DNA of 64,000 bases, taken from IMG/VR virus record IMGVR_UViG_3300002835_000025, one strand, 5' to 3'. This DNA comes from a virus. The translations under genes were made by a program, and so were the position numbers. Numbering within the stretch: the first letter of the stretch is position 1; each line of letters opens with the position of its first letter. This document shows positions 1-64,000 of this stretch, one piece after another. The notes under the pieces are model-generated. The model saw nothing but the letters and a program-made list of their open reading frames with translations. It was not told the DNA's origin and did not search any database.

Positions 1-297
1 TTTGACATTACTAATTTCCAAAAGAAATATATCAAATTAGTAGTTGAAAACAAAACTGACTTTTATAAATTTGACCAATTTATTAACAAGTTATATGACT
101 CTAATATTCATGAACTAAAAATACTAGAAGACCTTTCAGACTTCTCTGAAGGAGATATTGATTCGGAATCCATCAATATAGAAAATACTCTTGATGTATT
201 AGAAAATTATATTGATTCTATTGCCGATGAATCTAACAAGTCTGATATTAAACTATTTCTTAGAACGTTATATTTGGAAGCTCAGGAGTCATTATGA
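1..297 (+). CDS. 47: C-terminal part of recombination endonuclease subunit gp47 (Mre11/SbcD-like), truncated by the window edge
   Basis: Frame 1 is open from base 1 (FDITNFQKKYIKLVVENKTDFYKFDQFI...LYLEAQESL) to TGA 295-297, overlapping the gp46 start; canonical 47-46 order. Confidence 0.85.
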   Translation, partial: FDITNFQKKYIKLVVENKTDFYKFDQFINKLYDSNIHELKILEDLSDFSEGDIDSESINIENTLDVLENYIDSIADESNKSDIKLFLRTLYLEAQESL

Positions 298-2006
298 TAC
301 AGTTCAAGTCAATAGAATGGTCAAATTTATTATCAACCGGTAATGTTCCTAATAGAATCCAATTAGATAGTCATAACACTACTCTTATTATTGGAAAAAA
401 TGGTAATGGAAAATCGACAGTTCTTGACGCATTAACTTTCGTGTTATTCGGGAAATCATTCAGAAGCATTAGCAAGAACCAATTGATAAATTCCATCAAT
501 GGAAAAAATACTAAAGTTTCGGTAGAATTTGATACAAATGGAAGTTCTTACAAAGTAATTCGTGGAATAAAACCAAACATTTTTGAAATATACAAAAATG
601 AAGAATTATTAACACAAGACGCCGCATTAAAAGATTATCAACTAATCCTTGAACAACAAATTCTTAAAATGAATTATAGAGCATTCACTCAAGTGGTAAT
701 TCTTGGTTCATCATCATTCGTTCCTTTCATGCAATTATCAACAGGGAATCGAAGAGAAGTCATAGAAGATATTCTTGACATACGAATTTTTAGTACTATG
801 AATTCTTTACTAAAAGAAAAAATCCAAACCACTAAAAGAGAATTGGAATTAGTAGACAATACTATTAATAGATCAAAGTCTGAAATTGAAAGCCAAAAGT
901 CCATAATAAAGAATTTAGAAACTAGCAAAAATAAACATGTTGATAGTATCAGAACCCGAATAGATAGTAATATTACTGAGATTAACGATACTAATGAATC
1001 TATATCAAAAATTGAATCTGAAGTTGATTCATTAGTAATGAGCATATCCGATGCAAATACAATCACTGAAGTCATATCACATGCTAAATCTTTATTAAGA
1101 ACTCATACTCATAATAATGATCTATTGGATAAGACTATAAAATTCTTTGACAATAATGAAAACTGTCCTCAGTGTTCACAGGAAATTCCTCATGAACATA
1201 AATTTTCCATAAAGGACAATCTAGTCTTAGAATATGAAATGAACAAATCAGAAATTGAAAGCATAACTTCAGAGATTACTAGTTATGTTCAAAGACAAAA
1301 AGAAATAGAGCAAATAGATAATAAAATTCGTCAATTGAGAAATGAAATATATACTTACAATTCAAAATTAGAAATATTAACTTCTCAAAACATATCACTA
1401 CAATCTGACATTGATAACCTTCAATTAGACAAGGGTGATATAGATAAAGAGAAATTAAAATTAAAAGAATTAGCAAACATTGCTATGGAAAATGTTAAAC
1501 AAAAAACTTCTCTACAAGAAAGAAGAAATATTGAAGACATATCATCAATTCTTTTAAAAGATACTGGTATAAAATCTGCAGTTATTCGTGAATACTTACC
1601 AGTAATGAATACACTAATAAATAAGTACCTTTCTGCAATGGATTTTTATGTTAAATTTGAACTTGATGAAACATTCTCAGAAACTATAAAATCAAGACAC
1701 CGCGACGATTTTACATATTCTAGCTTTTCTGAAGGTGAAAAGAATCGCATAGATTTAGCATTACTGTTTGCATGGAGAGAAATAGCAAAACTTAAGAACT
1801 CTGCAAATACTAATCTATTATTACTGGATGAGGTATTAGATGGTAGTCTTGATGTTAATGGTACAGATTTCATTATAAATTTATTGACTCAACTTGGTGA
1901 TATTTGTAATGTGTTCGTTATTAGCCACAATATAGATCAAATAGTCGATAAATTTGACAGAGTATTAACCGTAGAAAAAAGAAATGATTTTAGTGTAATT
2001 ATTTGA
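294..2006 (+). CDS. 46: Recombination endonuclease ATPase subunit gp46 (Rad50/SbcC-like)
   Basis: Walker A GKNGNGKST, Zn-hook CPQC, signature FSEGEK, Walker B LLLDEVLD, long coiled coil. Confidence 0.97.
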   Translation: MIQFKSIEWSNLLSTGNVPNRIQLDSHNTTLIIGKNGNGKSTVLDALTFVLFGKSFRSISKNQLINSINGKNTKVSVEFDTNGSSYKVIRGIKPNIFEIYKNEELLTQDAALKDYQLILEQQILKMNYRAFTQVVILGSSSFVPFMQLSTGNRREVIEDILDIRIFSTMNSLLKEKIQTTKRELELVDNTINRSKSEIESQKSIIKNLETSKNKHVDSIRTRIDSNITEINDTNESISKIESEVDSLVMSISDANTITEVISHAKSLLRTHTHNNDLLDKTIKFFDNNENCPQCSQEIPHEHKFSIKDNLVLEYEMNKSEIESITSEITSYVQRQKEIEQIDNKIRQLRNEIYTYNSKLEILTSQNISLQSDIDNLQLDKGDIDKEKLKLKELANIAMENVKQKTSLQERRNIEDISSILLKDTGIKSAVIREYLPVMNTLINKYLSAMDFYVKFELDETFSETIKSRHRDDFTYSSFSEGEKNRIDLALLFAWREIAKLKNSANTNLLLLDEVLDGSLDVNGTDFIINLLTQLGDICNVFVISHNIDQIVDKFDRVLTVEKRNDFSVII

Positions 2007-2014
2007 AAATAAAT

Positions 2015-2044
2015 GTTTACTTTTCGATAAGCATATAGTATAAT
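2015..2044 (+). promoter_or_regulatory. Early (sigma70-type) phage promoter; example of a family of about 25 copies in the window
   Basis: GTTTAC-N18-TATAAT. Similar G(T/G)(T/G)TAC-N17/18-TATAAT sites near 3055, 3810, 7862, 9590, 11574, 13309, 15679, 25309, 35091, 35520, 35803, 36794, 38124, 39850, 42735, 44175, 46700, 47059, 50087, 51494, 54946, 57784, 58754, 59888, 60501, 63159. Confidence 0.8.
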
Positions 2045-2081
2045 AGACTCATATTAAATAACCATGAAGAGTAATTAAATT

Positions 2082-2285
2082 ATGAAAACCCAAACTGTAG
2101 AAGCTGAAGTTTTAGAAGTAAGAGCTTATATGACAAGCAAATCATATACTGCAAAAGTTTATATTCCAATCGAAGGTTGTCTCTCAATGGACAAGATGTA
2201 CTTCAATGGTAATACTAAAACTGAAGCAAAACAAAAAGCAAGAAATACTTTAAAAGTTAAAGGTTTTGCTGTAAAGTTTGTATAA
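2082..2285 (+). CDS. Hypothetical early protein
   Basis: 67-aa ORF behind an early promoter and a GAG RBS. Confidence 0.65.
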   Translation: MKTQTVEAEVLEVRAYMTSKSYTAKVYIPIEGCLSMDKMYFNGNTKTEAKQKARNTLKVKGFAVKFV

Positions 2286-2293
2286 GGAATAGA

Positions 2294-2370
2294 GGGCCTC
2301 TAGCTCAATTGGTTAGAGCATCCGACTCATAATCGGCAGGTTTCAGGTTCAAGTCCTGAGTGGCCCACCA
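2294..2370 (+). tRNA. tRNA with CAT anticodon (Ile2/Met)
   Basis: Cloverleaf GGGCCTC...GTGGCCC-A-CCA, anticodon loop CTCATAA, T-loop TTCAAGT. Confidence 0.9.
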
Positions 2371-2374
2371 AATG

Positions 2375-2490
2375 GCATCATCGGAATTACTGTAAAATTC
2401 CTTAGCCTATCGGGAATTAAATAAGATAGGAGTGCACCGAACCAGCTTGTGCACAATGAGTGGACTGGTGACAGCTTGGAAAGACAAGCA
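2375..2490 (+). ncRNA. Structured non-tRNA small RNA inside the tRNA cluster (possibly analogous to T4 RNA C/D)
   Basis: Four hairpins (GGAATT/AATTCC, CCTATC/GATAGG, GTGCAC/GTGCAC, GCTTG/CAAGC), possible ACCAG/CTGGT pseudoknot; GC-rich relative to the genome; no ORF. Confidence 0.55.
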
Positions 2491-2501
2491 CATTATAATT
2501 T

Positions 2502-2576
2502 CTCCATGTAGCATAATGGTAGTGTGTGGGTCCGCAAAACCTTAAGGTATCGGTTCAAATCCGGTCATGGAGTCCA
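2502..2576 (+). tRNA. tRNA-Cys(GCA)
   Basis: CTCCATG/CATGGAG acceptor stem, U73 discriminator, CCA, anticodon loop CCGCAAA (C instead of U33). Confidence 0.8.
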
Positions 2577-2597
2577 ATTGCATAAATACGAAATAAT

Positions 2598-2681
2598 GGA
2601 GGTCGAGCGGCATAGGTGACTGCGGCGGACTGTAAATCCGTGCCCAAAGGGCACCTGGTTCGAATCCAGGGATCTCCACCA
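2598..2681 (+). tRNA. tRNA-Tyr(GTA)
   Basis: GGAGGTC/GATCTCC-A-CCA, loop CTGTAAA, long variable arm GCCC-AAA-GGGC, TTCGAAT. Confidence 0.92.
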
Positions 2682-2701
2682 ATTACAAAGACTTATTAGG
2701 T

Positions 2702-2775
2702 GTGACTATGACGGAATTGGTAGACGTCCTCGATTGTGATTCGAGATTTTGTGGGTTCAAGTCCCACTAGTCACC
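2702..2775 (+). tRNA. tRNA-His(GTG)
   Basis: GTGACTA/TAGTCAC-C, anticodon loop TTGTGAT, TTCAAGT; CCA not encoded (CCT). Confidence 0.85.
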
Positions 2776-2792
2776 CCTAATAAGTTTTAAAT

Positions 2793-2867
2793 GCCCTATT
2801 AGTATAATGGTTATTACAATTGACTTGTAATCTTTAGATTTCGGTTCGATTCCGGAATGGGGCTCCA
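2793..2867 (+). tRNA. tRNA-Thr(TGT) with a weak anticodon stem
   Basis: GCCCTAT/ATGGGGC-T-CCA, loop CTTGTAA, TTCGATT; two T-T mismatches in the anticodon stem. Confidence 0.75.
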
Positions 2868-2925
2868 AATGTAGAAATGGTGCTAGGCGTGGCCCACGTT
2901 AAAAACAGAATACGCCCTTTATATT

Positions 2926-2999
2926 GCGGGATTAGTTTAATGATAGAACAGCAGATTTCCAATCTCCTAGTAAGGGTTTGATTCCCTTATCCCGCTCCA
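2926..2999 (+). tRNA. tRNA-Gly(TCC)
   Basis: GCGGGAT/ATCCCGC-T-CCA, loop TTTCCAA; T-loop TTTGATT variant. Confidence 0.85.
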
Positions 3000-3026
3000 A
3001 TCACTCTCCTAAGGTGACAACACTAT

Positions 3027-3054
3027 AGCTCAATTAAATATTGAGCTTTTTTTT
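3027..3054 (+). terminator. Rho-independent terminator closing the tRNA cluster
   Basis: AGCTCAAT-taaat-ATTGAGCT followed by a T run. Confidence 0.85.
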
Positions 3055-3101
3055 GTGTACAATCTGGAAAATTAGTGTATAATGGTACCATACTAACTTA
3101 A

Positions 3102-3509
3102 ATGGGAATTATAATGAATAAGAAATTATCAAAAGAAGCCAAATTGAAACATGATTGGATGGACTTTAATAAACAATACAGAGGCCAACCAAAATTGAAA
3201 ATGACGTTTGACGAATATACTAATTGGATTTTTGGTAAAACGCCTAAACCTAAAGCATCTAACAAAGCAATAATAGTTGGAAGACCTTGTTGGGCAACTA
3301 AAGATAATATACCATCATTGATAGGAAATTCTAAAGCTAGTCTAGGTAAAAATTCAATGGTAGAAAAAGTAACACAAGGAAAAATTACGGGCGATGCTGC
3401 AGAAAAAATTATTCGTAATTCCAAAAGAATAGGAATAGCATATAATAAGGGTAGTTATCAGTATATCACTGATGAAACAGATGCTAAAACTATTGGAAAA
3501 AAGATTTAA
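3102..3509 (+). CDS. Conserved T4-like hypothetical protein
   Basis: Basic ORF ending in an AYNKGSYQYI motif; early promoter upstream. Confidence 0.7.
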   Translation: MGIIMNKKLSKEAKLKHDWMDFNKQYRGQPKLKMTFDEYTNWIFGKTPKPKASNKAIIVGRPCWATKDNIPSLIGNSKASLGKNSMVEKVTQGKITGDAAEKIIRNSKRIGIAYNKGSYQYITDETDAKTIGKKI

Positions 3510-3517
3510 GGACATAT

Positions 3518-3808
3518 ATGTTGTGCATTTCAGATCAAATAGTTTCAATGGTTACACTCTTCTTCTCATCGTTTTTCATAATAATGTTATTAGGAGTTCA
3601 ATCACAATTAGTCAAAAATAAGGAAGTACTGCCGTCATTCTGTACAGCATTAATGGTAGGTTCTTTACAATTATTCTTATACAAAGCAACACCAAATGCT
3701 GGACTAGCAGAATCTGCATGTTATATCATTGGAGGTGCTTTAGGATTAGTTTCATCAATCTATGTTCATAATCTATGGCTAAAAATAACCGGACAAACTG
3801 AAAAATAA
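3518..3808 (+). CDS. Small membrane protein
   Basis: Three hydrophobic segments. Confidence 0.6.
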   Translation: MLCISDQIVSMVTLFFSSFFIIMLLGVQSQLVKNKEVLPSFCTALMVGSLQLFLYKATPNAGLAESACYIIGGALGLVSSIYVHNLWLKITGQTEK

Positions 3809-3876
3809 AGTGTACATATTCACGGAACATGTATATAATAGACTCATACTAAATAAACTTGAAGAGGAACTACATC

Positions 3877-4254
3877 ATGGCTACATATTATAAAGACGAA
3901 ATATATGTCGGAAAATTTTCATACCCAAATGGCAAACAATCGCACATAATTCTTGCTTGTAAAGAAACTGAATATTCTGAAACTTGGAAAACTTGCATTG
4001 ATAGACCATTGATACTAACAGGAACATTAGATGAAGAACGTCATTATGACTATCGTTTACCAACTATTGAAGAATGGGATTTCATTTTTGACACTCTTCC
4101 AGAAGAAGAATTTTCATTAGGAGCTCATTGGTCGAGTACTAAATACCTATATGACCAAATATGGGGAAGATCTACAATGGGAATTAGTTATGGACCAATG
4201 ACAGAACTCCACATTTGTAGAAAAATTCGTACTGTTGATTTAGGAGCTGAATAA
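3877..4254 (+). CDS. Hypothetical early protein
   Basis: Promoter plus GAGG RBS before ATG 3877; YRLPTIEE motif. Confidence 0.65.
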   Translation: MATYYKDEIYVGKFSYPNGKQSHIILACKETEYSETWKTCIDRPLILTGTLDEERHYDYRLPTIEEWDFIFDTLPEEEFSLGAHWSSTKYLYDQIWGRSTMGISYGPMTELHICRKIRTVDLGAE

Positions 4255-4700
4255 TGAGAATTGAAGACTTTCCAGAAATTATTGAAGTTCAGGATTATTT
4301 TAGTGGTAATTATTTTACTGAACATAAAAATATTTTGTCCAATACTACTTATCGTGAACTTGAACCTAAAAGTGGTTACACCTTAACCATTAAGAACAAT
4401 AATGATTATGAAGAACTAGTAAAAGAATCTAATTTATTTCAATTCTATCATGCAAACGAATATCTTGGAGCTTGGTCATATTATAAAGCACAATTGCCAA
4501 TTTATATTGAAGGCAACTTTACCGATGTTCTATATGAAGATAAGATAAAATTCGAACAGGAATATGGCATCAAATTAGTAACTGGAGTTGTTGATCGATT
4601 CTATAGTGGAAATTATTGCAATGCTGGTAATGTGCAATTTCCATATCGCCTTTACATTTATGAAGATTATGAATTAGGAGACTACAAAAATGATTACTAA
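4254..4700 (+). CDS. Hypothetical protein
   Basis: 148-aa ORF coupled to the upstream stop. Confidence 0.65.
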   Translation: MRIEDFPEIIEVQDYFSGNYFTEHKNILSNTTYRELEPKSGYTLTIKNNNDYEELVKESNLFQFYHANEYLGAWSYYKAQLPIYIEGNFTDVLYEDKIKFEQEYGIKLVTGVVDRFYSGNYCNAGNVQFPYRLYIYEDYELGDYKNDY

Positions 4701-4964
4701 TACTACGATGATTGCTGCCATTATTATCTTTACAATTATCATTATGGAATTTTACGATGACAACTTCCGTTGAGATTTACCCATATTGGGCTCGATATAT
4801 AGCAAAGGATGCTGATGGACAATGGAACTGTTTTGAATATTCACCAACATATGATGGTATAAAATGGACTTCGCCATATAAGACAAAACGGATGAAAATT
4901 AAGAATGTTAACACCGTGGACCCGGAAAAATCTTATACGGTTCTACCTCAACGAGGAAGATGAT

Positions 4965-5369
4965 ATGAGTTTAGCGTTTTCAGATGACTATGACAGAGGA
5001 GCAAGAATGACTCAATTTGAATATGATCAGAAATATGTTTCAAAATTAAATGATGTAAAAGCATCGCAAACAGCTACTACTGGTGGAAGAAAATTTGATG
5101 GTGGTAAACCAGAGTTTGGTCTTATTCCACCATTAGCACTTACTGAAACTGCCAGAGTAATGACTTATGGTGCTCATAAATATGAACCTGATAACTGGAT
5201 TCATGTACCAGATGCTAAACGCAGATATTTTAATGCTGCTCAAAGACACCAATGGGAATATCGTGAAGGTGAGGAATTAGATTCCGAATCTCAACTTCAT
5301 CATATTGCTCATGCTATCTGCAATTTAATGTTCCTTTATGAACATGTAGTAAAATATTCAAAGGAATAA
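4965..5369 (+). CDS. dATP/dGTP diphosphohydrolase-like (DUF5664-type) protein
   Basis: GRKFDGGKP..LIPP, YGAHKY..DNW, LDSESQLHHIAHAICN motifs; GAGG RBS before 4965. Confidence 0.75.
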   Translation: MSLAFSDDYDRGARMTQFEYDQKYVSKLNDVKASQTATTGGRKFDGGKPEFGLIPPLALTETARVMTYGAHKYEPDNWIHVPDAKRRYFNAAQRHQWEYREGEELDSESQLHHIAHAICNLMFLYEHVVKYSKE

Positions 5370-5426
5370 TGTTTAAAATTTAAGCAAACTGTGATATAAT
5401 ATCATTTTATTAATTATGGAGTTATT

Positions 5427-6089
5427 ATGAAACTTAGCAAAGACACGTTATCTGTATTAAAAAACTATAGTAGTATTAATCAAAATATTTTATTTTCTCC
5501 TGGAAATATTCTAAAAACCAGAACAATCCAAAACACTCTATTATCAACAGCAACAGTATCTGACACATTCCCTATTGAATTTGGCATTTACGATCTATCA
5601 GAGTTCCTTAGTGTATTATCATTATTTCAAAATCCTGAATTAGAATTTAATGAAAAATATGTTAAAATCTTTGAAGAAAATAATTCCATAAAATATTATG
5701 CTGCTGATGAATCGGTTCTTGAAGTTCCAAAAAAGGACATCAATTTTCCAGAAGCAGAGATTCAGTTGTTACTCACTGCTGAAAATTTATCACTTATCAG
5801 TAAAACTGCATCAGTATTAAAAGCGTCTGATGTGTCATTTGTTGGTCAAGATGGTCAAGTCAAAATTGTAGTTGCTGATAAGAAAAATGACACTTCAAAT
5901 TCTTTTGAATTGGAACTTGGTAATACAGACTTAGAATTCAAAGTTAATGTTAAAGTTGACATGCTAAAATTTATCCCAGGAGAATATCAAGTTTCTATTT
6001 CTTCTAAAAGAGTATCAAGATTCTCTTCAACAACATCTGATTTAGTCTATTATGTCGGTATCGAGGCAGATTCTACTTTTAATATCTAA
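5427..6089 (+). CDS. 45: Sliding clamp gp45
   Basis: MKLSKDTLSVLKNYSSINQNI, FGIYDLSEFL; lies before the clamp loader. Confidence 0.96.
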   Translation: MKLSKDTLSVLKNYSSINQNILFSPGNILKTRTIQNTLLSTATVSDTFPIEFGIYDLSEFLSVLSLFQNPELEFNEKYVKIFEENNSIKYYAADESVLEVPKKDINFPEAEIQLLLTAENLSLISKTASVLKASDVSFVGQDGQVKIVVADKKNDTSNSFELELGNTDLEFKVNVKVDMLKFIPGEYQVSISSKRVSRFSSTTSDLVYYVGIEADSTFNI

Positions 6090-6104
6090 TAGGAACTTTA
6101 TATA

Positions 6105-7055
6105 ATGAACACTATTGACAATCAATTCTTATGGGTAGAAAAATACCGTCCTCAAAATATAGAAGACTGCATTCTTCCTGAATCTCTCAAAACAACATTT
6201 AAAGAATTTGTAAGCAAATCACAACTTCCAAATTTTCTTTTATCAGGAACTGCTGGCGTTGGTAAAACAACAATAGCAAAAGCTCTATGTAATGAAATTG
6301 GTGCTGAATATATTGTCATTAATGGATCAGATGAAGGAAGATCCATTGAAGTATTAAGAGGTACTATTCGAAGTTTTGCTTCAACTGTATCTCTTACTGA
6401 TTCTAAAAAGGTAATCATTATTGATGAAGCTGATTATATGAATCCCAATTCTGTCCAACCGGCTTTGCGTTCATTTATGGAAGAATTCTCTGCTAATTGC
6501 AGATTCATATTCACTTGTAATTTCAAAGATAGAATTATTGAACCACTTCACAGCAGATGCACATGCATTGAGTTTAAAATTTCTAATAAAGATAAACAAT
6601 TAATAGCTGCATTATTCTTTAAAAGAGTAACACAAATCTTAAAATCAGAAAATGTTGAATTTGATGCTAAGGTTGTATCTGAATTGGTCATCAAACACTT
6701 TCCAGATTATAGAAGAATATTGAATGAACTTCAAAGGTATTCTGTATCAGGTAAAATTGACGTTGGATTATTAGTGAATCTTTCTGATGATAATTTTTCT
6801 AATCTTGTTAAATTATTAAAAGAAAAGAACTTCACTGAGGTTCGTAAATGGGTAAGCAGTAATACTGACTCGGAACCTAGTGAAATTTATAGAAAACTAT
6901 ATGACAAAGCAATTGACTATTTGGAACAACCTAGCATTCCTGAAATTGTTCTAATTCTTGGCGAATGGGGATATCGTAATGCATTTGCCATTGACCGTGA
7001 AATTAACACAATGGCATGTTTGACTGAAATTATGGCAACCTGTAGGTTTAAATAG
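6105..7055 (+). CDS. 44: Clamp loader large subunit gp44
   Basis: LWVEKYRP, GVGKTT, IIDEAD, SRC motifs. Confidence 0.97.
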   Translation: MNTIDNQFLWVEKYRPQNIEDCILPESLKTTFKEFVSKSQLPNFLLSGTAGVGKTTIAKALCNEIGAEYIVINGSDEGRSIEVLRGTIRSFASTVSLTDSKKVIIIDEADYMNPNSVQPALRSFMEEFSANCRFIFTCNFKDRIIEPLHSRCTCIEFKISNKDKQLIAALFFKRVTQILKSENVEFDAKVVSELVIKHFPDYRRILNELQRYSVSGKIDVGLLVNLSDDNFSNLVKLLKEKNFTEVRKWVSSNTDSEPSEIYRKLYDKAIDYLEQPSIPEIVLILGEWGYRNAFAIDREINTMACLTEIMATCRFK

Positions 7056-7063
7056 GATATATT

Positions 7064-7447
7064 ATGACTAAGCCATTTGAATTTGTTAATGCTATAAATT
7101 ATACTAAGGAATACTTGTTTAATGACCCACAATCTGAAAAGGATTACAATTCATTTTTGGTAAATAGAAGTCTGTCATACTTTGTTGATACTATCATGTT
7201 TGCTTCAGAAATGAATAGGTATCCTCAATTGACAAACAAACAACAATTCGACTATTATATAAATATCATTGCAAGGAAAAAGCGTTTCTCGAAGTGGGCT
7301 GAAAAGGAATCAAAATCTGATAACTTAGATGCGGTCTGTTCATATTATGGATATTCTAAACAGAGAGGTAAAGATGTTTTGGATATGCTAAGCAGTGAAC
7401 AGATCAAGTTCATAAAAGAGAAACAATATACAGGTGGTCGAAAATGA
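7064..7447 (+). CDS. 62: Clamp loader small subunit gp62
   Basis: YNSFLVNRSLSY, KKRFSKW, YYGYS; synteny. Confidence 0.93.
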   Translation: MTKPFEFVNAINYTKEYLFNDPQSEKDYNSFLVNRSLSYFVDTIMFASEMNRYPQLTNKQQFDYYINIIARKKRFSKWAEKESKSDNLDAVCSYYGYSKQRGKDVLDMLSSEQIKFIKEKQYTGGRK

Positions 7448-7860
7448 TTGAAAACTATGACAACTTGACCGATAATATGTTAGAGATTGCCATACCTGAG
7501 CCAGACAGTTTTTTAAAAATAAAAGAAACTCTGTCACGTATTGGGGTTGCTTCAAAAAAGGACAATATATTATATCAGTCATGCCACATACTACACAAAC
7601 AAGGAAGATATTATTTAGTTCATTTCAAAGAATTATTTGCTCTTGACGGAAAGGAATCTAATATTTCTCAAGATGATATCGAAAGAAGAAATGCAATTGC
7701 TATATTATTACAAGATTGGAATCTGTTAAAAGTTATTGATGCTAATAAAGTTATTAAGAGAGCTTCATTATCGTCTATTAAAATTTTAACATACCAAGAA
7801 AAATCAGAATGGACATTAACCCCGAAATATAATATTGGTGTTAGAAAACAATCCAAATAA
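7444..7860 (+). CDS. regA: Translational repressor RegA
   Basis: FLKIKETLSRIG, LYQSCHILHKQGRYYLVHFKELF. Confidence 0.97.
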   Translation: MIENYDNLTDNMLEIAIPEPDSFLKIKETLSRIGVASKKDNILYQSCHILHKQGRYYLVHFKELFALDGKESNISQDDIERRNAIAILLQDWNLLKVIDANKVIKRASLSSIKILTYQEKSEWTLTPKYNIGVRKQSK

Positions 7861-7920
7861 TGTTTACAATTCGTTATTTGTATGATATAATTATTTTTTA
7901 TTAACAAACTGGAATATAAT

Positions 7921-8109
7921 ATGACACAACCTTTAGATGAAAATACTACAGAATTGAACATCGTCTTAACAATCACTGATGTAAATAAATTACTAGCAAT
8001 TCTAGGCAAATATCCATTCGATGAAATTAATGCGTTAATTGGTAAAATTTATGCTCAAGGCGAGGCACAGATTAAAGAACTATTGCCGACAGAAGAGCCA
8101 ACAGAATAA
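7921..8109 (+). CDS. Hypothetical protein
   Basis: 62-aa ORF after a promoter. Confidence 0.6.
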   Translation: MTQPLDENTTELNIVLTITDVNKLLAILGKYPFDEINALIGKIYAQGEAQIKELLPTEEPTE

Positions 8110-8114
8110 GTTGT

Positions 8115-8207
8115 TTGTTCTGATGGGGAACATTAAAACTCATCAAAAACAAATCACGTCTTCGGAGTGATTATTACTAAAATCTCGCTGAAAAGGAGAA
8201 CATTATG
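8115..8207 (+). promoter_or_regulatory. ROSE-like RNA thermometer in the hsp20 5' UTR
   Basis: Two upstream hairpins (one with a cTTCGg loop), then TCTCGCT-gaaa-AGGAGA pairing the UYGCU motif with the Shine-Dalgarno. Confidence 0.6.
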
Positions 8208-8657
8208 TTAGCAAATCAATTAGTTCAATTCGATAAAGAACTCTTAAAATTCTTTGTAGGATTTGATACACATTCAGAAGCAATTAGAAAAGCCACTGAA
8301 AATCTTAAAAATCAGAAGTCTTATCCTCCGTATAATATTAAAACGGTTGGTGATAATTCTTACATAATTGAGATTGCTGTTGCTGGTTTTAGCCGTAATG
8401 ATATTGATGTGGAACTTTATAACAGAACACTGACTGTGACTGGTAAATCCGCGGAACCAGATGATAGTGTTTACTTGTATAAAGGATTGGCATCAAGAGC
8501 ATTTACTAGAACTTTTACAATTGCTGAAAATGTGGTAGTATCTGAAATTAAGTTAAACGATGGTATGTTGCGTATCTTTCTTGACCATATCATCCCAGAG
8601 GAACTTCGTCCTCGTAAACTTGAAATCAATACTTCCAATAATTTGTTGTTAGGTTAA
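8205..8657 (+). CDS. hsp20: Small heat shock protein (Hsp20/IbpA family)
   Basis: YPPYNI, IEIAVAGF, YLYKGLASRAFTRTF, DGMLRI. Confidence 0.95.
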   Translation: MLANQLVQFDKELLKFFVGFDTHSEAIRKATENLKNQKSYPPYNIKTVGDNSYIIEIAVAGFSRNDIDVELYNRTLTVTGKSAEPDDSVYLYKGLASRAFTRTFTIAENVVVSEIKLNDGMLRIFLDHIIPEELRPRKLEINTSNNLLLG

Positions 8658-8664
8658 ATTTTAT

Positions 8665-8695
8665 AGGGGGAATAGTTATCCCCCTTCTTTTTCTT
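8665..8695 (+). terminator. Rho-independent terminator
   Basis: AGGGGGA..TCCCCCT hairpin followed by a T-rich tail. Confidence 0.7.
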
Positions 8696-8707
8696 TATGG
8701 ATATATT

Positions 8708-9013
8708 ATGACACAAACAATACTCGCATTTCGTTTATTATCAGGCGATGAAGTTATTTCTATCATTGCTTCAGAAACTGATACAACTTACGAACTAGAA
8801 AACCCCGCTCAAATTGCAACTCAAATGACAGAATCTGGCAAGATTGGTCTTATGATTGCCGCTTTCCAACCTTATGCAGAATCAAATATCACTCTTAATA
8901 AACATGCTATTGCTTCTATTTGTATTCCTGCCCAAGGTCTTGCTGATGAATATAAATCAAAGTTTGAAGAGTCTCTAATCATCACTCCTCCTAATCAAAA
9001 AATTATCGTTTAG
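8708..9013 (+). CDS. Conserved T4-like hypothetical protein (small beta-barrel)
   Basis: RLLSGDEVI...LENP motif; typical neighbor of hsp20. Confidence 0.7.
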   Translation: MTQTILAFRLLSGDEVISIIASETDTTYELENPAQIATQMTESGKIGLMIAAFQPYAESNITLNKHAIASICIPAQGLADEYKSKFEESLIITPPNQKIIV

Positions 9014-9027
9014 ATTGGAGAAATAGA

Positions 9028-9588
9028 ATGCTAGTATTGGATATTGAAACTCTTGATATTGAATCAACTGCCGTAGTATTATCAGCATCAATGGTATACT
9101 TTGACGAAAATGATACTTGGTCAAGTTTATTGAAAAAGGCAGTATTTGTAAAATTTGATGCAAAAGAACAAGTTCAAAAATATAAAAGAACTATATCTAA
9201 AGACACTCTGTCATGGTGGAATACTCAATCTGATGCAGCAAGAGAAGTATCATTTAAACCAAAGCCTGATGATCTTACTGTAGAACAAGGAATTTCTTTA
9301 TTAAGAGAATACTTAAGTAATGATACTAATCCTACTAAGATTATTTGGGTAAGAGGAAGTCTTGATCAAATGGTAATTGATAGTTTATGCCGATCTGCAA
9401 AATTAGAACCATTAGCAAGATATAACCATTACAGAGACATTAGGACTGGAATTGATATACTATCAGAATCTTCTGTAAACGGATACTGCAAAGTCAATTG
9501 CGAAGACTTTAACATTGACTGGGTAGATAAACATAATCCAATACACGACATTGCTTACGACGCATTGCAACTGCTTCACCCAAACTAA
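9028..9588 (+). CDS. dexA: DEDDh 3'-5' exonuclease, DexA-like
   Basis: LDIETL, WWNTQS, RDIRT, HNPIHDIAYD. Confidence 0.8.
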   Translation: MLVLDIETLDIESTAVVLSASMVYFDENDTWSSLLKKAVFVKFDAKEQVQKYKRTISKDTLSWWNTQSDAAREVSFKPKPDDLTVEQGISLLREYLSNDTNPTKIIWVRGSLDQMVIDSLCRSAKLEPLARYNHYRDIRTGIDILSESSVNGYCKVNCEDFNIDWVDKHNPIHDIAYDALQLLHPN

Positions 9589-9645
9589 TATGTACACAGA
9601 GGGCTATTAATGATATAATAGCCCTTTTTATATCATGAGGAAAAA

Positions 9646-10632
9646 ATGATGATTAACGAATTTTATACAAATGCAATCCAATATGGTAATAAAATACTTG
9701 TCAGATCTATTAGAGATGGATTGCCACAAAAGCAGAAAATCGATTTTTACCCTACCTTATATACCACATCAGGAAAATCTTCAGAATCTTCTTCATTCAA
9801 GTCTTTACATGGAGTAGAATTATACGAAATAAAACCGGGTACCATAAATGATTGCAAAGATTTCATAAAAACTTACGAAAATGCGATGCCTGTGTATGGA
9901 CAAACAAACTATGCATATCAATATATTGAAGAAAATTACAAAACCGATATAAAGTTTGATTCTGACTTATTAAAAATCATTGCTATCGATATAGAAACTG
10001 CAAATGAAGAATCTGGTTTTCCTCATCCAAAATACGCTAATGAAGAAATTCTACTAATTACTGTCAGAGATCTTAAAACTAAATCTACAAAAATATTTGG
10101 ATCTAGACCTTATGAAGGAAAACATAAAGCAGATTTTGTCCTTTGTAAAGACGAAAATCAATTACTTCAGCAATTTGTGACTCATTGGCAACAAAGAATC
10201 CCTGACATTATTACGGGTTGGAATATTGACAACTTTGATATTCCGTACATTATTAATAGACTACTAAGAACTATAGGAGAAGATTATGTTAAAAAACTTT
10301 CTCCATGGAATATAGTCAATGAACGTTCTAAAAAGGTTAATAACGTAGAACAACAGACTTATGAAATACTCGGTGTGTCATCTTTAGACTATATTGAACT
10401 CTATAAGAAATATTCTAAAAAAAACCAGGAGTCATACAGACTAGACCATATAGCATTTGTAGAACTTGGTGAAAGAAAACTGGATCATAGCCAATGGAAT
10501 ACTTTCAAGGAATTTTACTCTGGTGAATATGACACTCATAAAATTAGGCCAGAGTATGAAAATTCGGATACAAAGTCTTATAGAAGAACACAGATAAAAT
10601 TAGAGTTAATTAGACGCGGACTAACAGTTTAA
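9646..10632 (+). CDS. 43: DNA polymerase B gp43, N-terminal fragment (N domain plus most of the exonuclease domain)
   Basis: ExoI DIET, Exo[23 protein letters not shown]; stops before ExoIII and ends in a novel basic tail. Confidence 0.93.
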
Positions 10633-11470
10633 ATTGTTTACAGTTTGTGCCATGCCATCTATTATAATTAAGAGGATCAAAACTGCAGTTGCAATATTCA
10701 CAAAGTATTGATTCTTTCTTTTTCATAGGTGGCAATTCTATTTCAGATTTGAATACATTTAAAGAACTGTCAAATATTGTCCAAGTTTTAGAAACTAGTC
10801 TTGTATTTCCTAGTGTTAAATTATATATTTTCTGTGGGCTTATTTTTGTTAATTGATGAAATTCTGATATAGTCATATCAAATACATCTTTAGTTATTAC
10901 ATTTTTAAATTTGAAAATGTCTTTTTTAAACCAAGGTTTACTTTGCTTTGCAATTTTACCAAAATTAATATTTTTACATTCAATAGAACATAATTTCTGG
11001 CTAATATTATGTGTAATTATTTCTTTATTACATACGGAACAATTTATAGTGATATACTTTCTGTTCGATAGCGCTTTCAATGATCTATTCTGTTTAATTA
11101 TTTCTTTAGTACACGATCTAGAACAACAATTACTGCATCCGCTAAATTCTTTATAACAATATTTGCAAATTTTCATTGGCTTAAGTTTTTTAACTCCAGT
11201 ATTTCCATCTCCGCCATCAGTCTTATTTAGGAGTATACCTGTCCCAATGTCTTTTCGCCCATGCCATCTTATCATTCTTCTTTCTATTGCTAATGCTCCA
11301 ACTTCAGATAAATTCGTTTCTAGGAATATTATCTTTGTTCTATCCTTTGGCACAGATATTCCTTTATGAATATCATAGGCTCTAGTATTCTTACCTTTTC
11401 CAATGTAATATGGTGTTCCGTCTGACTTTCTAATATATGCATACACGTAATATATAAGATCGCTGGTCAT
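10610..11470 (-). CDS. Free-standing GIY-YIG homing endonuclease with Cys-rich Zn modules
   Basis: [25 protein letters not shown], CxxC repeats, C-terminal RWHGTNCK; minus-strand TATAAATA at 11554-11561. Confidence 0.88.
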
Positions 11471-11620
11471 GATAGTTCCTTGAATTGTCTTAAGAATGAT
11501 TAGTGCTACTGGAGCCTAGGAACTCGCGAGTAGCTTTTTTAGTTTGTACAATCTATTTATAATATCAATAGATGTTTACTTTTTGTTGTTATTGTGATAT
11601 TATATACATTTATTATAGGA
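11462..11620. promoter_or_regulatory. Conserved endonuclease leader plus back-to-back late (-) and early (+) promoters, copy 1
   Basis: About 100-bp similarity to 54838-54990, with a covarying stem GCTACT/AGTAGC. Confidence 0.75.
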
Positions 11621-11627
11621 GAACATT

Positions 11628-13307
11628 ATGTTTAGTGATATATCAGATAAAGATTTATTAGATGAATATTATAAATTAGATAAAGAAATAAAGCAAGAAT
11701 CATGGACTACATATACTGATTACAATTATCATGACGTATTGCTTATTGATAAATTGGATGAGCAATTAAAGTTTATCGAGTTACAACTCACAATGGCATA
11801 TACTGCCAAGATTAATTATCAAGAAGCATTTAGTCCGGTTAGACTATGGGACTCTACAATCTATCACTATCTTATTAATAAGAACATTATTATTCCTAAC
11901 ATGGACAGAAATGTTAAAGGAGAATTAATGGGTGCCTATGTAAAGACTCCTATTACTGGCATTCATAAATGGATCGCGTCATTCGATTTGGCATCATTAT
12001 ATCCTCATCTAATAATGCAATACAATATCAGCCCAGAAACATTAACAACTACGAAATTGTCATTCACTATTGATAATTTATTAGACAAAATTGAACTTCC
12101 AAAAGTTGATTATGCAATTACTGCTAATGGTTGGTGCTATTCTAAAGATAAGCGCGGATTCCTACCAGAGTTGATGGACACTATGTATGCAAATCGTTCT
12201 ATGCATAAGAAACAAATGTTAAAGCATGAACAGCAATACGAGAGTGATAAGAACAATAAGGAACTATCAAAAGAAATTTCAAGACTTAATAACTTGCAAC
12301 TAGCTCTAAAGGAAACACTAAACAGTGCATACGGAGCTATTGGAATGCCATACTTCCGATATTATGATTTGAGAATGGCAGAATCCATAACATCATCTGG
12401 ACAGTTCTCGATAAAATGGATAGCAAACAGAATTAACAAATATTTGAATTCAGCTTTGAAAACAAATAACACCGATTATATTATTGCTTCGGATACCGAT
12501 TCTGTGTACGTGTCATTGGAAACTTTGGTCGAAACGACTCAAGGTGAAAAATCGACAGAAGATAAAATCAAATTCATGGATTCATTCTGCGGCAAAGTCT
12601 TAACTCCGTTAATAGAAAAATCATATATCGAGTTAGCAGAGTACATGAATGCCTATGAACAAAAGATGCAAATGAAACGAGAAGTACTTGCTGATAAAGG
12701 TTTGTGGACGGCTAAGAAAAGATATGCATTAAGAGTTCATAACTCTGAAGGTGTTCAGTATGATAAACCAAAAATGAAAATTATGGGCATTGAGATTGTA
12801 AAGTCATCGACTCCAACTGCCATAAGAGAAAAATTGAAGTCAACTATTGATATTATTTTTAATGACACTAATTTGGACCTCATAAGATTCATTGAAGACA
12901 CTAGACAGGAATTTAAAACATTAGCAGTAGAAGATATTGCTATTCCAAGTACAGTTAATGGAATGATAAAATTTTCTAATGACAAAACTATTTATTCTAA
13001 AGGCTGTCCGATTTATGTCAGAGGAGGTTTATTATACAATAAAGTTGTTAAAGATATGAAACTTGATCAGAAGTATCCTTTAATAGGCGCAGGAGACAAA
13101 TTAAAATATGTTTATTTGAAACTCCCAAATACTATTAAAGAAGATGTTATTGGATTCCCTACTGAATTACCAATGGAATTCGGATTACATAAGTATATTG
13201 ACTACAACACTCAGTTTGAAAAAGTGTTCTTGAATCCATTAGAAAAGATTGTCGATGCTATTGGTTGGAATTTAAAAGAGCAATCGACTTTAGATGCATT
13301 CTTCTAA
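11628..13307 (+). CDS. 43: DNA polymerase B gp43, C-terminal fragment (ExoIII plus polymerase domains)
   Basis: YNYHD (ExoIII), FDLASLYP, K..LNSAYG, SDTDS, KKRYAL, C-terminal clamp-binding TLDAFF; own promoter and AGGAG RBS. Confidence 0.95.
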   Translation: MFSDISDKDLLDEYYKLDKEIKQESWTTYTDYNYHDVLLIDKLDEQLKFIELQLTMAYTAKINYQEAFSPVRLWDSTIYHYLINKNIIIPNMDRNVKGELMGAYVKTPITGIHKWIASFDLASLYPHLIMQYNISPETLTTTKLSFTIDNLLDKIELPKVDYAITANGWCYSKDKRGFLPELMDTMYANRSMHKKQMLKHEQQYESDKNNKELSKEISRLNNLQLALKETLNSAYGAIGMPYFRYYDLRMAESITSSGQFSIKWIANRINKYLNSALKTNNTDYIIASDTDSVYVSLETLVETTQGEKSTEDKIKFMDSFCGKVLTPLIEKSYIELAEYMNAYEQKMQMKREVLADKGLWTAKKRYALRVHNSEGVQYDKPKMKIMGIEIVKSSTPTAIREKLKSTIDIIFNDTNLDLIRFIEDTRQEFKTLAVEDIAIPSTVNGMIKFSNDKTIYSKGCPIYVRGGLLYNKVVKDMKLDQKYPLIGAGDKLKYVYLKLPNTIKEDVIGFPTELPMEFGLHKYIDYNTQFEKVFLNPLEKIVDAIGWNLKEQSTLDAFF

Positions 13308-13367
13308 TGTGTACATTATAATCGATATAGTGTATAATATTATTTTATTATTTAAAAAGGAAATATT

Positions 13368-14231
13368 ATGTCAGAATTATTAGCAAAAATTAAAAAGACT
13401 TGTACCATTAAAGATTCTTCTGTATTGAGTGCATCAAAATATTTTAATAAAAAGGATATGATTCAAACTCAGATTCCTGCATTAAATGTTGCATTATCTG
13501 GAGAATTGGATGGAGGTTTTGTTCCTGGTCTGACATTATGGTGTGGTCCAAGTAAACATTTCAAATCGATGTTTTCATTAATCATGGCTAAAGCTTACAT
13601 GGACAAATATCCTGAAGCAATTATGATTTTTTATGATTGCGAATTTGGAACTCCAACTGCGTATTTTAGTTCTCTTAATATTGATACAAATAGAATTCTT
13701 CATGTTCCTGTAATGAATATGGAAGAATTCAAATTTGATGTCATTAAACAATTAGAAGGACTTGATAGAGGAGATAGGGTAATTTTTATCATTGACTCTC
13801 TAGGTAATATGTCTTCCAAAAAAGAAATGGAAGATGCTATTGATGGAAAATCAGTACAAGATATGTCTAGAGCTAAACAAATGAAATCAATTTTTAGAAT
13901 GATTACGCCATATCTTAATAGATTAGACATTCCAATGGTAGCAGTTAACCACATCTATATGTGTGGAACAGAAGAAATGGAAGTTATTTCGGATAATGGT
14001 GCAATTAGTCTAAAAAATATCACGCCGGGAATGTTAGTGGAAACTACCAATGGACTTCAACCCGTCACTAATGTATTTAAGTATGAGGACGCGTATGTGT
14101 CTGATATTGAAATGGAAGACGGCACAATACTATCATTTACACAAGGACATAGATTCATGGTAAATGGAGAATGGGTCTTTGTAGAGGATCTTCAAGAAGG
14201 AATGGAACTTGATATAAAACCCATCTCGTAA
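13368..14231 (+). CDS. uvsX: UvsX recombinase N-extein (aa 1-198) fused to the split-intein N-fragment (Cys199-287)
   Basis: GPSKHFKS, FYDCEFG, IDSLGN, DMSRAK, then CGTEEMEV...FTQGHRF (intein blocks A and B). Confidence 0.92.
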   Translation: MSELLAKIKKTCTIKDSSVLSASKYFNKKDMIQTQIPALNVALSGELDGGFVPGLTLWCGPSKHFKSMFSLIMAKAYMDKYPEAIMIFYDCEFGTPTAYFSSLNIDTNRILHVPVMNMEEFKFDVIKQLEGLDRGDRVIFIIDSLGNMSSKKEMEDAIDGKSVQDMSRAKQMKSIFRMITPYLNRLDIPMVAVNHIYMCGTEEMEVISDNGAISLKNITPGMLVETTNGLQPVTNVFKYEDAYVSDIEMEDGTILSFTQGHRFMVNGEWVFVEDLQEGMELDIKPIS

Positions 14232-14275
14232 TTGCAATAAATAATTCATATATACATTTTAAAGGGTTTTATATG
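14212..14275 (+). promoter_or_regulatory. RBS/start-sequestering hairpin with an internal late promoter for the HNH gene
   Basis: Perfect 11-bp inverted repeat ATATAAAACCC (14212-14222) / GGGTTTTATAT (14264-14274) covering the ATG; AATAAATA at 14236-14243 lies between the arms. Confidence 0.75.
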
Positions 14276-15073
14276 AATTATTTGAAACATTACGAATTAT
14301 TAATTACTAGAGCAAAATCTAGAAGTAAAATTTTAGAGTATATTGAGAAACATCATATAGTTCCAAAGTGTTTAGGTGGAAATAATGATATTGACAATAT
14401 TGCTGAACTAACACCAGAGGAACATTATTTTGCCCATCAACTACTAGCAAAAATATATCCAGATAATTGCGGGTTAATTAGTGCATGTAAATTGATGGGA
14501 GGAAGTATTTCGGGAAAAAGAAGTAATAATAAAATCTATGGGTGGATAAGAAGAAAATCTAATATATTGATGGGACAGTCAATTAGGAAACTTCATATTG
14601 ATAAAAGAGATATGAAGTCTATATCATTAGGATTTGAAAATTATATTGATATGTCTAAGTCTATATGGGATTTATTCATAACCCATAAATTACATTATAC
14701 TTCTATAGAAGAAAAATTTGGGGTTAGTCGGCATTTTATAAAAAGATCTTTAGAAGTATATGCTAAAGATAATGACTTATTAGATGAGTTAGCTCAAGGT
14801 TATTATGATCTTAAGTCAAGCAGTCAAAAACTAGGCAGATCTAAATTTACTGAAGATCAAGAAAGCAATAGAATAACAGCATTAAAAAATATTGACTATG
14901 CCGCTAGATCATTAAAAACCGGTTCTAGAAAAGGATCATTAAATCCAACATTTGGTAAAACTTGGTCTCATATTAAAATGATGTGCCCATATTGTAATAA
15001 AGAAGTCGGCGGAAAGCGTTGGCATTTTGATAACTGCAGGAGTAAAAATGAAAATCAAATCAATAAAATTTAA
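14273..15073 (+). CDS. HNH homing endonuclease (MobE-like) between the split-intein halves
   Basis: EKHHIVPKCLGG.N..DN...LTPEEHYFAHQLL; C-terminal CPYC...RWHFDNC. Confidence 0.9.
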   Translation: MNYLKHYELLITRAKSRSKILEYIEKHHIVPKCLGGNNDIDNIAELTPEEHYFAHQLLAKIYPDNCGLISACKLMGGSISGKRSNNKIYGWIRRKSNILMGQSIRKLHIDKRDMKSISLGFENYIDMSKSIWDLFITHKLHYTSIEEKFGVSRHFIKRSLEVYAKDNDLLDELAQGYYDLKSSSQKLGRSKFTEDQESNRITALKNIDYAARSLKTGSRKGSLNPTFGKTWSHIKMMCPYCNKEVGGKRWHFDNCRSKNENQINKI

Positions 15074-15656
15074 TACACGTAAGGCAGATGTTTACGACAT
15101 TGAAACTCCTACACACGATTATATATTAAAAAACGGAATAATTTCTCATAATACACAGGAGCTTTACAGCAAACCTGTAGTTTCTGGTGGAACTGGTGTT
15201 TACTTATCTGCTGATAATATTTTTATTCTTGGAAGACAACAAGAAAAAGAAGGAACAGAAGTCATTGGTTATAACTTTATCATCAATGTAGAAAAATCAA
15301 GATATGTAAGAGAAAAATCAAAAATTCCAATTAGTGTTCTATTTGAAGGTGGTGTTTCTAAATGGTCAGGATTATTAGAAATGGCATTAGAATCTGGTCA
15401 TGTCATTAAGCCAAATAATGGTTGGTATTCTAGAGTAGATAAAATTACTGGTGAGCTTGAAGATAAACGATATAGATTAAAAGATACTATCAATAAAGAA
15501 TTCTGGCTTCCTATATTAGCAAAAAAGGATTTCCAACAATGGATAAAAGAATCTTATAAATTGACAGAATCAGAAATGCTATCTGATTCAGTAATTGAAT
15601 CAGAATTATCAAAGGTTGAATTAGAGGATTTGGAAAAAATTTCTGAATTAGTTTAA
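15048..15656 (+). CDS. uvsX: Split-intein C-fragment (35 aa) fused to the UvsX C-extein
   Basis: CAGGAG RBS; MKIKSIK...VYDIET..HDYILKNGIISHN|T, then TQELYSKPVVSGGTG and VEKSRYVREKSK. Confidence 0.92.
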   Translation: MKIKSIKFNTRKADVYDIETPTHDYILKNGIISHNTQELYSKPVVSGGTGVYLSADNIFILGRQQEKEGTEVIGYNFIINVEKSRYVREKSKIPISVLFEGGVSKWSGLLEMALESGHVIKPNNGWYSRVDKITGELEDKRYRLKDTINKEFWLPILAKKDFQQWIKESYKLTESEMLSDSVIESELSKVELEDLEKISELV

Positions 15657-15725
15657 CTGTGTTGAGAGTGTATGCCAGTGTGTACACTCTCTATTTTTAT
15701 GATATAATAACATTTTGAGAATATT

Positions 15726-16016
15726 ATGACTACTAAATTCGAAACATATAACTACTTTGATGCTTCTGGAACAGAAGTTGTTGCATTAGAAATCCTAGAA
15801 GATAAATTCAAAGGCTCTATCTTTTCATTTGGAAAAGTAGAATTTCCAGACCCTAACGAACCAATCCTTAATTTTGAATATACTCTTCATCAAGGATATA
15901 TCTCTGATGATAATAAGGAAGATTTCAAAAATTGCTTGGGTGATATATTAGTACAAATTTTAGAAGAATCTCTTAAAGACAAAACTACTGTTTTTAAAGG
16001 TGGCATTGATGAGTAA
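15726..16016 (+). CDS. 40: gp40-like head vertex assembly chaperone
   Basis: Lies between uvsX and gp41; LGDILVQIL C-terminal helix. Confidence 0.6.
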   Translation: MTTKFETYNYFDASGTEVVALEILEDKFKGSIFSFGKVEFPDPNEPILNFEYTLHQGYISDDNKEDFKNCLGDILVQILEESLKDKTTVFKGGIDE

Positions 16017-17376
16017 GATAGAAACTACTATTTTATCTAATTTAATTCATAACGCTGAATATAGTCAAAAAGTTCTTCCATTTATTAAAAGAGAATATTT
16101 TAAAGAAAGACCTGAAATTATTGTAACTGAAGAAATTCTGTCTTTTGTTGATCAGTTCAATAAGATGCCAACTCAGGAAATCCTGTCAATTCAAGCATCA
16201 AACCGTCAGGATGTCAATGACCAAACTTTAGTAGAAGTTGAATACTTAATTAAGTCATTAGAGAATCAACCAACAAATGACGAATGGCTTATTGAAGAAA
16301 CCGAGAAATTTTGCAAAAACAGGGCAGTATTCAATGCAATCATTTCTTCAATGCAAATCATTGATGGCAAAGATAAAAAATATACTCAGGAAGCAATTCC
16401 AACCTTATTATCAGAAGCTCTTAGTATTTGTTTTGATACTAATGTTGGCCATGATTTCTTCGAAGATTCTGACTCTAGATTTGAATATTATAGAAGAGTA
16501 GAAGAAAAGATTCCGTTTGATATTGATATACTAAACAAAATTACTAATGGTGGTCTAGCAAGAAAATCTCTCAATATATTACTTGCGGGAACTGGTGTTG
16601 GGAAATCTTTGGTGATGTGCCATTTTGCTGCTGCAGCTCTAATGCAAAGTAAGAATGTGTTATACATTACTATGGAAATGGCAGAAGAAAGAATTGCTGA
16701 ACGTATTGATGCTAATCTTCTAAACCTAGGAATGTCAGAATTAAAGACTATAGAGCAGAATATTTTCTCTTCTCGTGTTAATAAGCTTAAACAGAAGTCT
16801 CATGGCACATTAATCATTAAAGAATATCCGACATCTACTGCTCATACCGGCCATTTTAGAGCATTGATTGAAGAATTAAAATCAAAGAAAAGTTTCTCTC
16901 CAGATATAATCTTTGTTGATTACTTAAACATTTGTTCTTCACAACGAATGAAATACGGAGCAGGCGTAAACAGTTATTCTTATGTGAAAGCAATTGCTGA
17001 AGAATTACGAGGATTAGCAGTAGAGTATAATGTTCCACTTGTTAGTGCTACTCAATCTAATAGAGAAGGTATCAATAGTTCAGATTTAGATTTGACAAAT
17101 ACTTCTGAAAGTATTGGTCTTCCTCAGACATGCGATTTGATGCTAGCATTAATTTCTACAGAAGAATTAACAAATCTTGGTCAAATAATGATTAAGCAAT
17201 TAAAGAATCGGTATAATGATCCAAGTTATTACAGCAAATTCATGGTAGGAATAGACAGAAATAAAATGAGGATATTTGATGTTGAATCAGAAGCTCAAAC
17301 TGGAATTTCTAATCACACTCCATTTGTAGCAAGATCTAACAAACAAGAAAAAGATACCTCAGGATTTGTATTCTAA
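16009..17376 (+). CDS. 41: Replicative helicase gp41
   Basis: LAGTGVGKS, YITMEMAEERIAERIDAN, VDYLNI, SATQSNR, QLKNRY. Confidence 0.97.
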   Translation: MSKIETTILSNLIHNAEYSQKVLPFIKREYFKERPEIIVTEEILSFVDQFNKMPTQEILSIQASNRQDVNDQTLVEVEYLIKSLENQPTNDEWLIEETEKFCKNRAVFNAIISSMQIIDGKDKKYTQEAIPTLLSEALSICFDTNVGHDFFEDSDSRFEYYRRVEEKIPFDIDILNKITNGGLARKSLNILLAGTGVGKSLVMCHFAAAALMQSKNVLYITMEMAEERIAERIDANLLNLGMSELKTIEQNIFSSRVNKLKQKSHGTLIIKEYPTSTAHTGHFRALIEELKSKKSFSPDIIFVDYLNICSSQRMKYGAGVNSYSYVKAIAEELRGLAVEYNVPLVSATQSNREGINSSDLDLTNTSESIGLPQTCDLMLALISTEELTNLGQIMIKQLKNRYNDPSYYSKFMVGIDRNKMRIFDVESEAQTGISNHTPFVARSNKQEKDTSGFVF

Positions 17377-17415
17377 AATTGATAAATAATTTATTATTGT
17401 CGAAATGGAATCAAA

Positions 17416-17907
17416 ATGAAAACGTATAAAAATTTTATTGCAGAACAAGACCCATGTTGGAAAGGATATGAACAATATGGAATGAAAAAGAAAAATGGAA
17501 AAAAGGTCCCTAATTGTATTCCCGAAAGTTTAGAAGAACAGTTTGATTTAATTGAAGAAGTAATTGAAGAACTATCATTAGAACACGGAATCGATTCTGA
17601 AATCTTTTGGGAAAACTTTGAAGAATTTACTGATGAAGAACTACTAGAATATGCTATTGATGCAAAAGGTCATAAAAGTTCTACTGGCGGATTAACTCAA
17701 AAAGGAGTTGATGCCTATAATAGAAAAACCGGCGGTCATCTACAAACTGCTGTTACTACTCCACCTTCAAAACTGAAACCTGGAAGTAAGGCCGCAAAAC
17801 GAAGAAAATCATTTTGTGCTCGCATGAGCGGAGTTGATGGACCTATGAAAGATAAAGACGGAAATCCAACTAGAAAAGCATTAGCCCTCAAAAAATGGAA
17901 TTGTTAA
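17416..17907 (+). CDS. Putative internal head protein with an N-terminal capsid-targeting-like sequence
   Basis: MKTYKNFIAE start; DPCWKGY and RRKSFCARM..KWNC motifs; late-like GATAAATA upstream. Confidence 0.7.
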   Translation: MKTYKNFIAEQDPCWKGYEQYGMKKKNGKKVPNCIPESLEEQFDLIEEVIEELSLEHGIDSEIFWENFEEFTDEELLEYAIDAKGHKSSTGGLTQKGVDAYNRKTGGHLQTAVTTPPSKLKPGSKAAKRRKSFCARMSGVDGPMKDKDGNPTRKALALKKWNC

Positions 17908-17929
17908 TATTATTTGGGTTCTAAAAATT

Positions 17930-17937
17930 TATAAATA
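17930..17937 (+). promoter_or_regulatory. T4-type late promoter
   Basis: TATAAATA consensus upstream of the late block. Confidence 0.7.
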
Positions 17938-17965
17938 GATTATTACTGTTATAGATGGAACCCAA

Positions 17966-19660
17966 ATGAAAACATACCAATCATTATTTAATCCAAAGAC
18001 TAATAAGATAGATTTTAAAAAGGTTGATCTCATTGAGTCTTTGGATAATTCTCCATATTCAAAGCATTCTAATCCAAATATCGAATTTGAAAAAACCACT
18101 GAATTAGATACTATTCGTGAGCAATACTTTCGCGGAGAAATCTTTAATGTGGGAGATATAGTTGAATCCAATGATACATATTTGGAAATACTTAGTAGAG
18201 GTAGCAATTACCTTACAGTTACAGATTCTGATGGTAATATACAACGCAAATGGCTTGTAGAAGTTAAGATGGTTGATGAAGAAACTAGTAATCTTTTAAA
18301 AGAAGATTTTGGTAATGTCACAACAAACCAAGTTACATATAAAGGATTTACTACTAAGAATTTTGATATAAGTAAAGAAGCAATCTTTGAATACACGAAA
18401 TTAACTCAAACACCGAACATTGATCCCGTAGCATTGCTTAATGCTATTAAGGCAACTGACCAAGCATTCGGTATTCAAAAAAGCATCGTATCGGGTTCAT
18501 TATCTATAGATGATTTCCATACATTCCAAAGAGCTCAACAAGTAGCCGTGGATATTCTTAAAAGATTGGGTGTCTATCTTCATCACGAAGATTACTTAAT
18601 GAATTCATATCACAAAATGGAATTAGCAGTATCCGATTATGGAAGCCAAGATTCTTATTCAGCAGGAAAAATACAAGAAATGACATACTCAAGTTCAGAC
18701 AAACTAAAAATTGCCAAGATTGTTGCTGGTACTCTTGGTGTTGATTCTGATTCTTCATCACCAGAAGAACTTATCAATAAGGCACTCAAAACACTTTCAA
18801 AGAATCCACTGAAATCTGATTCATTAAAGATTCTTAAAAATATGTTGAATACTGCCACTGAAGCAGGAATCATGTATGATAAGAAACTTATGCCGGCATT
18901 AGTAAAAGAAGATTCATCCAAATTAGTAAGCTCACAAAAAGTAAAAAGAGTTACTAATCCAGACCAAGTTCACCCAAACGATAGTGACGAAGATGACAAT
19001 GGCGGTCCAGGAGATCAAGATTCCGATGATTCAAAAAATACTCAAAGTGATTTTGACGATGAAAGCAAAGGTTCTCATAGAGTTGGAAGTACTATAGAAC
19101 CAAATGGAGATAAAGACTCTTTACGCAGAATGAAAATCAAATATAAATTACATGAAGATTCTGAAGAAGATGATTCTGAAATGTCGGATGACGAATTGGA
19201 TGATATGCTCAATTCCGTGTCTGATGAAGATATTCTAAGTACCTATGACGACGATGAACTTCATGTAGTTGACGATGAAGGAAACCATGTTGCTCATGTT
19301 AAAGACCTTGATGGAATGAACGAATCATATCTTACTGAAGTATTATCAAGAATGGAACGCATCAAAGCTGCTATAAGATTCAAACAGTCTCAAGGTAAAC
19401 GTATGCGTAAGATGAAGATTGCTTTGCATACTCGTTCTAGTCCACAAAGAATTAATCATCGAGCGCGTAATGCCGCAATCAATGCACTTAAAGCAAAACT
19501 TGCAAGGAAACCTTTGAGTCAATTGACCGTCCAAGAAAAAGAACGTATTGAAAGAATCGTAGCTAAGAAAAAGAAACTAATCGATAAAGCAGCAATGAAG
19601 TTAGTGCCTAAAATTAGAAAAATTGAAAATGCTCGTCTTCATCCAATCAACAGAGACTAA
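17966..19660 (+). CDS. Large hypothetical late/virion protein with an acidic low-complexity region and basic C-terminus
   Basis: 564-aa ORF; IREQYFRGEIFNVGD motif; D/E-rich middle. Confidence 0.75.
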   Translation: MKTYQSLFNPKTNKIDFKKVDLIESLDNSPYSKHSNPNIEFEKTTELDTIREQYFRGEIFNVGDIVESNDTYLEILSRGSNYLTVTDSDGNIQRKWLVEVKMVDEETSNLLKEDFGNVTTNQVTYKGFTTKNFDISKEAIFEYTKLTQTPNIDPVALLNAIKATDQAFGIQKSIVSGSLSIDDFHTFQRAQQVAVDILKRLGVYLHHEDYLMNSYHKMELAVSDYGSQDSYSAGKIQEMTYSSSDKLKIAKIVAGTLGVDSDSSSPEELINKALKTLSKNPLKSDSLKILKNMLNTATEAGIMYDKKLMPALVKEDSSKLVSSQKVKRVTNPDQVHPNDSDEDDNGGPGDQDSDDSKNTQSDFDDESKGSHRVGSTIEPNGDKDSLRRMKIKYKLHEDSEEDDSEMSDDELDDMLNSVSDEDILSTYDDDELHVVDDEGNHVAHVKDLDGMNESYLTEVLSRMERIKAAIRFKQSQGKRMRKMKIALHTRSSPQRINHRARNAAINALKAKLARKPLSQLTVQEKERIERIVAKKKKLIDKAAMKLVPKIRKIENARLHPINRD

Positions 19661-19663
19661 AAC

Positions 19664-20101
19664 ATGGATAAGTTAATTGCAACCTCAAGAATAGTATTTG
19701 CTAACAACTTTGTGTTATACTTTAAAAGTGCTTCATATCATTGGAATGTAGAATCTTTCTATTTTCCACAATTCCACAATTTCTTTGGTGATTTCTATGC
19801 TGCCACTTATGGTGCTATAGATACATTAGCTGAATTCATTAGAACTTTTGATGCTTATGCTCCTATTAGTTTGACTGAATTGACTAGATACAAAACAATC
19901 AATGAAGATATGGTTAAACCAGATAATGTGAATGCTATGTTGGTTAATCTATATGAAGCTAATGTGTTGATGATTGAATCGTTGGAATCTGCATTTCAAG
20001 TATCACAAGAAGTAAATGAACAAGGTTATGCTAATTTCTTAGCAGACCGTTTAACAGCACATAAAAAGCATCAGTGGATGCTTAAATCAATTTTAAAATA
20101 A
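19664..20101 (+). CDS. dps: Dps/ferritin-like protein
   Basis: YHWNV..F..FH..F..Y...DTLAE, HKKHQWML. Confidence 0.9.
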   Translation: MDKLIATSRIVFANNFVLYFKSASYHWNVESFYFPQFHNFFGDFYAATYGAIDTLAEFIRTFDAYAPISLTELTRYKTINEDMVKPDNVNAMLVNLYEANVLMIESLESAFQVSQEVNEQGYANFLADRLTAHKKHQWMLKSILK

Positions 20102-20111
20102 GGAGAACTAA

Positions 20112-20975
20112 ATGTACACATCAGAATTAGAAGCATTACAATCAATCCAAGAAACTTATATTACTATGAATGAGTTATCAACAGCAACTCTTAAAAGTTA
20201 TAAAGATAAAGTACACAACACTTCGGGCAATGATGATAGAAAGGCAGGAAGTGATATGGCTTTCTCTAAAATGGTTTCGCATGGGGATCCTAAAGTCCAA
20301 TCTTCAGAAATTATTAGTAAAGCAAAATCTGAAATAAAAGGATTGATAGATCCTAAACATCACTCGAAATATCCTATAGATAAAATTACAGGCAATGAAA
20401 GCGCACGTAAAATTTATAAGCAAGCACACAGTGCTGGGCACTTAAAAGAAGATGTAATGGATGAATCAACTCATGATCTAAGTAATGTCAAGACTGATAC
20501 CTTGACAAGTCTTCACGCATTACATGCAAAAGAACCTAAAGGTACTCGTAGTTATGACCAAAGACAAAGAGTTGCAGCGGAACTCAAGAAACGTGGCATT
20601 AAAGTACAAGAAGATGTAATGGACGAAAAATTTGCTCATCCTAATCATAAGAAATTGGATGCTAATGATAACGGTAAAGTAGATGCTCAAGATTTTGCAT
20701 TGCTTCGTAAAAAGAAAGGAATGAAAAACTTTAAAGAGTTTAAAGAATCATTAGAACAACTTGATGAATTGTCAAAGAAAACTTTAGGTTCTTATGTCAA
20801 GAAAGCTAGTGCAGAATCAAATTTTGCTTCTAAAGTTGCAGGCAGTGCTAGTGCTGGAGAATATTCTAAAGATGCAATTGCCAAAGAAAAAGAACATTTA
20901 GCACTTGCTAAAAAACGTAGAACTGGCATTAATAAAGCAGTTGATAAATTGACTAAAGAAGATCTTGAAGATTGA
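20112..20975 (+). CDS. Modular putative internal head protein
   Basis: Repeated ELS..TL.SY..K units, EF-hand-like DANDNGKVDAQD, internal MKNFKEFKE. Confidence 0.7.
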   Translation: MYTSELEALQSIQETYITMNELSTATLKSYKDKVHNTSGNDDRKAGSDMAFSKMVSHGDPKVQSSEIISKAKSEIKGLIDPKHHSKYPIDKITGNESARKIYKQAHSAGHLKEDVMDESTHDLSNVKTDTLTSLHALHAKEPKGTRSYDQRQRVAAELKKRGIKVQEDVMDEKFAHPNHKKLDANDNGKVDAQDFALLRKKKGMKNFKEFKESLEQLDELSKKTLGSYVKKASAESNFASKVAGSASAGEYSKDAIAKEKEHLALAKKRRTGINKAVDKLTKEDLED

Positions 20976-20976
20976 T

Positions 20977-21162
20977 ATGATTACCTTCAAAGAATTCATT
21001 ACTGAAGAAATGAAACTTGTCAACGGGAAACTTGCCATGACTTCTAAGAAGACCGGCAAGGTTCTTGCCTATTATAAAGGTCAACACAAGCATACTGACA
21101 GATGGTTTACTTCTCAGAATAAAAAAGAAGAATACGTTCCACCAATTACGGTTGAAAAGTAA
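20977..21162 (+). CDS. Small protein, tandem paralog 1
   Basis: MITFKEFITEE...SKKTGKVLAYYKG. Confidence 0.7.
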   Translation: MITFKEFITEEMKLVNGKLAMTSKKTGKVLAYYKGQHKHTDRWFTSQNKKEEYVPPITVEK

Positions 21163-21344
21163 TGATTACCTTCAAAGAATATCTTGAAGAAGTATTGAAA
21201 CAAGTAGACGGCAAGTGGGCAATTGTTTCTAAGAAATCCGGTAAACCTCTCGCATATTATAAAGGTGAGGGGAAACCTTCCGAAGAATGGTTCAATAAGC
21301 AAGAAAAGCGTATTGGATACTTCAAACATTTAAACAAAGGGTAA
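21162..21344 (+). CDS. Small protein, tandem paralog 2
   Basis: MITFKEYLEE...SKKSGKPLAYYKG. Confidence 0.7.
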   Translation: MITFKEYLEEVLKQVDGKWAIVSKKSGKPLAYYKGEGKPSEEWFNKQEKRIGYFKHLNKG

Positions 21345-21348
21345 TCAA

Positions 21349-22089
21349 ATGGCAGAATTTGGTGATTTCCTAAAATTGATGTCTGATGCCAAATTGGCAA
21401 AGATACAAGAGCAATCTGAAAAAGAAAATAGATTGACTGAAATATCAGAACGGGTAAAGGAATCAAATCCATTCAAGTTTCATACGCTTGAAGAAGTTTA
21501 TATTGAACCAGAACCTATTATGGAGGAATTACCAGAATCTGTTTTAACCCCAGAACTAACTAAATTATTCAACGAACAATCTTATCAACAACCAGAAGTC
21601 GGTCCTGTTGATAATGATGTTAGACAAATTAGAGATAAGTTAAAATTCATAGAGCAATGGATGGGTAAGATTTCTCTTGCTGGTCCTGGTGGTGGTGAAG
21701 TGAATCTTCGTTATCTTGATGACATTGTAAGAAGTTCAATCTATGATGGTAGATATCTGAGATACAATGCAACCTTAAAGAAATTTGAGTTTGCTGAAGT
21801 TAATCCTCATGATATAGTTTATACTACCAACAATGTAACGACTTCTACATATACTATCTCATCTGATGATTATTATGTTGGTGTTACCTATAACGGACCA
21901 ACTACTATTACTTTACCTAGCAATCCAAGTTCTGGTCGAATGTTGATAATCAAAGATGAATCCGGTAATGCTTCAGTTAATCCAATAACTGTTTTAGGAA
22001 CTGTTGATAATGATCCAACCGGTTTCATTATTCAATTAGACAATGGTGCAATTCAATTACTTTATAGAAATGGCTGGAGAATAGTGTGA
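21349..22089 (+). CDS. Hypothetical structural protein with a C-terminal beta-sandwich (fiber-like) module
   Basis: GGGEVNLRYLDD; TITLP...GRMLIIKDESG. Confidence 0.7.
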   Translation: MAEFGDFLKLMSDAKLAKIQEQSEKENRLTEISERVKESNPFKFHTLEEVYIEPEPIMEELPESVLTPELTKLFNEQSYQQPEVGPVDNDVRQIRDKLKFIEQWMGKISLAGPGGGEVNLRYLDDIVRSSIYDGRYLRYNATLKKFEFAEVNPHDIVYTTNNVTTSTYTISSDDYYVGVTYNGPTTITLPSNPSSGRMLIIKDESGNASVNPITVLGTVDNDPTGFIIQLDNGAIQLLYRNGWRIV

Positions 22090-22703
22090 GTTACCTTTTT
22101 ACAAACAATCAAGAAATTAAAAATGATGTTGGAAATCCTATACCAGTATCGGGCACAGTAACAGCAAATGTTGGTAATATTATAACAGTTGTTACTTCTG
22201 AAGAAGCTGGTGAGTTGTATGCATTTAATAATCATGCTACGAATACTAATCGTGGCTGGACTATGGATAATACTATGAGACCATTGATTAGTTTTCAAAA
22301 TGGTAGTGCTAATTCTGCTGATATAATTAAAATTATGGAATACGAAATTGGTAATAATAATGCTAATCAATCTACTATTATCTATGAGTGGTATGAAGGT
22401 CCGTTGAATATTGCTGGTACAACTGTACCAGCTTGGACTACATTTGGAATCCATAGTCAATACCGAGTGTATCAGGATGTTTATTCTAGTAACCAAGGTA
22501 ATACATTTACTGTACCAAATGGAAATGGAACCTATATGAGACACAGTGGAGTTATTATTGGAAAGAATACTTCAGGTGATGAAGGTCCAGCAAGCATGCA
22601 TGGTGGAGGAAGTCCAAATATGTTAACACTTTGCATTAGACGGGTTGATAATGCCACTAAATTAGATGTTTGGTTTGCATTTACAGTTAAAGAACTAACT
22701 TAA
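22086..22703 (+). CDS. Hypothetical virion protein
   Basis: GTG start coupled to the upstream stop; N/G/T-rich. Confidence 0.65.
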   Translation: MSYLFTNNQEIKNDVGNPIPVSGTVTANVGNIITVVTSEEAGELYAFNNHATNTNRGWTMDNTMRPLISFQNGSANSADIIKIMEYEIGNNNANQSTIIYEWYEGPLNIAGTTVPAWTTFGIHSQYRVYQDVYSSNQGNTFTVPNGNGTYMRHSGVIIGKNTSGDEGPASMHGGGSPNMLTLCIRRVDNATKLDVWFAFTVKELT

Positions 22704-22744
22704 TATATTAAATAAATATATCTACAATCAATAAGGAGATAACA

Positions 22745-23329
22745 ATGAGTTTATGGGGAAAAACGGACGCTGATGCTAGCGTCCCAAAATATTTAAACGA
22801 AGAACAACGTGCAAAAGCAATCTTCATTGATAATACTGAAGCCGCTGATGCAGATACAAAAGCAAAAGGTATTACTGGTCCAGGTTGGTGGTTGTATGAA
22901 CAGTATAAAAATGCGGCTGGAGCAATCCGTCACAAAGCAGAATGCTTGATTCCAATGACCGTTACTGCAGTTGCTGCTGGCGACCGTACTAATGATGCTG
23001 GTATCGACACTGCGGGAACTTATGATATTACTTTAACAACTAAACCAGTTGCACGTTCTGTAACAGCTCCCGCTGCTACTACATTTGCAGTTGTTGCTGC
23101 AATCAGTTCTGGTGGTGGTGCATTGTCTTATCAGTGGCAAAGATCAACAGTTGCTAATGGCAACACTTATGCTAACGTGACTGATGCTGGTGTTTATACT
23201 GGTGCTACTACTGCTACATTAGCAATCAGTGCAACAACTGGTCTAAACGGATTCAAATATCGTGTTATTGTTTCGGCTACTAATGCTGTAAGTGAAACAT
23301 CACCCGCAGTCAAACTTACTGTAGCATAA
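22745..23329 (+). CDS. Ig-like-domain virion protein (Hoc-like)
   Basis: MSLWGKTD N-terminus; Ig I-set-like LSYQWQ...LAI...GFKYRVIVS; late-like AATAAATA upstream. Confidence 0.75.
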   Translation: MSLWGKTDADASVPKYLNEEQRAKAIFIDNTEAADADTKAKGITGPGWWLYEQYKNAAGAIRHKAECLIPMTVTAVAAGDRTNDAGIDTAGTYDITLTTKPVARSVTAPAATTFAVVAAISSGGGALSYQWQRSTVANGNTYANVTDAGVYTGATTATLAISATTGLNGFKYRVIVSATNAVSETSPAVKLTVA

Positions 23330-23330
23330 G

Positions 23331-23678
23331 ATGAAATTAAGCACTGAGAATTTTATACAATTTGCAATGAATTGCTATGAAAACCCTCAGTGCTTTTCCA
23401 TTAGAGAATTCGAATCAGACCTATGTAGATTCGATTATATAAATAAATTATTCAAGCGGTACGTTGAACAAGATACACTGAGAGAACGATTGATTCTGAA
23501 TCATATAATTGTTCTCTACAATGTATTTGGTGATAATGCTACCAAAATGTTACTTTTTAAAATAGATGATAGTTATGGTGATATGTTATTGCCATTCTTA
23601 TTGTATCTTAACAGAATACCAGAACAAGATTTAGGTCATCTGGATCCAACTATAATATCTGTACTTCGGAAACTATAA
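23331..23678 (+). CDS. Conserved T4-like hypothetical protein
   Basis: YENPQC...LRERLILNHIIVLYNVFG. Confidence 0.8.
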   Translation: MKLSTENFIQFAMNCYENPQCFSIREFESDLCRFDYINKLFKRYVEQDTLRERLILNHIIVLYNVFGDNATKMLLFKIDDSYGDMLLPFLLYLNRIPEQDLGHLDPTIISVLRKL

Positions 23679-24184
23679 TGAGAATTATCGACAATCTCCT
23701 AGCCTATAGAATACTTTCAATGTTAGTAACTCCATTTGAAGAATCAGATGCATTCAAGTTGGGTATTATAGATGCTAAGGGTAAAATCCTCAAAAAGCAA
23801 AATCAACTCACTACTCCAGAAGAAAAGGATGCTTACACGTATCTTCAACGTCTAGTATTCAATCTTAAAAGATTACTCAATAAGTTACCAGGTGGAGACA
23901 AATACACCAAGAATCTTATTGCTGCTTATTTCCTAATCAAAGAATCATACCAACATAATGACGATTCAAATTTAGAATCAAGATTTACTACATTACTTGA
24001 AACCATTGACCAAAAGAATATCATATTGGTTGAAGAAGAAATCCTCGTTAAGAAATTCCTCGATGAAGAAGGTGGAGTACTTCCTGCTAATAATACTTCA
24101 GGTGTTGCTAATCCCGAATTCAAATTAGGCCAAAAGAAAGTCATTAAGAGAAAAGCTAATGTTCCTACTGAATCTAATTCCTGA
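23678..24184 (+). CDS. Conserved T4-like hypothetical protein
   Basis: LVTPFEESDAFKLGIIDAKGK...RLVFNLKRLL. Confidence 0.8.
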   Translation: MRIIDNLLAYRILSMLVTPFEESDAFKLGIIDAKGKILKKQNQLTTPEEKDAYTYLQRLVFNLKRLLNKLPGGDKYTKNLIAAYFLIKESYQHNDDSNLESRFTTLLETIDQKNIILVEEEILVKKFLDEEGGVLPANNTSGVANPEFKLGQKKVIKRKANVPTESNS

Positions 24185-24740
24185 GTGGTTAACCTACCTT
24201 CTTAGTGGCATCTCATTCTTAGGACTTGTTCTAGGTGTATTGATACCAATTCCTGCTCATTACAAGATGGCTCTGTATTCTGGGTTAGGCATGTTACTAT
24301 GCCTGAATTCATTTGCTATAGGAGTTTCGGTAAACGAAGCAAACTGGCAAGTAAAAGTTAAAGATATGCAAATCCAGATTGCACAACTAGAAACCAAAAC
24401 TGCTGAAGTGACGACAAAAGTTGTTACTGAATATATAGAAAAAGTCAAAATAGTGGAAGGCAAAACTCATGTTATCATTAAGAAAGTTCCTGAATATATT
24501 ACCAAAGAATCTGATGCTAAGTGTAGTATCAATACTGGTGCTATCGAGTTGCTCAACGCTGCCGCAGAAAACAAAGTTCCCGAATCCTCCAGAACTTCTT
24601 ATGAAGGACCCTCCGATGTTAAACTCTCTACCCTTGTTGAATCCGTCAGTGGAAACTACGGTACGTACTATCAAGTAGTAGAACAACTTAAATCACTCCA
24701 AGATTGGATTAGAAAACAAAAGGATTTGAACAATGAGTGA
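24159..24740 (+). CDS. Rz-like inner-membrane spanin
   Basis: N-terminal TM segments, periplasmic coiled coil, embedded lipoprotein gene in another frame. Confidence 0.75.
   Translation: MFLLNLIPEWLTYLLSGISFLGLVLGVLIPIPAHYKMALYSGLGMLLCLNSFAIGVSVNEANWQVKVKDMQIQIAQLETKTAEVTTKVVTEYIEKVKIVEGKTHVIIKKVPEYITKESDAKCSINTGAIELLNAAAENKVPESSRTSYEGPSDVKLSTLVESVSGNYGTYYQVVEQLKSLQDWIRKQKDLNNE
24469..24678 (+). CDS. Rz1-like outer-membrane lipoprotein spanin, embedded in Rz
   Basis: Signal peptide with lipobox LSSC; Pro-rich mature part (FPNPPELLMKDPP). Confidence 0.75.
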   Translation: MLSLRKFLNILPKNLMLSVVSILVLSSCSTLPQKTKFPNPPELLMKDPPMLNSLPLLNPSVETTVRTIK

Positions 24741-25170
24741 CCATAATTCACCATGTAATGACCTTAATAAACTTGTAACTGAAGTAGCTGTTCTGCAGAA
24801 TGTAGTTTACAAGATAGATAATACAGTTGCAGAAATTGCTAAAGCATCGTCAGAAGTATCAAGATTATTAATAGTACACGACAACAGACTAAACAATCTT
24901 GAGAATAATAATAAAGAAACTACAACTGATGTCAAGGATCTATACAAGAAAATGGAAGAAACTACTAAAGAGATTGTGGATAAGTTAGATGATATGGAAT
25001 TTCGTATTGAATCTAAACTTAAAGAACATGAAGAAAAATCAGATGAATATAGAGAAGATATTTCTGAAAGGTTGAATGCATTAGAAACTTGGAAGTGGTT
25101 AGTAGTTGGTGGCAGTATAGTAATTGGATACCTTATTGACCATTCAGATATATTGAAACTATTCAAATAA
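24733..25170 (+). CDS. Coiled-coil protein with a C-terminal TM helix (holin/XhlA-like candidate)
   Basis: Long heptad region then LETWKWLVVGGSIVIGYLI; adjacent to the spanins. Confidence 0.6.
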   Translation: MSDHNSPCNDLNKLVTEVAVLQNVVYKIDNTVAEIAKASSEVSRLLIVHDNRLNNLENNNKETTTDVKDLYKKMEETTKEIVDKLDDMEFRIESKLKEHEEKSDEYREDISERLNALETWKWLVVGGSIVIGYLIDHSDILKLFK

Positions 25171-25203
25171 TAATAAATTAGTATTGATAAGACCAGTTAA
25201 TTT

Positions 25204-25233
25204 ATTATACATCAAACCCAGTCAAAAGTAAAC
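25204..25233 (-). promoter_or_regulatory. Leftward early-type promoter, antisense to the lysis cassette
   Basis: Minus strand reads GTTTAC-N18-TATAAT. Confidence 0.6.
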
Positions 25234-25368
25234 ATTATTCCCTAAAATAATTCAACAGTTATCACTTTATAGGTGATGCTGTGTCACGAGTAAAATTTGC
25301 TAAATAGTGTGTACAAATATCAAAAATATGATATAATATAATCTTTATTCTACTACAAAAGGTGATCT

Positions 25369-26475
25369 ATGAAATTAGCAGTATTGAAATTAGGCGCAAG
25401 AATTGTTTTTGGCCAAAAGGTTGGATCAAGCGGAGGATCAGGTGAAGCTGCTTCTTTAATAGAAATGATGGTTGAAGGTGGATGTGAAGTTGACTGTTAT
25501 ACTAAGGTATTGTCTTCAGATCAACAAAACAGATCAGTCAACGTGCTTAATATTGAAGACCATTATGAGAATATTACCAGTAATGTATACGATGCATTAG
25601 TAGTCATTAATGGCGCTGTTAATTTCTTTGGTGGCCAAGAAGACAGACCACAGATTCTTAATTATAAAGCAATAAACAACTTTAATGGAAAAATCATTTA
25701 CTTGTACTGTGACCCGAATTTATCTCTAAAACAAATTTGGCCTTCTATTGAGAAGAAACCCTGGGCTTCAAATTGGAATAAGGAAGATATTAATATTACA
25801 AAGCCTATTAATGTGATTTCGCAATCATACAATTTAGAAAAAAATAAAGCACTATTTGAGAAAAATGGATATCCTGTAGAATCTATTGTGCAATATGATT
25901 TCCAAAAATTCCCAATGATGAAACCAAGAGAAACTTCTATTCTAGGAAAGACTGTTGATTTGTCTTATGGAGGAACCTTTAGATCTGGTAGAAGAGAAAA
26001 GAAATTAATAGAATTCTATTTTGGACTCCCAGAAGATATTTCGGTAGAAGTATTCGGTAAAATTAAAATTACGGACTTTAATGAGAAAAAAGTAACCGGA
26101 TTACGTCCGCCAAAGTTTCTTCCTCCAGTCGATTATAATAATATGATTCAGAAAATGTCTTCTTCTAAAACCCATATTGCTATTGGTGATAATCAATACC
26201 CAGATTTTGAAATGATCTCTCAAAGAGTATATGAATCTATTATGGCGGGAACTTTATTATTCATTGATAATGAATTTGATAAGAATAAAAGAATTTTTGG
26301 AAACAATACTGAACTTTCCAATTTGCTATATATCAATGACAGAAATCAATTTGCAGATAGATTAAAATCATTGTCAGATTCTGATTACGAATCACTAATA
26401 GAACTTCAACATTCATGTGTAGATTTTAATAAATCAGAATATTGTTTAAACTTTGTAAAACTTTTGGAGGTATAA
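25369..26475 (+). CDS. bgt: DNA beta-glucosyltransferase homolog (GT-B, T4 BGT family)
   Basis: YDALVVINGAVNFFGG, YCDPNL, DLSYGGTFRSGRREKKLIEF, QRVYE, FIDNEFD match T4 BGT blocks. Confidence 0.88.
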   Translation: MKLAVLKLGARIVFGQKVGSSGGSGEAASLIEMMVEGGCEVDCYTKVLSSDQQNRSVNVLNIEDHYENITSNVYDALVVINGAVNFFGGQEDRPQILNYKAINNFNGKIIYLYCDPNLSLKQIWPSIEKKPWASNWNKEDINITKPINVISQSYNLEKNKALFEKNGYPVESIVQYDFQKFPMMKPRETSILGKTVDLSYGGTFRSGRREKKLIEFYFGLPEDISVEVFGKIKITDFNEKKVTGLRPPKFLPPVDYNNMIQKMSSSKTHIAIGDNQYPDFEMISQRVYESIMAGTLLFIDNEFDKNKRIFGNNTELSNLLYINDRNQFADRLKSLSDSDYESLIELQHSCVDFNKSEYCLNFVKLLEV

Positions 26476-26476
26476 T

Positions 26477-27289
26477 ATGGAACAAGAAAAAGACGTATTT
26501 GATGACAGTTCAGCAGTATTTTTTAAAAATGGATTCCTTGGTAAAATAAAATTTTCCAGTGCATGGCATATTGCATTCATTAGCAGATATACTTCAACAT
26601 GCACAGAAATTACCAAAATCAAAAGAAAAAATACTGAAGATTATGTTACTATATTAGATGTTGGGTGTGGTAATAAAACATTCTATCAATTTTGGTCTAA
26701 AAGTTTTGAAAGTTTATTGCGTCCCAGAGTGGATTACTTGGGTTTAGAATATGAACAATCTGTTGTAGATGAAGCAAATTCACCAACTGGAAGAGAATCT
26801 GTCAACAAATACAAAGTCATTCACTGTGATCTAAATACTACTTCATTTCATGACATTAAGCATCACGACAAATATGACGTAATTCTGTTGCAGGAAATTC
26901 TAGAACATATTCCAAAAGAAACTGCATTGAAACTTATAAAAGAAGCATCTGAATTGGTATCAGATAGAGGATTTATTGTCATATCATCTCCTAATCCAAA
27001 AAAGGACGAAGGTCAAGAATTTGTATGGCCAGAGAATCACATTCAAGAGTTTACTTTGGACGAAATGCATGATATGATAACCACTAATGGATTAAGTATC
27101 AGAAGAGTCAATGGGTGGTTAGGTAAAGCCAGATATTTTAAAAAGCATTTGAGTTCTAACAATATGGCTCTATATAACCAATTAAAAGGGATTTCGCAAG
27201 GATTCGCGGCAAGTACGATAGCATTTCTAAATCCAAAGATTGCAGAATGTTATATTTTTATTGCAGAAAAAAATAAGGGTATATTATGA
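26477..27289 (+). CDS. Class I SAM-dependent methyltransferase (small-molecule/sugar O-MTase type)
   Basis: ILDVGCG, YLGLE, YDVILLQEILEHI, ISSPN. Confidence 0.88.
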   Translation: MEQEKDVFDDSSAVFFKNGFLGKIKFSSAWHIAFISRYTSTCTEITKIKRKNTEDYVTILDVGCGNKTFYQFWSKSFESLLRPRVDYLGLEYEQSVVDEANSPTGRESVNKYKVIHCDLNTTSFHDIKHHDKYDVILLQEILEHIPKETALKLIKEASELVSDRGFIVISSPNPKKDEGQEFVWPENHIQEFTLDEMHDMITTNGLSIRRVNGWLGKARYFKKHLSSNNMALYNQLKGISQGFAASTIAFLNPKIAECYIFIAEKNKGIL

Positions 27290-28998
27290 AAATCGTAATA
27301 TTTTCAGGTGGCACTGGTTCAGTTCAATTACAGAAAGGTCTATATGAAACATTTGGTAAAGATGTATTAGACTATACGGTCATTACAAACTTAGCGGATA
27401 ACGGTCTTTCTACTGGAGAATGCAGAAAAGTTATGGATGGAAAAATTATGGGTCCGTCCGATTTAAGAAAGAATCAAATGCTAAGAGCAAAACTGGAAAA
27501 TAGTATATCAGAAAAATTGTATGAATTCCTAAATGACAGAATAACTATTTCTGCCGATGAAGTTCAATCGGTGCTTTTAGACAGAATCCATAAACTAGAC
27601 ATTGATATGTTTTATAGAGGTGTATTAGCTTCTGGAGTGAATCAATTCTTTGATAGCCAGTTATCATCACAGATAGATTATATTGACTTTTCAATTTCTA
27701 ATATCATTTATTCTGGAATAGCAAAGAAACATAACTATTCATTGGATTCTGCAGGAAAAGTATTTGAAGGAATATTAGACATTCCAGAGAATAGTGTAAT
27801 TTCTAATACTGATTCTCCGATGTATCTTATGGCTAAAACCCAATCTGGTTATATTATACATGACGAAGCTGATATAGTATCATGGAATAATCCTGATGAT
27901 AAAATCGTAGATTGTTTCTTTGTTGATAACCATAATAAGCCAGTAATTCCAGAATTATCAGAACTTTCGAAATCTGTAATATTATCAGCAGACATTATAA
28001 TTTTTTCATCCGGGACTCAATGGTCATCTCTTATTCCGACATATAAATCCATAGGATTCTCTGAAACTATATCAGAATCGAAAGCAAAGAAATATTTAAT
28101 TCTTAATGCTAGTCAAGATGCTGATATGAAAGGTGTATCTGGTGACGAATTGATTAATATTCTTATGGGTTATTTACCAAAAGATACTACTATCATTTCT
28201 GCTTTAGACGGTGACCCTTTATTAATTCCTGATTCGTATCAAAAAATCTCAGCTTTCTTACTTAATCAGGGTAAACACGACGGGAAGGCATTGGTAAAAA
28301 CTATTTTTGACCACTATTATAATTACCCAAAGATTAGTGACCAATACGTTTTCGATTATGATGATACTATTGTTGCTAGAGGCTCGCAGCACTCTAAAGT
28401 ATCTAAATCCAATGTCAAAAGAGTTCAAGAACTTTATAATAAGACTAATAATGTTTGGATATCTACTGGAAATACTATCAATGCTTTGCATGGAAATTTT
28501 TCTAATATTAAAGCATTAGCAGATGGTGGTGTTAATCTATACAAATTTAATAAAGAAGGAATTCCGCAATTCGAAAAATGCCTAGATAATGATTTACTTT
28601 TCTCTAAAAATGATATAGAATATATTACGGCAGATATTGTAGACTGTGGAATTGATATTACTAAAATCCAAATACGTGGAAAGGTAATGATTTCTATCAA
28701 ACCAATATCTCCTGAATACAGACATAGCATTAAATTATTATTAGAATCTAAACTAAGCAAATACGATCTATTAATTAGAATGTCTGGAAGAACAACGATT
28801 GACATTACAAAACCAAACTTGGATAAAATTTTAGCAACAGAAACTCTATTCGTTAATGATTTTACTTATATTGGTGATGAAGGTGAATCTGGCAATGACC
28901 ACCAAATATCACAATGTGGACATTGCAATTTTATACCAGTTAAAGATGTCAAAGATACTAACATGTACTTAGCAATTCTATTGGGAAAAGATGATTAA
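27286..28998 (+). CDS. CofD/YvcK-family transferase fused to a HAD-IIB phosphatase/mutase
   Basis: IVIFSGGTG, DNGLSTG, PSDLRK, ADIIIFSSGTQWSSLIP; then FDYDDT, ISTGN, TTIDI..K, YIGDEGESGND. Confidence 0.8.
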   Translation: MKIVIFSGGTGSVQLQKGLYETFGKDVLDYTVITNLADNGLSTGECRKVMDGKIMGPSDLRKNQMLRAKLENSISEKLYEFLNDRITISADEVQSVLLDRIHKLDIDMFYRGVLASGVNQFFDSQLSSQIDYIDFSISNIIYSGIAKKHNYSLDSAGKVFEGILDIPENSVISNTDSPMYLMAKTQSGYIIHDEADIVSWNNPDDKIVDCFFVDNHNKPVIPELSELSKSVILSADIIIFSSGTQWSSLIPTYKSIGFSETISESKAKKYLILNASQDADMKGVSGDELINILMGYLPKDTTIISALDGDPLLIPDSYQKISAFLLNQGKHDGKALVKTIFDHYYNYPKISDQYVFDYDDTIVARGSQHSKVSKSNVKRVQELYNKTNNVWISTGNTINALHGNFSNIKALADGGVNLYKFNKEGIPQFEKCLDNDLLFSKNDIEYITADIVDCGIDITKIQIRGKVMISIKPISPEYRHSIKLLLESKLSKYDLLIRMSGRTTIDITKPNLDKILATETLFVNDFTYIGDEGESGNDHQISQCGHCNFIPVKDVKDTNMYLAILLGKDD

Positions 28999-29743
28999 TT
29001 TAATTATTATAGCTGCTGGAAACGGCAAAAGAATGGGAAACATTAATGTTCCAAAAGTATTATATCCAGTAAATGGAGTTCCTAATTTAAAAAGAATTAT
29101 TACTAATGCTATAGAGTCCGAAGTATTTGACTCTATAGATTTAGTAATTAAAGATTCTGCAGTAAAAAGTTTTAAAGAATTTTTGGATAATAGTGAATTT
29201 GATATTAAAATAAATCTAATTCCTATAAATTCGGGACTAGGAGATGGACATGCAATTCTTTCCATGTATAAGAATGCTCATCAATATAACAATTCTATAT
29301 TGGTATGGGGCGATGTTTATATTGATAGTCCAATGATATTCAAAGAATTGAAAGATGTTGGAAGTTCTACTGGTAATAACTTTTCAAGCGCAGTAATTCC
29401 GGTATGTACTGAAAAGAATCCTTACGTTACTATATTGACTGATTCTAATATGAACGCATTATCAGCAGACTTCTCTAAACTTGGAGAAACTCATTTGGAA
29501 GGATTCCACGATCAGTCTATATTCTATATCAATAACGATGTAATATATGATAGTCTTCAAAAAATGCATGAAGTGTTATGGAAAAATGGACAATACATTA
29601 CTCAATCAAAAGAATTAAATTTCTTACATATTCTTCATTATTTAAGAAATATTAATTACCCAGCAAATTGTTATATTACTGAGTACCCAACAAAGTCGTT
29701 TAATAGTATTGAAGAATTGACAAAATTGGAAAATTCATTATGA
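28991..29743 (+). CDS. Nucleotidyltransferase (GT-A/NTP_transf family)
   Basis: IIIAAGNGKRMG...PKVL, GLGDGHA, LVWGD. Confidence 0.88.
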   Translation: MINLIIIAAGNGKRMGNINVPKVLYPVNGVPNLKRIITNAIESEVFDSIDLVIKDSAVKSFKEFLDNSEFDIKINLIPINSGLGDGHAILSMYKNAHQYNNSILVWGDVYIDSPMIFKELKDVGSSTGNNFSSAVIPVCTEKNPYVTILTDSNMNALSADFSKLGETHLEGFHDQSIFYINNDVIYDSLQKMHEVLWKNGQYITQSKELNFLHILHYLRNINYPANCYITEYPTKSFNSIEELTKLENSL

Positions 29744-30054
29744 TAAAAACCGATAAAAAATATATCCTATTGGGATCATCGAGACTTAGAAATTTTAAAC
29801 AAGTTAATGATTCTGCTTGGAGATTCTCTTGCAATTATTGTGGTGATTCTGTAAAGAATCCAAAGAAGACCCGCGGAAATATATACATGAAACACCACAA
29901 ATTTCTTTATAAGTGTTTTAACTGCGGAATTTCTAAATCTATTTCTGAATTCATTAAAGATTTGGATTCTAATTTGCATACAAAATATGAAATGGAAAAT
30001 TATAAAGAAGGATCCTCAATCTCACCAGATTTATCAATGTTCGGAGTAAAATGA
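29740..30054 (+). CDS. 61: Stand-alone zinc-binding domain of gp61 primase (truncated primase)
   Basis: FSCNYCGDS.KN.KKTRG..Y...YKCFNCG; stops after 104 aa with no TOPRIM domain. Confidence 0.75.
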   Translation: MIKTDKKYILLGSSRLRNFKQVNDSAWRFSCNYCGDSVKNPKKTRGNIYMKHHKFLYKCFNCGISKSISEFIKDLDSNLHTKYEMENYKEGSSISPDLSMFGVK

Positions 30055-30155
30055 AACTTTTGTTGCATCAACTATTAATTCCATTAATTACTTCCATAGT
30101 AATAACATACATAATTTACATATTGTAAGGAATCGCATGACACACAGGGGAATAC

Positions 30156-31148
30156 ATGGCTATTAGAATCTTAAGCCCAAAGAGTGAATATATTACTGAT
30201 TATCCAACTGCTATAGAATTTTCAGAACAACAGGCATCAATAATTTGGTTTCCAGATGAAATAGAAGTAGAAAAGGATCTTCATGATCTGAAGACGAATT
30301 GCACAGAATCAGAGTATCACGGCGTAATATCAACACTGAAATTATTCACTCTATATGAATTAAATGTTGGTAATGATTACTGGCAAAATTATGTCAGTAA
30401 AGTCTTTCCTAGACCAGATATTCAAAGAATGGCCTCTACCTTCTCGTTTATGGAATTAGGAGTACACGCTCCATTCTATAATAAAATCAACGAAGTTCTT
30501 GGATTAGATAATGTTGACTTTTATAACTCTTACAAAGAAGATGAAGTACTAGCCAATAGAATGAATTGGATTGCAAAAAGAACTACTAAAAAAGATTCTG
30601 TGTACAATGTCCTAAAATCGGTTGGAGTGTTTTCAATGATTGAAGGAGCTATTCTTTATAGTTCATTTGCATTTCTTAAACATTTCAACTCGGCAGGAAA
30701 AAATAAACTCATCAATATAAATGCTGGAATAAATTTTTCAGCAATTGATGAAACCTTACACTCACAAGCAGGCGCATGGTTATTCAGAACATTAAAGTCA
30801 GAAGCTTTCGCCGATGAACAATTGACCTCTATTGAGTTAGTTGGCCTCAAAGAAGAATTGATAGAAACCGCAAGAGTTATTCTAGAGCACGAATCAATTA
30901 TTATTGATAAAATTTTTGAGAAGGGCCATATTAAGGGAATAACAAACACCCAATTAAAAAACTTTGTTGAATCTAGATTAGATATATGTCTAGAAAATCT
31001 TTCATATAGTGGAATATTTAAACCGTCTTATAACCCAATTAAAACCTGGTTCTATAAAGATATTGAAAGCTCAACTTTACATGACTTCTTTTCAAGTCAA
31101 GGTAATGATTATAGTCGCAATTGGTCAGAAGGAAAATTTCAATGGTAA
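30156..31148 (+). CDS. nrdB: Ribonucleotide reductase class I beta subunit
   Basis: WFPDE, E..H...Y, EGAILYSSF, DETLH, DFF. Confidence 0.95.
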   Translation: MAIRILSPKSEYITDYPTAIEFSEQQASIIWFPDEIEVEKDLHDLKTNCTESEYHGVISTLKLFTLYELNVGNDYWQNYVSKVFPRPDIQRMASTFSFMELGVHAPFYNKINEVLGLDNVDFYNSYKEDEVLANRMNWIAKRTTKKDSVYNVLKSVGVFSMIEGAILYSSFAFLKHFNSAGKNKLININAGINFSAIDETLHSQAGAWLFRTLKSEAFADEQLTSIELVGLKEELIETARVILEHESIIIDKIFEKGHIKGITNTQLKNFVESRLDICLENLSYSGIFKPSYNPIKTWFYKDIESSTLHDFFSSQGNDYSRNWSEGKFQW

Positions 31149-32848
31149 GAGAATTATCAATCTATGAAGAATTAGGTGAAGAACGTAAACTACTACAAGA
31201 GAATGGTTCTCTTCCCCATTGGTGCACTACTGCCGCATGGCAAATGCTAAAAGAAAATTATCTTTCAAACAAATATACTGATTTGAAGTCTGTATATTCT
31301 AGAATAGCAAAACACGCGGCAACATATACTAATGATCCAGCAACATGGGAATTAAAGTTCTTTGACTTATTATGGAATGGTTGGTTAGCAGCATCAACAC
31401 CAGTGTTATCTAATATGGGAACTGGTATTGGATGTCCTGTATCATGCTCAGGCGGATTCATTAGTGATTCTGTCTATTCATTTTATGAATCACAAAAGGA
31501 AGCTGCGGTATTATCAAAAAATGGATTTGGAACTTCTGGTTATTTAGGTGACATCAGACCAAGAGGATCTAAAATATCTGGAATAAAAGGAAGTTCGTCT
31601 GGAGTTCTTCCAGTATTCAAAGACTTTGTTCAAATGTCAAGAGACATTAGCCAAGGAAGTCAACGACGCGGAGCTTGGGCAGGTTATATAGAAATTGACC
31701 ATCCAGATTTCCATGAACTAGTCAATTATATTAACAAACAACCAGATGATGCAAATATTGGTTGGAATATTAGTAATGACTTTATTAAAAGATTAGATGC
31801 CGGAGATAAAGATGCTATTGAAAGATATCAAAAGGCATTGAAATTAAAAATGATTACAGGAAAAGGTTATTTTGAATTCATTGATAAAGTTAACGAACAA
31901 AATCCTGCAATGTATAAAGATTTGGGCCTTACAGTAAAAGCTTCCAATCTCTGTTCGGAAATACAATTATTCTCAGATGACGAACATACTTTTAGTTGCG
32001 TATTATCATCAATGAATGCATCACTTTTTGATGAATGGAAAAATACAACAGCAGTATTTGATGCCACAGTTTTCCTTGACTGTGTTAACCAAGATCTAAT
32101 AGAGATTGGAAAGAACACTCGTGGAATGGAAAAGGTTGTTAGATTTGCAGAGAAAAGCAGAGCACTTGGATTAGGTTTATTAGGATTCCATACGTATCTT
32201 CAAGATAATAATATTGCTTTTGAATCGTTTGAAGCCCAATTAAAGAATACTGAAATCTTTAAACATATCAATGAAGAATCATTAAAAGCTTCTCAATGGA
32301 TGGCATCACAATTTGGCGAACCTGAATGGTGCAAAGGTTATGGAGTTAGAAACACTCATAGAATTGCTGTTGCGCCAAATCTCAGTTCCGCTTTAATCTG
32401 TGGTTCTGTTAGTCAAGGCATAGAGCCAATTTATAAAAATGCATATGTTCAAAATACGGCAGCAGGAAAGATTGACCGAGTTAATCCAACACTATTAAAG
32501 TTAATGAAAGAACGTGGTGTCTATTCTGATGATACTGTAAAGGATATTATCAACAAGAAAGGTTCGGTACAACATGTTGAATGGTTAGATGACCATGAGA
32601 AACTAGTATTTAAGACTGCATTTGAAATTGACCAAATGCATATTATTAGATTAGCATCAAGCCGTCAGAGATATATAGATCAAGCGCAAAGCATTAATTT
32701 ATTTTTTAGCTCAGATGAGACTGAACAGTATATTAGTGAAGTACATAAAATGGCTTTCAAAGATCCCTATATTAAGAGTCTTTATTATATTAGATCTGAA
32801 AGCGGAGTTCAAACTAATAAAGGCGAATGTGTAGCCTGTCACGGATAA
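31142..32848 (+). CDS. nrdA: Ribonucleotide reductase class I alpha subunit
   Basis: STPVLSN, PVSC, SNLCSEI, APN, QGIEP, SLYY, C-terminal CVAC. Confidence 0.96.
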   Translation: MVRELSIYEELGEERKLLQENGSLPHWCTTAAWQMLKENYLSNKYTDLKSVYSRIAKHAATYTNDPATWELKFFDLLWNGWLAASTPVLSNMGTGIGCPVSCSGGFISDSVYSFYESQKEAAVLSKNGFGTSGYLGDIRPRGSKISGIKGSSSGVLPVFKDFVQMSRDISQGSQRRGAWAGYIEIDHPDFHELVNYINKQPDDANIGWNISNDFIKRLDAGDKDAIERYQKALKLKMITGKGYFEFIDKVNEQNPAMYKDLGLTVKASNLCSEIQLFSDDEHTFSCVLSSMNASLFDEWKNTTAVFDATVFLDCVNQDLIEIGKNTRGMEKVVRFAEKSRALGLGLLGFHTYLQDNNIAFESFEAQLKNTEIFKHINEESLKASQWMASQFGEPEWCKGYGVRNTHRIAVAPNLSSALICGSVSQGIEPIYKNAYVQNTAAGKIDRVNPTLLKLMKERGVYSDDTVKDIINKKGSVQHVEWLDDHEKLVFKTAFEIDQMHIIRLASSRQRYIDQAQSINLFFSSDETEQYISEVHKMAFKDPYIKSLYYIRSESGVQTNKGECVACHG

Positions 32849-32849
32849 T

Positions 32850-33287
32850 ATGAAGAAATTATTATTACTATTAACATTAATCAGCACCTCGGTTTCGGCC
32901 GAGGTTTACAACTATCCTATTACTAGGGTCATTGACGGTGATACTGTCGAATTCAAAGCTGAATTCTTGCCTAAACCATTAAAGCCAGTGTTATCAATTC
33001 GCGTATTAGGAGTTGATACCCCAGAAAAAGGATTCCGTGCAAAGTGTCCAAGTGAAGCAGAAAAAGGTAAATCTGCGTCGGAATTTACTAAACGCCTAGT
33101 TGCAGAATCTAAAGTCCAACAGGTTTCTATTAAGGATTGGGATAAATACGGTGGTAGAGTATTGGGTGATGTTATTCTTGATGGCAAATCTCTATCAGAA
33201 GAACTAATAAAAAACGGATATGCTCGTTCATATCATGGTGAGAAAAAAGAATCTTGGTGCGGTATGACTACAGGGAAAGTAAAATGA
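32850..33287 (+). CDS. Thermonuclease (SNase-like) with a signal peptide
   Basis: RVIDGDT, IRVLGVDTPE, DKYGGRVLG, GYA. Confidence 0.92.
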   Translation: MKKLLLLLTLISTSVSAEVYNYPITRVIDGDTVEFKAEFLPKPLKPVLSIRVLGVDTPEKGFRAKCPSEAEKGKSASEFTKRLVAESKVQQVSIKDWDKYGGRVLGDVILDGKSLSEELIKNGYARSYHGEKKESWCGMTTGKVK

Positions 33288-33433
33288 CAAAACAAATGTT
33301 TGACTGTGACTCATGCGAGACACAAGGGATTATAACAATCCGAACAGATGGTGTTGAGAAAAATGATATTATCTATTGCCCAATCTGTGCAAGTCCAATC
33401 TTTAGAGATGAAGACGACACGGATGACGAATGA
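33284..33433 (+). CDS. Small zinc-ribbon protein (49 aa, not in the ORF track)
   Basis: MTKQMFDCDSC...YCPICAS...acidic tail; ATGA overlaps at both ends. Confidence 0.7.
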   Translation: MTKQMFDCDSCETQGIITIRTDGVEKNDIIYCPICASPIFRDEDDTDDE

Positions 33434-33870
33434 GTTGGACTCATAACGGAAAATTAGTAACCGAATTGCCAGAGTGCGAAGGCTTTGTCTACTTGATATC
33501 TAACAAGATTGATGGTAGACAGTATATCGGCAAGAAATTAGCAAAGTTTTCCAAAACGTCTATTAAGACTGTAGTACTGAAATCTGGTGAAAAGAAAAAG
33601 AAACGAGTAAAGACAAAGGTTGAATCTGACTGGATGAAATACTGGTCATCATCAATTGAATTGCAACACGATGTTAAGACATTAGGTGAAGAAAATTTTA
33701 CTCGTGAGATTATTCATTTCTGCCAAACCAAGGGTGAATGTTCGTACCTTGAAATGAAAGAACAGATCATAAACGAAGTACTAATACAACCAGACAAATG
33801 GTACAATGCCTTTGTTGGTGGTAAGATTCATCGTAATCATGTAAAAAATTTATTTAAAGAGGTAAAGTAA
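33430..33870 (+). CDS. denA: GIY-YIG nuclease, endonuclease II (DenA)-like
   Basis: GFVYLISN...YIGKK, ESDWMKYWSSS, FTREII, WYN. Confidence 0.7.
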   Translation: MSWTHNGKLVTELPECEGFVYLISNKIDGRQYIGKKLAKFSKTSIKTVVLKSGEKKKKRVKTKVESDWMKYWSSSIELQHDVKTLGEENFTREIIHFCQTKGECSYLEMKEQIINEVLIQPDKWYNAFVGGKIHRNHVKNLFKEVK

Positions 33871-34358
33871 TGTTCCATGAAAGTCCGGAATTCATAAAGC
33901 ATCTTGATAGATGGTTAGATATGAGTGAACAAGTAGATGCAAAATTTCTTAATACTAATAAGACAAAAATACCTGCAATGTTTAGAACATATACTAAATC
34001 ATTATATCGAGGTTTAGTATTAAATCAAACTGAACTGACTGCTTACCAAAAGACTGGTAAATTAACTTTACCAAAACATACATCATGGTCTAAAGATAAA
34101 AAGATTGCAATAAAATTTGTTGATGATCCGCAATATAAAATAAGCGGTAGCGGCAGTATAAAACTTATTTTGACCAAATCCTTCACGCCTGCTAATATTA
34201 TTCTTGACATTAATGCTTTATTTCTTTTCTATGGACAGTCAAAAATGATACAGTTAGGAATAGATGATATGAGTGCGGATAGTGCTATGAAGGAACAAGA
34301 AGTATTGATTGCATCAGGTATAAAAATAACGCCCGCAGAAACTGAATTGTGGTTTTAA
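33870..34358 (+). CDS. ADP-ribosyltransferase-like protein (R-S-E class)
   Basis: LYRG, TSWS, EQEVLI triad. Confidence 0.7.
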   Translation: MFHESPEFIKHLDRWLDMSEQVDAKFLNTNKTKIPAMFRTYTKSLYRGLVLNQTELTAYQKTGKLTLPKHTSWSKDKKIAIKFVDDPQYKISGSGSIKLILTKSFTPANIILDINALFLFYGQSKMIQLGIDDMSADSAMKEQEVLIASGIKITPAETELWF

Positions 34359-34530
34359 TTTAGTGATAAATAATCTATTAAAGGAACAAAACCCTTTAAC
34401 AAAGGAGCAAAGAATGGAGTTGCTCTATACAGCAAAGATTCTGGATAAGGATGGAAACTACCACCCAGATTTCTTTAGTGAAGAAACCGTTCGGAAAAGT
34501 AAGGAAGCTAAGCAAATCGAGGAGTAGCCT

Positions 34531-35031
34531 ATGGTAACCATAGAATTTACTTATGATTATGATCCGAAGTTTCTACCAATCTATAGAGAATTTTTTGAAT
34601 CTGAATTTACTGGTAGAGACTGGTTTGATAGAATACAATATATACCAGACAGAGTTCTGGAACTTAGACTCAGGAAAAGATTACTAGAACGATTGTTGGA
34701 TGAAACTCAAATGCCAATGACTGTTATCAAATACAATAACATTCCAGTTGGATTATCATTTCCAAGAACCCTATTTACTGAAGAAGAAAAACAGAAGTTT
34801 GAAGTTGAGGATTTTGAGTATTATAAGATTGGTTCAATTATCATTCTTAAAGAATATAGGAATAAGGGGATTGCTTATGAGGCTTGTAAGCTGTTCATGG
34901 AACGCTATGGTCCCATCATATATCATGTAGATGAACTTAACCATGCTTCAATAAAATTAGCATTAAAACTAGGGCTTACTTTTTCACACAGAACAAATAT
35001 CAATAATGTGCATTACCTAGTATACAAATAG
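34531..35031 (+). CDS. GNAT-family acetyltransferase
   Basis: ILKEYRNKGIA, N.ASIKLALKLG. Confidence 0.85.
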   Translation: MVTIEFTYDYDPKFLPIYREFFESEFTGRDWFDRIQYIPDRVLELRLRKRLLERLLDETQMPMTVIKYNNIPVGLSFPRTLFTEEEKQKFEVEDFEYYKIGSIIILKEYRNKGIAYEACKLFMERYGPIIYHVDELNHASIKLALKLGLTFSHRTNINNVHYLVYK

Positions 35032-35164
35032 CCCAGTCAGTCTGGGTTTCTTTTTGTTTCTTATCTATTGACACTCTTTTATAAATAAAAGTGTACTATT
35101 ATTGAAATCTTGATATAATAGACTCATACCAAATAAATATTTTAAACGTAACTTAGGAATAAAA

Positions 35165-35446
35165 ATGAAAACTTTTAATCAATTCGCATTAGAACTTATT
35201 GAAGCAAAATTACCTATAACTTCATCAGAAGATGAACTTACTTGGGATCCTAAATCTCGTCAAACTACATTGTCGCCAAAGCAAGCACTTGCTTATGCAG
35301 TTTCTCAATTATCGCCTGAAGAAGTTGCTGCAGTACTTGCTGCAGAAAAATTAAAAAAGATGTCAAGAACACCTCAGCAAAAAGCATTTGATAAGAAAAT
35401 GGCTAAACTTGCCAAAAATCACGAAAACGATACTAGATTAAAATAA
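35165..35446 (+). CDS. Hypothetical protein with a capsid-targeting-like N-terminus
   Basis: MKTFNQFALELIEA. Confidence 0.65.
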   Translation: MKTFNQFALELIEAKLPITSSEDELTWDPKSRQTTLSPKQALAYAVSQLSPEEVAAVLAAEKLKKMSRTPQQKAFDKKMAKLAKNHENDTRLK

Positions 35447-35510
35447 TTAAGTTTTCAATATAAGTTATTATAATTAGCCGGTAATTATACCGGCTTTTTA
35501 TTGTCCGGTG

Positions 35511-35861
35511 AAAATAATAGTGTACTATTATTGAAATCTTGATATAATAGACTCATACCAAATAACCAATGAGGAATTACACATGAATAAAGAACAACAG
35601 ATCCAAACCCTTCTAGATACTTTGTTTGAAAATGCAAAAGAATCATCTCAAAACGCTAGTTGGAATATTGATAAAACGGTGAACTATGCTTATGTTACTG
35701 GTTATTATGAATCTTCATTCAGCAATCTTCTGAAAAGTATGAATCTTACCAAAGCACAGATGGATATCTTATCACAAAGATGTGAAATTAAATAAAATAA
35801 TAGTGTACTATTATTGAAATCTTGATATAATAGACTCATACCAAATAACCAATGAGGAATT
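35511..35861 (+). repeat. Two identical 68-bp promoter+RBS cassettes (35511-35578, 35794-35861); a 47-bp third copy at 35090-35136
   Basis: aaaataatagtgtactattattgaaatcttgatataatagactcataccaaataaccaatgaggaatt is repeated exactly. Confidence 0.92.
35583..35795 (+). CDS. Hypothetical early protein
   Basis: ORF bracketed by the two identical promoter cassettes. Confidence 0.7.
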   Translation: MNKEQQIQTLLDTLFENAKESSQNASWNIDKTVNYAYVTGYYESSFSNLLKSMNLTKAQMDILSQRCEIK

Positions 35862-35866
35862 TAATT

Positions 35867-36094
35867 ATGAAAAACTATAAAGCATTAAAAGACAACGAGG
35901 CCATTTTAATAGTAATGGCCGCTGAACACAATGCCAGGCTAACGATGATAGAGAATGGTCTTGATTTCCAAGATTATGATAATCAGGACTTGCTGGATTC
36001 TTATATAGAGAATAGTATTATTGGTACCTTATCTTCTGAAAAATATTCAGAAGATGTTATTGCTGAATTTGCCAGTATCGGCATTGAAGCATAA
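35867..36094 (+). CDS. Hypothetical early protein
   Basis: GAGG RBS before ATG 35867. Confidence 0.65.
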   Translation: MKNYKALKDNEAILIVMAAEHNARLTMIENGLDFQDYDNQDLLDSYIENSIIGTLSSEKYSEDVIAEFASIGIEA

Positions 36095-36120
36095 ACCACC
36101 AACACGAGGCGTGGAATACT

Positions 36121-36468
36121 ATGAGAAAAGGTGAAAAGAAATTTGTATCTGCGATGCCGACTACGCGTCAAACCACTCCGTATGAACTTGAAAAAGCATA
36201 CAAGACTATTGCCTTTTCAAGATCAAATAAGGTGGAATATAAAAATCTTGATGATCTTGACAATGAAGCATCGCGTATTAGAAGATGTGTTGAACACTAT
36301 TACACATATTCAAATCACGACTTATCTTTCTCTGACTTCTGCACCAAATTTATTATGGAAAATTTCAAAGAAATGGTATTTGGAACAGAATTCGATGGAA
36401 CATACTTAGATGATTTGGAAGTGAATCGTGCTGACGAATACATTGATGATTATAGATTGGTGGCTTAA
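36121..36468 (+). CDS. Hypothetical protein
   Basis: 115-aa ORF. Confidence 0.6.
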   Translation: MRKGEKKFVSAMPTTRQTTPYELEKAYKTIAFSRSNKVEYKNLDDLDNEASRIRRCVEHYYTYSNHDLSFSDFCTKFIMENFKEMVFGTEFDGTYLDDLEVNRADEYIDDYRLVA

Positions 36469-36804
36469 ATGATAAATGCAAAAGAAGAACTTGTAAACAC
36501 GCTTGATGATATTACCAAAAAGCATTCGGTATCTTTAAAGTGTGCTTGGGTAACATACGAAAGTCATTATAAGGCATCTCATGCCTATTCTTCTCTGCCA
36601 ATAGGATTTGAATTGGATGAATTCTTGTCATTTTTAGAAGAATTAGATTTTGACTATAACAATGGATATGGCGGCCAGCATTTACATGGCACAGTATGGT
36701 TTGATGACGGTTCATGGATGGAACGAGGTGAATACGATGGTTCGGAATGGTGGGAATACAAAACAACACCAGAGATTCCTGAAGATTTAAAATGTGTACA
36801 ATAA
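36469..36804 (+). CDS. Conserved phage hypothetical protein
   Basis: YNNGYGGQHLHGTVWF.DGSWMERGEYDGSEWW. Confidence 0.75.
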   Translation: MINAKEELVNTLDDITKKHSVSLKCAWVTYESHYKASHAYSSLPIGFELDEFLSFLEELDFDYNNGYGGQHLHGTVWFDDGSWMERGEYDGSEWWEYKTTPEIPEDLKCVQ

Positions 36805-36849
36805 CAAAATTTGTGATATAATGTAATTTTAAACAACTTGGAAAATATT

Positions 36850-38121
36850 ATGATTTATTCTATTATTGAGCAGTTAAGATCTACCAATTCCCGACTAGGA
36901 AAAGAAACCATTTTAGAAGCAAACGTCAATAATGACCTTTTGAAATCGGTACTTACTAGAACATTTGCTCCTCATATCAATTATTATCAAAGGAAAATTC
37001 CAGCGTATTCTACATCAGGAAATTTAGACTTAAAAGAAGCTCTTGAACAACTAAATGACTTAGCCGATAGAAAAGTTACTGGAAATAAAGCCATTGAATT
37101 TTTGTCAAATATACTTTCATCAGTTTCTGCAAGAGATGCATTCGTTATTGAATGCATCATTAAGAAAGATTTAGGTTGCGGAATTGGTATTCCTACTGTT
37201 AATAAAATATGGAAAGATTTAATTCCTACCTTTGATGTTATGCTTTGCTCTCCATTGAGTGATAAAGTTTTAGCAAAGATAAAATACCCTGCTATGGCTC
37301 AATTAAAAATGGACGGATTGCGATGTAATGTGGTTGTTAAAGACAATACAGTAACTTTCTATTCACGCAATGGAAAAACCTTTGATTTGCTTGGTAATCT
37401 TGAACAAGAATTCATTGATGCTGCTCGTGGATTAGATGTTGTTTTTGATGGTGAACTGTTGGTTACTAAAGATAGCAAGGTAGTCGATAGACAAACTGGT
37501 AATGGCATTCTTAATAAAGCGAATAAAGGTACTATAAGCGAAGAAGAAGCTAAGTTAGTTACTATGACAGTATGGGATATTATCTCGTATGATAATTGGA
37601 TTGCTGGTAAAGATTCAATGATTTATGTACACAGATATAATCGTCTTATCAGTCTGAATCTTCGCGGCAAAATCAATATAGTTCCAAGTATAGAGGTCAG
37701 ATCTTTAGATGAAGCTAAAATTGTCTATGAAAATTATTATGCCAAAGGATATGAAGGTATCATCCTTAAAAATACTGACAACATCTGGGAACCAAAACGA
37801 TCTCAAACTCAGATTAAATTTAAAGGTGAAGAAACCGCATCCTTACACGTAGTAGGTATTCAACATGGTAATGGTAAATATGAAGGTCAGATTGGTTCTT
37901 TGATTTGTGAATCTGAAGATGGCGAATTGATGGTAAATGTTGGTTCAGGATTGACTGATGAAGATAGACTCCGAACAGATTTCATTGGTAAAATCATTGA
38001 TGTGAAATACAACGCCAAAATCAAATCGAAAGGTTCTGATACCTGGTCACTGTTTTTACCACGTTTTCTTGAAATTCGCTTTGACCGCGATACTGCTGAT
38101 ACTATCGACCACATCAAATAA
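36850..38121 (+). CDS. 30: ATP-dependent DNA ligase gp30
   Basis: QLKMDGLR, FDGEL, EGIILK, KFK, VGSG, LFLPRF. Confidence 0.96.
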   Translation: MIYSIIEQLRSTNSRLGKETILEANVNNDLLKSVLTRTFAPHINYYQRKIPAYSTSGNLDLKEALEQLNDLADRKVTGNKAIEFLSNILSSVSARDAFVIECIIKKDLGCGIGIPTVNKIWKDLIPTFDVMLCSPLSDKVLAKIKYPAMAQLKMDGLRCNVVVKDNTVTFYSRNGKTFDLLGNLEQEFIDAARGLDVVFDGELLVTKDSKVVDRQTGNGILNKANKGTISEEEAKLVTMTVWDIISYDNWIAGKDSMIYVHRYNRLISLNLRGKINIVPSIEVRSLDEAKIVYENYYAKGYEGIILKNTDNIWEPKRSQTQIKFKGEETASLHVVGIQHGNGKYEGQIGSLICESEDGELMVNVGSGLTDEDRLRTDFIGKIIDVKYNAKIKSKGSDTWSLFLPRFLEIRFDRDTADTIDHIK

Positions 38122-38182
38122 TAGTTGACAATCTGACAATATGGTTTATAATGAACCATCTTAACTGAACTGAGGAATTAAA

Positions 38183-38566
38183 ATGATTTTTATCGATGAA
38201 ACACGAACAAAGAAAAAACTTGTAATCAGAAAAGAAGATGGCATATTCTCTGATGCTATCGTAATTAAGTTTAAACATATTCCAATCTTTCTGATGATGA
38301 TACAGAAACATTATGGTGAATTTTCTGAAGGTGAATCATTTGGAAAACACGAAGTTGTCAAAAGAGAAAATGGATTAGATACCATCGTTAAAAAGAAAGG
38401 ATGTTCTGATGCCAGTTCAAAGTATGCAATAGGCAACTATGATGATATTGAAAGATTGTATGGTCTGGATTTTGAAGATTATCTTGTCATTACTGAAGAT
38501 GAATCTAAAGACTTGATTTTACAATTGGCTGATTATTACATTACGGTTATGAATGAAGAAAATTGA
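38183..38566 (+). CDS. Hypothetical early protein
   Basis: Stem-loop promoter plus GAGG RBS. Confidence 0.65.
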   Translation: MIFIDETRTKKKLVIRKEDGIFSDAIVIKFKHIPIFLMMIQKHYGEFSEGESFGKHEVVKRENGLDTIVKKKGCSDASSKYAIGNYDDIERLYGLDFEDYLVITEDESKDLILQLADYYITVMNEEN

Positions 38567-38692
38567 TATACTGTTAAGAATGATTGGTAATAGGGTTGAT
38601 AGGATTCCAAAACGAACTATGAATGCTAATAGATTGCACAAGATGCTAACAGGAAGAAACCAAAAGATGTACTTTCATGGGAGAACCAACAG

Positions 38693-38860
38693 GTGGACGC
38701 GGTGGAAGAAATAGTCGAATATAAACATAACTGGGTTAAGGCAGAATTGTCAGACCCAAAATATCGACATAAAGTTGTTAGATTGAAAACTGATTATAAG
38801 AGAGACCAAAAGTCTCTAACTAAATTATTGAAACGTGAAATGGAGAATGAAAATGACTAA
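38693..38860 (+). CDS. Small basic protein with a weak ArfA-like motif (not in the ORF track)
   Basis: GTG start after GGGAGA; HNWVKAELSDPKYRHKVVRLKTDYKR. Confidence 0.5.
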   Translation: MDAVEEIVEYKHNWVKAELSDPKYRHKVVRLKTDYKRDQKSLTKLLKREMENEND

Positions 38861-39104
38861 AGAAGATTTGATTAACCAATTAAAAATATCAGAAGTTACT
38901 ATTAACTTTACGAAAAAGGATGGAACCGACAGAATATTGGTAGGAACATTGGATCCTGACAAATTGCCGGTTCGTGAATCTACTGAACAGAAAGAACGTA
39001 AAGAATCAACAACTGATGCTATTGCAGTATACGACATTGAGAATGAAGGATGGCGCTCATTCAATTTTGCTAATGTAAATTTTATTAATGGAGAACCACA
39101 ATGA
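38853..39104 (+). CDS. SH3/WYL-like (DUF2693-type) small protein
   Basis: INFTKKDGTDR..GTL, VYDIENEGWRSF. Confidence 0.8.
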   Translation: MTKEDLINQLKISEVTINFTKKDGTDRILVGTLDPDKLPVRESTEQKERKESTTDAIAVYDIENEGWRSFNFANVNFINGEPQ

Positions 39105-39182
39105 TTTTATTATACTTGGTAACTGGTGCTACTATTGCTACTGGAATCTGGTTAACTATCTACACACTGAAAGGATTATAAT

Positions 39183-39584
39183 ATGGTCTGGTTTACTAAC
39201 GAAAAAAAGATACAAGAATTAGCAAACAACCTTGCTAATCTGCATGTTAAGTTTGATAATCTTAAACGTAAGAATAATGAGTTAGAAGATAAAATATCCA
39301 ATTTAGATATTCAACTTACAAGACTTCAAGTAGATAATCGTAATCTTAAAATTGCTTTCAGTGAGAATTTTAAAAAATCAGTAACCACGTTTCCAGCAAC
39401 TCCAAGTTTGGTTGACCATTCTAACATAGTTACTAATGCTAATATAGTTTCAACCGTGGTACCCAATCCATACAGCACTAATGATATTATTAGCAGTTCA
39501 TCATATGCAAGTTCTTATGATTGTGCTTATAGTTCTGATTCATCTTCATGTTCTGACTCATCTTCATCTTGCTCATCTGACTAA
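39183..39584 (+). CDS. Coiled-coil protein with a Ser-rich C-terminus
   Basis: Heptad repeats; SSDSSSCSDSSSSCSSD tail. Confidence 0.65.
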   Translation: MVWFTNEKKIQELANNLANLHVKFDNLKRKNNELEDKISNLDIQLTRLQVDNRNLKIAFSENFKKSVTTFPATPSLVDHSNIVTNANIVSTVVPNPYSTNDIISSSSYASSYDCAYSSDSSSCSDSSSSCSSD

Positions 39585-39596
39585 TAGGAATATATT

Positions 39597-39848
39597 ATGA
39601 CAACCATTTCAAATCCAAAAGACCAAGAAAAAATCCGTACTATGTTATCTGAAATTTCTAATTCATATACTCGGATTTCAGCGGAACGCGATCTTATTAA
39701 CGAAACTATTCAAGCACTTTCTGAAGACTTTGAAATCGACAAGAAAATTCTTCGTAAAATGGCGCAAATATTCCATAAGCAGAATTATACTGAAGTTGAG
39801 AACGAACAAGAAGAGCTTGCACTATTATACGAATCTATTGTAAAATAA
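39597..39848 (+). CDS. dsbA: T4 DsbA-like dsDNA-binding protein
   Basis: EISNS.TRI.AERD...KKILRKMAQIFHKQN...LYE; lies upstream of rnh. Confidence 0.8.
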   Translation: MTTISNPKDQEKIRTMLSEISNSYTRISAERDLINETIQALSEDFEIDKKILRKMAQIFHKQNYTEVENEQEELALLYESIVK

Positions 39849-39908
39849 TGTGTACATAACACAAGGATGTGTTATAATAGACTTTTATTAAACTTACCGA
39901 GATCAACC

Positions 39909-41045
39909 ATGGGAAAGACAATATCACTAAAACCAACCTCATCGTCAAAGGCTGAAAAACAAGCCTTAAAACGTAGATCTCTTATAGACAGAGTAGACGC
40001 AAAATTCAAAGGCGTCGGAGAACCACAAATATCATTTCTGAATTACAGACTAGATTTGATGCATGCTTTAAATTGGTTTAATGTTTATGCATCAAACATA
40101 GACAAAAAGAAATGGACTCTAGCATCAATTGAAGATAAGAAACAAAGGTTGTTATTGTCAAACCTAGACGACTCTCTATTTAGACAACTAGGAGTGTTAA
40201 TTCGCTTAAGAGACAATGGACAATATCTCGATGACAAAGAATTAAAATTCATTAGCGATAGAATTTCTCAATTAGAAAAAATTGCTACTACTCCTAAAGA
40301 AATAAAAGAGAATGGCATTGCTCCTAAGTCTAAACCAATAGTTACTATTGATAAGAATAAATTAGAAGCAATTCAGTTTGCTTGTGAAATTGATGGTGAG
40401 ATAGATGAGTTTATAAAATCTGGATATCCTAGAACATTTGAATTCAAAAATTCGGTAAAGACTATTAGTGGATCAGCTGCTAAACAGGTTCCTCCTTTAT
40501 ATAAGCCACTAATAATGGAAATTGAAGAAGCACTAGAAGGATCCTGTGATCAATTAAATGAAGCATATTCGCATGTCAAGACGGTACAATTGAAACATTT
40601 CTTAAAAATGCTAAAGGATTTAATATCATCGTGTTCTCAACATGTTGTTAGCATCAGAAAGCCAAAAGTGATTAAACAGAAATCACCTGGAGAATTAGTA
40701 AAGAATCTTAAATATCTTCCAAAATTTGAAGAACTTAATATCAAATCTGAAAATCCTATTAAGTTAGTAGAATGCCAGGAAGTGTGGCTATATGATACTG
40801 TTAATCGTAAACTGTTTAATTATAAAGCAGTAAAGGACCAAAAGCTATCGGTACATGGAACATCCATTAGTGGATTTGACGTAGAAACTTCATTGGTCAA
40901 GAGTATCAGAAAGCCTGAAGTGATTAAGGAATTCATCGGAAATAAAAAGGACTTTGCTATTAAATTTTCTGAATTAACAACTCGTCCTCAGAAGCCAAAT
41001 GGCAGAACAAATGCTAATATTATTATTTTAAAAATCTTTTCATAA
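39909..41045 (+). CDS. Conserved T4-like hypothetical protein
   Basis: ALNWFN, LNEAYS, V.GTSI.GFD, GRTN. Confidence 0.8.
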   Translation: MGKTISLKPTSSSKAEKQALKRRSLIDRVDAKFKGVGEPQISFLNYRLDLMHALNWFNVYASNIDKKKWTLASIEDKKQRLLLSNLDDSLFRQLGVLIRLRDNGQYLDDKELKFISDRISQLEKIATTPKEIKENGIAPKSKPIVTIDKNKLEAIQFACEIDGEIDEFIKSGYPRTFEFKNSVKTISGSAAKQVPPLYKPLIMEIEEALEGSCDQLNEAYSHVKTVQLKHFLKMLKDLISSCSQHVVSIRKPKVIKQKSPGELVKNLKYLPKFEELNIKSENPIKLVECQEVWLYDTVNRKLFNYKAVKDQKLSVHGTSISGFDVETSLVKSIRKPEVIKEFIGNKKDFAIKFSELTTRPQKPNGRTNANIIILKIFS

Positions 41046-41057
41046 CTGGAGAACATA

Positions 41058-41951
41058 TTGATTATTATCGACTATTCACAAGTGGCATTGGCATCTATCT
41101 TTATGTTTGAAAAAGATCTCACTTCAGATGATGTAGAAAAGAATAAGGATATTATTAGACACGCAATTCTTACTAGTATCCTTTCCAATAAGAAAAAATT
41201 CGAATCTGAATTTGGTAATGATGTAGTATTGGCATGTGACGGATTTAATTATTGGAGAAAATCTGAATTTGCTCCTTATAAAGCAGCAAGAAAAAAAGCT
41301 AGAGACGATTCTAAACTAGATTGGAAATTTGTATTTGAGATTTTGTCTGAAACGAGAGAAGACTTACAAAAGTATTTTCCTTATAAAGTCATTAGGATTG
41401 AAAGAGCAGAAGCTGATGACATTATTGCTTGTCTATCAAAATGGACTCAGACTAATGATTTAATGTCTGAAGGCATTGAACCTATTCCTAAAAGAACTCT
41501 TATTATAAGTTCTGATAAGGACTTTAAGCAATTGCATAAGTATTCCAATATTAAACAATACAGTCCAATGTTTAAGAAGTATGTCGAGAAACCTCCAAAG
41601 GTACTGGACTTTATTAATGAACATATTGCAAAGGGAGATGCTAGCGACGGAATTCCCAATATACTAAGTGTTGATAATAGTTTTATTGACAAGATTAGAC
41701 AAAAGTCAATGACTAAACCTAGATTGGAAGAATTCATAAAACATGGAATTGGAGCTTGCAAAACGGAAGACGAAATCAGAAATTGGCATCGAAATGAATT
41801 GTTAATCTCATTTGATAAAATTCCAATAGATATTGAAGAGTCTATACTGAAGGCCTTTAATGAACCTGCTAAAGGTAATAAGAGTGAAATATTTAACTAC
41901 TTAGTCAAAAACAGAATGAGACTACTACTAAACGATATTGATAGTTTCTAA
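41058..41951 (+). CDS. rnh: RNase H / 5'-3' exonuclease
   Basis: IIDYSQ, YWRK...YKAAR, EADD, SSDKDFKQL, GDASDGIPN. Confidence 0.96.
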   Translation: MIIIDYSQVALASIFMFEKDLTSDDVEKNKDIIRHAILTSILSNKKKFESEFGNDVVLACDGFNYWRKSEFAPYKAARKKARDDSKLDWKFVFEILSETREDLQKYFPYKVIRIERAEADDIIACLSKWTQTNDLMSEGIEPIPKRTLIISSDKDFKQLHKYSNIKQYSPMFKKYVEKPPKVLDFINEHIAKGDASDGIPNILSVDNSFIDKIRQKSMTKPRLEEFIKHGIGACKTEDEIRNWHRNELLISFDKIPIDIEESILKAFNEPAKGNKSEIFNYLVKNRMRLLLNDIDSF

Positions 41952-41966
41952 CAACAAAGGAAAATT

Positions 41967-42524
41967 ATGGAATTGAATAAACGTGAAAGCGTACCAGAAA
42001 TGTTACAACGATTTAATGATGGTGATACTCTTACATTATTAAAGCAGAATTTCAGTAATGAAAGCCTTAAAATGCTATTTGGTTATGGGTTTATTCCAAA
42101 AGGTAAGTGGCTTTTGCCTGAAGGAACTCCACCTTACAGAGAAGATGCTGCTCCTGTCGGTATGGCAAGGGCAAATCTCTGGATGGAGATTAAAAAGTTT
42201 GAAAGATTCATGAGAGCAGATTTGAATAAACTAAGACGCGAACAGTTGTTCATTCAACTCTTAGAAGAATTACATCCATTAGAATCAAAATTAGTATTAG
42301 CTATTAAGGACCAGACTATACCAGATCTCTATCCTAACATTACACTAGACAAAGTAGTCGATGCAGGATTCTTCATTTGGCCGCATGGTATTGATGAAAC
42401 CGAATATAGAAATTCTGTAAAGAATAAGGAGGTCAAACCAGCACCAATCCCAAAGTCAGAATCGAACCCACCAGTCTCTGGAAAAAAACGAGTACAGAAA
42501 CAAAAGACAGTAGAAAACACTTAG
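41967..42524 (+). CDS. Conserved T4-like hypothetical protein
   Basis: LPEGTPPY...RREQLFIQLLEELHP.E; typical gene after rnh. Confidence 0.8.
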   Translation: MELNKRESVPEMLQRFNDGDTLTLLKQNFSNESLKMLFGYGFIPKGKWLLPEGTPPYREDAAPVGMARANLWMEIKKFERFMRADLNKLRREQLFIQLLEELHPLESKLVLAIKDQTIPDLYPNITLDKVVDAGFFIWPHGIDETEYRNSVKNKEVKPAPIPKSESNPPVSGKKRVQKQKTVENT

Positions 42525-42578
42525 ATAGCATTCAGGTCTTATTAATCAAATTATCACAATTCTTATTAGGAGTTTAAA

Positions 42579-42734
42579 ATGATCAAATCTTGCAACTGCC
42601 CAGATAATACACCTGCTGCAAAATGCCAAACTGAAACTTATGGGAAAGGCCAACGAGTATGGACTCAGGATAAGGGTATTGCAAAGGCATGTACAATTTG
42701 TGGTGCTAGAGGTGACGGAAGCAAAAAGAAATAA
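42579..42734 (+). CDS. Small Cys-rich protein (51 aa, not in the ORF track)
   Basis: AGGAG RBS; SCNC...YGKGQRV...CTICG. Confidence 0.6.
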   Translation: MIKSCNCPDNTPAAKCQTETYGKGQRVWTQDKGIAKACTICGARGDGSKKK

Positions 42735-42785
42735 TGTTTACAAATGTGGCATTTTGAATTATAATTAATTTTTTTGGAGTTTAAT

Positions 42786-43190
42786 ATGAGTACAAATTTT
42801 GTAAAAGATATTTCTGACATGCACACCAAGTTTGGTGTTAACACTACAGTTAATAAGTTTGATAAAGAAAGATTAACAGCATTTCTGGATTTTAGAATTG
42901 GGTGTTTGCAGGAAGAATTAGATGAACTTAAACATGCTGAAAATGCTGATGATGCGGTAGATGCCTTAATAGATCTAATAGTATTCGCAGTAGGTACCTT
43001 AGATGTGTACCAGGTTGACTCTGTTAAAGCCTGGCAAAGAGTGTATGATGCTAATATTGTTAAAGAAGTAGGAATTAAGGAAGGTAGACCCAATCCTTTT
43101 GGATTACCCGATCTAATTAAACCAGAAGGTTGGGTTGCTCCATCACATGTAGATAATGTTGGTTTATTAGATATAGTGTTTGCGGATTGA
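42786..43190 (+). CDS. MazG/PRA-PH-like nucleotide pyrophosphatase (candidate dCTPase/dUTPase)
   Basis: EELDEL...DALIDL...V.DAN..K...KPEGW. Confidence 0.85.
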   Translation: MSTNFVKDISDMHTKFGVNTTVNKFDKERLTAFLDFRIGCLQEELDELKHAENADDAVDALIDLIVFAVGTLDVYQVDSVKAWQRVYDANIVKEVGIKEGRPNPFGLPDLIKPEGWVAPSHVDNVGLLDIVFAD

Positions 43191-43191
43191 T

Positions 43192-44172
43192 ATGTATTCT
43201 CTGACGGCCTTTGCATCGATATACGACAACAAAACTCACCGTCAAGTAAGCCATAACACCTGGGAGTCGTTTGAGAAAATGCTATATGGCATGTCAAAAC
43301 TTCCAGGTTATAAACTTAAAAAGGGAGAATTCAGAGCGCCTAAAGGTGTTAAGGCTTCTCCCTTAATCACACCAGCTTCTTATAGAGAAGGAACAACCCG
43401 TTCTAATGATGCTGTTGTAGAATGGTCTGGTTGGGCTGCACTTGATATTGATAACCATGTCTTTAAAGGAAACCTTAAAGAAGAGTTAAGTGAGAAATAT
43501 GGAAAGACCTATTTTGTATGCTATTCTACATCAGGGTCAACGGTAGAACATCCTAAATTTAGACTAGTATTTCCATTAACTGGTTCTGTGAAAAAGGAAA
43601 AGATAAAACATTTTTGGTTTGCCTTGAATAGAGAGTTTGACGATCTTGGTGATGGTCAAACAAAGGATCTTTCCAGAATGTATTACGTGCCTGCGATTTA
43701 TCCTAATGCTTATAATTTTATCTTTACTAATATTGGTGAGATTATAGACCCTGATAGATTAATGTTCAATCATCAGTATGAGCAACCGCGAGGACCTCTA
43801 AGTATATTAGAACAGATGCCGTCAGATATTCAAAAAATGATACTAGCTCAAAGAGCAGATATGCTTGAGGAAATCTCGCATAAGAATTATTCGTGGTCTT
43901 CTTATGAGGATTGTCCGTTCGTAAACAAAAAAATGATTCATGAGTATAGTTCTATAGCACATACCGATGGTTCTGGAAGATATGCGATGATGTATAAAAT
44001 CATGACAAGTATTGCGTGTAATGCTATAAGAAGAAAGTATCCATTGAATGCTGTACAATTGGAAGAATTAATCCGTCAATTGGACAGAAACACTTCTAAC
44101 TGTTATTCTAAGCGTCCTCTTCATACCGAGTCATCTAGAGCAATAGAATATGCTTATAGGAATATTAACTAA
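43192..44172 (+). CDS. AEP-superfamily primase/primase-polymerase
   Basis: AALDID, YSTSGS...KFRLVFPL, D.QTKDLSRMYYVP, helical C-terminal domain. Confidence 0.75.
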   Translation: MYSLTAFASIYDNKTHRQVSHNTWESFEKMLYGMSKLPGYKLKKGEFRAPKGVKASPLITPASYREGTTRSNDAVVEWSGWAALDIDNHVFKGNLKEELSEKYGKTYFVCYSTSGSTVEHPKFRLVFPLTGSVKKEKIKHFWFALNREFDDLGDGQTKDLSRMYYVPAIYPNAYNFIFTNIGEIIDPDRLMFNHQYEQPRGPLSILEQMPSDIQKMILAQRADMLEEISHKNYSWSSYEDCPFVNKKMIHEYSSIAHTDGSGRYAMMYKIMTSIACNAIRRKYPLNAVQLEELIRQLDRNTSNCYSKRPLHTESSRAIEYAYRNIN

Positions 44173-44221
44173 TGTGTACAAATATAGAAATTAAGTTATA
44201 ATATTAATTTATGAGAATTAT

Positions 44222-44764
44222 ATGATTAGAAAAATAGCATTAATGCTAAAAGATGCTGGAACAGTTGAGATTGACAAAGATACTATTCATAATGATGTAC
44301 ATTTAATGGCTTCTAGTATTTTTGAAAAACCTTTCATGAGAAAGGAAAGATCATTTGAACAAGTGTATGAACACTGCGCGTATACTGCTATCGAGTATGC
44401 TCTTGCTAATGTTATTGACGGACAACGCAATCCTTTAAAATTCGATAAGACTAATCCTGAGTCTTACAAATATGATGTTATTAAGGACGATTTGAAATTT
44501 GAAGTAAAGAAACATGCTTTTAACAATTCCTATTTTACATATCAAAAGTCTAATATTAATACATTTCTTAAGCACTGTCAAACATTAGACTATTTGGTAA
44601 CTGCTACAATGGCAACTAATGTTGATTCTTACTTAATAGATTTTTACATGATTATTAATGCAAAGAAATTCTCAGATAATTTCAAGCAATCAAAATTTAA
44701 TGAAGGATGGTATTATGACCATCGATTCAATAATGACAATATTATTATTAAAACCCTGGAGTGA
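44222..44764 (+). CDS. Putative PD-(D/E)XK endonuclease
   Basis: IEYAL helix, YD-x8-EVK motif; own early promoter. Confidence 0.5.
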   Translation: MIRKIALMLKDAGTVEIDKDTIHNDVHLMASSIFEKPFMRKERSFEQVYEHCAYTAIEYALANVIDGQRNPLKFDKTNPESYKYDVIKDDLKFEVKKHAFNNSYFTYQKSNINTFLKHCQTLDYLVTATMATNVDSYLIDFYMIINAKKFSDNFKQSKFNEGWYYDHRFNNDNIIIKTLE

Positions 44765-45174
44765 ATATGACTGAAGCAAAACGTAAATCTGTTGAAGTAT
44801 TAGAAGAAGCAATTGCTCTTCAAATTAAGAAAGGTAATGATTACCAGAATTCTGCATCAAGAGTAAGACAGGCAGATTACTATCCTCACGGAATCAATAG
44901 TATTTTAGATACTATTAATGCTAAAGTCTTACGAATGTTTTCTGTTATTGAAACAATGGAAGCGGGTGGATCTGTCAATTTTGAATCAATCGAGGATTCT
45001 GCTATCGATGGAATCAATTACTTATCATTCTTAGTTTCATACATGAGAGGTGAAATCGATGGTCAACAACCTGATAGAGATATTTTCAATAAGACGGGTC
45101 AACAAAATCGTGCCTTAATTCCTACTAAATTCAGAACACAAACTGGCGGCAATATTATTGGAGTAAACAAATAA
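44761..45174 (+). CDS. Nucleotide-modification-associated all-helical protein (DUF1599/Nmad1-like)
   Basis: KKGNDYQ...K.LR...ESIEDSAIDGINY; directly upstream of the dCMP hydroxymethylase. Confidence 0.7.
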   Translation: MNMTEAKRKSVEVLEEAIALQIKKGNDYQNSASRVRQADYYPHGINSILDTINAKVLRMFSVIETMEAGGSVNFESIEDSAIDGINYLSFLVSYMRGEIDGQQPDRDIFNKTGQQNRALIPTKFRTQTGGNIIGVNK

Positions 45175-45842
45175 TGGAACAATACTCTGTAAAAGATATT
45201 AGAAATGAATTTAAGTCACTATTGGAAAATGACGAATTTGTAATAGACAAGACCGGTTGCAAAATGGTTGAAATTGCCGGAACATCATTTATTGCTAGTG
45301 AACCTACTATCTTTGGAACTCTTAATGAAGACTATGCTAAAAGAGAAATAGAATGGTACAAATCCATGTCTCTTAACGTTAATGACATTCCAGGTGAAAC
45401 TCCAGCAGTGTGGAAACAGGTTGCTGATGCAAATGGAATGATCAATTCTAATTATGGTTGGTGTGTTTATTCAAGAGAAAACCATTATCAATTCCAGAAC
45501 GTACTTCAAGAATTAGTAAGAAATAGATTCTCTAGAAGAGCAATAATGATTTATACCCGGCCTTCTATTTGGGCCGAATTTGAAACCGTGGGAATGTCTG
45601 ATTTTATTTGCACCAATACAGTTCAATATCTTATTAGAAATAATAAACTTCACGCATTTGTACAAATGCGGTCAAATGATGCAATTTTTGGATATAAAAA
45701 TGACTTATATTGGCAACAGCACGTCCATACTGAATTGCATGAATGTCTTAATGAGAGTGGAGTACAATGCGAAATCGGTGATATTATCTGGAATGCAACA
45801 TCGCTTCATGTTTATGAAAAACATTTCCATTTGATAAAATAA
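45174..45842 (+). CDS. 42: dCMP hydroxymethylase gp42
   Basis: DKTG.K..EI.G.SF.A, DIPGETP, INSNYGW, RRAIMIYTRPS, MSDFICTNTVQY, MRSND..FG.KND, SLHVY.KHF. Confidence 0.93.
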   Translation: MEQYSVKDIRNEFKSLLENDEFVIDKTGCKMVEIAGTSFIASEPTIFGTLNEDYAKREIEWYKSMSLNVNDIPGETPAVWKQVADANGMINSNYGWCVYSRENHYQFQNVLQELVRNRFSRRAIMIYTRPSIWAEFETVGMSDFICTNTVQYLIRNNKLHAFVQMRSNDAIFGYKNDLYWQQHVHTELHECLNESGVQCEIGDIIWNATSLHVYEKHFHLIK

Positions 45843-45926
45843 TAGTATACTTTTATAATTAGTATGATATAATAGCTTCAGGTTACTAATAATGGTAATC
45901 ATAAATTAACACAGGAATTTTATATT

Positions 45927-46193
45927 ATGAGCAGCAATCCAAGATCTTCTAAAAATTATGTTACCACTGTCAAAATGACCAACCCAGTTGACCGAGTATT
46001 TGTTGAACAGTTACGCCAATATATTAATGAAACAAACCATCTTCGTAAAGTCAAACAAAGAGTAGTTCTTCGTGGTAGACTAGGCCATGATAATCCCGCG
46101 GCTCCTTACTATTATAACCAACCAACATGGTTCTATAACGTTAAAATTCAGCACTCTGAAAGATCTGATGTGTATATTTACGAACGAAGATAA
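45927..46193 (+). CDS. Hypothetical basic protein
   Basis: RVVLRGRLG...DVYIYER. Confidence 0.7.
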   Translation: MSSNPRSSKNYVTTVKMTNPVDRVFVEQLRQYINETNHLRKVKQRVVLRGRLGHDNPAAPYYYNQPTWFYNVKIQHSERSDVYIYERR

Positions 46194-46639
46194 TGATGGA
46201 AAACAAATGGAATAATAGATTCATGGACATGGCGAAAGCTGTGTCCTTATGGTCCAAAGACCCCAGTACTAAAGTCGGTGCGGTTGCAGTAGGAAGCAAA
46301 AAACAAATCTTAGCTACTGGGTTCAATGGTTTTCCAAGAGGAATATCTGATACTATTGAGAGATTAGAAAATCGTGAAATTAAGTATGACTATATTGTAC
46401 ATGCTGAAAAGAATCTAATCTATAATGCTTCATATACAGGAACATCATTAGATGGAGCAGCAATATATGTGTATGGACTTCCAGTATGTCTTGAATGCGC
46501 CAAGGGAATTATTCAAGTTGGAATTAGTGAGATTTACGTAAGTAAAGAATGTCTAATGTCTAAACCAAATTGGTATGACTCTTGGCTTAAATCAAAAGCT
46601 ATGTTTGAAGAAGTTGGGTTATTCGTAGATTTAGTTTGA
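46193..46639 (+). CDS. cd: dCMP deaminase
   Basis: SKDPSTKVGA, GFNGFPRG, HAE.N, P.C.EC. Confidence 0.95.
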   Translation: MMENKWNNRFMDMAKAVSLWSKDPSTKVGAVAVGSKKQILATGFNGFPRGISDTIERLENREIKYDYIVHAEKNLIYNASYTGTSLDGAAIYVYGLPVCLECAKGIIQVGISEIYVSKECLMSKPNWYDSWLKSKAMFEEVGLFVDLV

Positions 46640-46688
46640 ACATCCTTGTCCATGCATATCCCTATGCAGTTCCATTATTGTATTTATA
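46637..46688 (-). ncRNA. Candidate late small RNA with four ANGGA (CsrA/RsmA-type) sites
   Basis: Minus strand: TATAAATA-caataATGGAactGCATAGGGATATGCATGGACAAGGATGTtc. Confidence 0.45.
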
Positions 46689-46777
46689 CTAAAATAATAG
46701 TGTACTATTTCGATAATCATGATATAATAGTTTCAGATTACCAATAATGGTAATCATCATTGAAGAGGAATTTTATA

Positions 46778-47056
46778 ATGGCTTATTTTAATAACACTAT
46801 TACTAATGGCGGATTATTCAACAATGGTCTTGCCAATTTTGAATACAGAGTTAGTACAGGTGATGCAGAAGGTCAAGGAACTTGGGGCATTGAAAACGGG
46901 TTTAAGTATGAAATAGCAATGTCTGACGGTTCCGTTAGATTTGCAAACATTAAGAAAACTGTTGCTTATGTGTGCATCGATATTGATGATCTATGTAAAC
47001 CAATAGTAGAAAAGTGGAAAATTAAACATGTTTGGACCAACGAATTTTTAAAATAA
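46778..47056 (+). CDS. Hypothetical early protein
   Basis: Promoter plus GAGG RBS. Confidence 0.65.
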   Translation: MAYFNNTITNGGLFNNGLANFEYRVSTGDAEGQGTWGIENGFKYEIAMSDGSVRFANIKKTVAYVCIDIDDLCKPIVEKWKIKHVWTNEFLK

Positions 47057-47064
47057 TAGTGTAC

Positions 47065-47098
47065 AAGATGGTACTATATGATATAATAGTACCATCTT
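47065..47098 (+). promoter_or_regulatory. Early promoter stem-loop (PeSL-like)
   Basis: AAGATGGTACTAT / ATAGTACCATCTT inverted repeat around the -10 box. Confidence 0.75.
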
Positions 47099-47119
47099 AA
47101 CTTGACGAGGAACTTAATC

Positions 47120-47341
47120 ATGCTATCAAAAATCACCAAAGCAAATCCTGCTTTCAAAACCAATATCCTATTTGCAATATATGGATTACTCATTGGCGCC
47201 GTACTTACCAGTGGAATCATCTATCAATCCACTAAGCATTCATATTTCAAGGTATTTAATACTAAAATTGGCTTGATGGTTATCGTCAATGGCGGAGTCT
47301 ATACACTTGAAGAAATCCGTAAATGTTCTAATGATTGCTAG
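47120..47341 (+). CDS. Small membrane protein
   Basis: One TM segment; RBS. Confidence 0.6.
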   Translation: MLSKITKANPAFKTNILFAIYGLLIGAVLTSGIIYQSTKHSYFKVFNTKIGLMVIVNGGVYTLEEIRKCSNDC

Positions 47342-47402
47342 GAGAACTAAGATGAATGTAATTGAACCAACTTGAAGCTGAAAGAACCATTGGAACCAAA
47401 TT

Positions 47403-47630
47403 ATGAAAGATAAAATTAAAGAACTTGCTTACCAAGTTAAACTACTCGATGACGACGGATGGAATACTTCTAACTTGACTCGGGACGTTGAAAAGTTTGC
47501 TGAATTGATTATTCAAGAATGTATTGGTCAATGCTTGTCTGTAACAGGAACTGAACACTATGGTTCAGTGGATGGATTTGTTGTGGATGAATGTGTAAAA
47601 AGAATTAGAAACCATTTTGGAGTAAAATAA
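47403..47630 (+). CDS. Conserved phage hypothetical protein
   Basis: EKFAELIIQEC...IRNHFGV. Confidence 0.7.
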   Translation: MKDKIKELAYQVKLLDDDGWNTSNLTRDVEKFAELIIQECIGQCLSVTGTEHYGSVDGFVVDECVKRIRNHFGVK

Positions 47631-47816
47631 TGACTACTGTTGCTGAATTTATGGCCGTATCTACAAACTCTTCCTCAGGATGCACAAGTTAAAGTTTTAT
47701 CATATGATACTGGAAGATGGGAACCTTTGTTCATCGCGGCAGAATTGGATCCTTATTACAGTGATACTTGTTGGTTTGATGTTGATGGTAATGAACTTAG
47801 ACTTGGAGAAAAATAA
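47630..47816 (+). pseudogene. Frameshifted small gene (MTTVAEFMA/YLQTLPQDA...)
   Basis: Removing one base near 47666 gives a 61-aa ORF that fills the gap between the neighbors. Confidence 0.55.
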
Positions 47817-48067
47817 TGGCTAATGTATATGTTGTAACTGCTTATCGATTTGGTGACCGTGAAAGACATTCTTACGTGGTTGGAGTTTTTACTAATGCAG
47901 AATTGGCAATTGAAGTTGCTGAACAAGTACCGGATGAACGTGCAGGAAAATATTACGCTGAGGTACTTAAATTTGGTCTTAACAAAACTGATAATGATGA
48001 ATTTGATGCTGTGTGGCCATTATCACGGTACGATGAAATCAAAAAACTATATGGCGAGGGAGTATGA
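47816..48067 (+). CDS. Hypothetical protein
   Basis: YVVTAYRFG..ERHSYVVGV. Confidence 0.7.
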   Translation: MANVYVVTAYRFGDRERHSYVVGVFTNAELAIEVAEQVPDERAGKYYAEVLKFGLNKTDNDEFDAVWPLSRYDEIKKLYGEGV

Positions 48068-48251
48068 GAAGATTTAAGTTAAACGCGGGTATCCATTTGA
48101 TGGAAGAATCAGATGATGGTTATTGGGTAAGATACATAGATTTGGAACCAATCGTAAAAGCAATAGCATCAGGCAATACTGATGACTATGGCGATTTAAT
48201 TATTCCGGTAGAAAAAGTACAAATACTTTTAGATTTTGCACAGGTAAAGCG

Positions 48252-49241
48252 ATGAAACAATATTACGATCTTCTTCAGAAAATCATGGAAACTGGTAATC
48301 CAACTAATGATAGGACAGGAGTTGGCACTCTTTCACTTTTCGGCGAGCAACTTAAATTCAATCTTCAATCTGGATTTCCTTTACTTACTGGCAAGTTTAC
48401 TTCATTCAAGACAATCTCAAACGAACTGTTGTGGTTCCTGAATGGGTATACAAACAATGAAGATTTAAGAAAATTGAATGGTAATGATAAACCAACCATT
48501 TGGGAAGAATGGTCAACGCCTTCGGGTGACTTAGGTCCAATCTACGGTAAACAGTGGCGTAACTGGGGTGCCGTTCCTATTCCAAATATGCCAACAGAAT
48601 CTATGGATGGTATTGACCAAATTGAAAATCTTATCCGTGGTCTTAAAGAAAGACCATTCAGTCGTCGTCATATTATATCAGCATGGAATGTTGCTGATTT
48701 GCCAAGCGAAGAATTAACGCCTCAAGAAAATGTAGAATCAGGTAAGATGGCTTTGGCGCCTTGTCATGCATTTGTTCAGTTTGGTGTTAGAGAATTATCC
48801 TTCAGTGAACGCGCTGTTCTGTATGTCCAGAAATATTTTGGTACTCATTTTGGACTTGGATATGATAGGGACTATGAGAATCTTATGAATAATGTTGGTG
48901 TTCCTAAATATGGATTATCTTGTCATTTATACCAAAGAAGTGCTGATATCTTTTTAGGAGTTCCCTATAACATTGCTAGTTATGCGTTGTTCACTGAAAT
49001 ACTCGGCAATTTGACAAATATGTTACCAGAGAATTTGATTATCTCATTTGGCGATGTTCATCTATATAAGAATCATATCAACCAAACAAAAGAACTACTA
49101 TCGCGGAATCTTGCAGAATATGCATTACCTACGTTGGTATTCAATGACCATTATAATTCTATTGATGAGATTAATGAATATAGTTATACCATTAAAGATT
49201 ACCGGTCACTTGGATCTATTAAAGCAGAGGTTGCGGTGTGA
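48252..49241 (+). CDS. td: Thymidylate synthase ThyA
   Basis: DRTGVGT, ELLWFL, LGPIYGKQWR, MALAPCH, YQRSADIFLGVPYNIASY, GDVHLY. Confidence 0.97.
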   Translation: MKQYYDLLQKIMETGNPTNDRTGVGTLSLFGEQLKFNLQSGFPLLTGKFTSFKTISNELLWFLNGYTNNEDLRKLNGNDKPTIWEEWSTPSGDLGPIYGKQWRNWGAVPIPNMPTESMDGIDQIENLIRGLKERPFSRRHIISAWNVADLPSEELTPQENVESGKMALAPCHAFVQFGVRELSFSERAVLYVQKYFGTHFGLGYDRDYENLMNNVGVPKYGLSCHLYQRSADIFLGVPYNIASYALFTEILGNLTNMLPENLIISFGDVHLYKNHINQTKELLSRNLAEYALPTLVFNDHYNSIDEINEYSYTIKDYRSLGSIKAEVAV

Positions 49242-49711
49242 AGCCATTTGATAATTTATATTTAATTGCCGCAGTAGCAAAATTCGGTGTTATTGGAGAC
49301 TCATACACTCCTGGCATGCTTTGGCATTGCCGAGAAGAACTTAAACACTTCAAAAATACGACAATGGGTTCTACTATAGTTATGGGTAGGATTACTGCTG
49401 AAACCACTGGCAAATTACCTGGGCGTGACTGTATTGTATTAAGTAGAGATCCTAATTATAAATTAGAAGGATTTACTACAATGACAATTGATAATTTCTT
49501 GACTTATGCTCAATGTAATCCAACAGTAAGTTTTATGATATGTGGTGGAGGTGAAATATATCTTTCTCTTATAGCTTATTGTAGGATTGCTATTGTATCA
49601 AGAATGAAGTTAGAAGTCAAAGGTGATATTACTTTTTATGTTCCGTCAGAATTTGAAAAGTACAATGTAAGAGAATTTTCTGACTTTACTGTAAACTACT
49701 ATTCACGCTGA
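49238..49711 (+). CDS. frd: Dihydrofolate reductase
   Basis: VIG, W...ELKHFK..T.G..IVMGR.T, LPGR..IVLSR, GGGEIY. Confidence 0.93.
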   Translation: MKPFDNLYLIAAVAKFGVIGDSYTPGMLWHCREELKHFKNTTMGSTIVMGRITAETTGKLPGRDCIVLSRDPNYKLEGFTTMTIDNFLTYAQCNPTVSFMICGGGEIYLSLIAYCRIAIVSRMKLEVKGDITFYVPSEFEKYNVREFSDFTVNYYSR

Positions 49712-49724
49712 GGATTTATGAAAT

Positions 49725-49901
49725 ATGATGAAACTATTCTGTATTTTAGTCTTGTTTGTATCTACTGGATGTGCAGTATATCCCACTTCTTATCGCGGCT
49801 ATAGTTATTATCCAGGCACTGTTGTGTTGTATCCCAATCATAATAACCATTGGCATGAGTACCAACATAGTCATCGTTGGAATGATAATTGGAGTAGATA
49901 A
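49725..49901 (+). CDS. Small lipoprotein-like protein (not in the ORF track)
   Basis: MMKLFCILVLFVSTGC lipobox-like signal, Tyr/His/Trp-rich tail. Confidence 0.5.
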   Translation: MMKLFCILVLFVSTGCAVYPTSYRGYSYYPGTVVLYPNHNNHWHEYQHSHRWNDNWSR

Positions 49902-50374
49902 TGTATTGGTTATATGAATATGCTGAAAGAGCTGGATTTAAAGTTAGTAATGATGGTGTTATCACATCGGATGAGGACTTGAAAATCCCATTAGAAACTT
50001 TTGCAGATATGATTGCTAATGAGACATTAAAACAATACCTTGCCGGTGTCTGTGCTGCTATGAGAAATGGACAAACTCTGCATTAATGTTTACAAGACTG
50101 TATTATATGATATAATGATATTGTCAATACTTTATGAGCTTATTATGGCGCAATTTGAAAAATTAGATGAATATCTTATCGTTAATACCAATACAAAGAA
50201 TGGTATGTTATCAGCAAAATCACTTTGCAACGCATTGGTACTTGTTGACGACTTGAACCAAAAGTGTATAGAACATAGCACTGCCACCAGATACAAAGTC
50301 ATTGTTAAACCAGATTGGGAATGGATTGGTTGGGACGAAGTTAAAATTTTAGTTGATATTTGAGGAGAACTTAT

Positions 50375-51421
50375 ATGCCTGTAGAATTTAGAAAAATGGT
50401 TACTATCAATCCAGTAGTTGAAATCAAATCCATCGCTGGTGCTGATTTGATTTGCGCATACAGAGTTAAAGGTTGGTGGGTAGTTGACCAAGTGGGAAAA
50501 TATAATGTAGGTGATTTAGTACTCTATGCTGAAATCGATTCTTGGATTCCTCATGATATTGCTCCATTCTTATCCAAAGGTAAAGAACCTAAAGAGTATA
50601 ATGGTGTTAAAGGTGAACGATTAAGAACTATCAAGTTGAAAGGTCAAGTGTCTCAGGGATTATTATTACCAATGAATCTTTTGGACTCTACTGAATATAA
50701 TAGTCATTTGCCAGACTCAGCAGAAACTATAGATGTATCTGATTTTTTGAATGTTCAGAAATGGGAAGCTCCTATTCCTGCAAATCTTCGTGGTCAGATG
50801 AAAGGTAATTTTCCTGCATTTATCCGCAAGACTGACCAAGAAAGATGCCAGAATTTGGTAGAAGAAATTGGCCATGAATTTTTCCACCAATGTCATTTTG
50901 AAGTGTCTTTGAAGTTAGATGGCTCGTCATGCACCGTTTATCATAATGCTGGTTTGGTAGGTGTCTGTTCAAGAAATTTAGATTTGAAACTTGAGCAAGA
51001 AGGCAATTCATTCGTTGAGATTGCCAAGTCGACTGGATTACTGAAAGCATTGATTACACTTAATGAGAATATTGCGGTCCAAGGTGAATTAATGGGACCT
51101 GGTATTCAAGGTAATAAAGAAGGATTTGATTCTCATAAGTTGTTCATCTTCGATATCTTTGACATTGATAACCAATGCTATCTTGAATTTTCTGAAAGAA
51201 TGAATTGTATTCTTAGACTTAAAGATGCTGGTTATACTGGTGACATAGTACCTACCTATCATGTTGGTCCTTTACAGCATGGAAATATTGAAGACCTATT
51301 GAAAATGGCTGATGGTCCATCGATTAATGCTAAGGTTAGAGAAGGTTTGGTATTCAAACGAACTGATGGTCAATTCTCATTCAAGGCAATCTCTCAAAAA
51401 TTCCTATTGAACGAAAAGTAA
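50375..51421 (+). CDS. RNA ligase, DRB0094/Rnl2-like
   Basis: N-terminal OB-like domain, KTDQERCQN, KLDGSS, SRN, QGELMGPGIQ, REGLVFK, SFKAIS. Confidence 0.92.
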   Translation: MPVEFRKMVTINPVVEIKSIAGADLICAYRVKGWWVVDQVGKYNVGDLVLYAEIDSWIPHDIAPFLSKGKEPKEYNGVKGERLRTIKLKGQVSQGLLLPMNLLDSTEYNSHLPDSAETIDVSDFLNVQKWEAPIPANLRGQMKGNFPAFIRKTDQERCQNLVEEIGHEFFHQCHFEVSLKLDGSSCTVYHNAGLVGVCSRNLDLKLEQEGNSFVEIAKSTGLLKALITLNENIAVQGELMGPGIQGNKEGFDSHKLFIFDIFDIDNQCYLEFSERMNCILRLKDAGYTGDIVPTYHVGPLQHGNIEDLLKMADGPSINAKVREGLVFKRTDGQFSFKAISQKFLLNEK

Positions 51422-51430
51422 TTTATAATG

Positions 51431-51457
51431 AAGCCAGTCTCTGCACTGGCTTTTTAT
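51431..51457 (+). terminator. Rho-independent terminator
   Basis: AAGCCAGT-ctctgc-ACTGGCTT-TTT. Confidence 0.8.
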
Positions 51458-51554
51458 TGCCCCGAAAATAATTTGATTATTTTGAATTCTTTTGTGTACT
51501 ATTACTGAAACCATGATATAATAGACTCATACCAACTAATAGAGGATTTATATC

Positions 51555-51752
51555 ATGAAAACAGAACCTACATATTTTGAAACTCTTAATGAAGCACTTG
51601 AAGCTGAAGGTTTAACACAATTTTGGCCAACAAATCTAAACATCAACTATGGCGAAAGTGTTTCTATAATCATTAACTTTTTGTCAATATCAATCTATCG
51701 TAGCAATACTACTGGTAGATATGAAAGACCTGTCCATTATAAAACAATTTAG
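51555..51752 (+). CDS. Hypothetical early protein
   Basis: YFETLNEAL...ISIYR..GRYERPVHY. Confidence 0.7.
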   Translation: MKTEPTYFETLNEALEAEGLTQFWPTNLNINYGESVSIIINFLSISIYRSNTTGRYERPVHYKTI

Positions 51753-51844
51753 GAGATTACCATGGTTGTTCAAGATAAAGTAACTGGTAAAATGTATGAT
51801 CCTCAAGAGGAATTTGATAATTTTTTTAGTCAACCTGAAGTAAC

Positions 51845-51917
51845 TGAACAAATGGTAAGAATGAAAAATCATGATTATGAACAAATGGTAAGAATGAAAA
51901 ATCATGATTATGAACAA
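51845..51917 (+). repeat. 33-bp tandem duplication inside ORF 51762-52034
   Basis: tgaacaaatggtaagaatgaaaaatcatgatta x2 plus a partial copy. Confidence 0.9.
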
Positions 51918-52035
51918 TTAGTTCTTAATATGTACTTCGGCGGAATGTCAATAAAAGAAATAACGTATGAAATAGGAATTCCTGTTGATGAAGTTAAAAA
52001 CATTATTTCATACATGTCATCAGCGGAGAATTAAA

Positions 52036-52224
52036 ATGAGCATTTATAAAGAAAATGGTTATACCAATAGAAATAATTATTTAAGTCATTTGTCAGAAGA
52101 TTATGGCATTGAACTTGGAATAGTACTTGAACTTGCGGATTTATTTGGTCCTGAAGAAGATTTTGATGGATTATTAGAAGCACTAAATGACTATGGCAAT
52201 TATGGATTTGGAGAGTTATTATGA
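52036..52224 (+). CDS. Conserved small acidic phage protein
   Basis: IYKENGY.NR..YL..L.EDYG...GPEEDFDGL. Confidence 0.75.
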   Translation: MSIYKENGYTNRNNYLSHLSEDYGIELGIVLELADLFGPEEDFDGLLEALNDYGNYGFGELL

Positions 52225-53027
52225 TAGATATTAAAACAAACACGGAGAATAACATGAAAGGTCAAATAAGGTTTATATTAGCATTGTTTATTATTTTTAC
52301 TGCTGTCAATCTAGAAGGAATAGTTGATATGCCAACAGAACTTACAATTGCTTTTGTTGGTATTATGATTGGAGCTTGGGGAATGGTTGATTCATTGGAG
52401 AGAAAATAATGAGCGGAAAGAATTTTATCTATTTTATTGATGTACTATTAGCAGTTTCTATACTGCCATTCTTTTTCTACATTGCAACTTCTGGATTCTT
52501 TGTTGTTGCAGCATTCTTTATCATTCTGATAATTGAGATGATGGTCGATTATACTCGAGTTAGAAAGTACTTTGTCAATATGATGTTAAGAGCAAAATGC
52601 GATGTCTGATATAATTAACAAACTTAGAGAAGAACAATCAAGATTGTATTGCAACTTACAAGTCAAATACGACCAATTGTTCCGACTTGAAGATGAAGTA
52701 AAACGACTGAAGTATGAAATATTTAGAATGGAAATAGATAAATGTTTGGTTGAACATGACTTAGGAAAGGAACTCAAGAATGAAAATAAATCCAACGGTA
52801 ATTAATTACATTATCAATAGTAATATCAAGTACAGACAAGACCTAGAATCAATGGTGGATACTATGAAATTCAATCAAGTGCTTACTCAAATCAAAGAAG
52901 CAAATGCTGTTGCTCATTTGATTGATGTTCAAAACAAACAACATAATGATGGACTATACAAAGATCCTACTTGGATTAATGGTGTTCATTGTCACAATTC
53001 AATCAGCAAACACAACTATACTAAACT

Positions 53028-53495
53028 ATGAAAATTGAAATTGGAAAAACTTACGGGACTGGACATGGCACTAAAGTTACTATTGTAGGAACAGATTATA
53101 CCATTCGTTCTGATTATAAATTTATTGGCACCACTTTTGATGGTTCAGTAAGAACTTATGATAACTATAACGAGCAAGGTATATGTTTATTCGGCGATTG
53201 GGATAGTAATTTATTAAAGGAATTTAACAGATCATTCGGATTTCCTGAAACTGAAAAACCTTATCATGGAACTCCATATTACTTTCCAGATATGTCACCT
53301 GATGGATACTCTGGCTGTACTTGGTCCGATGATGCATTCGACCATTGTCTATTGATAAATGGACTGCTATATTTGGATAAAGAGGATGCTATTCAGGCGT
53401 CTGAAATCATAATTAATCTGCTAAAGGAGTATAATGAAAATCGTATCAAAAGAAGAGATAATGGAGAGACTTGGCTGTTCAAAAACCCAGGTTGA
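53028..53495 (+). CDS. Hypothetical protein
   Basis: 155-aa ORF within a run of coupled small genes. Confidence 0.6.
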   Translation: MKIEIGKTYGTGHGTKVTIVGTDYTIRSDYKFIGTTFDGSVRTYDNYNEQGICLFGDWDSNLLKEFNRSFGFPETEKPYHGTPYYFPDMSPDGYSGCTWSDDAFDHCLLINGLLYLDKEDAIQASEIIINLLKEYNENRIKRRDNGETWLFKNPG

Positions 53496-53615
53496 GATGG
53501 CGGAATATTCTGGTTATATCCCACCTTCAAAAGATGGAGTTTGGGATGCCGATAAACTTGAAGAATATTTGGTAAGATGGGATGCTAAACTCAAACGTAA
53601 AGCGGAATCAATGCA

Positions 53616-53774
53616 ATGACTAGTCATTGCAAAGGATGTAAATACCATCACATTGCAGGACATCCTAAAGATTCAAGATTAATAAAGCATAATGATTGGT
53701 GCTGTGCTTTTGGTAAAACTGCGTCAAAATGCGTTGGTCATTGTAAACTACAAAATGCTAAGGAACCGAAATGA
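53616..53774 (+). CDS. Small Cys/His-rich protein (not in the ORF track)
   Basis: HCKGCKYHH...WCC...C..HC; ATGA overlaps at both ends. Confidence 0.55.
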   Translation: MTSHCKGCKYHHIAGHPKDSRLIKHNDWCCAFGKTASKCVGHCKLQNAKEPK

Positions 53775-54075
53775 GCGATTTAATCCAACTAGTAAGCAAA
53801 AAAGAAAAACCATCTGATGCTGAATTCCAAAAGCAACTAGATGATGAATACTATGAACAGATGACTGATCTTAGAGATGAAATAGATTTGGCTCTCACGT
53901 TAGCATATACCAAAGATGGATTACTATTGACGGTATCTAATGGAGTTGATTCAAAAACTGCTCTTTGGATGATTGAAGAGTTTCGGATGAATTTGTTAAC
54001 TGGTTCATTTAACGATTATAAATAAGGAATAAAAATGCAAACTGGGAATATTACAGTTCCCAGTTTCCTAATTAT

Positions 54076-54846
54076 CTAAAAATATTGTTTAAATTCAGGA
54101 TATAATCTAGAAATACATGGTTTAGTATAAGTCTTTCTAGTTTCAATAATCGATAAGAATTTTGGTTGAGGAATTCCTTTCTTTGCTGCAGATATATTTG
54201 GTTGCTTCTTGCCTTTCTTTGTGGCGGATAATTTGTTACCAAATCCTTCTGGTTTAGGAATGCCAGTTTTTACATAAGATAATTTTGCACCAAATCCTTC
54301 TGGTTTAGGAATGCCTTTAGTACTAGATGATAATTTTGCACCAAATCCTTCTGGTTTAGGAATTCCTTTAGTACTAGATGATAATTTTGCACCAAATCCT
54401 TCTGGTTTAGGAATTCCTTTATTTTTAGAAATTCCTCTATTTCCAGGTTTTCCTTTATTATGAGCCGGTTTTCCTTTTGCTGAAGCAGATCGTTTAGCAT
54501 TAGATTCTTCTGATTGTTTCTTGCCAGAAGTAGTAAATCTGATTTTACTACCGTGATGACATCTTCTGTTAAGCATCAATGGATTTTTAAGTTCTTGGTA
54601 TATTAGAAACTGTTCTAGGTCGTATGCCTCGAGTGGATCAACAAATTCCTGGATGATGGTATAGTTAAATTCTTGGAATCTTGGTTCAACTGTTTTTGAT
54701 GATGTAAAATAGTCAATACCTAAATCCTGATTTGCTGGGACTTTATTGGCTTTACGAAATCCAAAATAAAATTCGCCAGTAGTTGGATTGTCTAGTCTAT
54801 AGACATAGGATAATACTGGTTCTTGATATATACTTGTGCTGGTCAT
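54076..54846 (-). CDS. Free-standing GIY-YIG-like homing endonuclease with tandem NUMOD3-like repeats
   Basis: YVYRL.N..TGEFYFG, YFTSSK, LN; 4 x 17-aa KGIPKPEGFGAKLS repeats (51 bp each). Confidence 0.8.
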   Translation of the reverse strand: MTSTSIYQEPVLSYVYRLDNPTTGEFYFGFRKANKVPANQDLGIDYFTSSKTVEPRFQEFNYTIIQEFVDPLEAYDLEQFLIYQELKNPLMLNRRCHHGSKIRFTTSGKKQSEESNAKRSASAKGKPAHNKGKPGNRGISKNKGIPKPEGFGAKLSSSTKGIPKPEGFGAKLSSSTKGIPKPEGFGAKLSYVKTGIPKPEGFGNKLSATKKGKKQPNISAAKKGIPQPKFLSIIETRKTYTKPCISRLYPEFKQYF

Positions 54847-54990
54847 GATAGTTCCTTGAATTATTGATAGAATGATTAGTGCTAGTGGGATGTAGGAGTC
54901 CGCGACTAGCTTTTTGTTTGTATGATCTATTTATAAGATTTAGATGTTGACATTTTTAGAATAGATGATATAATAGATTTTTATCATGAG
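54838..54990. promoter_or_regulatory. Conserved endonuclease leader plus back-to-back promoters, copy 2
   Basis: Similar to 11462-11620; stem GCTAGT/ACTAGC; TATAAATA on the minus strand at 54928-54935; GTTGAC..TATAAT on the plus strand. Confidence 0.75.
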
Positions 54991-54998
54991 GAAATAAA

Positions 54999-55232
54999 AT
55001 GCAGGTACTTGGCAAAAACGTATTAGTGTTAAAACAGAAACTAGAATATACTGGATTGATTCAAGGTGTAGAGTCTGATGATAATATTAGAGCAAAGGCA
55101 ATGAATCTTGGTGATGACGTTACCCTAGTGGAATTAGGTAATATTCTTATCCTTAACTGGAAGAAAGCTAAATGGGTATCAGGTGAGTTGTATGTTATCC
55201 ATGAAGATGAAATAGCCGCAATTATTGAATAA
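54999..55232 (+). CDS. GroES/Cpn10-like co-chaperonin
   Basis: LGKNVLV...GLI...GDDV..VELG....IHEDEIAAII. Confidence 0.65.
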   Translation: MQVLGKNVLVLKQKLEYTGLIQGVESDDNIRAKAMNLGDDVTLVELGNILILNWKKAKWVSGELYVIHEDEIAAIIE

Positions 55233-55470
55233 GGAATTATATTATGTGTGAAACAGTATTGACAGCAGTTAGAGTTAAAATCCTTAAAGCCAACATGAGA
55301 ACTTATTGGTATGCCGGTAAAATTGATGAGGAATTTTGGGTACTTAAAGATGATGACAATTCAGGTTATAAATTAGTCGAACACACTGCGGGTCGATGGA
55401 TTGACTTTGATGACTGTGAAGTTATCCGCGCTGGTAATCTTCGAGTCATTACTACAATAGAGGAATTATA

Positions 55471-56262
55471 GTGAAAATAGACGTCATGAGTGATGTCCAT
55501 CTTGAATTTGGTTTCTATGAACCAGCGAACGAGAATGGTGCTGATGTTCTCGTTCTTGCCGGTGATATTTGTGTACTTGAGCAATTAGGAAAAGAGTCTT
55601 ATACTAGTATAAAAGAGTTCTTCGAGATGGCATCACATAATTATGATGATGTTGTCTATGTTATGGGCAATCACGAACACTATCATGGTGATATTCTAAA
55701 TGCGACCACAATTTTTAAAGAAAAGTTCCATATACTTAAGAACATTCATCTCCTGGACAATAGTAGTATTGCTATCGGTGATACTACTTTTATTGGGGGC
55801 ACGCTTTGGACAAACTTTAATAATGATTCTTATGCAATGAAAACCATTGCTAGGATGATGAATGACTATAGATGCATTGACTATGACGGTAAATTGTTTA
55901 CTGCGGGTAAATCGGTAGAATTGCATTATAATACTATGGAATACTTTAACAAGATGGTGCCAGCATTCCATAAAGTCGTCATGGTCACCCATCATTCTCC
56001 TAGTTTTAAAAATCTTAGCGAAAGATTTTCCCAAGGAAATTCATGTTCAGTTAATGATAACAATATAAGAAACCTGGCATACCATTCAAATCTTGATTAT
56101 TTTATACTAGGACATCCTCAAATTAAAGCATGGATTTCCGGACATACACATGATCCATTTGACCATTATCTTGGAGATACCAGACTTGTCTGTAATCCAA
56201 GAGGTTATATTGGATATGAAAAAACTGCTATTAATTATAAACCATTACAGATAGAGATATGA
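55471..56262 (+). CDS. Calcineurin-like metallophosphoesterase
   Basis: SDVHLE, LAGD, GNHEHY, THHSP, WISGHTH, NPRGY. Confidence 0.93.
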   Translation: MKIDVMSDVHLEFGFYEPANENGADVLVLAGDICVLEQLGKESYTSIKEFFEMASHNYDDVVYVMGNHEHYHGDILNATTIFKEKFHILKNIHLLDNSSIAIGDTTFIGGTLWTNFNNDSYAMKTIARMMNDYRCIDYDGKLFTAGKSVELHYNTMEYFNKMVPAFHKVVMVTHHSPSFKNLSERFSQGNSCSVNDNNIRNLAYHSNLDYFILGHPQIKAWISGHTHDPFDHYLGDTRLVCNPRGYIGYEKTAINYKPLQIEI

Positions 56263-56377
56263 AAAAACAGACTCCTACACCAGCAATCCACGAACAAAAT
56301 CCAAACTATGAATCCAAAAGAGTAATGCACAATGGTTCTATTGTTGTACTGCATTTTGGACCCAAAAAGAAGACACG

Positions 56378-56938
56378 ATGAAAGTATATCTCGGCAAACC
56401 AAAAAATTTGTGGTTCGGTCCTTATCAATTAGCAGACCTATTAATGCACTTTGGAGTATCAGAAGATAAGTGCGATGAGATAGGAGAAAAGCTAGCAGAT
56501 TCCTGGGTTAATGATTTCCTTAATTGGATATATGACCATAACCCGTTAAAGAAACCGACGGAAATAATCCATATTGACGACTGGGATACTTGGAGTATGG
56601 ATTACACTTTGGCCCCTATCATTCTTAAGATGCTGCAGAAATTCAAAGAAAATCTTCATGGTGCACCTGTTGTTGAAGATTGTGATGTGCCTGATAGTAT
56701 CAAATCTATGAATGCTCCTAGAGTCAAAGAACTTTATGATACTGATGAATTCTATTTCAAACGATGGGATTATGTCATTGATGAGATGATATGGTCTTTT
56801 GAGCATATTGTAAATGATGATTGGGAACACACAGTTCTGGTGCAGTTCAATGACCCAGAATCATATAAATTTATGCAAGACCGAGTAGACAATGGTTTAC
56901 GTCTATTTGGAAAATATTTCCGAAATCTATGGAGTTAA
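56378..56938 (+). CDS. Conserved phage hypothetical protein
   Basis: IDDWDTWSMDYTLA...DEMIWSF...GLRLFGKYFRNLW. Confidence 0.8.
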   Translation: MKVYLGKPKNLWFGPYQLADLLMHFGVSEDKCDEIGEKLADSWVNDFLNWIYDHNPLKKPTEIIHIDDWDTWSMDYTLAPIILKMLQKFKENLHGAPVVEDCDVPDSIKSMNAPRVKELYDTDEFYFKRWDYVIDEMIWSFEHIVNDDWEHTVLVQFNDPESYKFMQDRVDNGLRLFGKYFRNLWS

Positions 56939-56939
56939 A

Positions 56940-57548
56940 ATGATTACTGTTGACAAATTCAAACAAATCTTTCCCGCATGTAAAAATCCTAATGACACAA
57001 CAAAAGCACTTAATATTATTCTACCAAAATACGGAATCACTACAAAGGACAGACTCTGTGCATTCCTAGCTCAAACGGGACATGAATCAGGTAGCTTTAA
57101 TACCCTTAAAGAAAATTTAAACTATAGCGCTGAAGGGCTTTGCAAAGTATGGCCTAAACGATTCCCTACTCTAGCAGAAGCACAAAAATACCATCGTAAT
57201 CCCGAGAAGATTGCTAATAAAGTTTATGCTGGCAGAATGGGCAATGGACCAGAAGATTCTGGAGAAGGATTCTTATATTGCGGACGCGGTGCGATTCAAT
57301 TGACTGGAAAAGAAAACTACACAAAATTTGCGTCAAGCATCGATATGGCAATAGAAGAAGCAGTAGCGTATTGTGAAACTAGAGAAGGAGCTATTGAATC
57401 TGCTTGTTATTTCTGGACTACTCATAACTTGAATGACATTGCAGATAAAGGTGATTTTGTAACATTGACTAAGAAGATTAATGGTGGCACTACTGGACTT
57501 CCTGAACGTCAAGAAATATGGCATAAGGCATTGAAAGTTCTTTCTTAA
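56940..57548 (+). CDS. Glycoside hydrolase family 19 endolysin
   Basis: FLAQTGHES, ENLNYS, GRGAIQLTGKENY, TKKINGG..GL. Confidence 0.93.
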   Translation: MITVDKFKQIFPACKNPNDTTKALNIILPKYGITTKDRLCAFLAQTGHESGSFNTLKENLNYSAEGLCKVWPKRFPTLAEAQKYHRNPEKIANKVYAGRMGNGPEDSGEGFLYCGRGAIQLTGKENYTKFASSIDMAIEEAVAYCETREGAIESACYFWTTHNLNDIADKGDFVTLTKKINGGTTGLPERQEIWHKALKVLS

Positions 57549-57575
57549 TAAATAATTCTATTTGAAGGAATAACC

Positions 57576-57779
57576 ATGTTGTCATTTAAAGAATACTCAT
57601 TAATGGAAGATGGATCTGCTGATGTTGCCAAGATTGGTGATGATATGTCAAAAGTAGATATTAATGTACTTACTACGCATTTGGCATTTCTTGCTAATGC
57701 TATTCCTGGTACAGTACAGTTTCAAATGAAGCAAGATATCGAAACAGAATTAGCAAATAGAAATGCAAAATTAGGATAA
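57576..57779 (+). CDS. Small putative internal protein
   Basis: MLSFKEY start; late-like AATAAATA upstream; shares a motif with the 20112 protein. Confidence 0.65.
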   Translation: MLSFKEYSLMEDGSADVAKIGDDMSKVDINVLTTHLAFLANAIPGTVQFQMKQDIETELANRNAKLG

Positions 57780-57845
57780 AATGTTGTACTTTAATACGGT
57801 TCTTGATATAATAGAATCTATACCACAACTTACTAAAGTAATCAA

Positions 57846-58751
57846 ATGAAAACATTTTACGAATATCTAACAGAATCTCCGCAAATACCGTCTAATTTTG
57901 CTCTCACATTAGATTCACTTACTCCAAAGAATAAGGATAAATTTGATGCGGCATTAATTACTCTTAAAGCCGCTATGGAACAAGGAAGCATACGTAAAAC
58001 AGATTTAGATAATATCAAATCTGTTTTCAATAATTCATGCGAGGCTACTTGGGAAAAACATTACCAATATGCTTATCTTAACCAACCTCGCGATGTTAGA
58101 GATGCTGCTCCTCATGCTAAAGAAGAGGAAGACATTTATTATAAAGCCAAAAATTTTAGAAATATGGATGGCATTATCAAGAAATATTCTAAATTTGCAA
58201 ATACGTCTCAATTGATAGGATATGCTATTAGAATTGCCTCTGAGTATGCTTCACTTAAAGATATAATGGATCATTTGGCAACTAATATTGTTAAAGGCAA
58301 AGCTCCTTCATTAAACATTAAGCCTATTAATCCTAATCAAGTAAGAGGAACTTGTGGGTGGTGTTTACGTGATATTGCTATTGATAAAAGTGGTCTAATG
58401 TCTCACCATGGGTTTACAAGACCTGGAGTCGGATATCAAACACAATCATGCGCTGGTGTAAATTATAAAAATTTAGAAGTATCTCGAGATGGATTGAAAG
58501 CCAGAATTAAAGTCACTGAACAAGAAAAGTCTAATTTAGAATCTCGTTCGAAAGACCTGCCGAAAGTTATAACTCTTAATGTACGAAAAACAGGAAGTCG
58601 CGATATCATTACCATAGGAAAAGAAGATCCTAATTGGTCAAAAGCATATCACTCAACTGAAGTAAATCTCGAATCTGAGATTCGCAGTATAACTAAAGAA
58701 CTTGAGCAATTAAATCAAACGTTGATAAAGTGGGAAATAAAAACAAAATAA
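57846..58751 (+). CDS. Hypothetical protein with a capsid-targeting-like N-terminus and a CxxC...HHG...C metal motif
   Basis: MKTFYEYLTE; GTCGWC..MSHHGF..CAG. Confidence 0.7.
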   Translation: MKTFYEYLTESPQIPSNFALTLDSLTPKNKDKFDAALITLKAAMEQGSIRKTDLDNIKSVFNNSCEATWEKHYQYAYLNQPRDVRDAAPHAKEEEDIYYKAKNFRNMDGIIKKYSKFANTSQLIGYAIRIASEYASLKDIMDHLATNIVKGKAPSLNIKPINPNQVRGTCGWCLRDIAIDKSGLMSHHGFTRPGVGYQTQSCAGVNYKNLEVSRDGLKARIKVTEQEKSNLESRSKDLPKVITLNVRKTGSRDIITIGKEDPNWSKAYHSTEVNLESEIRSITKELEQLNQTLIKWEIKTK

Positions 58752-59034
58752 TAGTGTACTTTAATATGGTTCTTGATATAATAGAACCATATTAACTTAC
58801 CGAGGATTTTATCATGGCTACTAAATTATTCAAAGTTTCTAAAGAAGGTTCAATAACTATCAAACTGACAAACTTGGAAACTAATCAAACTCTTTCTATC
58901 ATTGTTGATGTTGAAGGAAATGACCCAATTGCTACAATAATCAGAGAATCATATTTCTTCAAAAAAGCTAAAGGATATAAATATGATGATTCTTCAGCAA
59001 TATTAACCGTAAATTACAAATAAGGAAACCAAAA

Positions 59035-59569
59035 ATGTTAAATTTTAAAGAATTTAAAGAACAACTAAATGAAGCAGAATTTACGCCAGATATGAAAGAA
59101 TCTGTTAAATTAAGTCCGGCTGAAAAGGGCATATTAACTACAGTATTTGATGATAATAATCACAAAGGTGACGATGACATTCTGTCTGAATTGGAACATG
59201 CGATTGATCATCATGATATGGCTTCAGGCAAAAACAATATCCAAAAATTAGCACATGACTTCTTAAAAGACATTACTAAAAAAAAAATTAAAAGAAGCTA
59301 AACTTCATAAAGTCGTTTATCACGACACATATTCTTCTGCGGTCCAGCATGCTATGAAACATGCTGAAGATAAAGGATATGATATTGATGCTAGAGATTG
59401 GCAACAACATGTAGGAGATGGTCCAGGTAAACCATCTGACGGAAAGACTACTAGACATAGTATCCCATTATCCAAGAATGGTAAACCATCCAAAAAGACT
59501 TTAAACATTCAAGTGTACAATCGTGGAACTGATAATAATTCATACGAATTGAATCATTACATTAGTTAA
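59035..59569 (+). pseudogene. One gene interrupted by a frameshift in an A10 run (ORFs 59035-59301 and 59354-59569)
   Basis: Removing one A at 59278-59287 gives continuous ...TKKKLKEAKLHKVVYHDTYSSAVQHAMKH... Confidence 0.6.
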
Positions 59570-59885
59570 TGGTCTCAGTCAATTCCGTATAAAATTCTGC
59601 TAGTAATTGCAATTCTCTTAGAGTTGCATCTCTCTTAAGACTATTCGCGCGATTGGATATGACCACTAGATTTCCTGGTACATATCCAATCGTGTTGTTT
59701 ATTCTGTCAATCGAATAACTATCATCTCCTGCACATCCCTTATTCCATTTTAGTCTTATTCCTAAAATGGGACATGTCAACGGAAAAGACAAATCACACA
59801 GATCAGTCTTTGTTATAGTAAACTCTATTCCTCTAGATTTTGCTGACGATTTCAATTGTGAATATAATACTGATATTGGTTTCAT
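59562..59885 (-). CDS. Small HNH-like endonuclease
   Basis: CPILG...SIDRINN.IGYVPGNLVVIS.RAN..K. Confidence 0.75.
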   Translation of the reverse strand: MKPISVLYSQLKSSAKSRGIEFTITKTDLCDLSFPLTCPILGIRLKWNKGCAGDDSYSIDRINNTIGYVPGNLVVISNRANSLKRDATLRELQLLAEFYTELTETIN

Positions 59886-59942
59886 GTGTGTACTTATATT
59901 AAAATTGTGATATAATAGACTTTTATAATTAAGGAGTCTATC

Positions 59943-60488
59943 ATGAACGTTTTCTATCTATCAAAAAATCAAACCGAATGCGCTCAACAGCATGTTGACC
60001 GACATGTCGTCAAAATGATTCTCGAATATTCCCAATTGCTATCTACTGCCCATCGAGTTTTAGATGGTATAGAAACTGCAGGATTTTCTGAATCGGGCCG
60101 TAAGAAAAAAGTCTGGAAACTTAACAGTTCATACGATAGTATTTTATACTCCGCAACTCATATAAACCATCCATCAGCAATTTGGGCTCGGCACGGATTC
60201 GAGAATTATCAATGGCTCCATTCTTTGCTTGTAGAATTATGCAAAGAATATACTTATCGGTATGGTAAAATTCATAAATGCGAGGCAACTGGTTTAGTTG
60301 ATAAATTGCAATATGCTCCATTTAATATTTCAACAAAACCTTTTACCGAACCAACTCCTGCAATGCCTGACGAATTTAAGGTCCCAGGCAACTCCGTTTT
60401 ATCATATCAACAATACTATAATGGATCCAAAACCAGGTTACACAGCTGGAAACTTCGTGATATTCCTGAATTTATTAATCAAAAATAA
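59943..60488 (+). CDS. Pyrimidine-dimer glycosylase (DenV-related) family protein
   Basis: MNVFYL..HVVKM..EY.QLLSTAH, TH.NHPS..W, EYTYRYGK.H, AMPD. Confidence 0.75.
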   Translation: MNVFYLSKNQTECAQQHVDRHVVKMILEYSQLLSTAHRVLDGIETAGFSESGRKKKVWKLNSSYDSILYSATHINHPSAIWARHGFENYQWLHSLLVELCKEYTYRYGKIHKCEATGLVDKLQYAPFNISTKPFTEPTPAMPDEFKVPGNSVLSYQQYYNGSKTRLHSWKLRDIPEFINQK

Positions 60489-60573
60489 TTGCATTCTTTT
60501 GTGTACTTTTATGGTATGTTTGATATAATAGACTCAGATTAACAATTATTGAATTTTGAATAGGAATTAAATT

Positions 60574-60879
60574 ATGAGTAAAGAAATTGCGGCGCAAATC
60601 ATAGTCCAAGCAGATAAACTTGGTTGGACTATAAGCATTCACAGAACGATTCTAGTCATTTCAAAGCATATTGAACCTGATAATACTGACGAATTTGTAA
60701 AGGCAGATTCTGAATACCATTCAATTCTCAGTTTATTACCATGTACTTATCCAGGACGTACATGGGGTACGGATGGTAGCGGTATAGGTGCATTATCGGC
60801 AATCAGAAATGGATTGTTTGTAATGAATAAATCTGGTGGTTCAAAACGTGTACTTAATGCATTACAAAAATTAATTTAG
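60574..60879 (+). CDS. Hypothetical early protein
   Basis: Promoter plus RBS; WGTDGSGIG..NKSG. Confidence 0.7.
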   Translation: MSKEIAAQIIVQADKLGWTISIHRTILVISKHIEPDNTDEFVKADSEYHSILSLLPCTYPGRTWGTDGSGIGALSAIRNGLFVMNKSGGSKRVLNALQKLI

Positions 60880-61083
60880 GAGAATAGAAATGACTGGTGT
60901 AATTTTAACTATGATGATGTACTTTAATGTTGATCAGATTTCTCATGGGACTCCTGAAGTTACCACGATGACATTCGATACTTATGCGGAATGTGAGTTT
61001 TATATTGAACAACATACTCCTGAAATCCAAAAAGAACTGGAAGATGGGTTACTTGGCTATTCTATGAAATGTGAGGTGTTATA

Positions 61084-61866
61084 ATGAGCACAAATTCAAC
61101 TATCGCGATCCAAAATCTTGACGGTACCATTCATCAAATCTATTGCCATTGGGATGGTTATGTTGAACATAATGGTCGAATCCTAAAAGAATATTATAAT
61201 ACACCAGCAAAAGTAAAACAATTAGTATCATTTGGTGGCCTGTCGTCCTTGGGTATTCGTTGTGAACCAACCAAAGGCACTGAACATACTTTTGCTTTTC
61301 CAGAAAAGGACACCTGTGTTTATTATGGCCGTGACCGCGGCGAAAAACATACTAAAGTTAAAATCTGGGACAACTTTGATTTTTACAGATACAGATACCA
61401 ACGTGAAGAATATAATTACTTATTTGTTGAAGAAGAATGCAAATGGTACCTTATTGGATCTGATGGATGTATATCTGAATTCCTAGAAGAACTTGATAAT
61501 ATTGCAATAGAAAAAGAGGAAATTATGATACATGCAGCAGTGGCTTATGCCAAAACTAAAGAAGTAGAAACTGACCTTAACAAGATCAAACAAACGGAAA
61601 TCACCAAAGCTCTTCAAGAAATTCAAGTATTGATAAATGATGCTATTAAGAATGGAAAATACACAATTTCTTTTAACAAAGTTGATGGGTTATCTGACCA
61701 GACGTTCAATAAGATTGCTGGAATTCTAGTAACTACACTGAAGGAATATGGTTATGTAGCAAACTGTATTGCTAGTAGGTCACCAGATATGGCAGCATAT
61801 GCAAGTTCTGGAATACGTTTTTATACTAACAATGCTGTAATTACTATCAGTTGGGAGAATGCGTAA
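61084..61866 (+). CDS. Conserved phage protein (IYCHWDGY family) fused to a second module with an internal start
   Basis: IYCHWDGY, YGRDRGE, EEYNYLF; in-frame GAGG+ATG at 61525. Confidence 0.7.
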   Translation: MSTNSTIAIQNLDGTIHQIYCHWDGYVEHNGRILKEYYNTPAKVKQLVSFGGLSSLGIRCEPTKGTEHTFAFPEKDTCVYYGRDRGEKHTKVKIWDNFDFYRYRYQREEYNYLFVEEECKWYLIGSDGCISEFLEELDNIAIEKEEIMIHAAVAYAKTKEVETDLNKIKQTEITKALQEIQVLINDAIKNGKYTISFNKVDGLSDQTFNKIAGILVTTLKEYGYVANCIASRSPDMAAYASSGIRFYTNNAVITISWENA

Positions 61867-61987
61867 TGATTGATATTGGACCAAACTTGTTTGAATTACT
61901 ATCAACAATAGTACACACCATTGGGGTAGTATTTGTGGTGTTTCTAATAATGAATGCTTATAACAAAATTTGAAGAGGAATTATAAA

Positions 61988-62434
61988 ATGTTAAAGAGTA
62001 ACCCGATTATACAAGAACATCAATTACAAGAAGGCGTTTATCTAAGCGATTATTCGTTTCAGTTACATGCACTCGAGCGTTCTAAATCATATATAAGCAA
62101 TTATTCGTCTCGGTTACATGCACTCGAGCATTCTAAATCATATATTAGAGATCCTGAATTTTTAACAAATAGTTTTGCATGGTATTATGGCGTATGTGAT
62201 GGAATTGAAAATTTACTTGAAGTCATCCCAGAACTGTTATCGCCTGACCGCGAATTTGTAGTGTTATTACATAGAATCAGTAAATCTAATCAACCTAGAT
62301 ATGAAGGTTGGAGATGGCACAAATGGGGCGACTATATTGGTACACAAACTCCTACTACTGAATACATTTATGACGAACCAATAATCGATTTAGTTTACTG
62401 CTACCATATCTACGAGACAATCAGTGAAAACTAA
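61988..62434 (+). CDS. Hypothetical protein with a 17-aa internal duplication
   Basis: YGVCD, GWRWHKWG.YIG; 51-bp tandem repeat at about 62043-62144. Confidence 0.7.
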   Translation: MLKSNPIIQEHQLQEGVYLSDYSFQLHALERSKSYISNYSSRLHALEHSKSYIRDPEFLTNSFAWYYGVCDGIENLLEVIPELLSPDREFVVLLHRISKSNQPRYEGWRWHKWGDYIGTQTPTTEYIYDEPIIDLVYCYHIYETISEN

Positions 62435-62641
62435 AATCCTAATCATGATGTTGGTGTCATTACCCGTAAAGGCTAATTGCATCAACATCGTTAATCTTAT
62501 GGAACAATGCTACACAAAGCAATACCTTGATAGTATTGCTAGTCAAAAGAAGTTCTTCAAGACTCATAAGAAATGCTCTCCCATGAAGTATGTTAAACTA
62601 AATGAGCAATGCCATAAAGGCAAACCTAAGAAGGCAAAGAA

Positions 62642-63151
62642 ATGATTAAGACCATTCTGATAGTATCATCGATGATGGCTCCTAGTACTCAAATCTATAC
62701 AAGTACAGGAACTGCCAAGTTTGTTAATCATTCATACCAAATGGTTACTACCAAACCGAAGGTTACTCCTAAAGATATTGACCGTTATATCCATAATGCT
62801 TCATTGAAGTATCAGGTGGACGAAAAGCTGGTTCGTGCTGTAATCAAAACTGAAAGCACTTATCGAACCAAGGCTGTTAGTAAGAAAGGTGCAGTAGGAT
62901 TGATGCAACTGATGCCTGCTACTGCAGAACGGTTTGGTGTATCAGATCGTACCAATGTCAAAGAGAACATTTATGGTGGTGTACGGTTCCTTAGATTCTT
63001 ATTGGATACCTTTGATGGTAATAAGAAACTAGCATTAGCAGGATATAATGCAGGAGAGAATGCTGTGATTAGACACCACAGAAAGATTCCAAATTATCCA
63101 GAAACAATCAATTATGTAACATTGGTACTAACCGAATATAAGAAGGGCTAA
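62642..63151 (+). CDS. Lytic transglycosylase (SLT domain)
   Basis: AVIKTES, AVS.KGAVGLMQLMP.TA, ALAGYNAG, ET.NYV. Confidence 0.93.
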   Translation: MIKTILIVSSMMAPSTQIYTSTGTAKFVNHSYQMVTTKPKVTPKDIDRYIHNASLKYQVDEKLVRAVIKTESTYRTKAVSKKGAVGLMQLMPATAERFGVSDRTNVKENIYGGVRFLRFLLDTFDGNKKLALAGYNAGENAVIRHHRKIPNYPETINYVTLVLTEYKKG

Positions 63152-63222
63152 AATAAATGTGTATAATTGGTACTAATGTGTTATAATAATACCAATTAAA
63201 CAAACTGATGAGGAATTTTGAA

Positions 63223-63627
63223 ATGAAACACAATGCTCTATTCAAACTGGTTGAAGAAATAGAAAAACCAACCAAAGCATCTGAAATGATGGAATACTCT
63301 AATTCTTATTACAGACAGATGAATCCTAATGAATGGAATATCCCATTTGCTGATAAGGATATTCAATATGTAAAACTTTTCGAGTTTTTGGATTGTACTG
63401 ATAGAGAAAAAGACATCATGTTTATTTCCAATTTCTTCCATTCTGCCTATGTTACTTTGCATGTAACGATTCTTGCTTTAGGTGAACGACCAAGTCCTGG
63501 TTCACTTATCGATTTAAAAAGAACATTTGATACACTACAAAGATTAGATGCAATAGAAACATTGCTGAATGGTAAGATTACAATTGAAGAATTTAACGAT
63601 ATTATTAGAGGTATGACAGATGACTGA
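63223..63627 (+). CDS. Hypothetical early protein
   Basis: Stem-loop promoter plus GAGG RBS. Confidence 0.65.
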   Translation: MKHNALFKLVEEIEKPTKASEMMEYSNSYYRQMNPNEWNIPFADKDIQYVKLFEFLDCTDREKDIMFISNFFHSAYVTLHVTILALGERPSPGSLIDLKRTFDTLQRLDAIETLLNGKITIEEFNDIIRGMTDD

Positions 63628-63909
63628 AATCACGCATGACGAATTTATAGAAAAATATGCTGATGTTAGAATGACATTCAGTAGTTATTACAAATACTGT
63701 TTTACTTACATTGGTCAAACGGATGATGGAGTAAAAGTGTCAGCAAGATACGGTGGAGATGCTAACCAAGTAACATATATTCTTCGGATGCTGGACATAA
63801 CTTCTTACTAGGTGAAACTGCAATGTCTTTTAAATGTGGTGTATCTAAACGAATAGATACAAATGAAGAACTTTTTGATTTTTATGATTTTTAATGGAGA
63901 TTTGATACA

Positions 63910-64000
63910 ATGAACTTGAAATACTTAGCCTTAACCATATCATTATTATTGACTGCTTGTGGTGAATCTGAACAAGAACGCCAACAGAAGATTATTAATC
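63910..64000 (+). CDS. Lipoprotein, N-terminal part (truncated by the window edge)
   Basis: GGAG RBS; MNLKYLALTISLLLTAC lipobox. Confidence 0.6.
   Translation, partial: MNLKYLALTISLLLTACGESEQERQQKIIN

Follow-up and report, generated by a model that had tools for sequence, protein, structure and literature searches.

The window analysed here is a stretch of 64,000 nt of viral DNA (IMG/VR record IMGVR_UViG_3300002835_000025) from an aquatic, T4-like phage. In this window the DNA polymerase gp43, which is one chain in T4 and RB69, is encoded by two ORFs on the plus strand, gp43A (9646-10632, 328 aa) and gp43B (11628-13307, 559 aa). The two ORFs are separated by 995 nt containing an antisense gene, the 3' end of which overlaps the last 23 nt of gp43A; the ORF coordinates were as first described. 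A Pfam scan placed DNA_pol_B_exo1 (PF03104) on gp43A (1.2e-26) and DNA_pol_B (PF00136) on gp43B (2e-29). The signatures of a T4-type family B enzyme, namely ExoI (DxE), ExoII (Nx2-3FD), ExoIII (Yx3D) and polymerase motifs A, B and C, are all present, and gp43 of the window is a two-subunit variant of T4-type family B DNA polymerase.

The ExoI motif DIET (9988-9999) and ExoII (10216-10248) are located on gp43A. ExoIII (YNYHD, 11721-11735), which aligned to Y323/D327 of RB69 gp43, is encoded by gp43B together with polymerase motifs A (SFDLASLYP, 11979-12005), B (KETLNSAYG, 12309-12335) and C (DTDS, 12492-12503), and gp43B terminates in a clamp-binding-like ...LDAFF. The gene is thus divided inside the exonuclease domain, in agreement with the original prediction, which had also proposed an alignment to contiguous relatives. 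When such an alignment was made with a contiguous cyanophage gp43 and with the unsplit homologue P0121, gp43A was homologous through FYSG (residues 290-293) and gp43B from W26 onwards. The core of gp43A (9646-10524) therefore comprises the N-terminal domain and the exonuclease domain through FYSG, and the core of gp43B (11703-13307) comprises ExoIII, the three polymerase motifs, the thumb and the C-terminal end. In RB69 numbering, the break falls between E314/S315 and H317, ahead of Y323/D327 and 6-9 residues before the ExoIII tyrosine (RB69 E314-H317). Two peptides had no counterpart in P0121: a tail of 35 aa at the C terminus of gp43A (10525-10632 with its stop, tail codons 10525-10629) and a head of 25 aa at the N terminus of gp43B (11628-11702), both encoded by the insert.

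P0121 matched RB69 gp43 with an E value of 1e-127 and was identical to the split protein at 824 of 825 residues; the one mismatch fell within the 291 aa compared for the gp43A core and none within the 534 aa of the gp43B core. The junction of the unsplit protein reads FKEFYSNDWTTY, of which two codons (ND) are replaced by the insert in the window, the boundaries having been compared at the protein level only. Since a near-identical phage has the unsplit gene, the insert is, by this comparison, a mobile present/absent polymorphism, and its gain or loss was probably recent. No megablast match to the DNA of the window or of the unsplit twin was found in 50,697 GenBank phages. The near-identical unsplit strain had not been noticed in the original prediction.

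The original prediction described a basic tail of about 37 aa on gp43A. An extra C-terminal tail does exist, and its last 17 residues are basic (net +4) and predicted to be helical, with the motif Y.RTQ[IM]K.EL[IQ][RK]RG[LI]; over its full length, however, the tail has no more than a mild positive charge (net +2), its first half being acidic. In a comparison of ten tails, the final 17 residues had a net charge of +2 to +5 in nine and of 0 in that of the split locus L195, and the tails of L195 and of a further split locus, L196, were net acidic as wholes. The acidic head of about 25 aa predicted just before ExoIII was found as proposed, with exactly 25 aa, a net charge of -4 and a pI of 4.2; its consensus is M[FY]..[ILF]SD[ED]EL..EY.KLD.EIKQ.S, with a hydrophobic stripe at 3-4 spacing (L10, Y14, L17, I21), and the pI of all heads compared was 4.1-4.9. 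The window gp43 thus carries extra peptides of opposite charge that are missing in the unsplit homologue, as is the case for NrdA of phage Aeh1.

Contrary to the original prediction, the tails are not novel but form a conserved module in many divergent metagenomic gp43 genes. The tail was conserved in P0002-5, P0014, P0023, P0100, L195 and the split locus L058, and the head in P0128, P0129, P0131-P0134, L195 and L058, so that these peptides recur in 10 or more divergent gp43 lineages from metagenomes. As the gp43 proteins sharing them are only 41-66% identical overall, the tail and the head appear to be under selection. Profile HMMs of tail and head, run against 15,154 ORFs, gave matches at gp43 junctions only and recovered L058 as an additional split locus. 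The split loci L195, L196 and L058 were obtained via a DNA pattern scan and endonuclease loci; a scan of IMG/VR with an alignment of the A fragments returned contiguous genes nearly exclusively. Tail and head alone gave no match against GenBank phages.

Two possible origins of the peptides were evaluated; the first was rejected and the second was not supported. MAFFT had placed the tail on the ExoIII helix, as would be expected of a decayed duplicate of this helix; the similarity of tail and gp43B was not significant, however, with a score of 19 and a mean of 21.9 for shuffled sequences (p 0.79), and other tails lack the Y-x3-D of the window tail. The second possibility was that tail and head were copied from the fingers-tip peptides of a second gp43 split site. 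They had only the ending ...[KR]RG[LI] in common with those peptides, and the tail profile reached an E value of only about 3 there. This ending, common to the peptides of both split sites, may be a convergent helix cap.

A third origin would be a degenerate split intein, the remnants of which would ligate the two halves by protein trans-splicing. The uvsX gene of the same genome does contain a true split intein (in the arrangement C...SHN/T) together with an HNH gene, serines flank both gp43 junctions (FY/SG..., ...QE/SW), and Crona et al. raised such an origin for the NrdA tails (PMC3045599). Against this, the Pfam scan gave no Hint or intein signal on gp43A or gp43B, while a weak signal was obtained on UvsX in the same scan; the absence of intein motifs at either break had been noted in the original prediction. 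A minimal Hint fold has about 130 residues, and the tail and head together amount to 60, less than half of that. Furthermore, the head ends in QES instead of the terminal Asn usual in C-inteins, such as the SHN of the phage's own uvsX C-intein, and in fused variants of gp43 the peptides remain as a permanent in-frame insertion. We consider trans-splicing extremely improbable. Because the extra peptides have only 60 residues and contain no intein motifs, rejoining of gp43 would have to be non-covalent.

The antisense gene (10610-11470, minus strand) encodes a 286-aa protein that was described from the start as a GIY-YIG protein. Although no domain match was found in a Pfam scan of the 286 aa, its profile matched the GIY-YIG protein 9u75 in a search against PDB (E 3.5e-4), and Y8, Y10, Y21, Y22, G24, R30, E63 and N82, the residues of the putative catalytic core, were invariant among 34 relatives, which identifies it with modest statistical support as a GIY-YIG-type homing endonuclease. 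In IMG/VR, 190 relatives were found. As in Aeh1, the endonuclease gene is free-standing and separates the two pieces of a gene that relatives carry undivided. The window protein resembles the enzymes of L195 and L058 over its first 165 residues only, and judging from these alignments different endonucleases occupy the same gp43 site.

The leader of the endonuclease gene (11471-11561, minus strand) contains the T4-type late-promoter motif TATAAATA (11554-11561), a stem region and a conserved AGAATGATTAG block preceding the start codon. This leader has conserved counterparts in L195 and upstream of an unrelated endonuclease gene of the window (54076-54846). Facing outward on the plus strand (11575-11627) are the expression signals of gp43B, which the original prediction had credited with its own promoter and RBS: a sigma-70-like site, TTTACT-17-TATTAT with an upstream TG (11575-11603), and the Shine-Dalgarno sequence AGGAG (11617-11621), 6 nt ahead of the ATG. 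Equivalents of the promoter were found in L195 (TTGACT-17-TATAAT) and next to the window's second endonuclease gene (TTGACA-17-TATAAT). Being common to L195 and to an unrelated endonuclease gene, the promoter module appears to be portable.

These signals also bear on whether the gene might be restored at the level of RNA or translation, by group I intron splicing or a ribosomal bypass like that of gene 60, or whether the split arose in sequence assembly. T4-type phages are known to contain introns and a 50-nt bypass, and A and B of L196 share one reading frame across their 54-nt spacer. However, the intervening gene of the window is antisense and about 1 kb long, the Shine-Dalgarno sequence and ATG of gp43B are conserved with an M[FY] start in all relatives, and the L196 spacer has two further in-frame stops. 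No intron family was found in an Rfam search over 9000-16000 with E values up to 10. Misassembly, which had been named beforehand as a result that would overturn the original prediction, is excluded because the same architecture was found on the independent contigs L195 and L058 and the A protein occurs on two contigs. Taken together, the chance that gp43 is restored in one of these ways, or that the split is artefactual, is minimal.

The natural variants of the locus include L196, in which the split, the tail, the head and the Shine-Dalgarno sequence with ATG are kept but the spacer is 54 nt and the endonuclease gene is absent, suggesting that the split can outlast the endonuclease gene. In P0010 and P0011 the tail and head are fused in frame through a turn of 3-5 residues, which would fit the expectation of a helix-turn-helix. 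Split forms were scattered over the gp43 tree, and every one had a supported unsplit sister (SH-aLRT 96-100). For the pair P0004/P0007, 14 of the 17 mismatches were clustered in the 30 residues immediately preceding the junction, a pattern resembling a co-conversion tract. The present/absent polymorphism, the scatter over the tree and this tract are indirect indications that the putative endonuclease favors its own inheritance. Because the tails cluster partly by host clade, long vertical descent with repeated loss is indistinguishable from frequent horizontal gain.

The distribution of alleles could also be read as that of a recent harmful insertion, the window phage having a crippled polymerase or crippled proofreading and surviving transiently or by complementation. 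The unsplit allele in the near-identical genome was indeed the more frequent one, being represented by 3 contigs with 6 member sequences, while 2 contigs with 3 member sequences represent the split one. Nevertheless, every catalytic motif of the split gene is intact, and the same split with its conserved peptides persists in lineages that are 41-66% identical, one of which has lost the endonuclease gene. In addition, activity of the split enzyme from Aeromonas phage 25 is reported in the summary of PMC2988022. A harmful insertion is accordingly very improbable.

Structure prediction was carried out on the fused variant P0011 and on L196. For the latter, the A-spacer-B sequence was read with NCBI table 4 as one chain with a natural 19-residue linker; this was a modelling device and no read-through is claimed. 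The resulting single-chain model had a pLDDT of 89.6 and a TM score of 0.81-0.83 to RB69 gp43. In this model the tail was a 19-residue helix (residues 303-321), and the helix of the head ran continuously into the ExoIII helix as an N-terminal extension of it. The inserted region of the P0011 model was of low confidence, and the tail region had a pLDDT of only about 45-56 in both AlphaFold models, so that a contact between tail and head is not demonstrated by them. An electrostatic zipper of the acidic head and the basic tail end, both peptides being predicted to be helical, is plausible. In Aeh1 NrdA the A-B heterodimer does not depend on the tails, whereas a higher-order dimer does (PMC3045599), and the analogy with that enzyme is for this reason no proof of a zipper.

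The low confidence of the tail placement, the dispensability of the Aeh1 tails for heterodimer formation, the two net acidic tails and the fused P0011, in which the tail end ...ELIRRGL is missing, would all fit a different role of the peptides. The halves would then join via the extensive native interface of gp43, which is large, the ExoIII helix being buried in the exonuclease fold, and may be sufficient by itself; tail and head would be unpaired and kept for folding or solubility, for protection of the end of the ExoIII helix or for docking on the enzyme body. This is unlikely, though it deserves more weight than any of the other alternatives considered above, since conservation within the tail is highest in its basic C-terminal helix, the head is acidic in every case and bears a hydrophobic stripe that needs a partner, and the fused forms connect tail and head by a very short turn. 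The two short conserved peptides probably hold the gp43 halves together, for which their conservation and predicted helicity give indirect support.

We therefore favor, with a probability of roughly 0.7, the reading that a mobile insert has split gp43 and that the separately made gp43A and gp43B reassemble non-covalently into a complete family B polymerase, with a tail-head interface and endonuclease-driven copying of the insert. The proofreading site would be a composite one, to which gp43A supplies ExoI and ExoII and gp43B supplies ExoIII. The head would lengthen the ExoIII helix, and the basic helical end of the tail would most likely pack antiparallel against the acidic head, providing additional interface that offsets the break. 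Cleavage by the endonuclease would lead to double-strand-break repair that copies the whole insert, including the peptides, into unsplit alleles of related phages.

The insert consists of a 35-codon tail with its stop, the opposite-strand GIY-YIG gene with its late promoter, the outward sigma-70-like promoter, an RBS with ATG and a 25-codon head. A further step would be to regard this entire arrangement (tail, stop, endonuclease gene with two-way promoter, SD-ATG and head) as one self-contained mobile element that homes among divergent polB genes and brings its own heterodimerisation peptides and expression signals. We put forward this broader proposal tentatively, at slightly less than even odds. 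If it holds, the element would represent a third general route, beside self-splicing introns and inteins, by which a selfish endonuclease can reside in an essential gene without inactivating it, and gp43 of aquatic T4-like phages would be a hotspot where three or more split sites of this kind occur.

The natural series found at gp43, comprising two different endonucleases, none, an in-frame fusion and a near-identical unsplit strain, allows three questions to be tested, namely whether the peptides act as assembly modules that can be transferred, by what means homing endonucleases enter essential genes and whether the fidelity of replication is altered by a divided exonuclease site. As a pair of short helices, the peptides could also be of use as a natural split-protein tag. 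Split gp43 genes will also confuse marker-gene (g43) surveys and the automated annotation of aquatic myophages.

Several known systems resemble the split gp43. The T4 topoisomerase genes 39/60, split by mobA, are likewise an endonuclease-associated division of an essential enzyme, and Crona et al. suggested that tail-like extensions of the topoisomerase aid its assembly (PMC3045599). The enzyme is a different one, however, and the bypass cassette of gene 60 has no equivalent at the split gp43. The fractured genes described by Dassa et al. (2009, PMC2677866), which contain split inteins and free-standing endonucleases, have the same layout of N-part, endonuclease gene and C-part, are also from aquatic T4-like phages and also have endonuclease-free alleles. 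A fractured uvsX of this type is located at 13368-15656 in the same genome. In contrast to these genes, gp43 of the window is divided without an intein.

Gene 43 itself is split (43A/43B) in the Aeromonas phages 44RR and 25, as reported by Petrov, Ratnayaka and Karam (2010) and summarised in PMC2988022, and according to this summary the halves from phage 25 co-purify and are active. The enzyme family is the same, there are two cistrons, and the short spacer occurs with or without a GIY-YIG (seg-like) gene; as the forms are described there, the Aeromonas counterpart of L196 with its 54-nt spacer is the IC-UTS form, and that of the window is the form with an endonuclease gene. The original prediction correctly placed the Aeromonas split elsewhere, in the fingers: 44RR gp43A has 498 aa and 43B 391 aa, with a 49-nt spacer. 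Whereas 44RR is cut in the fingers after residue 498, the window gene is cut at residue 293 between ExoII and ExoIII, dividing the proofreading site. The tail and head sequences are also unrelated to those of the 44RR type, and the tail profile had no significant match on tails of the fingers site.

The closest precedent is NrdA of Aeh1, which the HNH endonuclease gene mobE divides in two (Friedrich 2007; Crona et al. 2011, PMC3045599). With this one other phage enzyme the principle was already on record, and the idea that oppositely charged, element-derived tails reassemble a split enzyme, put forward in the original prediction, had already been experimentally established there: the tails of NrdA-a and NrdA-b, with pI values of 10.4 and 3.8, are essential for activity (PMC3045599). 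On the basis of this single case, the sequences of which were unique, Crona et al. (2011) suggested that mobile-element tails are perhaps a general way to neutralise gene fragmentation (PMC3045599). In both cases a free-standing homing endonuclease gene interrupts the active-site region of an essential replication-related enzyme, each fragment is translated on its own, and insertion-derived C- and N-terminal tails, one basic and one acidic, are added without splicing. The same logic is now seen in a replicative polymerase, inside its proofreading site. The two differ in that the host gene here is PolB and not RNR, and the endonuclease is of the GIY-YIG type and antisense. While the Aeh1 tails were described as unique, the tail/head module of the window is common to many divergent phages and is accompanied by endonuclease-free, fused and near-identical unsplit forms.

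The DNA polymerase gene gp43 is divided between two open reading frames on the plus strand, gp43A at 9646-10632 (328 aa; Pfam PF03104 family-B exonuclease domain, 1.2e-26) and gp43B at 11628-13307 (559 aa; Pfam PF00136 family-B polymerase domain, 2e-29), with a minus-strand endonuclease gene of 286 aa between them (10610-11470). When aligned to contiguous cyanophage gp43, gp43A was homologous as far as FYSG and gp43B from W26 onward. ExoI (DIET) and ExoII were found on gp43A, while gp43B carried all three polymerase motifs (A, B and C) as well as ExoIII (YNYHD); the proofreading site is therefore shared out over two polypeptides. The equivalent of the break in RB69 gp43 lies between E314/S315 and H317, 6-9 residues N-terminal of Y323, in agreement with the original prediction of a split inside the proofreading domain. 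The prediction that the break contains no intein was likewise supported by a Pfam scan, in which neither gp43A nor gp43B gave an intein or Hint signal. No intron was detected within 9000-16000 using Rfam (E up to 10). Directly upstream of gp43A lies a gene (9028-9588) whose product has an Rv2179c-like 3'-5' exoribonuclease domain (PF16473, 4e-18); the synteny of this gene is kept in the related locus L004.

A protein search identified an unsplit counterpart, P0121, a contiguous gp43 of 827 aa on a 143,284-bp contig. In a protein-level comparison with gp43A (residues 2-292) plus gp43B (residues 26-559), P0121 differed at 1 of 825 positions, and its junction reads FKEFYSNDWTTY. Judged from this difference and the junction sequence, the window allele is an intact gene in which two codons (ND) have been replaced by an insert. 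The insert consists, in order, of G plus the 35-aa C-terminal tail of gp43A and a stop, the antisense gene, a promoter, a Shine-Dalgarno sequence with ATG, and the 25-aa N-terminal head of gp43B ending in ES. Another protein, P0127 (79 aa), is 100% identical to gp43B residues 12-42 and has an unrelated 48-residue N-terminus ahead of them; a close relative may accordingly have a third allele at the same junction, or another insert.

The tails had been thought novel, a view that was not upheld, as the same kind of tail and head was found in other gp43 fragments. Similar tails were present on N-terminal fragments of 322-345 aa (P0002-P0005, P0014, P0023, P0100, P0062 and those of loci L195 and L058) with 41-66% identity to gp43A. 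All of them share the ending Y.RTQ[IM]K.EL[IQ][RK]RG[LI] except P0062, the divergent tail of which ends in ...LRDKLQGNK. When residues 1-50 of gp43B were used as the query in an exhaustive search, six C-terminal fragments beginning with a window-type head were recovered, and the consensus at the start of B fragments is M[FY]..[ILF]SD[ED]EL..EY.KLD.EIKQ.SW. Profile HMMs built for the two peptides matched gp43 junctions only (E 1e-9 to 1e-4) among the 15,154 ORFs of all fetched loci, and additionally revealed the split locus L058. Neither peptide was present in the 50,697 GenBank phage records searched. The predicted charges, a basic tail and an acidic head, were confirmed in part: the heads have a pI of 4.1-4.9, and 9 of 10 tails carry a net charge of +2 to +5 on their last 17 residues (the charge is 0 for L195), but the tail is acidic in its first half. 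The conserved head was also seen on P0134 (477 aa), a gp43B-type protein with an apparent intein-like insertion near its C-terminal end. An internal AAELKKRGIKVQEDVMDE stretch in an unrelated ORF at about 20580 matched a loose tail pattern, probably by chance; the tail HMM gave no match there at E up to 10.

The layout of the window, including the antisense GIY-YIG gene, was repeated in L195 and L058. The endonucleases of these two loci share 57% identity over their full length, and the match of this type to the window's endonuclease is confined to residues 1-165 (46%). In locus L196, the tail, head, Shine-Dalgarno sequence and ATG are present without an endonuclease gene, and A, a 54-nt spacer and B are all in the same frame; in P0010 and P0011, the tail is fused in frame to the head via a 3-5 residue turn. 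In the IMG/VR phage locus L058 (2647-8505, reverse strand), gp43 is in at least three pieces, with breaks at the exonuclease site and the fingers site and an antisense GIY-YIG gene at each of the two breaks; past its DTDS motif, the last piece continues into a Hint-like intein sequence. There is evidence for at least three recurrent split sites in gp43 of aquatic T4-like phages, at about 328, 423 and 487 (480-491) residues. In the P0006-P0119 set, tails end in ...E[MI][KR][KR]RG[LI] at the fingers-tip site (~480-491 aa) and in ...NNRIAELEKML at the ~423-aa site, after motif A. A small Vsr-like ORF lies between the gp43 halves at L180:1632-4459.

Two single-chain structures were modelled, the fused variant P0011 and L196 A plus spacer plus B, the latter translated with table 4 to give a natural 19-residue linker as a modelling device only. 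In the P0011 model (mean pLDDT 84.5), the head and the ExoIII helix form one continuous helix (residues 304-340), and the tail part has a pLDDT of 45-56. The L196 model (pLDDT 89.6; TM 0.81-0.83 on RB69 gp43) has a 19-residue tail helix (303-321; pLDDT ~50-55) and a head helix that runs unbroken from residue 353 into ExoIII, with pLDDT climbing from 73 to 95. From these models, both tail and head are predicted to be helical. The head has a hydrophobic stripe at 3-4 spacing, and we infer that tail and head are in contact.

The 157 nt from the endonuclease start to the gp43B start align with the equivalent region of L195. This leader also aligns (~150 nt) upstream of an unrelated endonuclease gene in the window (54076-54846, minus strand), a second GIY-YIG-type gene whose protein has no similarity to the gp43-insert endonuclease. 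Within the leader are a minus-strand late promoter TATAAATA (11554-11561), a stem region and conserved block ahead of the endonuclease start on the same strand, and a plus-strand sigma-70-like promoter (11575-11603). Together with the plus-strand AGGAG, also within the 157 nt and six bases 5' of the gp43B ATG, the last would provide gp43B with its own promoter and RBS, as predicted. The leader, the late promoter and an outward TTGACA-17-TATAAT promoter (window 54076-54990) are common to the second gene, the gp43-insert gene and L195. The leader and promoters look like a portable expression module exchanged among endonuclease genes, and the expression signals appear to travel together with the endonuclease gene.

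The first ~290 residues of 82 rows were used for a maximum-likelihood tree (quick IQ-TREE search). Split forms were scattered over it, and five of ten had an unsplit sister with SH-aLRT of 96-100 (window/P0121, P0002/P0125, P0003/P0124, P0004/P0007 and P0014/P0072). P0004 and P0007 are 94% identical, and 14 of their 17 differences fall within the last 30 residues ahead of the junction, the pattern that would be expected from co-conversion of flanks during homing. No junction-proximal tract of differences was found in the window/P0121 pair.

The split is real and richer than originally predicted, and its principle has already been published. In Aeh1, the mobE insertion created a basic C-terminal (pI 10.4) and an acidic N-terminal (pI 3.8) tail on NrdA, both essential to the split enzyme, and comparable tails elsewhere were predicted (Crona et al., PMC3045599). 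Dassa et al. (PMC2677866) reported the same genomic layout in a form that relies on split inteins, and the window's uvsX (13368-15656) is such a fractured gene. At the end of its N-part is a Hint-like N-intein that starts with Cys and gives weak Pfam Intein_splicing/Vint matches; next come a free-standing HNH homing endonuclease gene (14273-15073; PHROG 655, 8e-45) and a short C-intein ending in ...GIISHN|TQELYSK fused to the remainder of UvsX. One genome thus holds two different repairs of broken genes, a split intein in uvsX and, in gp43, tails that would act non-covalently. According to Petrov et al. 2010 (via PMC2988022), gp43 of Aeromonas phages 44RR and 25 is split as well, and both a short spacer and a seg-like gene accompany the break. 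The 44RR break follows residue 498 in the fingers (spacer 49 nt; tail end ...ILASRGVKLDH), whereas that of the window lies in the proofreading domain. What is new compared with these systems is the split site within the proofreading domain, a tail/head pair kept across lineages including endonuclease-free and fused forms, an unsplit strain nearly identical to the window phage, and the evidence for recurrent gp43 split sites.

Follow-up and report, generated by a model that had tools for sequence, protein, structure and literature searches.

We confirm that a portable cassette of ~125 bp stands at the start of many unrelated endonuclease genes in uncultured T4-like phages. From modelling of its structure and promoters, we lean towards the view that it encodes a ~78-nt cis-antisense RNA which would cover the Shine-Dalgarno sequence and the AUG of the endonuclease gene, with two convergent late promoters, and would hold the nuclease down. 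We infer both that this antisense RNA is made and that it represses.

The window, that is, the whole 64-kb stretch of DNA that was analysed, is part of an uncultured T4-like phage, a DNA polymerase half of which is 53% identical to its cyanomyovirus counterparts. Near and distant BLAST searches of 50,697 cultured phage records returned no copy of the cassette and no close DNA relative of the window. The sole match with E<1e-4, in Proteus phage phiP4-3, spans just the AT-rich back-to-back promoter stretch and sits between two small hypothetical genes, without an endonuclease link. Nearly all genes in the 64 kb are on the plus strand, and on the minus strand only two genes are convincing, both of them endonuclease genes; two further long minus-strand ORFs overlap plus-strand ORFs. 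The genes at the two loci are as follows.

9646-10632, plus strand: gp43A, a DNA polymerase half of 328 aa, upstream of endonuclease gene 1
10610-11470, minus strand: endonuclease gene 1, GIY-YIG-like, 286 aa, beginning MTSDLIY (phrog_15526, phrog_10829)
11628-13307, plus strand: gp43B, a DNA polymerase half of 559 aa, on the other side of endonuclease gene 1
54039-54066, minus strand: terminator of endonuclease gene 2, from the terminator scan
54076-54846, minus strand: endonuclease gene 2, Seg-type, 256 aa, beginning MTSTSIY (phrog_314, homing endonuclease, E 1.6e-13)
54999-55232, plus strand: small ORF beyond the early promoter of copy 2

A weak PDB match (E 0.029) connects endonuclease gene 1 with a GIY-YIG protein, and a relative matches both phrog_15526 and phrog_314, which links the families of gene 1 to family 314. 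The 3' end of gene 1 overlaps the stop region of gp43A by 23 nt. On the PHROG polymerase profile, both polymerase halves cover positions ~300-331. We considered a split intein at the break in gp43 and rejected it, as the two halves sum to a normal length and leave no room for an intein. The small ORF at 54999-55232 had been labelled groES in the initial annotation, a label that we could not confirm because the ORF has no Pfam or PHROG match. The proteins of endonuclease genes 1 and 2 show no BLASTP similarity to each other and the cassette is common to both, in agreement with the earlier view that two different homing endonuclease genes are marked alike at their heads. Within endonuclease gene 2 there are four tandem 51-nt repeats (54227-54430), the unit of which encodes 17 residues including GIPKPEGFG and is possibly, judging from its sequence, a NUMOD3-like DNA-binding module.

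A shared leader of about 100 nt had been described ahead of both minus-strand endonuclease genes, and it is indeed present, with the same order of elements at both. On the minus strand this order is TATAAATA, an A-run, a 30-nt hairpin, the box ACTAATCATTCT, a variable spacer, and then TTCAAGGAACTATCATGACCAGC. The two regions are 79% identical over 90 nt (repeat search, family D10) and contain an identical 23-mer comprising the Shine-Dalgarno sequence, ATG, ACC and AGC, which occurs exactly twice in the window as compared with 0 expected occurrences in shuffles. The elements of the sense strand and the outward promoters behind them are located as follows.

11505-11534: copy 1 hairpin, 30 nt
11554-11561, minus strand: copy 1 sense late promoter TATAAATA, from sequence reading
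11574-11603, plus strand: copy 1 outward early promoter, GTTTAC, 18-nt spacer, TATTAT with TG, before gp43B
54881-54910: copy 2 hairpin, 30 nt
54928-54935, minus strand: copy 2 sense late promoter TATAAATA, from sequence reading
54947-54974, plus strand: copy 2 outward early promoter, TTGACA, 16-nt spacer, TATAAT with TG (12/12), before ORF 54999-55232

The consensus scan scored the copy 1 early promoter as TTTACT with a 17-nt spacer, 9/12 (11575-11603). There are only three minus-strand occurrences of TATAAATA in the window, two of which head the endonuclease genes; the third, at 46688, has no endonuclease gene or cassette after it. The covariance model R2 finds exactly two cassette copies in the window.

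In order to gather further copies, IMG/VR phage contigs were searched with pattern scans and a first covariance model, R1. A strict-pattern metagenome scan gave only 4 matches, one of them by chance, and a 14-mer scan gave mostly chance matches, which were filtered. We obtained 44 distinct cassette copies in more than 50 viral contigs, with up to three per contig; six were found by the covariance model alone, and most were harvested with patterns fixing ATGACCAGC or the box. Every complete downstream ORF (39/39) matches an endonuclease PHROG, and these include Seg/GIY-YIG and HNH types, so that the motif is tied, as had been proposed, to endonuclease genes of different families. The cassette-headed proteins have in common only their first seven residues, MTSxxIY, ahead of the catalytic domain, and the homology of the cassette ends abruptly after codon 7-8, before unrelated gene bodies. 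In one contig (L133, 1649-2611, minus strand) an endonuclease remnant forms an in-frame fusion with a head-closure protein domain (residues 177-319) and still has a weak cassette (35.8 bits). An HNH-type ORF in the window, at 14273-15073 on the plus strand between two plus-strand ORFs (13368-15656), is without a cassette; AATAAATA lies 29 nt upstream of it.

The compensatory stem changes noted between copies 1 and 2 are real, and they extend to the family. Among 10 copies, 97% of hairpin cells pair, with changes on both sides in 9/10 pairs, and pairing falls to 27-48% when the partners are slid. For the whole plus-strand structure in 43 copies, 99.5% of cells are paired and double changes are seen in 11/18 pairs, as compared with 22-50% paired in slid controls. 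Covariation of the hairpin is thus strong, with 9-10/10 pairs compensatory and pairing far above the level in shuffled or slid controls. What the initial annotation called a 'fixed CGC/C internal loop' is instead a single pair that covaries (G-C, A-U or A-C), with an invariant one-base bulge on either side. The picture of a self-contained, portable, covarying cassette is therefore borne out by the 44 copies, the covariation and the link to endonucleases in 39/39 ORFs. An Rfam comparison, also proposed there, found no match to the cassette: the window yields tRNAs only, and at E up to 10 around both copies, on both strands, nothing relevant appears.

The same alignment indicates which strand carries the fold. 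On the gene strand, the hairpins contain 423 Watson-Crick cells, 0 G-U and 7 A-C; the 7 A-C cells, which come mostly from independent hairpins, are therefore G-U wobbles on the plus strand. Additionally, RNAalifold of the plus strand gives a second helix of 8 bp, here called helix 1, between the complement of ATGACCAG and the complement of the CTAATCAT box. It includes two invariant G-U pairs on the plus strand, which are A-C mismatches on the gene strand, and one of the two becomes G-C in nine copies. In two copies found by the model alone (L152, L166), ATGTCCAGC occurs together with CTAAACAT, a compensatory change in this helix; the covariation of helix 1 comes from few such events, and part of its invariance reflects ascertainment because the harvest patterns fixed ATGACCAGC or the box.

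Folding energies point the same way. The plus-strand RNA is the stabler one in 43/43 copies, at a mean of -21.9 kcal/mol as compared with -13.5 for the sense strand; its minimum-energy fold includes the 5' helix in 40/43. In the window the plus strand forms two stem-loops in each copy, at -23.3 kcal/mol (z -2.3) against -12.6 for the sense strand in copy 1, and at -24.2 kcal/mol (z -2.8) against -10.7 in copy 2; in both plus-strand folds the apex of stem-loop 1 is an anti-Shine-Dalgarno sequence. A stable conserved secondary structure, with two helices and a wobble count of 7 to 0, is thus found on the antisense strand. The energy of the hairpin by itself separates the strands poorly (-10.2 versus -10.6 kcal/mol), and z-scores of the sense leader are unremarkable, so stability alone is insufficient to flag the leader. 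On the plus strand the hairpin has the form of an intrinsic terminator, with ~-10 kcal/mol directly before a U-run: at least 5 T occur in the 8 nt after it in 33/44 copies (T6 and T5 in the window copies), and 11/44 have a weak U-tract only. A simple terminator scan misses it because of the bulges.

These results bear directly on the model of the initial annotation, in which the endonuclease mRNA itself is where the hairpin and box work, either by stabilising its 5' end or by binding a common protein regulator. In favour of this model, all copies retain the hairpin on the mRNA; the late promoter lies 2-8 nt before it in about one third of them, where it would therefore be 5'-terminal on the mRNA; and the two invariant bulges around a covarying pair resemble a recognition feature. 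A comparable hairpin lies just upstream of the ribosome site in seg43(25) of Aeromonas phage 25 (PMC2988022). Against the model stand the hairpin wobbles, 7 to 0 against the gene strand, the two A-C mismatches in the pairing of box and start region, and a sense fold that is weaker by 8 kcal/mol and weaker in 43/43 copies. None of the minimum-energy folds sequesters the ribosome site. The pairing of the box with the start region, which had been claimed for the mRNA, is absent from the sense minimum-energy fold of either copy; in copy 2 the box and start region are wholly unpaired there, and good pairing is found on the opposite strand only. Because BLASTP finds no relationship between the proteins, each endonuclease is unlikely to regulate its own expression. 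We therefore consider a structured cis-leader or autoregulatory site on the mRNA not to be the best reading, since the conserved fold has been selected on the strand opposite the endonuclease mRNA, and we regard the model as a whole as distinctly unlikely. Watson-Crick pairs preserve the hairpin on the mRNA too, and a role on the sense strand may therefore persist.

The plus-strand structures of the two window copies, taken as predicted antisense RNAs, and the promoter-like octamers before them are located as follows.

11449-11456, plus strand: copy 1 antisense octamer AATATATA, in codons 5-8, 6/8 matches to TATAAATA
11462-11540, plus strand: copy 1 predicted antisense RNA, ~79 nt (model R2, 91.6 bits)
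11463-11470 with 11496-11503, plus strand: 5' and 3' strands of copy 1 stem-loop 1, starting after the +1 G
11505-11534, plus strand: copy 1 stem-loop 2 and terminator, with the U-run at 11535-11540
54825-54832, plus strand: copy 2 antisense octamer GATATATA, in codons 5-8, in the fixed register
54838-54915, plus strand: copy 2 predicted antisense RNA, ~78 nt (model R2, 96.5 bits)
54839-54846 with 54872-54879, plus strand: strands of copy 2 stem-loop 1
54881-54910, plus strand: copy 2 stem-loop 2 and terminator, with the U-run at 54911-54915

The predicted RNAs span the AUG, the AAGGA and the leader of both genes. The register of the octamer is fixed: it is followed by 5 nt, then by G, then by the first helix. 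Across the 44 copies the octamer is TATAAATA in 19, TATATATA in 7, GATATATA in 6 and AATAAATA in 5, and NATAWATA stands at the fixed plus-strand register in 42/44 copies; of the 15 copies not selected on the motif, 13 have it. The variant AATAAATA is known from T4, where it accounts for 9 of the 50 listed late-promoter sites, and the box, lying about one helical turn ahead of the start, is all that a T4 late promoter requires (PMC2988020). By its spacing, the octamer places the predicted antisense start at the complement of codon 3. Counting against a promoter here, the window octamers AATATATA and GATATATA each differ from TATAAATA at two positions, and because of these mismatches they are only candidate promoters.

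Three other readings of the plus strand were rejected. A sigma-70 promoter for the antisense RNA would have no conserved -35, and its -10 would miss the final T; a plus-strand mini-ORF is not conserved and has no ribosome site; and a gp43-type translational operator is contradicted by a loop that is not conserved and by the presence of the same cassette at a non-polymerase locus.

Taken together, the explanation that we favour is a two-strand control cassette of ~125 bp that would travel with free-standing homing endonuclease genes. The T4-type late promoter TATAAATA would start the endonuclease mRNA on the gene strand. A second promoter of late type, within codons 5-8 but on the other strand, would give rise to an antisense RNA of ~78 nt that begins opposite codon 3. 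Its stem-loop 1, formed by the complement of ATGACCAG and the complement of the CTAATCAT box, would display the anti-Shine-Dalgarno at the apex, and its stem-loop 2, the covarying hairpin, would end the RNA together with the U-run. Over the stretch from the hairpin to codon 3, the antisense RNA would match the complement of the mRNA without a single exception, and the duplex may block ribosome binding or mark the mRNA for cleavage, so that a potentially harmful nuclease is kept low. In most copies the same terminator would also stop host-gene transcription running antisense through the endonuclease gene, and the early promoter would restart transcription. Under this explanation unrelated proteins would all begin with MTSxxIY because those codons carry the antisense promoter, the start site and one strand of helix 1, and the 'box' would be invariant because it is the other strand of helix 1. 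Met-Thr-Ser would be the footprint of helix 1 and Ile-Tyr that of the antisense promoter; residues 4 and 5, in the spacer from promoter to start, vary freely. The conservation of Ile-Tyr could in principle reflect the protein instead. The invariant bulges of the hairpin go beyond what a plain terminator explains and could be a protein handle, and a version of the earlier idea of an mRNA regulator therefore stays alive.

Genomic context brings in a second alternative, in which the plus-strand fold is nothing other than the 3' end of host read-through transcripts, serving as their terminator and protecting them, followed by a restart promoter, a junction like the PeSL cassettes already established in T4-like phages (PMC2839356, PMC4122927), with no dedicated small RNA. 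The initial annotation had described promoters placed back to back; an outward early promoter does stand behind both window copies, but it falls outside the invariant core. Behind the hairpin there is a strong early promoter in 24/42 copies as compared with 3.7% of random windows, which supports that back-to-back description, and homology in this promoter (copies 1 and 2 and one further copy, L001) is limited to the -35 region and to a subfamily. The early promoter is a frequent neighbour of the cassette and is not core. Neighbouring genes run opposite to the endonuclease gene in 27/32 callable copies upstream and 23/28 downstream; where the cassette gene is antisense to its neighbours, the terminator must therefore also stop host transcripts through the endonuclease gene. 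These counts, the common U-runs, the position of the endonuclease genes as the only convincing minus-strand genes in 64 kb and the degenerate antisense octamers of the window are all in keeping with simple insulation. Five copies with co-oriented neighbours (in L002, L125, L152 and L166), however, keep the entire plus-strand structure, with both helices, the octamer and the T-rich tail (the second copy of L152 has only 4 T in the 8 nt after the hairpin), and in these five copies host read-through can be no source of an antisense transcript. One copy, L123, keeps both helices without a U-run or an early promoter. Insulation also leaves unexplained helix 1, the fixed-register TATAAATA inside the ORF and the invariant first three codons. 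We consider it unlikely as the full explanation. It had also been suggested that the cassette 'rescues' the gene that it interrupts, which would account for the split of gp43, and this is a plausible inference.

Other promoter-like sequences were seen in the window. A perfect TATAAATA lies at 54017-54024 (plus strand), just upstream of the 3' end of endonuclease gene 2, and a 10/12 sigma-70-like promoter (TTTACA, 17-nt spacer, TATTAT) lies at 10637-10665 (plus strand), just after the gp43A stop and within the 3' end of endonuclease gene 1. Each of the two is directed antisense across the full length of its endonuclease gene, with the cassette terminator ahead. A repeated early-promoter family, GTGTAC-N17-TGATATAAT (repeat families D1-D8; for example 3043-3110, 35079-35858, 51482-51549 and 58742-58809), often follows straight after a T-run, and its -35 resembles TGTACA, not TTGACA.

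The way in which copies are built would fit a role in recombination. The inner and outer halves of the stem re-assort among copies, homology stops abruptly after codon 7-8 before unrelated genes, and several copies per genome are possible. The cassette might accordingly be kept for its homology, used to swap endonuclease bodies in the style of PeSLs, with folds that are incidental to the promoters and terminator. Conservation driven by homology predicts no structure-preserving double substitutions, no wobble bias towards one strand and no invariant bulges, and as a sufficient account we judge it very improbable; it is compatible with the antisense explanation, rather than an alternative to it. 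The antisense RNA could also act more widely. Its 5' 25 nt and the box are identical between copies, so it could pair across copies. In an extension of the antisense explanation that we put forward as speculative and rather improbable, each antisense RNA would pair with all cassette-bearing mRNAs, including those of a co-infecting phage, in a trans-acting network in which the bulges bind a dedicated RNA-binding protein. If true, this would be a shared brake on selfish nucleases of unrelated families, or a means by which a resident element silences incoming rivals.

In IS10/Tn10 RNA-OUT/RNA-IN and in the type I toxin-antitoxin system SymR/SymE, a short, stable cis-antisense RNA covers the ribosome site and start codon. 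RNA-OUT-type antisense RNAs start from a promoter that lies within the first part of the nuclease or transposase gene, at its 5' end. The RNA predicted here is similar in that it covers the start of its own enzyme's gene and would have its promoter within that gene. It differs from those systems in that its host is a phage homing endonuclease gene, both promoters are T4-late-like, the cassette is portable between unrelated endonuclease families, and there is no sequence or Rfam relationship.

An antisense RNA opposite a free-standing homing endonuclease gene has been seen once in a T4-like phage, in cyanophage S-PM2, where CfrI is ~225 nt long and locus-specific, linking psbA to the endonuclease gene (Millard et al. 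2010, cited in PMC2984593). The two are alike in lying opposite a free-standing endonuclease gene of a T4-like phage, whereas CfrI was seen experimentally and the cassette RNA is predicted. Model R2 finds no cassette copy in the whole S-PM2 record (best E 1.8).

PeSLs are conserved regulatory cassettes of ~100 bp in T4-like phages. Each combines a promoter and a terminator stem-loop with a Shine-Dalgarno sequence and a start codon; the genes behind them are unrelated, and PeSLs are believed to act in modular shuffling. Their stem-loop lies within or adjoins a sigma-70 promoter that serves early ORFans in the direction of transcription (PMC2839356, PMC4122927). The present cassette resembles them in that its plus strand has a terminator and then an early promoter in most copies. 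It is set apart by its late-type promoters, its second helix, its restriction to endonuclease genes and its usual antisense orientation to neighbours; its stem-loop lies 30-40 nt before the early promoter, which is missing in some copies, and the cassette does not fall within the PeSL group.

Hairpins and TATAAATA are known upstream of the phage endonuclease genes I-TevI, segB, mobE of Aeh1 and seg43(25) (PMC2988022). Dassa et al. 2009 described 'fractured gene' loci, with endonuclease genes splitting host genes including gene 43 (PMC2988022, PMC2677866), and conserved motifs common to different endonuclease types in environmental phage DNA (PMC2677866). Our cassette is like all of these in having a late promoter and a conserved hairpin 5' of a free-standing endonuclease gene. 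The I-TevI/mobE type of hairpin hides the ribosome site of the mRNA in its stem and contains the late promoter, from which late transcripts escape sequestration (PMC2988022), whereas in the cassette 25-40 nt separate the hairpin from the ribosome site on its 3' side, the late promoter lies upstream of the hairpin and the fold fits the other strand. The Shine-Dalgarno sequence is unpaired in 3/4 minimum-energy folds, and in the 87-nt fold of copy 1 it takes part only in a weak 5-bp local helix; the cassette hairpin is thus not of the sequestering kind. We found no published description of the cassette.

Homing endonucleases need enough expression to spread and not enough to damage the host phage. 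They are known to be controlled by hairpins that conceal the ribosome site, by late promoters and by autorepression. If our explanation is true, the cassette would be a further, apparently undescribed layer of control, a portable antisense RNA common to GIY-YIG and HNH enzymes. It would account for the insertion of such genes, antisense, into essential genes such as that of DNA polymerase without upset, for the N-terminal MTSxxIY common to unrelated nucleases, and for the swapping of endonuclease bodies behind a common head. The cassette also provides a signature of sequence and structure for annotating free-standing endonuclease genes in phage metagenomes.

Follow-up and report, generated by a model that had tools for sequence, protein, structure and literature searches.

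A three-gene phage cassette predicted to supply a dedicated sugar donor for hydroxymethylcytosine glycosylation

Why should a phage that encodes a homologue of the T4 beta-glucosyltransferase (BGT) also carry, in the same operon, genes that look like makers of a nucleotide sugar? The operon lies in a stretch of viral DNA of 64,000 nucleotides, here called the window (IMG/VR record IMGVR_UViG_3300002835_000025). The answer favoured here, with a probability of roughly 0.7, is that phages bearing this cassette make their own non-host UDP-sugar, which the BGT homologue would transfer to hydroxymethylcytosine (hmC).

An earlier note on this DNA described one promoter followed by four abutting or overlapping genes, and both the motif and the four plus-strand open reading frames are present (Table 1). 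The promoter motif occurs ten times in the window, always on the plus strand, against 0.16 copies expected; one of the other copies precedes the gp42 operon. The note's gene identifications also hold: a T4 BGT homologue with catalytic and NDP-sugar-binding residues; a small-molecule class I SAM methyltransferase; a CofD/YvcK-fold domain fused to HAD-IIB; a GT-A nucleotidyltransferase (NT); and, elsewhere, a gp42 dCMP hydroxymethylase with the dCMP-specifying Asp.

Table 1. Positions in the window of the operon and of other features discussed
Feature	Coordinates	Strand	Remarks
Repeated phage promoter TGTACA-N16-TATAAT	25310..25337	+	Upstream of operon; putative function
T4 BGT (GT63) homologue, 368 aa	25369..26475	+	PF09198 and equivalents of T4 residues
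Class I SAM methyltransferase, small-molecule type, 270 aa	26477..27289	+	Pfam profiles; optional accessory
YvcK/UPF0052-like domain (residues 1-345) plus phosphomannomutase (PMM)-like HAD-IIB domain (residues 350-570), 570 aa	27286..28998	+	
GlmU-N-domain-like sugar-1-phosphate NT, distinct family, 250 aa	28991..29743	+	Fold and sequence
Extra fifth ORF, 104 aa	29740..30054		Overlaps NT stop
MazG-type pyrophosphatase, candidate dCTPase	42774..43190	+	PF01503; putative role
DenB-like endonuclease IV candidate, within gp42 operon	44222..44764	+	PHROG 1360, E 1e-10 (weak); putative role
gp42 dCMP hydroxymethylase orthologue	45174..45842	+	Predicted maker of hmC acceptor

Acceptor synthesis and transfer are the parts held in common with T4. 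The gp42 product is a true orthologue, similar over its full length (1B49, E 1e-78), with equivalents of E60, C148, D169 and D179. The BGT homologue scores 105.7 bits against PF09198 (cut-off 27) and matches T4 BGT with an E of 8e-44 at about 29% identity; equivalents of the T4 residues E22, D100, R191, R195, D258, Y261, R269 and E272 are retained, catalytic and UDP-binding positions among them. It differs from T4 BGT in a Gly-rich loop at residues 18-21, where GGSGE replaces V18-P19-S20-S21-E22; we take loop 18-22 to contact the donor. All but one of 46 cassette-linked BGTs have a small residue at T4 position 18, compared with 2 of the 23 other BGTs; this correlation amounts to only two to four changes on a quick version of the BGT tree. 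The window also adds to the T4 complement putative donor-making genes and a methyltransferase, both absent from T4. Its MazG-type product shares 56% identity with a family found repeatedly next to the cassette of other phages.

The fusion protein matches Pfam CofD over residues 3-330 and HAD-IIB over residues 355-548. Its amino-terminal domain is nearer to YvcK (Z 31) than to CofD (Z 20; 19-21 for CofD and FbiA), and has the D-D/N-G-x-S-T-G motif in common with YvcK/GlmR (UPF0052). Against the YvcK/GlmR model TIGR01826 it scores 60.4 bits, under the cut-off of 196. The predicted GlmR active-site triad, D40/D41/N198, reads D38, N39 and T252 here; Asn at the second site also occurs in some true YvcK proteins, and Thr for N198 is characteristic of the fusion family, which has invariant residues of its own and comprises at least 527 protein clusters overall. 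This family further differs from YvcK/GlmR in being joined to HAD and in lying next to a glycosyltransferase in all loci read except one plasmid copy. With CofC/CofD of F420 synthesis it has in common a remote fold and an NT partner; however, identity is 12-17%, the NT is GlmU-like, and no F420 genes were seen in the annotated cassette loci.

The HAD domain carries motifs of the PMM/alpha-PGM type (D357, D359, T394, K514, G530-D538) together with conserved basic cap residues (R464, K472, R479). As to mutase or phosphatase activity, sequence favours PMM, whereas by structure PMM and trehalose-6-phosphate phosphatase-like proteins come out level. The NT adopts a GlmU-like GT-A fold, and its closest structure is GlmU (Z 26.7). 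It is shorter than GlmU, at only 250 residues without the carboxyl-terminal acetyltransferase domain, and has Phe in place of the sugar-binding Glu of GlmU, a change that speaks for the main reading. GlmR, GlmU and PMM, the nearest characterised relatives, all handle ordinary sugars, an observation that runs against the main reading.

How general is the arrangement? Within 10 kb of 30 non-redundant IMG/VR loci encoding the fusion, a BGT was found at 24 and a dCMP-type synthase at 17; three large records had no nearby synthase copy, and each encodes a gp42-like gene elsewhere in the genome. The methyltransferase was found at only four. The earlier note's four-gene set accompanying gp42 thus stands in part: the link to gp42-type synthesis is upheld, and the conserved core consists of three genes (BGT, YvcK-HAD, NT), to which the methyltransferase does not belong. 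In many phages this core is syntenic with dCMP-type synthases, dNMP kinases and dCMP deaminases, and the isolated phage RsoM2USA carries it. In one phage lineage (L102, L107, L122) no NT adjoins the fusion. (The figure of 32/53 from the BGT profile is biased upward, as the profile was built from cassette-linked members.) The YvcK-HAD/NT pair also adjoins unrelated glycosyltransferases: GT2, GT1, TAGT and those of capsule loci. Because the pair serves such different transferases, its likeliest task is production of a donor, not decoration of the DNA itself. This supports one branch of the earlier proposal, a non-standard donor made by the phage itself. Six viral loci have the cassette and no BGT; none of the five tested contains a ThyA-family gene, and a TET search in these phages was blank, as was its control.

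A nested BGT lineage provides a natural comparison. None of its five records, two of them 94-98% complete, carries the cassette; this lineage instead encodes an SIS isomerase and an NT-kinase, like the UDP-arabinofuranose pathway of RB69/DLP3. Conversely, the NT-kinase is absent from six cassette-bearing records, and the SIS isomerase and NT-kinase fusion from the window operon. This exchange with a furanose cassette, together with the BGT loop change, would fit a donor other than the ordinary one. The RB69/DLP3 pathway to arabinosyl-5-hydroxycytosine likewise uses a phage-made UDP-furanose, formed via HAD and nucleotidyltransferase enzymes and transferred to DNA after replication (PMC13326640). 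It relies on the SIS isomerase and kinase, whereas the window cassette has a YvcK-like domain, and for the transfer to DNA it is reported to use other GT-B enzymes (PMC13326640). The acceptors differ also: RB69/DLP3 make 5-hydroxycytosine with a D169N synthase. That acceptor was rejected here, since the window synthase retains D169, and it and the cassette-linked synthases keep RSND.

The only cassette relative linked to a product is an island in Mycoplasma fermentans, comprising a GT2 polymer synthase, an intact YvcK-like protein and an NT. The island is tied, by genomic evidence only, to an unsubstituted beta-1,6-glucofuranose polymer; in the PG18 record the CofD-family gene is reportedly split, no Glf mutase is present in the genome, and no pathway of glucofuranose activation is described (PMC11658790). 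The YvcK-like protein (33% identity) and NT (29%) belong to the same families as those of the window, with core residues in common, and the partner transferase is again inverting; the island differs in having no HAD domain, and its pathway is putative. A tree made with FastTree only places the M. fermentans YvcK-like domain among BGT-linked phage enzymes and that of the window on a different branch. The window domain also departs at otherwise conserved sites (S12/N, Q64/H, Q245/F), so the sugar may differ.

Might the cassette merely boost an ordinary donor, either UDP-glucopyranose or, through GlmR-, GlmU- and mutase-like steps, UDP-GlcNAc, to give beta-glucosyl-hmC or GlcNAc-hmC? The closest structures (GlmU, PMM/alpha-PGM and YvcK) would suit such a role, and uridyltransferase activity has been reported for GlmR (10.1101/2021.10.27.466214). 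Yet M. fermentans, although equipped with Pgm and GalU, keeps the YvcK-like protein and NT beside its glucofuranan synthase, and T4-like BGTs do not require any cassette. With the Thr for GlmR N198, the family's own invariant residues, the furanose-cassette swap and the loop change also pointing away from it, this explanation appears improbable. Less probable still is the CofC/CofD-type scheme raised earlier, in which the NT activates a phospho-substrate, the CofD-fold domain adds a phosphodiester to glucosyl-hmC, and the HAD domain trims a phosphate. Fold similarity and the pairing with an NT recall CofD, but the domain is closer to YvcK and has no obvious DNA-recognition module; the scheme is disfavoured because the pair accompanies transferases whose acceptors range over DNA, polysaccharides and small molecules, and because glucofuranan is reported to be unsubstituted (PMC11658790). 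Glycosylation of virion proteins or host surface polymers instead of DNA, which the capsule loci and BGT-less viral loci might suggest, is very unlikely for a GT63 enzyme with T4 catalytic residues whose gene repeatedly clusters with dCMP-type synthases and nucleotide kinases.

From the observed gene content, folds, conserved residues, co-occurrence and cassette swap, we infer the following activities and product for a phage-made donor. By orthology, gp42 would make hm-dCMP, so that the replicated genome carries hmC. The fusion and NT would together produce a nucleotide sugar absent from the host supply: the PMM-like HAD domain would move or remove phosphate to yield a sugar-1-phosphate, which the NT would uridylylate. 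The YvcK-like domain, acting on the sugar-1-phosphate or the UDP-sugar, would carry out the one unusual reaction, for which conversion of a pyranose to a furanose, or trapping of the furanose, is the likeliest candidate. The inverting BGT homologue would then join this sugar to hmC through a beta linkage, and the methyltransferase could optionally O-methylate it. The leading candidate base, tentatively, is 5-(beta-D-glucofuranosyloxymethyl)cytosine; some other non-host sugar is about equally plausible. The fuller proposal, beta-glucofuranosyl-hmC that is O-methylated where the methyltransferase is present and made by a flavin-free YvcK-fold route to UDP-glucofuranose, is given similar odds, somewhat below even.

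The methyltransferase matches solely small-molecule class I SAM profiles; no DNA methyltransferase family (C5 or amino) matched, and that identity was rejected. It had no match in GenBank phages and only weak matches in the PDB. Six further homologues comprise two with the cassette, three on contigs without it and one on a contig too short. An O-methyl group on glycosyl-hmC, also suggested earlier, is weakly supported: where loci were read, the methyltransferase mostly accompanies the cassette, yet it is optional. For the window phage, O-methylation of the transferred sugar is predicted at about even odds.

A literature search whose coverage took in few subscription papers found no description of this gene combination, of RsoM2USA DNA modification, or of glucofuranosyl-hmC. 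These results predict an undescribed cytosine hypermodification across a large and diverse set of phages, with RsoM2USA as an isolated carrier. If the glucofuranose proposal is true, the base would equal that of T4 in mass. Screens that rely on mass alone would miss it, and it may lie concealed in phages recorded as "hexosyl-hmC" on such evidence; it would be a new DNA base, and its pathway the first to be described for making nucleotide-activated glucofuranose. A BGT that accepts other donors could widen the tools for 5hmC labelling. The cassette also offers a way into both the activation of glucofuranose and the chemistry of YvcK-fold proteins.

The four ORFs proposed in the earlier note as an operon are real and tightly coupled, from 25369 to 29743. 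A putative promoter, TGTACA-N16-TATAAT, precedes them as claimed; the window contains 10 copies where 0.16 would be expected, and the gp42 operon too has one ahead of it. The T4 beta-glucosyltransferase homologue (BGT, family GT63) retains the catalytic and UDP-binding residues of T4 BGT. The gene at 45174 is, as stated, an orthologue of gp42, the dCMP hydroxymethylase that makes the 5-hydroxymethylcytosine (hmC) acceptor (E 1e-78). It keeps both D179 (dCMP) and D169, and thus lacks the 5-hydroxy-dCMP synthase signature (PMC13326640).

Genes of the operon and their window coordinates
Product	Coordinates	Place in operon
BGT, T4 homologue	25369-26475	first
Class I SAM methyltransferase (MT)	26477-27289	second
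YvcK-like/HAD fusion, 570 aa	27286-28998	third
Sugar-1-phosphate nucleotidyltransferase-like protein (NT)	28991-29743	fourth

The remainder of the window is T4-like. A 104-aa primase zinc-ribbon-like ORF (29740-30054) overlaps the NT stop codon, and accompanies the fusion-NT cassette in close relatives only. Family B DNA polymerase is split over two genes (9646-13307), separated by an ORF of 286 aa on the reverse strand (10610-11470). The 575-aa ribonucleotide reductase large subunit (31121-32848) lacks the HNH intein present in the 901-aa protein of near-identical relatives (L007:13857-16562).

The YvcK-HAD fusion forms at least 527 clusters. Among 30 non-redundant IMG/VR fusion loci, neighbours within about 10 kb include NT (30/30), BGT (24/30), a gp42-like synthase (17/30), and MT (4/30). 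Every cassette-linked synthase carries Asp at the two diagnostic positions, and three large records without a nearby synthase encode one elsewhere. In the isolated jumbo phage RsoM2USA, BGT, fusion, and NT are consecutive, spanning its origin, with a dCMP-type synthase ~5 kb upstream; no methyltransferase was found, and the RsoM2USA paper does not mention DNA modification. These locus counts and gene contents therefore define a three-gene core, for which the predicted co-occurrence with gp42 stands; MT drops out as a conserved part. The link between cassette and hmC is well supported.

All five IMG/VR loci found for the MT family carry the cassette, and fall on scattered branches of the BGT tree; six further homologues lie with it (two), without it (three), or on a contig too short to judge (one). 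MT is an optional accessory, with sugar O-methylation a plausible candidate activity.

Other arrangements were noted. Three large phage records have the cassette without BGT; its neighbours there include a short-chain dehydrogenase in L044 and L051, and a C5 DNA methylase in L034. The slot adjoining BGT varies (L017:8931-9734, weakly PvuRts1I-like; L080:8350-8988, UDG-like; L028:8876-9556, unknown), which suggests an insertion hotspot. In L213, L216, and L219, a divergent BGT precedes GT25 and GT10 (fucosyltransferase-like) genes, possibly for multi-sugar DNA modification.

The fusion yields a confident predicted model (pLDDT 95). The earlier CofD/YvcK-HAD assignment is right about the fusion and its HAD-IIB C-domain, but the modelled N-domain lies closer to YvcK/UPF0052 (Z 31, rmsd 2.1) than to CofD (Z 20). 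Profile comparison places the C-domain nearest phosphomannomutases and Lactococcus alpha-phosphoglucomutase, with catalytic motifs intact and basic cap residues conserved; structure comparison by itself does not tell whether it is a mutase or a phosphatase. The closest structural neighbour of NT is the uridyltransferase domain of GlmU (Z 26.7), but NT has Phe in place of the sugar-binding Glu and invariant residues of its own. Likewise, the YvcK-like domain scores far under the YvcK cut-off and has family-specific invariant residues. Neither is a standard member of the YvcK or GlmU families.

The fusion-NT pair also occurs in gut Firmicutes capsule loci, in Clostridia three-gene GT2 operons, beside GT1 enzymes, and, in other phages, between TET-associated glycosyltransferases. 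Because these partners differ in fold and acceptor, the likeliest role of the pair is to supply the sugar donor. A cassette swap points the same way: one BGT lineage nests among cassette-bearing lineages, yet its near-complete genomes lack the cassette and instead encode a SIS isomerase and an NT-kinase fusion, both with homologues in the arabinose cluster that Acinetobacter and RB69-like phages carry. The NT-kinase fusion is absent from six cassette-bearing records. The T4 V18-equivalent residue is small in 45/46 cassette-linked BGTs versus 2/23 others, although few changes on the tree account for this.

Seven BGT-family phages with RB69-type SIS isomerase and NT-kinase (L183, L184, L187, L188, L199, L203, L211) are candidates for true arabinosyl-hmC phages; six show a synthase, all keeping D169 and D179 (hmC type). 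Where TET-associated glycosyltransferases flank the cassette (L036, L037, L042), searches gave no ThyA or TET match, nor did the TET control. Bacterial variants include a YvcK-like protein whose class I HAD is encoded separately (L164) and a YvcK-NT fusion (L165). A stand-alone YvcK-like member of the family lies on an Acaryochloris plasmid (L251:6983-8080), with no annotated glycosyltransferase nearby.

Which sugar is supplied? Mycoplasma fermentans PG18 makes an unsubstituted beta-1,6-glucofuranan, shown by NMR; the island that encodes the synthase is Clostridia-like and also carries an NT and a CofD-family gene, reported as split in the PG18 record, and no route to an activated form of glucofuranose is known (PMC11658790). 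The island GT2 clusters with BAH69904. Three M. fermentans assemblies encode an NT of 232 aa and, in one piece, a YvcK-like protein of 340 aa that lacks HAD; the YvcK-like gene is split in one read-set contig. Both belong to the same families as the window proteins and share nearly all core residues, and the YvcK-like domain nests with BGT-linked phage enzymes. GT2 and GT63 are both inverting families, and from the same alpha-linked donor each would therefore form a beta product. Two features speak against simply assigning the glucofuranose product to the window enzyme as well: it sits on a different branch, and its residues depart from the family at three sites that are conserved elsewhere. 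Glucofuranose is a tentative assignment, somewhat under an even chance; that the donor is some non-host sugar has a probability of about 0.7.

The YvcK-like domain likely performs the unique step, since it alone is never missing: M. fermentans, with a Pgm of its own, lacks HAD, and one phage lineage has no NT beside the fusion. HAD might form glucose-1-phosphate, whose ring the YvcK-like domain would contract before activation by a furanose-specific NT. HAD and NT might instead make UDP-glucose, on which the YvcK-like domain would act as a UDP-sugar mutase. A third possible route follows the arabinose pathway: the YvcK-like domain would phosphorylate the furanose anomer and HAD remove the distal phosphate.

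This module, which putatively glycosylates hmC and has a donor pathway of its own, is real and conserved, and apparently undescribed. Its gp42 and BGT are of the T4 type and it would operate in the manner of the RB69/DLP3 system, yet it belongs to neither pathway, and may represent new enzyme chemistry.
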